Below are positions 1 through 21,719 of a DNA stretch of 21,719 nt, piece after piece. The stretch spans positions 1-21,719 of the forward strand of contig JBHLPF010000042.1 in assembly GCA_048939765.1 (NCBI GenBank), written 5' to 3'. Within the stretch, counting starts at the first letter, position 1, and every line of letters begins with the position of its first letter. Position numbers and translations under genes: made by a program. This DNA comes from Promethearchaeota archaeon (GTDB lineage Archaea > Asgardarchaeota > Thorarchaeia > Thorarchaeales > Thorarchaeaceae). The notes under the pieces were generated by a model. That model worked only from the letters and a program-made list of their open reading frames with translations, was not told where the DNA came from and did no database searches.

Positions 1-3000
1 AATAGAACACTATCATACTCGCGAATTACGATGGCTGTGATTTCCTGTATCGAGCCTAAATCACATCTGGCATCAGACACTGAGTAGCTCAATACACGCA
101 GCCGGTCCCAGATCACGATATCGAGATCGTTGGTGCTAATCACAGTGATCCCATAAGTATCTCCACCTGCTGAATCCACGGTATAAGCCCTTGCACCGAC
201 AACCCCTTGCTGGAAGACTGTGTCATTAAGATTCAGTGTTCCATCATAGGGTGTACCATCGTAGTCATAAATTGCCGACGCAGAAACAGAAGCGACTGCT
301 CCCACATCTATTCGATGATCAATGGTAGAGATGGAAACTGTCAGAGAATCCCAAACACAGGACACTATCATATTCTGTCTAATCGCCGAGATGCCAAAGG
401 AGTCTCCAAAGGCAGAATCAACGGTATAGCCTCGACGTCCAGCTGAGGCTTGTTGAAAGATTGTATCATTTAGTTGAAGAGTCCCATCATATGAGGAACC
501 ATCGTAGTCATAGATAGCTGTTGGGACAACAGACGCGATGGTTTCTATATCGATTCTATTATCGCCTACTGTGATGGTGATAGTTAGCGAATCCCAGATA
601 ATCCCCTGAGTCTGTGAGTTCTGGTTTACTGCTGTTATATCGTATTGATTCACTGAGGTAGACACTGTGTCATATGTAACGAGTTGAGCAACATTTCGAG
701 TTTCAGCAAAATCCCAGACTCCACTGGACCCTGAGTAGGTGGCACTGATGCCATTTATCCAAACAGATCCGTCGATGACAAAGGAATCGTCAAAGTCGTA
801 GATTAGAGTGACATTGCAGGAACACCCAGCATTAATGTCAATCCTTGAATCCTCAGTTGAATAGGAAATGACCACTATCTGATCCCATATTATCGTAGTA
901 TTGGATGTAGTAGCAACCCATTGCGTGAGGCCATAGACCAACTCAGAGGCTATAACAACATGATATCCGATTCTTTGTACTGATGCAGAGGTCTCCTGGT
1001 AACGCCATCGAGTAGCCCCAGCATCCCATGCTAGAATCTTGGAACCATTGAGTGCAGCAGAAAAGCCCTTTGTAATATCTATCTCAATCCCGTCATACTG
1101 GTATCGTGCCTTCCACCAAGTTTCACCTACTGAATTCGTATCGATTCGCCCATCGACAATCCCAGATTGGTAGAACTCTATTCGGTCCCATACTACATCC
1201 TGGGATTTTAAATTCAAGTTCAGTAGGGTGATACCGTATGTATTCTCAAAGGCATTGGAGCTGTTTACATAATACCGCCACGAACCAACTTCTGACCTAA
1301 ACGGTTGATATTCGAAGTGGTCAATACTCCAACTCATCACATTGTTGTCCATGTAGAGAGTGTCGTCCGCGCCCAGTGGATGATTATCAAATTCAAGCAC
1401 AGCGGTCACGACTATTTCAGCTGATGATGCATAGTCAACACGGTCATCAGTAGTTGAGGTGGTCAGAATTAGAATTCGATCCCAGACCACATCCGTCGAA
1501 AGGACAACAGGGTTCAGAGAAGAAATCCCATGGGTCACTTCATTGGCCAAAGTCGAATTAACATAAAACTTCCAGAGACCGACTGCAATCCTAGAGGTCT
1601 GATACTCAAAATGGTCAGTGTTCCAACTCATTAGAGTGTCATCTAGGTAGAGTGTATCACTCGCAGTCAACATGTGGCCATCAAACTCGAGTTGTGCAGT
1701 GACAGATATCGTAACTGTGGTGCCAAGATTCACTCGATTGTCATCCGCTGCGGTTGTGGTGATCTGAATACGGTCCCATATCTGTGCCACAGTATTTCCT
1801 GCTAGATTGACATATGAGATTCCATAGGTGTCTTCGAGGGCATTTGATGCATTGACAAAGAATATCCATTCGCCAACCTGAGCAAACTGTGGCTCATACT
1901 GGAAGTATGAACCGAGCCATGTCATCTGAGTGTCATTCATGTAGAGAATATCATCCGCACCGAGCAAGTAGCTATCAAACTCGAGTTGGGCGGTGACTCG
2001 AATATCAGCTTGAGTGTCATAGTCTATGCGCCCATCTTGCGTAGTCGTGGTGAGAACCAGAATCCTGTCCCAAATCTGATCGACTGATTTGCTATCGATG
2101 TTCACCAGCGAAATTCCATACGTCGCCTCGAAGGCATTAGAGGTGTTGACAAAGTAATTCCAGGAACCCACTTCATTCCTTATTGGTTGATACTGGAAGT
2201 AACCTGAACCCCATGTCATTTCGACATCATCCATGTACAAAATATCACCGGACACAAGTGGATGATTATCATACTCGAGCAGAGCTGTTACTCGGATGTC
2301 TGCCGCAGAACCGTAGTCAATTCTGTTGTCCTGTGTTGAAGTTATGGTTACTTTGATGCGGTCCCAAATGACGCTGGCAGCTTGGCTGTTGAGATTCACC
2401 AATGTTATGCCATACATTGTTTCCAATGCGCCAGTGGAGTTCACGAAGTAGTTGAGAACACCAATGATCGAATATGCACCTGTTGACAACTCAAAGTGGT
2501 CAGTACTCCAAGACATCAAGGTATCATTGGTGAAGAGAGTGTCTCCAGAACCTAGCAGATGGCCATCATATTCAAGCTCAGCTGTTACGCTAATTGTGGT
2601 GAAGATTCCATAATTGATACGGTCATCAGCCGCGGTTGTAGTGAGAATTCTGATTCTGTCCCATATAACGCTCGATTCCTTGCCATTCAGGTTCAATACC
2701 GTAATGCCATAACCGCTCATTGTGCTTGAGTTAACATAGTATGTCCACGACCCAACATCCGATTTTGACACGTCAAGCTCGAACCAAGAGTTACCGGAAT
2801 CCCATGACATGGCCTGACCCGCCAGAACGACAGCATCGCCCGAGCCAAGGAAAGTGCTATCATACTCAAGCATGAGAGTGACACGGATTTGGACAATATC
2901 ATCAACGTTGACTCTCTCATCATCAGCCGCTGTCGTTTGCACTGAAATCCTATCCCAAATGACATCCTGGAAGTTACCATTCTGATTGACTGAAGAAATT

Positions 3001-3548
3001 CCATAGTCTGATTCCATCGCATTTGTGAGGTTGACAAAGTATCTCCATGAACCTACGCCTGCTTTTGTCCTTGGCAACTCGAACCTCAATTCTCCCCCGT
3101 CCCAGGTCATCTGGACCCCGTCCATGAAGATTGTATCCAAGGACCCCAGCAAATGCCCATCATATTCCAACTGAGCTGTGGCCCTCAATTCCGCAACAGA
3201 ATTGATATTGACTCTGCTGTCATCGACAGTAGTTGATATGATCAAGATTCGGTCCCATATTATCGATGTGTCGAATGCAGTCTGAGCCCATGCCGTCAGC
3301 CCATAAGATGTTTCCAGAGCGGATAGAATAGCATATTGCTGGAGCTCGACTCCTGCCCTAGATTCAGGGTATATCCAGTAAGTACCATTCCAGACTAGCA
3401 GTTTAGAACCTGTGAGTTGCGCTGTCAGTCCCGATGTGATTGGTACGTCATCATAGTCATAGCGGCTTGCCCAATAGGTGGTTCCTGTGGAACCAACATC
3501 AATCCGTCCATCATCTACCCCTGAAAAATAGAACTCTATACGATCTGA
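1..3548 (-). repeat. Second array of ~13 protein-level repeats (98-100 aa; two ~81-aa units near the left edge)
   Basis: (W)D-R/S/Q anchors at about 3548, 3257, 2957, 2663, 2366, 2072, 1778, 1484, 1189, 887, 596, 352 and 110. Spacing is about 290-300 nt, dropping to about 243 nt for the last units. Confidence 0.9.
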
Positions 3549-6500
3549 GATGAATGTGTCTGTAACTGATCCAGCATAATATAGATCTGCTCCTGAAGAG
3601 CCATCTCCTTCAGCCACTACCTTGAAAGTGTAGGTGTTGAAACGAACCAAGGATGACGACCCAATACCTGTTGCTGTTAGTACTCCAAGACCATCCACTT
3701 CTCCCGACCAAGAACCAGAGATGTCATGCATAACCCAAAAGTCTGTTTCATTTGCAAGGGGGTACAGTAATGAAGCATAATAAGTCAAAGCCCCCGTAGC
3801 CACGAGGTCACCTGTATTTACGTTTCCACGATCATCGTCTAGACTTGGTAGAGTTGAATAATCCAGTTGCGTTTCTATATCCCAATCAGATTCATACCAA
3901 TCACTTGCAGTAGAAAACGTATTACTCACGAATTGCTTGGTATCAACATCTACGATGTCAGGATGATTCCAAGAGATCTTGATATACCATGTGATGTTCA
4001 GCCATATACCAGACTGCTCATAGGTGCAAGGCCCCAAAGAAATGTACATTGACCCATTCGTGATAGTGAATGAGGAATTGCTTCTGACGAATGTGACCGT
4101 CCAGTAGTTGGTTCCTCTGTCATCACTGAAGAGAAGGAGGCGCACGAGTCGGATATCTTGATAGCCGTTCAAATCTGAAGCATTTGAAGTGATTTTATAG
4201 TAGCGTAGTCGTGCATACATATTGTCAGTATCATCGGGATTAAGCAGGTTTGGTGGGGCTTCATTGACGGGGACTATTGGAATATATGAAGTCCAGTTGA
4301 CGAGCTCAGTATTTGTGATGAACAGAGTGATATCATACAAGGTTTCCCAAATGACTGAGGATGCATTGTATAAGTAGACCAAATCACTATTCGTGTCATT
4401 GAATAACGTCGCATTCAGATATGTGAAAACCAACCAGTCAGTGTTATTCCTTGCACAGATTATCTCGTATGTGGTGCACTCTGTCCCATCGGACTCAAAG
4501 GTCACAGTGAGAGTGAAGTTGACCTGCTTTCCATTTAGTACCAGCTCGGCATCTGCTTGGATGTCAATCACCAGTCGATCCCAAATGACATCCAGGATGT
4601 TCGAATCTACGTTTACCGCAGAAATCCCGAAGTCAGTCTCGTAGGCATTGGTGGAGTTCACGAAATACTTCCACAGACCCACGGAAGGTTGGGAAGTGCT
4701 ATGGACGAAGGCGCTTTGGGGCGCACTCCAGACCATGGATACGCCCTCCATATAGAGAGTGTCTCCAGAGCCAAGAAAGTGGTCTCCATTTCCAGTATAT
4801 TCCAATTTCGCAGTGATTTGTAACTCAACTGTATCATAGACATTGACCCGATAGTCATCAGCTGTTATCGAGAGGATGAGTATCCTGTCCCAAATGACTT
4901 CAACGCTCAAAGAATTCAGATCAACTTCACTTATGCCATAAGCAGTTTCAAGGCTGGAATTGACAAAGAAGGCCCACTTTCCAACTGCGGTGAACGCGAC
5001 GTCGAGGACAAAATGACTATTCCCTCCATCCCATATCATAGCTGTGTCGTTGACGAATACAGAGTCCCCATTGCCAAGGTAGGTGTGGTCAAACTCGAGC
5101 CATAAGGTCACTTGGATCTGGGCAGTTGAACCTACATCAAGGTGGTTGATGTCAACATTTGTTGTTTGGACAGTTATTCTATCCCAGATGATGCTAGTAT
5201 TGGCTGCTATCTTAATGAATCGTGTAAGACCGTATATCGACTCGGAAGCACTCACTACTCCATATCCCATCGATTGCACTGTAGAGAATGATTCGGAGTA
5301 GTCCCACCTACTTGTGATACCATTCCAAGAAAGCGCCTTGCTACCATTCAGTGACGCACTGAGTCCAGCGGTGATTTCAAACTGGTCGTAGGCATACCTT
5401 GCTCTCCACCATGTAGTACCAAACGCATCAATATTGATTCTGTCATCTTCAACACCAGATGAATAGAACTCAATCTCATCCCATATAATCGATACATTGG
5501 AAGCTGTTTGAACCCACGCTGTGAGACCATAGGTTGTTTCAGAGGCTGAAGCAATCTCATAACCGACAATTTGCACAGAGTTCTTTGTCTCGGAGTAGTC
5601 CCAACGGAGATCAGAGGAGTTCCAATTGAGCGCTTTTGAGCCATTCATTGATGCAGTAAGAATAGCTCCTGTTATCTCAACTCTATCATATTGATACCTG
5701 ACATTCCAGTATATGAGTCCAATATCATCTACATCAACTCTTCCGTCAACTGTTCCACTCTGATAGAACTCTATCCTGTCCCAAATCTGGCTGACACTAT
5801 TGCCATCGAGGAATAGAGCCGAAATCCCATAGGTTGCCTCATTCGCATTCGAGGAGTTGACATAGAAATCCCAGCTCCCAACCATGAAGAATTGAGGCTG
5901 AAGTCTAAAGTAGGGGCCGACCCAAACCATTGCTGTGTCGTTCATGTATAAGGTGTCAGCAGCCTCTAGAAGATGACCATCGAATTGCAGTTCTGCCGTA
6001 ACTCGTAAATCCGCTAAAGACCCGAAGTCAATTCTGCCATCTTGTGTTGTGGTTGTAACAATCACAATTCGATCCCATATCTGATCAATGTACATTCCAG
6101 CAAGATTGACCTCGGATATCTGAAATGTGGTTTCCAGACCCCCAGTCGAATTCACATAGAACCTCCACATGCCCACATGAGAGAATTGAGGCTGCAGTCG
6201 GAAGTATGAACCCACCCAGGTCATCGCTGTGTTGTTCATAGAGAGGATATCACCCGATTCAACAGGATGACCATCGTACTCTAGCTCAGCGGTGACTCTA
6301 AGGTCTGCGAACGCATTGATATCGATTCTTGCATCTTGAGAGGCAGTGGATGTGATTAGAATTCGATCCCAGATCACACTTGATGAAACTGGATTGGATT
6401 GCACGATGGTTATTTCAAAGGTTGTTTCCAGCGCGCCGGATGCATTCACAAAGTATCTGAGCAACCCAACCATGGAGTAGGAGCCTGTTTCGAGATAGAA

Positions 6501-9497
6501 ATGATCTGAATCCCAAGTCATCACAGTATCATTCATTCGCAATGTGTCGTCACTGCCCAGTAGAGTGCCATCATACTCAAGTTGAGCTGTGACATTGACT
6601 GTTGTACTTGCGCCATAGTCAATTCTGCCATCAGAAGCTGTTGTGGTGATGATCAATATGCGGTCCCAGATTTGATCTATCTGCTTCCCGTCAAGATTGA
6701 CCACAGTAATGTCGTAGGTATTCTCCATGGCTCCAGTTGCGTTGACATAGAATCTCCATAGCCCCACCTGCGAGAATAGGGGCTGCAGTCTGAAGTAGGG
6801 ACCGACCCAAGTCATGGCGGTGCTGTTCATGTAGATTGTATCTCCTACTCCAATGAGATGGCCGTCGTATTCCAGCTCCGCTGTCACTCTGATGTCTGCA
6901 GCTGTCCCATAGTCAATCCTCCCATCCTGTGTGGTGGTTGTGATAATCCGTATGCGATCCCAAATGATTGTTGTATTGCTTGTGGTCTGCACCCAGCCAA
7001 CTAGTCCGTGTGTAGCATCGTACGCTGAGGCAACTGAATATCCAATGGCCTGAACTGTGCTCGTGGTTTCTTGAAATGTCCAATAGGAGCCATTCCAAGA
7101 GAGAGTCTTGGTGCCATTTAGCGCTGCGTTCAGTCCACTCGTTATTGAGAGGGAGTCGTACTGGTATATGGCGCCCCACCAAGTGACACCACTGGAGTCG
7201 ACATCTATTCTGGAATCGTCGACCCCGGCCTGGTAGAATTCTATCCTATCAGCAACATATGTGTCAGCAATGCTTGAGAAAAGAAGGTCAGTACCCCCAA
7301 ATCCTGCCCCCTCTTCGACAATCTTGACTGTGTAGGTGTCTTGACCAACTTCATCATCTGCATAGCAGGTAACGTTGAAGAGTCCTGAAACAAGAGATGT
7401 ATCAGACCAGGGCCCCATACTGGTTCCATACCCAGAGCCAGAGACCCATACATCCACTTCTGATGATGGGGGAGTGATTGCCGATCCATGGTATGCAACA
7501 GTGCCAGTGGTGAAGAACTGATTGTTCAGATCCCCTCTATCTATCGTGCCTGAATTGTCATCAGTGGCTATGCCCGCTATATCCACCCGAGTTTCTATGT
7601 CCCAGTCAACTTCATACCAGTCAGTGGCATTTTCTGATTTGCTGTCAATAACGACGCACTCAACATCAGTTCCTGTGATATCTGGATGGGCCCATTCAAT
7701 CGAAATTTGAAATGTAATATCAATATCAGTCCCTGCCCTCAAGGCACTTGAAGAAACTGTATCAAGAGTGATGTAATTTGCCGGGTCCGAGAACTCAGCG
7801 AAGCTATCAGTATCCTCATCGTACTCGATTGTCCAGTAGAGTGTGAGTCTGTCGTCGGAGTAGAGAGAGAGCCGCATGCTTTGGATGTCATCATACCCGT
7901 CCTGGTCAGAAACATTAGCAGCTATCAGATAATCCCTGGCTTTGGCATACATGTGGCTAGCATCATCGATGTTGCCTACCGATGGCTGTTGATCATTCGA
8001 TGGAATATTGTTCCAAGTGTGAAGAAGAGTTGCGTCAATGGACCATTCTGACGCAGCAGCGTCGCCAACCTCCAGCCCTCCCTTGAACCTGATGGTGAAT
8101 GTTGCAGATGTTAGCCAGGTTTCCACACTTATATTGTTCCAGGAGTCTGCCTGCAAGTCTGTGAATAGGCTGACCCAAACAAGTCCATCCCAGACTTCGA
8201 CTGCTATGTCCTCTGAATCGGTATTCCCTGCATAAATACATAGAAACTCATTGTTATTATCAAATTCAGCTGCTGTCCATTGAACCTCCAAATCGAGTTC
8301 ATAGTTGTAGGTCTGATCTGTCCATGTATGAAGCGTAATGAGATCTATTTCCCATAATCCTTGCTCAATATCACTTGTGTTATCTGCACCTCGGAGTCTA
8401 ATTGTATAGCTGACTGAATCAAGGCCTATGGCTGTGAGATTAGTCCAGCCAGTTGAGGTAATCGTTCCAAGGCTGAGCCAGCCGACTCCATTCCAATAGC
8501 TAACATTGAGACCCTCAGTCCCAGAAATCGATCCAACGTTGATACAGACTTCCTCATTGGCTTCATCATTATCTGCTCCACTCCAAGCATATTCGAAATC
8601 AGCTTCGTAATTGACGACTTTTGGAGAACTAACGCCAATCCGGAGATGATCAACGTAGGCATAGTCTGCACCACCGGTCTTATAGAACACCAATCTAATA
8701 CGAAGTGAATTGACCTGCTGTTGAGAGAGAGTACCTACTATTGTCAGGTTGTCGTATTGCATAGCTGTGTGCTGCGCGACTCTGCCCAGCAATGTGCCGG
8801 CCCCTCCCGTGGTATCGTAATAGACATCAAATCCATCATCCGCCGCCCCATCTAGATTCCAGCAGTACAGTGACACATTTACAGTGAGGGATCCCGATAA
8901 TGCCGTATCAGGAAATTCCCACCAGCCTCCTTGAGACCCCGGGGCCTTTGTATAGATGTAGTTTGCAGGCTCATCTTGTGAACTCAGGTAGGGAGAGGCA
9001 CCTACTGTTGTGAATCCAGTATAAGTGGCATCATACGCGTCTGTGTCAAGCCAGACTGACTGATAGGGGGCACCTATATCTGTCTCCTGAATAGTCATGA
9101 ATTGGGTGTCTATAGCGGTTCCTTGTGCATTTGCAGGATTCGTTTCGGTCCCCACATCTGGTGAAGAGTCAACATCGCTCACATAGTTATCGTAGTCATC
9201 CTCAGCATCCGTGGTAATTGGTGCTGTATTCTCTTCAGTAAGAATGTCATAGATGGCATCAGGTCCGGATTGTTGATTGGCAAAGTTCGAATGACTTCCT
9301 AGGTATCCAGCGCCATCGACATCTGACAGATTATTGGCTGCAAATTGTTCAAGTGATGACGCAAGAATGTAATCCGTCTGGACCACACTCAAACTTGGGT
9401 CGTACGTTGGAAGATGGGAAAGATTAGTACTAGAGCCAAGCAGCACTGCCACTATGCAGCCTGTGATGACAATGACTAAGGGTCCTCTCCTCTTCAT
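1..9497 (-). CDS. Giant (>3165 aa, 3'-truncated by window) secreted/surface repeat protein, putative adhesin
   Basis: ATG at 9497-9495 with RBS AGGAGGT 4 nt upstream and an in-frame stop further upstream at 9525-9527. N-terminus MKRRGPLVIVITGCIVAVLLGSST is signal-peptide-like. The same frame still reads sensibly at the left edge (...IWDRLRVLSYSVSDARCDLGSIQEITAIVIREYDSVL). The ORF track reports no ORF in this frame across 1-9497, as expected if the frame has no stop. Rich in T/D/S/V/W/Y with many N-x-S/T sequons. Confidence 0.93.
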   Translation of the reverse strand, partial: MKRRGPLVIVITGCIVAVLLGSSTNLSHLPTYDPSLSVVQTDYILASSLEQFAANNLSDVDGAGYLGSHSNFANQQSGPDAIYDILTEENTAPITTDAEDDYDNYVSDVDSSPDVGTETNPANAQGTAIDTQFMTIQETDIGAPYQSVWLDTDAYDATYTGFTTVGASPYLSSQDEPANYIYTKAPGSQGGWWEFPDTALSGSLTVNVSLYCWNLDGAADDGFDVYYDTTGGAGTLLGRVAQHTAMQYDNLTIVGTLSQQQVNSLRIRLVFYKTGGADYAYVDHLRIGVSSPKVVNYEADFEYAWSGADNDEANEEVCINVGSISGTEGLNVSYWNGVGWLSLGTITSTGWTNLTAIGLDSVSYTIRLRGADNTSDIEQGLWEIDLITLHTWTDQTYNYELDLEVQWTAAEFDNNNEFLCIYAGNTDSEDIAVEVWDGLVWVSLFTDLQADSWNNISVETWLTSATFTIRFKGGLEVGDAAASEWSIDATLLHTWNNIPSNDQQPSVGNIDDASHMYAKARDYLIAANVSDQDGYDDIQSMRLSLYSDDRLTLYWTIEYDEDTDSFAEFSDPANYITLDTVSSSALRAGTDIDITFQISIEWAHPDITGTDVECVVIDSKSENATDWYEVDWDIETRVDIAGIATDDNSGTIDRGDLNNQFFTTGTVAYHGSAITPPSSEVDVWVSGSGYGTSMGPWSDTSLVSGLFNVTCYADDEVGQDTYTVKIVEEGAGFGGTDLLFSSIADTYVADRIEFYQAGVDDSRIDVDSSGVTWWGAIYQYDSLSITSGLNAALNGTKTLSWNGSYWTFQETTSTVQAIGYSVASAYDATHGLVGWVQTTSNTTIIWDRIRIITTTTQDGRIDYGTAADIRVTAELEYDGHLIGVGDTIYMNSTAMTWVGPYFRLQPLFSQVGLWRFYVNATGAMENTYDITVVNLDGKQIDQIWDRILIITTTASDGRIDYGASTTVNVTAQLEYDGTLLGSDDTLRMNDTVMTWDSDHFYLETGSYSMVGLLRYFVNASGALETTFEITIVQSNPVSSSVIWDRILITSTASQDARIDINAFADLRVTAELEYDGHPVESGDILSMNNTAMTWVGSYFRLQPQFSHVGMWRFYVNSTGGLETTFQISEVNLAGMYIDQIWDRIVIVTTTTQDGRIDFGSLADLRVTAELQFDGHLLEAADTLYMNDTAMVWVGPYFRLQPQFFMVGSWDFYVNSSNANEATYGISALFLDGNSVSQIWDRIEFYQSGTVDGRVDVDDIGLIYWNVRYQYDRVEITGAILTASMNGSKALNWNSSDLRWDYSETKNSVQIVGYEIASASETTYGLTAWVQTASNVSIIWDEIEFYSSGVEDDRINIDAFGTTWWRARYAYDQFEITAGLSASLNGSKALSWNGITSRWDYSESFSTVQSMGYGVVSASESIYGLTRFIKIAANTSIIWDRITVQTTNVDINHLDVGSTAQIQVTLWLEFDHTYLGNGDSVFVNDTAMIWDGGNSHFVLDVAFTAVGKWAFFVNSSLETAYGISEVDLNSLSVEVIWDRILILSITADDYRVNVYDTVELQITAKLEYTGNGDHFLGSGDTLYMEGVSMVWSAPQSAFVHSTSQPSVGLWKYFVNSTNAYETDFGISAVNVDSNILDVIWDRLVIDIQADAELVLNGKQVNFTLTVTFESDGTECTTYEIICARNNTDWLVFTYLNATLFNDTNSDLVYLYNASSVIWETLYDITLFITNTELVNWTSYIPIVPVNEAPPNLLNPDDTDNMYARLRYYKITSNASDLNGYQDIRLVRLLLFSDDRGTNYWTVTFVRSNSSFTITNGSMYISLGPCTYEQSGIWLNITWYIKISWNHPDIVDVDTKQFVSNTFSTASDWYESDWDIETQLDYSTLPSLDDDRGNVNTGDLVATGALTYYASLLYPLANETDFWVMHDISGSWSGEVDGLGVLTATGIGSSSLVRFNTYTFKVVAEGDGSSGADLYYAGSVTDTFISDRIEFYFSGVDDGRIDVGSTGTTYWASRYDYDDVPITSGLTAQLTGSKLLVWNGTYWIYPESRAGVELQQYAILSALETSYGLTAWAQTAFDTSIIWDRILIISTTVDDSRVNINSVAELRATAQLEYDGHLLGSLDTIFMDGVQMTWDGGELRFELPRTKAGVGSWRYFVNLTNAMESDYGISSVNQNGNFQDVIWDRISVQTTAADDERVNVDDIVQIRVTLMLEYDSTFLGSGDAVVLAGQAMSWDSGNSWFELDVSKSDVGSWTYYVNSSTMSGYGITVLNLNGKESSVIWDRIRILTTTAADDRINYGIFTTISVTAELEYDGHLLGSGDTLFTNDTLMSWSTDHFELSTGAYSIIGVLNYFVNSTGALETMYGITLVNLNSQAASVIWDRIKVTITSTQDNRIDYGSAADIRVTALLEYDNHPLVSGDILYMDDVEMTWGSGYFQYQPIRNEVGSWNYFVNTSNAFEATYGISLVNIDSKSVDQIWDRILVLTTTTQDGRIDYDTQADIRVTAQLEFDSYLLGADDILYMNDTQMTWLGSYFQYEPQFAQVGEWIFFVNASNALEDTYGISYVNLAGNTVAQIWDRIQITTTAADDNRVNLGTTVTISVTAQLEFDGHMLTASDTLYLDDTLMSWNTDHFEYQTSRIAVGLWKFYVNSTLANEVTHGISSLNPVVLSTDVVWDRILILTTSTTDDRVDYASSAEIVVTAVLEFDNHPLGADDTLYMDNNVMSWSIDHFEYQPFRSEVGSWRYYVNSSNAFENTYGITLLNLNLKSQDVVWDRIEFYQSGIVDGRIDTNSVGETWWKARYQYDGIEIDITKGFSAALNGSKILAWDAGATRWRYQETSASVQRIGYHVVIASELVYGLTQWVATTSNTTIIWDQIVVISYSTEDSRIDINAGCSCNVTLIYDFDDSFVIDGSVWINGISATYSGSSGVWDFAETRNVAQLVTYDTVSTSVNQYDITAVNQNSQTQGIIWDSLTITITVGDNRIDIETIASVVPTAIYDYDGSSYDGTLQLNDTIFQQASAGRRGYTVDSAFGDSFGISAIRQNMIVSCVWDSLTVSISTIDHRIDVGAVASVSASAIYDYDGTPYDGTLNLNDTVFQQGVVGARAYTVDSAGGDTYGITVISTNDLDIVIWDRLRVLSYSVSDARCDLGSIQEITAIVIREYDSVL
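4349..7253 (-). repeat. First array of 9 full repeats plus 1 degenerate ~98-100 aa repeat
   Basis: Anchors at about 7253, 6962, 6668, 6371, 6077, 5783, 5483, 5186, 4892, 4583 and 4349. Consensus IWDRIxIxTTTxxDGRIDxGxxxxIRVTAELEYDGHxLxxxDxLxMNxTxMxW...FxVNxSxAxExTYGI. Confidence 0.9.
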
Positions 9498-9501
9498 ACT
9501 T

Positions 9502-9508
9502 ACCTCCT
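9502..9508 (-). promoter_or_regulatory. Shine-Dalgarno of the giant gene
   Basis: AGGAGGT on the minus strand, 4 nt before the ATG at 9497. Confidence 0.75.
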
Positions 9509-9677
9509 CTATCAGCCGCTTCAATCATGCATTCGGGACCATTGAAGCCACGGTTGAAACTCGCATGCATTACCAATTGCAGGATACTCTGGACTGGGTT
9601 GGATTGACCTGCATCAATTATGGCGATTCCTACCCACAATACGGTCTTCACGTTTACATATTTGTCTTACTTCATTG

Positions 9678-9695
9678 GTTTTTAAATCAAAAAAC
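9678..9695 (-). promoter_or_regulatory. Possible TATA box of the giant gene
   Basis: TTTAAAAA on the minus strand about 180 nt upstream of the start; no convincing BRE. Confidence 0.3.
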
Positions 9696-9708
9696 GAGAT
9701 TATGGACT

Positions 9709-9742
9709 AAAAAGAGAAAGGAAGAGGGGCATCATACCCCTC
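9709..9742 (-). terminator. Hairpin plus pyrimidine/U-tract terminator of the 450-aa gene
   Basis: Minus strand GAGGGGTA-TGA-TGCCCCTC followed by TTCCTTTCTCTTTTT, starting 7 nt after the stop. Confidence 0.7.
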
Positions 9743-9749
9743 CAAACAT

Positions 9750-11102
9750 CTATTGGTCCTCGTCGTCCTCGCCAAACCGCTTTGGCGTTCCAAGACGCCG
9801 GGAGTCGTCTACCCTAAGCCTATCAGGATCAGGTGGTGCGCCATATCGTTCCACTTTAGGCTCTTCAATCTCTTCAACGACCTCCCTATCGAGGTCTTCT
9901 TCACGAATCTCTTTGCCTTCTTCTCGCTCCTCTTTCACCCGCTCAGCAACACGCTCAGTTCTCTCGAACATGACATAGTAGAGCGTGGTGAAGATTGCCA
10001 CCAGCGGGAAGGCTAGTAGCTTTGCGATATCTCGGAAGAGAAAGGTTTCGTAGATTGTGCCAGTTTCCCATTGGAACCACCCGGCCAGTATAGTTGCCCC
10101 TGTGTTGGAAACTGCAATAATGCTATCCACAAAGAAGAAGCCACTTGCGAGGAAGAAGGTGAATAGAGGGCCAAAGTCGCGGGTTCTCATACGGGTTTCT
10201 TCCACACCCTCTGTAACCGTGCGCCCTATACCACTCATAGCATAGAGCAGAAAGAACAGAGACATCGCGACATCAACGACACTCATTGTGGGAGCACCAG
10301 TTCTTCGCATCACATTAACGAAGAAGTAGCCTGAATATAGACCAATGAAAATCGTCATGAGCGCGACATTAAGTGCTGCACCCTTGCCCGCGTACCTAAA
10401 GAATGCCAGGAGTGAAACCAAAGCGAACAATCCAAGGAGTCCTGCTGCAACCCAGATAAGAACTCCGTGAATCTGTAGATTGGATATAGCTTCTGGAAAG
10501 ATCGCTGTTATTACATCGCCTAGGCCAAACATATTCTCAGGTATTAAGAAGAGAACAGCTAGAACTATGGCACCTATAATTCCAAGTCCGATGATCAATA
10601 AAAGGAAGCTTCCAATGCCGACTCCTATTCCACCTTTCTTAGGCTCTGCTATCGTGGCTAATCTGAGACTTGTCCTAGATGACAAGTAAGCCTGGAAAGC
10701 GATCCAGCCAACCCAACAGAACATGGCAAAGAACAGAAGTGCCGTTTCTCCAAGCCATATCGACAGGAACACTGAGATTGCGAATGATACAGCGAGCCAT
10801 GCGACGCCCTTGAGCTCTGTCACGCTTCCTCGCCCTCTTCGTGTTATCCATAGCCTATCGGCGCCCACTCCAATAAGTAGAGTCCCAAAGGCGAAATAGA
10901 TGGTGCCCGTGGCACCGATATATAGGAAGAAGTTCGCCAAGATGAACTCGATGTCAGTACCGGGATAGAGCGTCATGAGCCATGTCACGAGGTAGCCCAG
11001 GAAGGTTGTGAACACAAATATAATCAAATAAGCAACGTATCTTCGAGTCTTGAAGAAGACTTTCAGACCTTCAACAATTCCAGATAGTATCGGGATTCCC
11101 AT
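9750..11102 (-). CDS. Uncharacterised polytopic membrane protein (about 11 TM segments) with an acidic C-terminal tail
   Basis: 450-aa ORF with RBS GGGAGGA upstream, many hydrophobic segments and a charged tail (EEREEGKEIREEDLDREVVEEIEEP...). No family motif recognised. Confidence 0.85.
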   Translation of the reverse strand: MGIPILSGIVEGLKVFFKTRRYVAYLIIFVFTTFLGYLVTWLMTLYPGTDIEFILANFFLYIGATGTIYFAFGTLLIGVGADRLWITRRGRGSVTELKGVAWLAVSFAISVFLSIWLGETALLFFAMFCWVGWIAFQAYLSSRTSLRLATIAEPKKGGIGVGIGSFLLLIIGLGIIGAIVLAVLFLIPENMFGLGDVITAIFPEAISNLQIHGVLIWVAAGLLGLFALVSLLAFFRYAGKGAALNVALMTIFIGLYSGYFFVNVMRRTGAPTMSVVDVAMSLFFLLYAMSGIGRTVTEGVEETRMRTRDFGPLFTFFLASGFFFVDSIIAVSNTGATILAGWFQWETGTIYETFLFRDIAKLLAFPLVAIFTTLYYVMFERTERVAERVKEEREEGKEIREEDLDREVVEEIEEPKVERYGAPPDPDRLRVDDSRRLGTPKRFGEDDEDQ

Positions 11103-11140
11103 ACCTATCCTCCCTTATACAGCAACGGAAGGCTAACCCT

Positions 11141-11156
11141 GATTTTAAGGTTTGCA
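11141..11156 (-). promoter_or_regulatory. Candidate BRE/TATA promoter of the membrane protein gene
   Basis: Minus strand GCAAACC-TTAAAAT about 40 nt upstream of the ATG. Confidence 0.45.
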
Positions 11157-11280
11157 CGCATCTATTCTACGAAGGCTCATAGTCCATTTTCCCACCCACT
11201 GCTTGCTCGGATTTGATTAGCTTCTCACTGATGATTAAGTTTCAAAATGTATCTAATTAGCCAAAACCCATTACCACAGT

Positions 11281-11296
11281 AGAAGGGCTTAATAGG
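11281..11296 (+). promoter_or_regulatory. Candidate BRE/TATA promoter of the small RNA
   Basis: Purine-rich AGAAGGGC followed by TTAATAGG, centred about 25 nt before the first base of the hairpin at 11318. Confidence 0.45.
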
Positions 11297-11317
11297 TTGC
11301 ATATCGCGTAGGTATCA

Positions 11318-11438
11318 TGTGGTCAGGCAGTCAGTAGGGCCTAGTTTTCGTAACATGCCCTCATAACATAACTCCCCCCCTCCTACCACATAAGTCCTGC
11401 TGGCCCTGACCACACCTCTATTCTTCATTTCCCTTCTT
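11318..11438 (+). ncRNA. Candidate structured small RNA (about 100-120 nt), family not recognised
   Basis: UGUGGUCAGG (11318-27) pairs with CCUGACCACA (11405-14). After a CA bulge, GUCAGUAGGGC (11330-40) pairs with GUCCUGCUGGC (11394-404) using 3 G-U pairs that work only on the + strand. 53-nt C-rich loop and a pyrimidine tail at 11415-11438. Confidence 0.6.
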
Positions 11439-11471
11439 GCTCATGCATGTCCAATATCGAACGAGAAGGCG

Positions 11472-11486
11472 CACTAGTGTACACTA
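11472..11486. promoter_or_regulatory. Perfect 12-bp palindrome, candidate operator
   Basis: TAGTGTACACTA at 11475-11486 overlapping CACTAGTG at 11472-11479, about 25 nt upstream of TATA-like ATATTAAAAT (11511-11520). Confidence 0.35.
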
Positions 11487-11649
11487 AAACACAACGAAAT
11501 GCGATTCAGCATATTAAAATAGGACATCTGTCATAGTCGAGGGCTATACAGCGTGCTGCATGAAGTGCAATCTACTTCCATACAGATTGTTCTGAACATG
11601 TTTTGGAAATAATATGCACTTGTGATGCAGACTTAGGAGAGAGAATTAA

Positions 11650-13056
11650 ATGGAAACGCGACAAGTGGCCGCCATAATTCTCATCGTCGTGGTTGTTGCC
11701 GGCGTGGGCATTGGAATCTATTACTTCATGCCACAAGCCCCAGAACCACCATACGGTGAACTGGTGGTGGCACAATTAGTCACACCTGGCGCTCCAGCTG
11801 GAGTTGCGAGCGACCACATAATAAAAGTGGGAATCCTCGGACCCTTGACCGAGATCCAAGGTATTGGCCATTGGAGAGGAGCCTATATGGCTTGTGACGA
11901 GCTGAACACTGCAGGCGGCGTAACAATAGACGGGGAAGCGTACTATTTTGGCATCATTGCCGAAGACACGTTTGAGGCTGAAACCAGTCTTGACCCATCC
12001 AAAGGAGTGACCGCAGCACAGAGAATCCTTACTACCGATGGCGCCCAATTCACCCTAGGGGGATTCAGAACTGAAGGGGTAGACGCCTATCTGCCAACGA
12101 TAATGGCTGCTAAGAAGCTGTTTATGAGCTGCGGACCTGCAACAGACCTATTCACTACCTATGTGAATGACTCGTATGATACGTACAAGTATTACTTCAA
12201 GGTCACCCCAATAAACTCCACAGCGCTAGGAGGCGAGATACTTCATTTCCTGGCCGCACTCAAGCCAATCATGGAGGGTGCGCTAGGAAAGAACATATCC
12301 CAAGTCGCAATCATTCGCGAGGATCTTGCATGGACAATACCACTTAGTGGAGCCATCAACGCCTACTTGGGTTATTTCGGGTACAATAAGACAATAGAGA
12401 TAGCGTACCCCCTTGCACAATCAGCATCATCATCATCATTCGCCGGATATTGGCAGCAGATTCAAGATTCTGGAGCACAGATCACAATTCCCATTATTTC
12501 CGCACAAGGTGGGATTACACTGGTAACCCAGTATAAGGCGCTTGAACCGGGGTGCCTTATTGCAGGCATTGATGTCCAGTCACAGCTGCCCAATTACTGG
12601 AATGAAACCAGTGGTGCCTGTGAGCATGAGATCGAACTCCAGACAATGCACCGCACCAATAAGACTACAAAGTCAATAGCAATGTGGGACAGTTTCCTTG
12701 ACCACTTCGACGGAGACGAACCACTCTATACGGCCGTCGGCGCCTATGATGCGATGTATCTGTTGCACAAAGGAATCAATGATGCACAGTCTCTGAACTC
12801 CACAGATGTTATACCTTACCTTGAAGCCATAACATTCAAAAATCCGTTCGAAGGTGTAGGGGCTACCTTTGCTTACACTTACACCCACGACACCTTTGAA
12901 GGCTACATCGGTAACACTATCTATAGTGTGGGACTGTTCTGCCAATGGCAAGCAGGAGGAGTCAAGGAAGTCGTCACAACTGGAGGAGCTGTGTATCCGA
13001 ATTGGCTCGCGACAGCAGATATTACATTTCCATCTTGGGGCATCAATGACGAATAG
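11650..13056 (+). CDS. ABC transporter substrate-binding protein, LivK/LivJ-like (HAAT family), N-terminal TM anchor
   Basis: IKVGILGPLTE, MACDELNTAGGV, FTLGGFRTE and GAYDAMYLL resemble the periplasmic binding protein type I family. RBS AGGAG upstream, adjacent to liv permeases, several N-glycosylation sequons. Confidence 0.9.
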   Translation: METRQVAAIILIVVVVAGVGIGIYYFMPQAPEPPYGELVVAQLVTPGAPAGVASDHIIKVGILGPLTEIQGIGHWRGAYMACDELNTAGGVTIDGEAYYFGIIAEDTFEAETSLDPSKGVTAAQRILTTDGAQFTLGGFRTEGVDAYLPTIMAAKKLFMSCGPATDLFTTYVNDSYDTYKYYFKVTPINSTALGGEILHFLAALKPIMEGALGKNISQVAIIREDLAWTIPLSGAINAYLGYFGYNKTIEIAYPLAQSASSSSFAGYWQQIQDSGAQITIPIISAQGGITLVTQYKALEPGCLIAGIDVQSQLPNYWNETSGACEHEIELQTMHRTNKTTKSIAMWDSFLDHFDGDEPLYTAVGAYDAMYLLHKGINDAQSLNSTDVIPYLEAITFKNPFEGVGATFAYTYTHDTFEGYIGNTIYSVGLFCQWQAGGVKEVVTTGGAVYPNWLATADITFPSWGINDE

Positions 13057-13093
13057 GCGACCTAATGGATTCAAGATGGATACATGGAGTATT

Positions 13094-13138
13094 GAAGGAG
13101 TTTGAGTATAATTTGCTCAAATTCCCTTCTTCTTTTTC
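13094..13138 (+). terminator. Intra-operon hairpin plus U-tract after the SBP gene
   Basis: GGAGTTTGAGTA (13097-108) pairs with TGCTCAAATTCC (13114-125) around a 5-nt loop, followed by CTTCTTCTTTTT. Confidence 0.7.
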
Positions 13139-13204
13139 CGACCAATTTTTCAGTACGTTTGCAAATGAGATTGCCGGACAATCAAACCTCAGAGGCGGAA
13201 TATC

Positions 13205-14056
13205 TTGATAGAGGAGATACTAATCTTTGGCACGGTGCAAGGTGCTCTTCTAGCACTATTTGCACTGGGTTTTTCTCTAGTCTACGGTGTAGGTGGAGTG
13301 CTAAACCTGTCCCATGGAGCTTTCTTTGTAATCGCGGTCTACGTATTCTACTGGACAATTCCTTTGTATGGAATAGCGATAAGTGCGGTACTCGCGCTGA
13401 TTGCAGTAGTTGCTGTCGGGGCAGCGACATATCTAGCACTCATCAGGCCCTTGCAGGAAAGTCACATAGGTGTAGTCTTGGTCACATTCGCGCTGGCATT
13501 TTTCCTTGAGCAATTTGTGAAGGTCGTTGGGGACTCTTTATTTCACTTTATACCGCCTTACATCTGGGGCATAGTCGAATTCTTGGGTGTCAGATTCCAA
13601 GCCCAATTGGTGATTCTGGTGGTGGGATCTTTAATCCTTGTGACAGTGGTAGCTCTGTTCATTAACAAATCAAGGATTGGCAAATCAATACGTGCCGTAT
13701 CGCAGGATGCAGAGGCGGCAAAGCTAATGGGCATAAACACTGACCTGGTGCTAATGACAAGCGTTATGATATCGGCTTTGCTCGTGGGTTTTGCGGCTAT
13801 TCTTTATGGCCCTGGCACCTCGATCGCACCTCACTTGGGATGGAGCTATCTGCTATCTGCTTTCGCAATAACAATCTTTGGTGGAATGGGTAGCATACCG
13901 GGAAGCATTTTGGGCGCATTCATAATGGGATATGCAGGAACATTTACTAATTTCTACATTAGTGCTGCCCTCTCAGAGGTAATTCCCATTGTAGTGATTC
14001 TAGTAATGTTGTTGGTCAGACCTCAAGGGCTGTTAGGAAAGAAGGAGCTGCAATAG
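13205..14056 (+). CDS. livH: Branched-chain amino acid-type ABC permease
   Basis: ALGFSLVYGVGGVLNLSHG, SRIGKSIRAVSQDAEAAKLMGIN, FGGMGSIPGSILG and LLVRPQGLLG; TTG start. Confidence 0.92.
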   Translation: MIEEILIFGTVQGALLALFALGFSLVYGVGGVLNLSHGAFFVIAVYVFYWTIPLYGIAISAVLALIAVVAVGAATYLALIRPLQESHIGVVLVTFALAFFLEQFVKVVGDSLFHFIPPYIWGIVEFLGVRFQAQLVILVVGSLILVTVVALFINKSRIGKSIRAVSQDAEAAKLMGINTDLVLMTSVMISALLVGFAAILYGPGTSIAPHLGWSYLLSAFAITIFGGMGSIPGSILGAFIMGYAGTFTNFYISAALSEVIPIVVILVMLLVRPQGLLGKKELQ

Positions 14057-14060
14057 ATCA

Positions 14061-15044
14061 ATGATGGATTTCGAGATAGATCTCAATTCATTGCAAAGGC
14101 GCTTCAGAGCTTGGGCCCTGTCTTATCGTGGAACCATAGCGCTTGCTTGCTTCTTCGGATTGTTTCTCATTCCACCAATCACTGGCAATGAGTACTATGC
14201 ACAAGTCTTTATCATAGCCATGATCTATGCGATCTTTGCGGCAAGCTGGGACCTTCTTGCAGGTTTTGCAGGGCAGGTCAGTTTTGGACACTCTGCATTC
14301 TTTGGAATAGGAGGCTATGCCACGGCTGCCCTTGTCAAGTTCTTTGGAGTCCATTGGGTGTTAGCAGTAATCACTGGCGCCCTTGTCGCTGTGCTATCCA
14401 GTCTATTGATTGGAATACCATGTCTGAGATTGAAGGGACCCTACTTGGCTCTTGGAACACTAGCGTTCAGTTTAATCTTGCTCAACGTGTTCATGATGGG
14501 GGACTTTCTGGGTGGCACCGAGGGCATCTCAGGATTGCCTGTGGTTGAGAACATATTCATAGCCTTCTATCTCGTACTAGCAATCATGATAGTCAGTCTG
14601 GTTACAATGCGGACTATTGCTGATTCGAATCTCGGTACAATTCTGAAAGCAATTCGAGACGATGAAACATGCGCTGATGCATCTGGGATAAACACTACCG
14701 TCTACAAGCTCATCGCATTCATGATCAGTGGGTTTTTCGCTGGGATTGCGGGTGCATTGTACTTGCTGAGCACGACGACCGTCAATCCAGCTTACTTCCA
14801 ACCACTCTACTCATTCTATGCGATCATAATGGCTTCGATAGGGGGTATTGCCACCATCTATGGAGCGACAATCGGTTCATTCCTCTATGTCGTTCTTAAC
14901 GAGTATCTCAGACCACTGGCAGCAGTAGCACTATTGGCCTTTGCCACCATTCTAATCCTTATCGTGCGCTTTGCGGAGGAAGGCGTCATGAATCCATTCT
15001 TTGAGAAGTCTCAAGAACTGTGGGACAAAATACGGGGAAGGTAA
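14061..15044 (+). CDS. livM: Branched-chain amino acid-type ABC permease
   Basis: DLLAGFAGQVSFGHSAFFGIGGY, LRLKGPYLALGTLAF and AIRDDETCADASGIN. Confidence 0.92.
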   Translation: MMDFEIDLNSLQRRFRAWALSYRGTIALACFFGLFLIPPITGNEYYAQVFIIAMIYAIFAASWDLLAGFAGQVSFGHSAFFGIGGYATAALVKFFGVHWVLAVITGALVAVLSSLLIGIPCLRLKGPYLALGTLAFSLILLNVFMMGDFLGGTEGISGLPVVENIFIAFYLVLAIMIVSLVTMRTIADSNLGTILKAIRDDETCADASGINTTVYKLIAFMISGFFAGIAGALYLLSTTTVNPAYFQPLYSFYAIIMASIGGIATIYGATIGSFLYVVLNEYLRPLAAVALLAFATILILIVRFAEEGVMNPFFEKSQELWDKIRGR

Positions 15045-15045
15045 G

Positions 15046-15786
15046 ATGGGTCTAATACTAGAAGTCAAGAATCTGACTAAGAAGTTCGGTGGACTTACGG
15101 CAGTCAATGATGTAAATTTCGAAATAGAAAGAGGAGAGATGCTTGGTCTGATTGGCCCTAATGGAGCAGGGAAGACGACACTCTTCCATCTGCTGACTGG
15201 ATTTGAAAAGCCTAATTCTGGTTCGATTAGGTTCAACGGAATAAGCATCAGAGGAAAAAAACCCTATCAGATTGTCAATCTAGGGATTGCTAGAACGTTT
15301 CAGTTGGTAAAATCATTTCGCTTTCTCAGCCTTCTTGACAACATAGCAGTGGCATGCCTCTCGGCTCGCGGAAGGCGGTCATTTGAATCTTCAGATATTG
15401 ATGAAACTGCCAGCACGATACTCTCTTCCGTCGGATTGGTGGACAAGGCCAGATTGCCCCCGGTAATCCTACCTCATGGTGATTTGAGAAGACTTGAGAT
15501 TGGTAAGGCATTAGGAACGAACCCGGAATTACTACTTCTCGATGAACCGTTCAGTGGGCTGACATATGAAGAGAAAGAAGGGATCAACAAGCTGATAAGA
15601 AGACTGCATGAAGAGGGTGTGACTATTTTTGTCACAGGACATGTGCTACGCGAGTTGATGACCTTAGTTCCCAGGGTTATTGCCATGCATCGGGGTAGGC
15701 TAATTGCCGAAGGATCTCCACAGGAGGTGGCAAACAACAAAATAGTACTAGAGGCGTACCTAGGAGGAAGTGAAGCATTTGCTTGA
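15046..15786 (+). CDS. livG: ABC ATP-binding protein
   Basis: Walker A GPNGAGKTT, GIARTFQ, LPHGDLRRLE and Walker B LLLLDEP. Start reassigned to the ATG at 15046 (MGLILEVKNL), just after the livM stop. Confidence 0.93.
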   Translation: MGLILEVKNLTKKFGGLTAVNDVNFEIERGEMLGLIGPNGAGKTTLFHLLTGFEKPNSGSIRFNGISIRGKKPYQIVNLGIARTFQLVKSFRFLSLLDNIAVACLSARGRRSFESSDIDETASTILSSVGLVDKARLPPVILPHGDLRRLEIGKALGTNPELLLLDEPFSGLTYEEKEGINKLIRRLHEEGVTIFVTGHVLRELMTLVPRVIAMHRGRLIAEGSPQEVANNKIVLEAYLGGSEAFA

Positions 15787-16483
15787 ATTGAGAAAGGTCT
15801 ACCACTACTACGGCAAAGCCAAGGCTTTGGAAGAAGTCAATCTGACTGTGGAGGAGGGCTCTCTCGACGCTGTTATTGGCCCAAACGGAGCAGGAAAGTC
15901 CACGCTCCTCCGAGCCATATCTGGATTGGAAGAGATTGACAGAGGAAGGATAAGCTTCAATGGAGAAAGGATTGACGAACTTGATGCTTATCAAATAGCT
16001 CGGAGGGGAATCGCGCAGTGTCCAGAGCGGAGGCGGCTCTTCTATGATATGTCAGTGATGGAGAACCTTGAACTCGGAGCGTATTCATTGAGGGACAAAA
16101 ACAAGTATTCAGGACTCCTCGATTTTGTCTTCGATATCTTCCCCAGATTACAGGAGCGAACAGAACAACGTGCTGGAACTCTTAGCGGGGGTGAACAACA
16201 GATGCTAGCAATCGGGCGTGCGCTTATGTCCGATCCAATACTGCTCTTGTTGGATGAACCTTCTCTGGGACTAGCGCCCAAAATCAAGACGAGAATCTTC
16301 GAGGCAATTCTCCAAATCAAGGAGGAGGGTACAACAACTCTTCTGGTTGAACAAGATGCAGTTCTAGCAATGGAGGTTGCAGATTATATCTATGTGCTTG
16401 AGGAAGGCAAGATTGAGATGAGTGGGACAAAAGAGCAATTGCAGAAAGAGCCGCGAATCAAGAAAGTATACTTGGGAATATAG
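15770..16483 (+). CDS. livF: ABC ATP-binding protein
   Basis: GPNGAGKST, QRAGTLSGGEQQMLAIGRALM, LLLDEPSLGLAP and LLVEQ. GTG start with GGAGG RBS, overlapping livG by 17 nt. Confidence 0.95.
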   Translation: MKHLLELRKVYHYYGKAKALEEVNLTVEEGSLDAVIGPNGAGKSTLLRAISGLEEIDRGRISFNGERIDELDAYQIARRGIAQCPERRRLFYDMSVMENLELGAYSLRDKNKYSGLLDFVFDIFPRLQERTEQRAGTLSGGEQQMLAIGRALMSDPILLLLDEPSLGLAPKIKTRIFEAILQIKEEGTTTLLVEQDAVLAMEVADYIYVLEEGKIEMSGTKEQLQKEPRIKKVYLGI

Positions 16484-16494
16484 GTGATGGTGGA

Positions 16495-17835
16495 ATGTCT
16501 ACATCTCTGGAGGATCTCTTACGTGATGCCAAGATAGAACTTGTGATTTCTAGATTTGAAAAGGACCCATCAATAATGCATGAGTTGATCAAGCATCTAG
16601 GCAATGAGATTCGCTCGATTAGGTTCAATGCAACTCTGGCAATTGGTGAATTGGGAGCCGAATCTGCGGATGCTGTCTCAGACTTAGTCGAATGTCTTGA
16701 GGACGAAGATTGGAGCATCTGCCGCGAAGCAGCAAGATCGCTAGGAAAGATTGGAGAGTCGGCAGTTGATGCCATCCCTGGCTTGGTGGGTCTGTTGAAT
16801 GATAAGGAAGTGACAATCAGAACAGCGGCTGCAATTTCAATCGGGAATATTGGAGCCCCGACAGACGAGGCAATATCAGGTTTGATATCAGCGCTAAATG
16901 ATCAGAATGAGGAGATTCGAACCGAAGCTGCGAGATCTTTAGGAAAATTGGGGCCAAATGCCAATACTGCAATTCCACATCTAACGAATCGCCTAAGGGA
17001 TATTAGCTGGACAGTCAGAACGGCTGCTGCTCAGGCAATACGGGAAATAGGCTTAGGGTCGGTTCAGTCTATCCCGATGCTTGTCAACACTCTTGAGGAC
17101 GAGGATTGGAGAGTTCGTTATCGATCCATAGAAACACTAGCTGAGATTGGGAAGGATGCAACCCCTGCACTTCTTGAGGCTGTTGACCACGAGAATCCTG
17201 TCGTTCGAAGAGGAGCTATTGAAGCCCTGGGTGAGATGAAGGCTTCTGACCAGCATGTTATCGATAGCTTGGCCTCTAGGCTGCAGGATAAAGACGAGGG
17301 GGTTCGCGGAAAAGCAACTGATTCCCTTCGTAGCATTGGAATGGCGTCTATTCCAGCCCTAATAGAAGCGCACCAGGCAGCAAACAAGAAGATGAAAATT
17401 CAGATAATGTCTGCACTTGGTGGAATGGGATCACAGGGAGAAACGGCAATTCCATTCCTATTAGGGGAATTGGAAGCAAGTGACGCGTCAGTTCGAGCAG
17501 AGGCTGCTAGATCATTGGGGAAGTTGGCAATAGGCAACCCGGATATTATCACTGCTCTCGCAGCTTCTCTCTCAGACGCAAAGGTGACAGTCAGACGCGA
17601 GGCAGCCCTAAGTCTTGGGAAATTTGGACAGGACGCAACACTTGCTGTTCCGGACCTAGTCAACTCACTTAGTGACGACGCTCCAGATGTTAGGTGGCGT
17701 GCGTCCGAGGCACTTGGGAGAATAGGAACAAACAACCCGAATGCTCTTTCTACTCTGGAGTCCTTGCTTCATGACAGGTTCGACTACGTTGCCGAAGCCG
17801 CACAGGAAGCACTCGATTTAATAGGCGGACAGTAG
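16495..17835 (+). CDS. HEAT-repeat (PBS lyase HEAT-like) alpha-solenoid protein, about 12-13 repeats
   Basis: Recurrent L-x-D-x-D/N-x-x-V/I-R-x-x-A-A-x-S/A-L-G every ~31-33 aa. GGTGA RBS; starts 11 nt after the livF stop. Confidence 0.92.
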   Translation: MSTSLEDLLRDAKIELVISRFEKDPSIMHELIKHLGNEIRSIRFNATLAIGELGAESADAVSDLVECLEDEDWSICREAARSLGKIGESAVDAIPGLVGLLNDKEVTIRTAAAISIGNIGAPTDEAISGLISALNDQNEEIRTEAARSLGKLGPNANTAIPHLTNRLRDISWTVRTAAAQAIREIGLGSVQSIPMLVNTLEDEDWRVRYRSIETLAEIGKDATPALLEAVDHENPVVRRGAIEALGEMKASDQHVIDSLASRLQDKDEGVRGKATDSLRSIGMASIPALIEAHQAANKKMKIQIMSALGGMGSQGETAIPFLLGELEASDASVRAEAARSLGKLAIGNPDIITALAASLSDAKVTVRREAALSLGKFGQDATLAVPDLVNSLSDDAPDVRWRASEALGRIGTNNPNALSTLESLLHDRFDYVAEAAQEALDLIGGQ

Positions 17836-17847
17836 AGAGGAGCAGGC

Positions 17848-19533
17848 ATGACTGAAGACCCATATGCGGCCAAGCCTTGGTTGAAGCATTACGACGAAGG
17901 CGTCCCGGAACATATTGACTATCCAGAGATGAACCTCTATCAGATTCTGGAAGACTCAGCCCGCGATTTTGGCGGACGTCCAGCGATTTGGTTCCAGAAG
18001 AGGAGGATAACCTACAAGGAGTTCAAGGACATTGCAGATAGAGTCGCAACTGCCCTGGTTAATTTGGGAGTCAAGAAGGGCGATGTCGTCGCAATGATGA
18101 TTCCCAACTTCCCTCAGTATCTCTTTAGCTTCTTTGGAATTCTGAAGGCAGGCGGGATCATTACCGCATGCAGCGTTTTGTTGACAGAGCGAGAGCTGGC
18201 CTACCAGCTGAATGACTCAGGTGCCGAAACAATCATTGCCTGGGATACACAACTTGAGAAGATTAATGCCATAAAGGACAGGACCAGACTTAGGAACATC
18301 ATCATTACGAATGTGCTTGATTATGTGCCTGGTGCGAAAAGAGACCCTCCGGAGCTTTCAGGAACCATGCAGTTCGTGAATCTGGTCAATAACACCAAGC
18401 CAGACCCTCCAAAGTTCGAGATTAACCCCAAAGAGGACCTTGCTGTTCTTCAGTACACAGGCGGAACCACAGGCCTTCCAAAAGGTGCGATGCTCACTCA
18501 CTACAACCTAGTATCCAATTGCATAGCTGTATACTCCTGGATTGGATCAGAGATGCAAAAAGGCAAAGACACGGGTCTGACTAATCTTCCACTGTTTCAT
18601 ATCTATGGGATGACAGTCGCCATGAATAGCTGGATCTACAATGCCTCTGCAATTGCCCTCAATCCAGATGCTAGAGACCATAAATCATTGTTCGAGATCA
18701 TAAGAGATACGAAACCAGCGCTGTTTCCAGGCGTTCCAACCATGTATATGCGTCTTCTGGAGCGAGATGACTTGGAAGACTACGCAAAGGATATGCGATG
18801 CATAAGGATCTGTAACACTGGTGCAGCGGCCATGCCTCCTGAGGTTCTCACTGAATTTGAGGAGAGAACTGGCGCTGTCATCATTGAAGGCTATGGACTT
18901 ACCGAGGCATCACCAGTAACCCACACCAATCCAATCAAAGGGGTGCGCAAGATTGGGTCAATAGGACTGCCGATTTCTGACACCGAAGTCAGGATTGTTG
19001 ACCTCGATGATTATACGAAGATTCTGCCTATTGGAGAAGAAGGTGAAATCCTAATTAGAGGCCCTCAGGTGATGAAAGGATATTGGAACAAACCTGACGC
19101 CACTGCAAACCAGATCAAGGACGGCTGGTTGATGACGGGAGACATCGCGAAAATGGATGAGGAGGGCTACTTCTTCATTGTTGATAGAAAGAAGGACATG
19201 ATTAACGTCAGTGGCTTCAAGGTATATCCAAGGGAAGTGGAGGATGTCTTGTTTGAGCATGAAGCCGTAGAAAATGCTGCTGTGATTGGGTTGCCAGACC
19301 CAAATACACCCGGGAGTGACAGGGTCAAGGCATACATCATGCTCAAGGACGGGTATAAGGAGAGTGAGGAGCTTCTCGCCGAGATTCGAGAGTTTTGCAG
19401 AGCCAATGTTTCACCATATAAAGTCCCAAAGGAAATTGAAGTCAGAAAGGAGCTTCCAGAGACCCTTGTGGGCAAGGTCCTTAGAAAAGATTTGAGAGAG
19501 CAGGAAGAAAGGAAAGCTGGAGAGTTGGGCTGA
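17848..19533 (+). CDS. fadD: Long-chain-fatty-acid--CoA ligase (AMP-forming, FadD/LcfA-like)
   Basis: PWLKHYDEGVP N-terminus, YTGGTTGLPKG AMP-binding motif, LPLFHIYG, EGYGLTE, TGD, IVDRKKDMI and VGKVLR. Confidence 0.9.
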   Translation: MTEDPYAAKPWLKHYDEGVPEHIDYPEMNLYQILEDSARDFGGRPAIWFQKRRITYKEFKDIADRVATALVNLGVKKGDVVAMMIPNFPQYLFSFFGILKAGGIITACSVLLTERELAYQLNDSGAETIIAWDTQLEKINAIKDRTRLRNIIITNVLDYVPGAKRDPPELSGTMQFVNLVNNTKPDPPKFEINPKEDLAVLQYTGGTTGLPKGAMLTHYNLVSNCIAVYSWIGSEMQKGKDTGLTNLPLFHIYGMTVAMNSWIYNASAIALNPDARDHKSLFEIIRDTKPALFPGVPTMYMRLLERDDLEDYAKDMRCIRICNTGAAAMPPEVLTEFEERTGAVIIEGYGLTEASPVTHTNPIKGVRKIGSIGLPISDTEVRIVDLDDYTKILPIGEEGEILIRGPQVMKGYWNKPDATANQIKDGWLMTGDIAKMDEEGYFFIVDRKKDMINVSGFKVYPREVEDVLFEHEAVENAAVIGLPDPNTPGSDRVKAYIMLKDGYKESEELLAEIREFCRANVSPYKVPKEIEVRKELPETLVGKVLRKDLREQEERKAGELG

Positions 19534-19658
19534 CCTTCTAGTGCTATGGAAGTGCCAACCAATAGTGTTCCAAGCTATTAGACTTGGATCTTGATCGATG
19601 ACTATTCGTTTCGGCCACGCTACGCGATGTATCAGGACCAGAAACAAAGAATAATCCG

Positions 19659-19704
19659 AAAAATAGGGATGAGGAGGCGCACAATGATACGCCTCCATCT
19701 CATC
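19659..19704 (-). terminator. Hairpin plus U-tract terminator of the DUF11 gene
   Basis: Minus strand GATGAG-atg-GAGGCG-(10 nt)-CGCCTC-CTCATC followed by CCTATTTTT, starting 6 nt after the stop. Confidence 0.65.
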
Positions 19705-19710
19705 TGTATT

Positions 19711-21719
19711 CTAATCCGACGGGTTTTCCTTGAACTTCCATTCTAGCGAGTTATTCCAGATTGACGCTTCTAACTCCAATCTTGCCTGCTTCTTTCTCTG
19801 CCTCATATCATATACATAGGCCAGCGACGAAATTGACGCGAACCATGCGATGATTATGGGGATTCCCAAATTAAAGCCACCAACAATTGGTTCGGCAGCA
19901 TAGCCGGAATCAGCAACTGGTGGAAACTCAAATGGGCGTGAGTGCTCTCTTGGATGACTCGAAGAACTCGAAGAAGCTGAGGATTCAGAAGAATCCACAA
20001 CACTCATGGATGGATTGAGACCTGGCGGGCCTTCAACAGTCGTGGATTCGCCATCGATGTAGAGGCTTACTTGGATATAATCACCCTTGCTCAGCTTAAC
20101 CTCTATGGTGATGCGGAGCACAAGATCTGTTTCTTCAAGCCCTTCTAGCAATACATCCAGAGGTATCTCTATCTCAAGTCTATATGTTCCCGGTTTGAGG
20201 TTGTCAAAGAGATAGAAGCCGTATTCATCTGTTGTGAACGCGTCAACGCGTCGCTCCTTATCGTTGTAGATACTAAAGGTGATTCCTGCTACTGGAGTGT
20301 CCTCGAGTGTTGCATCCTGAACCACACCCCACATAAGAGGAGTCTTTGGCTCTTTCACTCTGGCGTGTGCTGTTAGAATCGTTTCACTGTGCCAAGAATG
20401 TGCCTCTACATCAGCTCCAAAGACATATCCGAAATTGTTGAAGGCCTTTGCTTCATCGCATGTGTATCCTGTTGATTTCTTCAGGGCATAGGTCAAGTGC
20501 ATGGTGATGAGTATGTTGCTGCTTGGTACTAGGTCCTCAAAAGCAATTGGATTGGAGCCATATTCAAGTATCTTATCGGTGATCTCATTTTCGAGCTCCC
20601 TCCAGTCTATGCAGCCTTCGTAAGTGTAGGGTGAACCATAGGGAGCATATATGTCATCCCAATAGAAAGCATGGATCCATTTTGCACCTTGTGATTTGAA
20701 GTCCTCTGGTATAAGATAGTTGATTGTTTCTTCAGAATCATATGCATGGAATAGGATGTTGAAGTAGAAGCCTCCAGGATTCGTCGAGGATATCTTGAAG
20801 ATGAATTCATCTGTTATTTCTTGTATGTCTGGTGTAAAGACAATTCTGAAGTCGGTGACTACCTCACGGCATAAGCTGGTGTCAGTAATCCATGTTTCAA
20901 GCATCGTGTGAGATTGTGCTGTGTCATCCAGCGTTGGATAGGAATTTTGATTCCTGTCATAGTAATTGAGTATTCCTAGGTTTATCAAATCGTGGCAAAA
21001 TGTGCCCTGGTTCACTCTGACTATTATGATTATTTCTTCAGGTGCACCGGGATTTGAGGGTTCTACGTCGCCAACATGCCAAGTAATCTTCTGGCCATCA
21101 ATTGAATTATGCGGAGGATCAGAACTCACGAATGTGACACCATCTGGCAGGGTGTCAACAATCTCAACATCGCAAGCTGTCGCATGACCCGTGTTCCTGT
21201 AGTACAAGGTGTAGGTGAGGTAATCACCAGTACCTACTTCGGCCAGATCCACTTCTTTCCAGAACTCCATGAACGGCTTGATGACACGGACTGAGGCATC
21301 GTCAGTAATCGAATCATAGGCATCGCCCAAGCCCAGATTGTCATCCTGATATGACAGGGTGGCCCAGTTCGTGAGAACAGCATAGTCCGTCAGACCCAGG
21401 TCCACTGTGACATACAACTCTATGGTCCCTGATGTCTGTGGAGCAACATCAAAGATCCATGTGACTATGCCAGCGACATGAGAGCCTCCAGAGTCGTCAC
21501 CAGAGTAGGTGAGCCCAGCAGGGATTGTGTCCTCTATCGTCACGTGAGCCAAGCCATGACCAGTGTTCGCATAGTCCAGATAGAAGGTGACCGTGGAACC
21601 AGGCACATTGTCATAGGCGCCAGCCCTCCACTTCACAAAGGTCATGAACGGCTTGATGACACGGACTGAGGCATCGTCAGTAATCGAATCATAGGCATCG
21701 CCCAAGCCCAGATTGTCAT
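19711..21719 (-). CDS. Membrane-anchored surface protein (5'-truncated): DUF11-like repeats, an unassigned domain, a CnaB/SdrD-B-like domain, Ser-rich linker, C-terminal TM helix and tail
   Basis: Frame is open to the right edge. KEVD...GDYLTYTLYYRNTG...VDTLPDGVTFVSS is DUF11-like and TTDEYGFYLFDNLKPGTYRL is CnaB-like. These are followed by SSESSASSSSSS, a hydrophobic helix and RQRKK. Confidence 0.88.
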   Translation of the reverse strand, partial: DNLGLGDAYDSITDDASVRVIKPFMTFVKWRAGAYDNVPGSTVTFYLDYANTGHGLAHVTIEDTIPAGLTYSGDDSGGSHVAGIVTWIFDVAPQTSGTIELYVTVDLGLTDYAVLTNWATLSYQDDNLGLGDAYDSITDDASVRVIKPFMEFWKEVDLAEVGTGDYLTYTLYYRNTGHATACDVEIVDTLPDGVTFVSSDPPHNSIDGQKITWHVGDVEPSNPGAPEEIIIIVRVNQGTFCHDLINLGILNYYDRNQNSYPTLDDTAQSHTMLETWITDTSLCREVVTDFRIVFTPDIQEITDEFIFKISSTNPGGFYFNILFHAYDSEETINYLIPEDFKSQGAKWIHAFYWDDIYAPYGSPYTYEGCIDWRELENEITDKILEYGSNPIAFEDLVPSSNILITMHLTYALKKSTGYTCDEAKAFNNFGYVFGADVEAHSWHSETILTAHARVKEPKTPLMWGVVQDATLEDTPVAGITFSIYNDKERRVDAFTTDEYGFYLFDNLKPGTYRLEIEIPLDVLLEGLEETDLVLRITIEVKLSKGDYIQVSLYIDGESTTVEGPPGLNPSMSVVDSSESSASSSSSSHPREHSRPFEFPPVADSGYAAEPIVGGFNLGIPIIIAWFASISSLAYVYDMRQRKKQARLELEASIWNNSLEWKFKENPSD
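21268..21719. repeat. Exact direct repeat, period 375 nt
   Basis: 21268-21344 is identical to 21643-21719 (77/77 nt); the match ends only because the window ends. Confidence 0.95.

Follow-up and report, generated by a model that had tools for sequence, protein, structure and literature searches.

When the window (the whole 21,719-nt stretch of contig JBHLPF010000042.1 that was analysed, from a Promethearchaeota archaeon of the class Thorarchaeia) was compared with related genomes, positions 11318-11418 of the plus strand were recognized, on the evidence of sequence comparison, as a gene for a structured non-coding RNA of about 100-115 nt with its own BRE/TATA promoter. The gene belongs to an RNA family that comprises at least three old classes of paralogs (A, B and C), and is placed in subfamily C. 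In this class-wide, multi-copy small RNA family, strong covariation is found together with fixed promoters and a single-stranded core of extreme conservation. The family is absent from Rfam, and no description of such an RNA was found in the literature searched; the small RNA gene is conserved and hitherto undescribed. Asgard archaea are the closest prokaryotic relatives of eukaryotes and, to our knowledge, almost nothing is known about their regulatory RNAs. The RNA offers a concrete entry point into post-transcriptional control in Thorarchaeota and could also serve as a marker RNA for the class.

Architecture and covariation of the RNA

The RNA gene is located between two divergent open reading frames (minus strand, 9750-11102; plus strand, 11650-13056), so no gene ends at this locus. 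The minus-strand frame encodes a membrane-like protein of 450 aa with a hydrophobic N-terminus. No Pfam or NCBIfam match was obtained for this protein; in several genera its gene is conserved next to class C copies, in divergent orientation. The plus-strand frame encodes a Peripla_BP_6 binding protein (SBP) and heads a branched-chain amino-acid ABC transporter operon. The distance from the RNA to the SBP start is 232 nt, on the same strand.

All parts of the RNA gene are on the plus strand. The promoter as a whole (11281-11296) includes a BRE-like purine-rich AGAAGGG (11281-11287) and the TATA box TTAATA (11289-11294), which is found 29 nt 5' of the stem. Transcription is predicted to start at 11317-11319, about 26 nt 3' of the TATA centre. 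The outer helix consists of the 5' arm UGUGGUCAGG (11318-11327) and the 3' arm CCUGACCACA (11405-11414), which form a perfect 10-nt inverted repeat. In the folded RNA, a 2-nt bulge, CA (11328-11329), separates this helix from the inner helix, in which the 5' arm GUCAGUAGGGC (11330-11340) forms 11 bp with the 3' arm GUCCUGCUGGC (11394-11404). Three pairs of the inner helix are G-U (11331-11403, 11335-11399 and 11339-11395). The closing stem therefore has a total of 21 bp (10 + 11 bp), and both 3' arms are supported by sequence, folding and covariation.

The apical loop of 53 nt (11341-11393) is unpaired in both the MFE and the centroid folds and holds the conserved core. It contains UAACAU twice (11351 and 11364), CAUAA three times (11362, 11367 and 11389) and CUCCCCCCCUCCU at 11372-11384. 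In the core as a whole, two C-rich stretches hardly vary, ACAUGCCCUCA and CUCCCCCC(C)UCCUACCA. Motif 1 (ACAUGCCCUCA, 11353-11363) is invariant in alignment A2, and ACAUGCCCUCA and CCCCCUCCUACCA are at least 98% identical over 98 copies from GTDB species representatives, in which the C run varies from 5 to 8. Motif 2 (CUCCCCCCCUCCUACCA, 11372-11388) is anti-Shine-Dalgarno-like and has CCUCCUA in common with the 3' end of 16S rRNA. The stem is followed by a conserved 3' tail, CCUC (11415-11418; ACCUC when A11414 is counted), and by a pyrimidine- and T-rich tract up to 11437, which is the probable termination zone.

On the plus strand the region folded at -33.3 kcal/mol (z = -4.3) into exactly the 21-bp stem and the 53-nt loop; the minus-strand fold was unremarkable (z = -0.8). 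We consider comparative evidence, not fold energy, to be decisive for a structure beyond chance. When 39 class B and C copies were aligned with MAFFT, which is blind to structure, RNAalifold returned a closing stem of 19 pairs, and compensatory double changes were observed in 16 of them. The proportion of paired cells in this alignment was 92%, compared with 36-48% when the partners were slid by 1-3 columns, and not one of the five observed values was attained in 500 shuffles. A second alignment drew on GTDB species representatives for 95 distinct copies and included classes A, B and C; in it, 93.5% of the cells were paired and all of the pairs (19/19) were compensatory. This alignment was fitted to the covariance model and thus leans toward the structure; the MAFFT result is free of such bias. 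Helix 1 was 95.5% paired with compensatory changes in 9/9 pairs, and helix 2 showed compensatory changes in 10/10 modelled pairs. Many stem pairs are G-U, and since these would become A-C mismatches in the opposite strand, the structure exists in plus-strand RNA only.

At the place of the CA bulge, type B paralogs have two single bulged G. An additional hairpin inside the loop (GUAA/UUAC and UUUCGU/ACGAAA) was not supported (70% paired, covariation below that of the shuffles). Some lineages carry hairpins inserted in the loop, either between CGUA and ACAUG (site 1; copies L045, L051, L054, L055 and L062) or in the linker between both C-rich motifs (site 2; genus g15); L098, L099 and L103 carry such hairpins as well. 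Since these lineage-specific hairpins are inserted at two fixed places, the two positions appear to be free of constraint.

Family members, promoters and genomic neighbours

When the genome of the window was searched at the DNA level, two more places matching the loop only were found, giving three paralogs in total. Both other paralogs form long end-to-end helices (z = -3.8 and -4.6) with unrelated stem sequences around the same core. The core of the family (ACAUGCCCUCA ... CCCCCUCCUACC within a covarying end-to-end helix) is present in exact form at 11353-11387 of the window. Three classes are distinguished by their linkers, namely class A (AAUUACGAAAC), class B (UAAC) and class C (UUACAUAAC-like), and the window copy belongs to class C.

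The exact pattern ACATGCCCTCA-N(2-16)-CCCCCTCCTACC was found in 81 of the 87 genomes of the class with 1-7 matches each, and the reversed control pattern gave 0 matches. Covariance model R1 detected the RNA in all of the sampled genomes of family f1 (26/26; 1-9 copies per genome). It also gave a weak match of 29.8 bits in the one genome of sister family f2 (1/1) and no match in the 123 genomes from 25 other Asgard families. Positions 11316-11420 scored 92.6 bits with this model, in whose seed the window copy was included, and independent copies behaved alike. Among the matches listed in a GTDB-wide scan with the exact pattern, the records were titled Thorarchaeota, Promethearchaeota or uncultured archaeon, plus one Hermodarchaeota. 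No exact core match was found in viral contigs. As judged from these searches, virtually every Thorarchaeia genome searched carries the family, and none of the other Asgard lineages sampled does.

Several individual copies are unusual. L146 (JBHLLF010000039.1) has an exact core in a MAG labelled Candidatus Hermodarchaeota and represents either a labelling difference or a copy outside Thorarchaeia. Copies L046 (G015:C119:~49120-49226), L048 and L013 (G007:C2) keep the core and the 3' arm and have no matching 5' arm; they look like decayed or 5'-truncated duplicates. In genome G007, three near-identical class C cores are located near contig ends (C2:1008, C16:867 and C52:7).

MAG contigs often start or end inside the RNA gene (e.g. 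G046:C13:1-68, G047:C7:1-68, G043:C224:1-90 and G065:C157:1-76), and short metagenome contigs (unitigs) from four public runs break at 11334, 11364 and 11391, at the conserved core. The shared invariant core acts as an assembly-breaking repeat, so that Thorarchaeota MAG contigs often break there. The conserved RNA core thereby accounts for a practical nuisance in the assembly of these genomes.

When the intergenic region was aligned within the genus, only three conserved islands were observed: the promoter of the upstream divergent gene (11142-11156), the RNA with its TATA block, and the TATA block of the SBP gene. The second island consists of GAAG..CTTAATAGG (11282-11296), which is the sole conserved block 5' of the RNA, a variable 22-nt spacer, and positions 11319-11418, with conservation beginning at G11319. 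Within the genus, the RNA shares about 84-92% identity, compared with 70-80% for the flanking coding ends. Conservation extends through CCACACCUC to 11418 and then collapses.

In 38/50 class C and 21/31 class B copies, the first paired base is preceded at a distance of 27-30 nt by the start of a TATA-like hexamer. For types B and C, the family mode is at -29/-28, and TTAATA of the window is at -29. The fixed position of the TATA box (-27 to -30) places the transcription start at the foot of the stem. In all three classes, ACCU is found directly after the stem, followed by 40-60% T over the next 15 nt or so. Clear T4+ runs were observed in a minority of the copies and most copies are without a clear T5+ terminator, so the position given for the 3' end of the RNA is a prediction and uncertain.

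Many class A copies (L003, L022, L023, L025 and L028) have an extra 5' hairpin, e.g. CAGGUAGGUGUGGG...ACCUG. In the copies with this hairpin the TATA box is located 47-58 nt before the main stem, and class A RNAs are thus probably longer than those of classes B and C. Parts of the class A 5' extension are able to pair with the CACCU tail.

Gene neighbours are specific to each class and are retained across genera. Class A is flanked by a radical-SAM gene (38/68) and a PhzF-like gene (27/68), one on each side. Class B is divergent from an OsmC-like gene (23/30). Class C is divergent from the 450-aa protein of the window in 14/41 cases and downstream of a PAS histidine kinase in 11/41. The downstream genes are otherwise unrelated and some of them are convergent.

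Rfam 15 gave 0 matches at gathering scores for the whole window and 0 matches at E <= 10 with permissive filters for 11050-11700 on both strands. Nothing was found in a tRNA/tmRNA scan. Some other readings were considered and rejected. An intrinsic terminator does not agree with divergent flanking genes and a loop of 53 nt, and the terminator scan was empty at this locus on the plus strand. A match to a bacterial sigma-70 promoter (11289-11318) is the archaeal TATA box read with the wrong model. Small ORFs (a 37-aa minus-strand frame at 11315-11428 and frames through AUG-CCC-UCA) do not stay open among the copies: the C run (5-8) and the linker change in length by numbers of nucleotides that are not multiples of 3, and orthologs differ by two separate 1-nt indels. 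A conserved small ORF is thereby excluded on both strands.

Much of this had been proposed in the first-pass annotation, which was made from the letters of the window alone. The 21-bp stem with its 2-nt bulge and G-U pairs, the 53-nt loop and the repeats were borne out by sequence, folding and a repeat finder. Of the BRE/TATA-like element that it placed upstream of the RNA, the TATA box recurs at a conserved position in classes B and C. It was also right that the region is divergent and not a gene terminator, as the orientation of the flanking genes indicates, and that the structure is strand-specific (G-U pairs in the stem; z = -0.8 on the minus strand). Its suggestion of an unannotated, stand-alone small RNA gene with an archaeal promoter of its own is upheld by the conserved TATA position, the stem covariation and the synteny of the classes. 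The covarying homologs that it had asked for in related genomes were found (81/87 genomes of the class; all 19 pairs compensatory in 95 copies), and the Rfam comparison that it advised returned no match.

Candidate functions

The paralogs may be sibling trans-acting regulatory sRNAs that use anti-Shine-Dalgarno-like motifs. We put this reading forward tentatively, as the likeliest and the most economical one, with a probability slightly short of even. The stem would protect both ends of the RNA and present the loop. The loop and the tail would offer up to three anti-Shine-Dalgarno-like motifs (CCCUCA, CCUCCU and ACCUC), which would pair with purine-rich ribosome-binding regions of mRNAs, and initiation would be blocked or mRNA stability changed. 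Separate promoters would let different signals feed the same seed.

The 16S rRNA of the window genome ends with GGAUCACCUCCU, which is followed by AAGC (i.e. ...CACCUCCU). In the loop of the RNA, CCUCCUA sits in CCCCCCCUCCUACCA; motif 1 has CCCUCA and the tail is ACCUC. In the class A paralog L003 (G000:C87, ~1476-1490, minus strand), CACCUCCUAA is found right after the closing stem and is identical to the final 8 nt of 16S rRNA and the first 2 nt of the trailer; other genomes keep only CACCU(U/C)CU. Before long ORFs, GGAG peaks at -15 to -12, and GGAG or GAGG is present at 28% of long-ORF starts, compared with 10% of internal ATGs. With motifs that resemble the 16S 3' end, a link to translation initiation can be tested. 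Archaeal sRNAs are known to act through anti-RBS loops (M. mazei sRNA154 and sRNA41; PMC5867862), and multi-copy sRNAs with aSD-like loops are known in bacteria (the cuckoo RNAs; PMC4615179).

When the genome was searched for extended complementary sites, none longer than 11 nt was found besides the antisense strands of the RNA genes themselves and one 12-nt match. Almost all complementary 11-12-mers are antisense strands of the three RNA genes. Non-self complementary 10-mers were found at 25 places for motif 2 and at 38 places for motif 1, some of them at RBSs. The best target candidate (UGGUAGGAGGGG on contig C25, 5 nt ahead of the ATG of a gene for 211 aa of no known family) was rejected as a chance match; this 12-nt RBS match is kept in the closest relative only and is absent from 17 other orthologous loci.

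The two targets named in the first-pass annotation did not hold up either. The match of CUCCU to AGGAG of the SBP gene is not conserved, as the orthologs read GGAGAGA without UAGGAG, and the AGGAGG of the giant gene is an ordinary Shine-Dalgarno sequence carried by many genes there.

Pairing of the loop with stable RNAs was also analysed. The motif 1/23S duplex (-17.2) was slightly beyond all 30 shuffles (lowest -16.6). The other five loop pairings with 16S, 23S and SRP RNA were no better than those of shuffled loops, and the same was observed for 18 tRNAs (aragorn). The invariance of the loop is wider than the 5-6 nt that Shine-Dalgarno pairing needs, as it includes ACAUG and UACCA and amounts to 11 + 13 fixed positions. 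Such invariance beyond the Shine-Dalgarno complement is explained by one conserved partner, be it protein or RNA, no less well than by many mRNAs.

As the main rival reading, it is possible, if rather unlikely, that the RNA is instead a protein-binding RNA (a decoy, sponge or RNP scaffold), in which a sealed helix carries invariant single-stranded C-rich segments as a putative binding site. Candidate partners are a KH-type binder of poly(C) or of the 16S 3' end, or another factor of ribosome biogenesis or initiation; the RNA, as a mimic of the 3' tail of 16S rRNA, would titrate or carry this partner. Across the class and the three old paralog classes, invariance of at least 98% is seen at about 24 loop positions, including the flanks that are not C-rich (ACAUG and UACCA), and bulged nucleotides are found at a conserved place of the stem. 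The identity of the loop CCUCCUA with the 16S 3' end, and of the class A CACCUCCUAA with the 16S end plus 2 nt, agrees with such mimicry. The lack of a conserved RNA target, and of convincing complementarity to rRNA, SRP RNA or tRNAs (motif 1/23S being marginally beyond the shuffles), also points toward a protein. However, the neighbours (radical SAM, PhzF, OsmC, histidine kinase and the membrane-like protein) do not include a conserved RNA-binding protein and no TROVE match was obtained. Moreover, multi-target base-pairing sRNAs can have long invariant seeds too. Searches for La and Vault proteins, both run without a positive control, gave no match.

A narrower proposal, which we regard as quite improbable, is that the RNA would be a subunit or decoy of a Thorarchaeia-specific RNP that mimics the single-stranded 16S rRNA 3' tail, and not an mRNA-pairing regulator. 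Up to three anti-Shine-Dalgarno-like sites would be shown on a nuclease-protected helix, and the particle would sequester or deliver a conserved initiation or small-subunit-maturation factor, setting global translation capacity. If true, it would be an Asgard counterpart of eukaryotic small cytoplasmic RNPs (Y, vault and 7SL-like). The remainder of the probability, outside the sRNA and protein-decoy readings, is spread over other roles.

A cis-acting leader or riboswitch of the branched-chain amino-acid SBP/ABC transporter operon is very unlikely and has already been largely refuted. The RNA lies upstream of the SBP start on the same strand, and a P1-like closed stem around a conserved core is the usual layout of a riboswitch. 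However, a conserved TATA block (ATTAAAATAG, 11513-11522, the third island of the genus alignment) belongs to the SBP gene itself and is located 3' of the RNA, and the sequence between the RNA and this block is not conserved. In G063, a genome of the same genus, synteny breaks at ~11424, directly after the RNA, and the interval up to the SBP gene is taken up by about 2 kb of other DNA (G063:C16 ~19953-22091 compared with 11424-11475 of the window). Furthermore, other copies precede unrelated genes or face convergent ones, no association with one gene class was observed, and Rfam gave no match.

The SBP leader itself has a further feature. The TATA block of the operon is located about 130 nt before the ATG, which implies a leader of about 100 nt. 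An 18-nt imperfect inverted repeat (11563-11580 / 11604-11621) lies just before the RBS and could form a separate cis-regulatory hairpin (11563-11621).

A Y RNA-like component of a Ro60-type RNA quality-control particle, an analogy drawn in the first-pass annotation, is likewise very unlikely. The end-to-end closed stem, the bulge and the pyrimidine-rich loop are shared with Y RNAs, but these features are generic and insufficient for membership. The analogy fails on the protein side, as TROVE/Ro60 (PF05731) gave no match at E <= 0.01 in the window genome (88.5% complete), with positive results for the Deinococcus and Bacteroides controls. No Rfam Y RNA or other family was matched, even at E <= 10.

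A MITE, or a dispersed repeat of another kind, with terminal inverted repeats that only resemble a stem, which the first-pass annotation had named as the alternative, is the least probable of all: inverted terminal arms, several dispersed copies per genome, many MAG contigs that break inside the element and a few 5'-truncated copies would suit it, but we regard it as already refuted by the conservation pattern, in which the arms differ among copies and the interior is conserved (the opposite of a MITE), and it also disagrees with the low copy number (3 in the window genome and 1-9 elsewhere), RNA-specific pairing through G-U pairs, gene neighbours kept by each subfamily across genera, a promoter at a fixed distance, and the absence of flanking direct repeats or a target-site duplication at the element.

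Comparison with known RNA families

Y RNAs, with a total of about 100 nt, have a pyrimidine-rich loop closed by a long bulged helix of the 5' and 3' ends, and the Thorarchaeal RNA has the same layout. However, the conserved part of Y RNAs is the lower stem, whereas that of the Thorarchaeal RNA is the loop, and neither Ro60/TROVE in the genome nor an Rfam match was found for it. In RoxS/RsaE of Firmicutes, unpaired C-rich regions are the seeds against G-rich Shine-Dalgarno regions and are highly conserved across the order. Unlike the Thorarchaeal RNA, RoxS/RsaE are bacterial, consist of short hairpins with a Rho-independent terminator and have no end-to-end closing helix, and no sequence relationship was observed.

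The cuckoo RNAs of Alphaproteobacteria (RSs0680a-d/CcsR and SmelC397/ar14) are likewise multi-copy paralogous sRNAs, with variable stems, an invariant C-rich aSD-like loop motif (CCUCCUCCC), several motifs per RNA and subsets with preserved genomic context (PMC4615179). At the time of the family's definition, it was not yet clear what they do (PMC4615179). In contrast to the Thorarchaeal RNA, they are bacterial, consist of 2-4 adjacent short hairpins with a motif in each loop, are bound by Hfq and are partly co-transcribed with the upstream gene (PMC4615179). The Thorarchaeal RNA is archaeal and has a single long end-to-end helix, one loop of 45-55 nt and its own TATA promoter. Its motifs (ACAUGCCCUCA and CCCCCCUCCUACCA) differ from the cuckoo motif, and the two families are unrelated in sequence and in Rfam. 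CCUCCUCCC does not occur in 11318-11418, and adjacent hairpins were not found in this region.

M. mazei sRNA154 (loop 2) and sRNA41 are archaeal intergenic sRNAs with exposed anti-RBS loops (PMC5867862), which mask ribosome-binding sites so that translation is repressed (PMC5867862). They are restricted to Methanosarcina, have two stem-loops and have experimentally shown targets (PMC5867862), whereas the Thorarchaeal RNA belongs to an Asgard class; no homology between them was detectable. Although it is a member of neither group, as architecture, motifs and taxon differ, the Thorarchaeal RNA would, by analogy, work most like the cuckoo/CcsR RNAs and the anti-RBS sRNAs of M. mazei.
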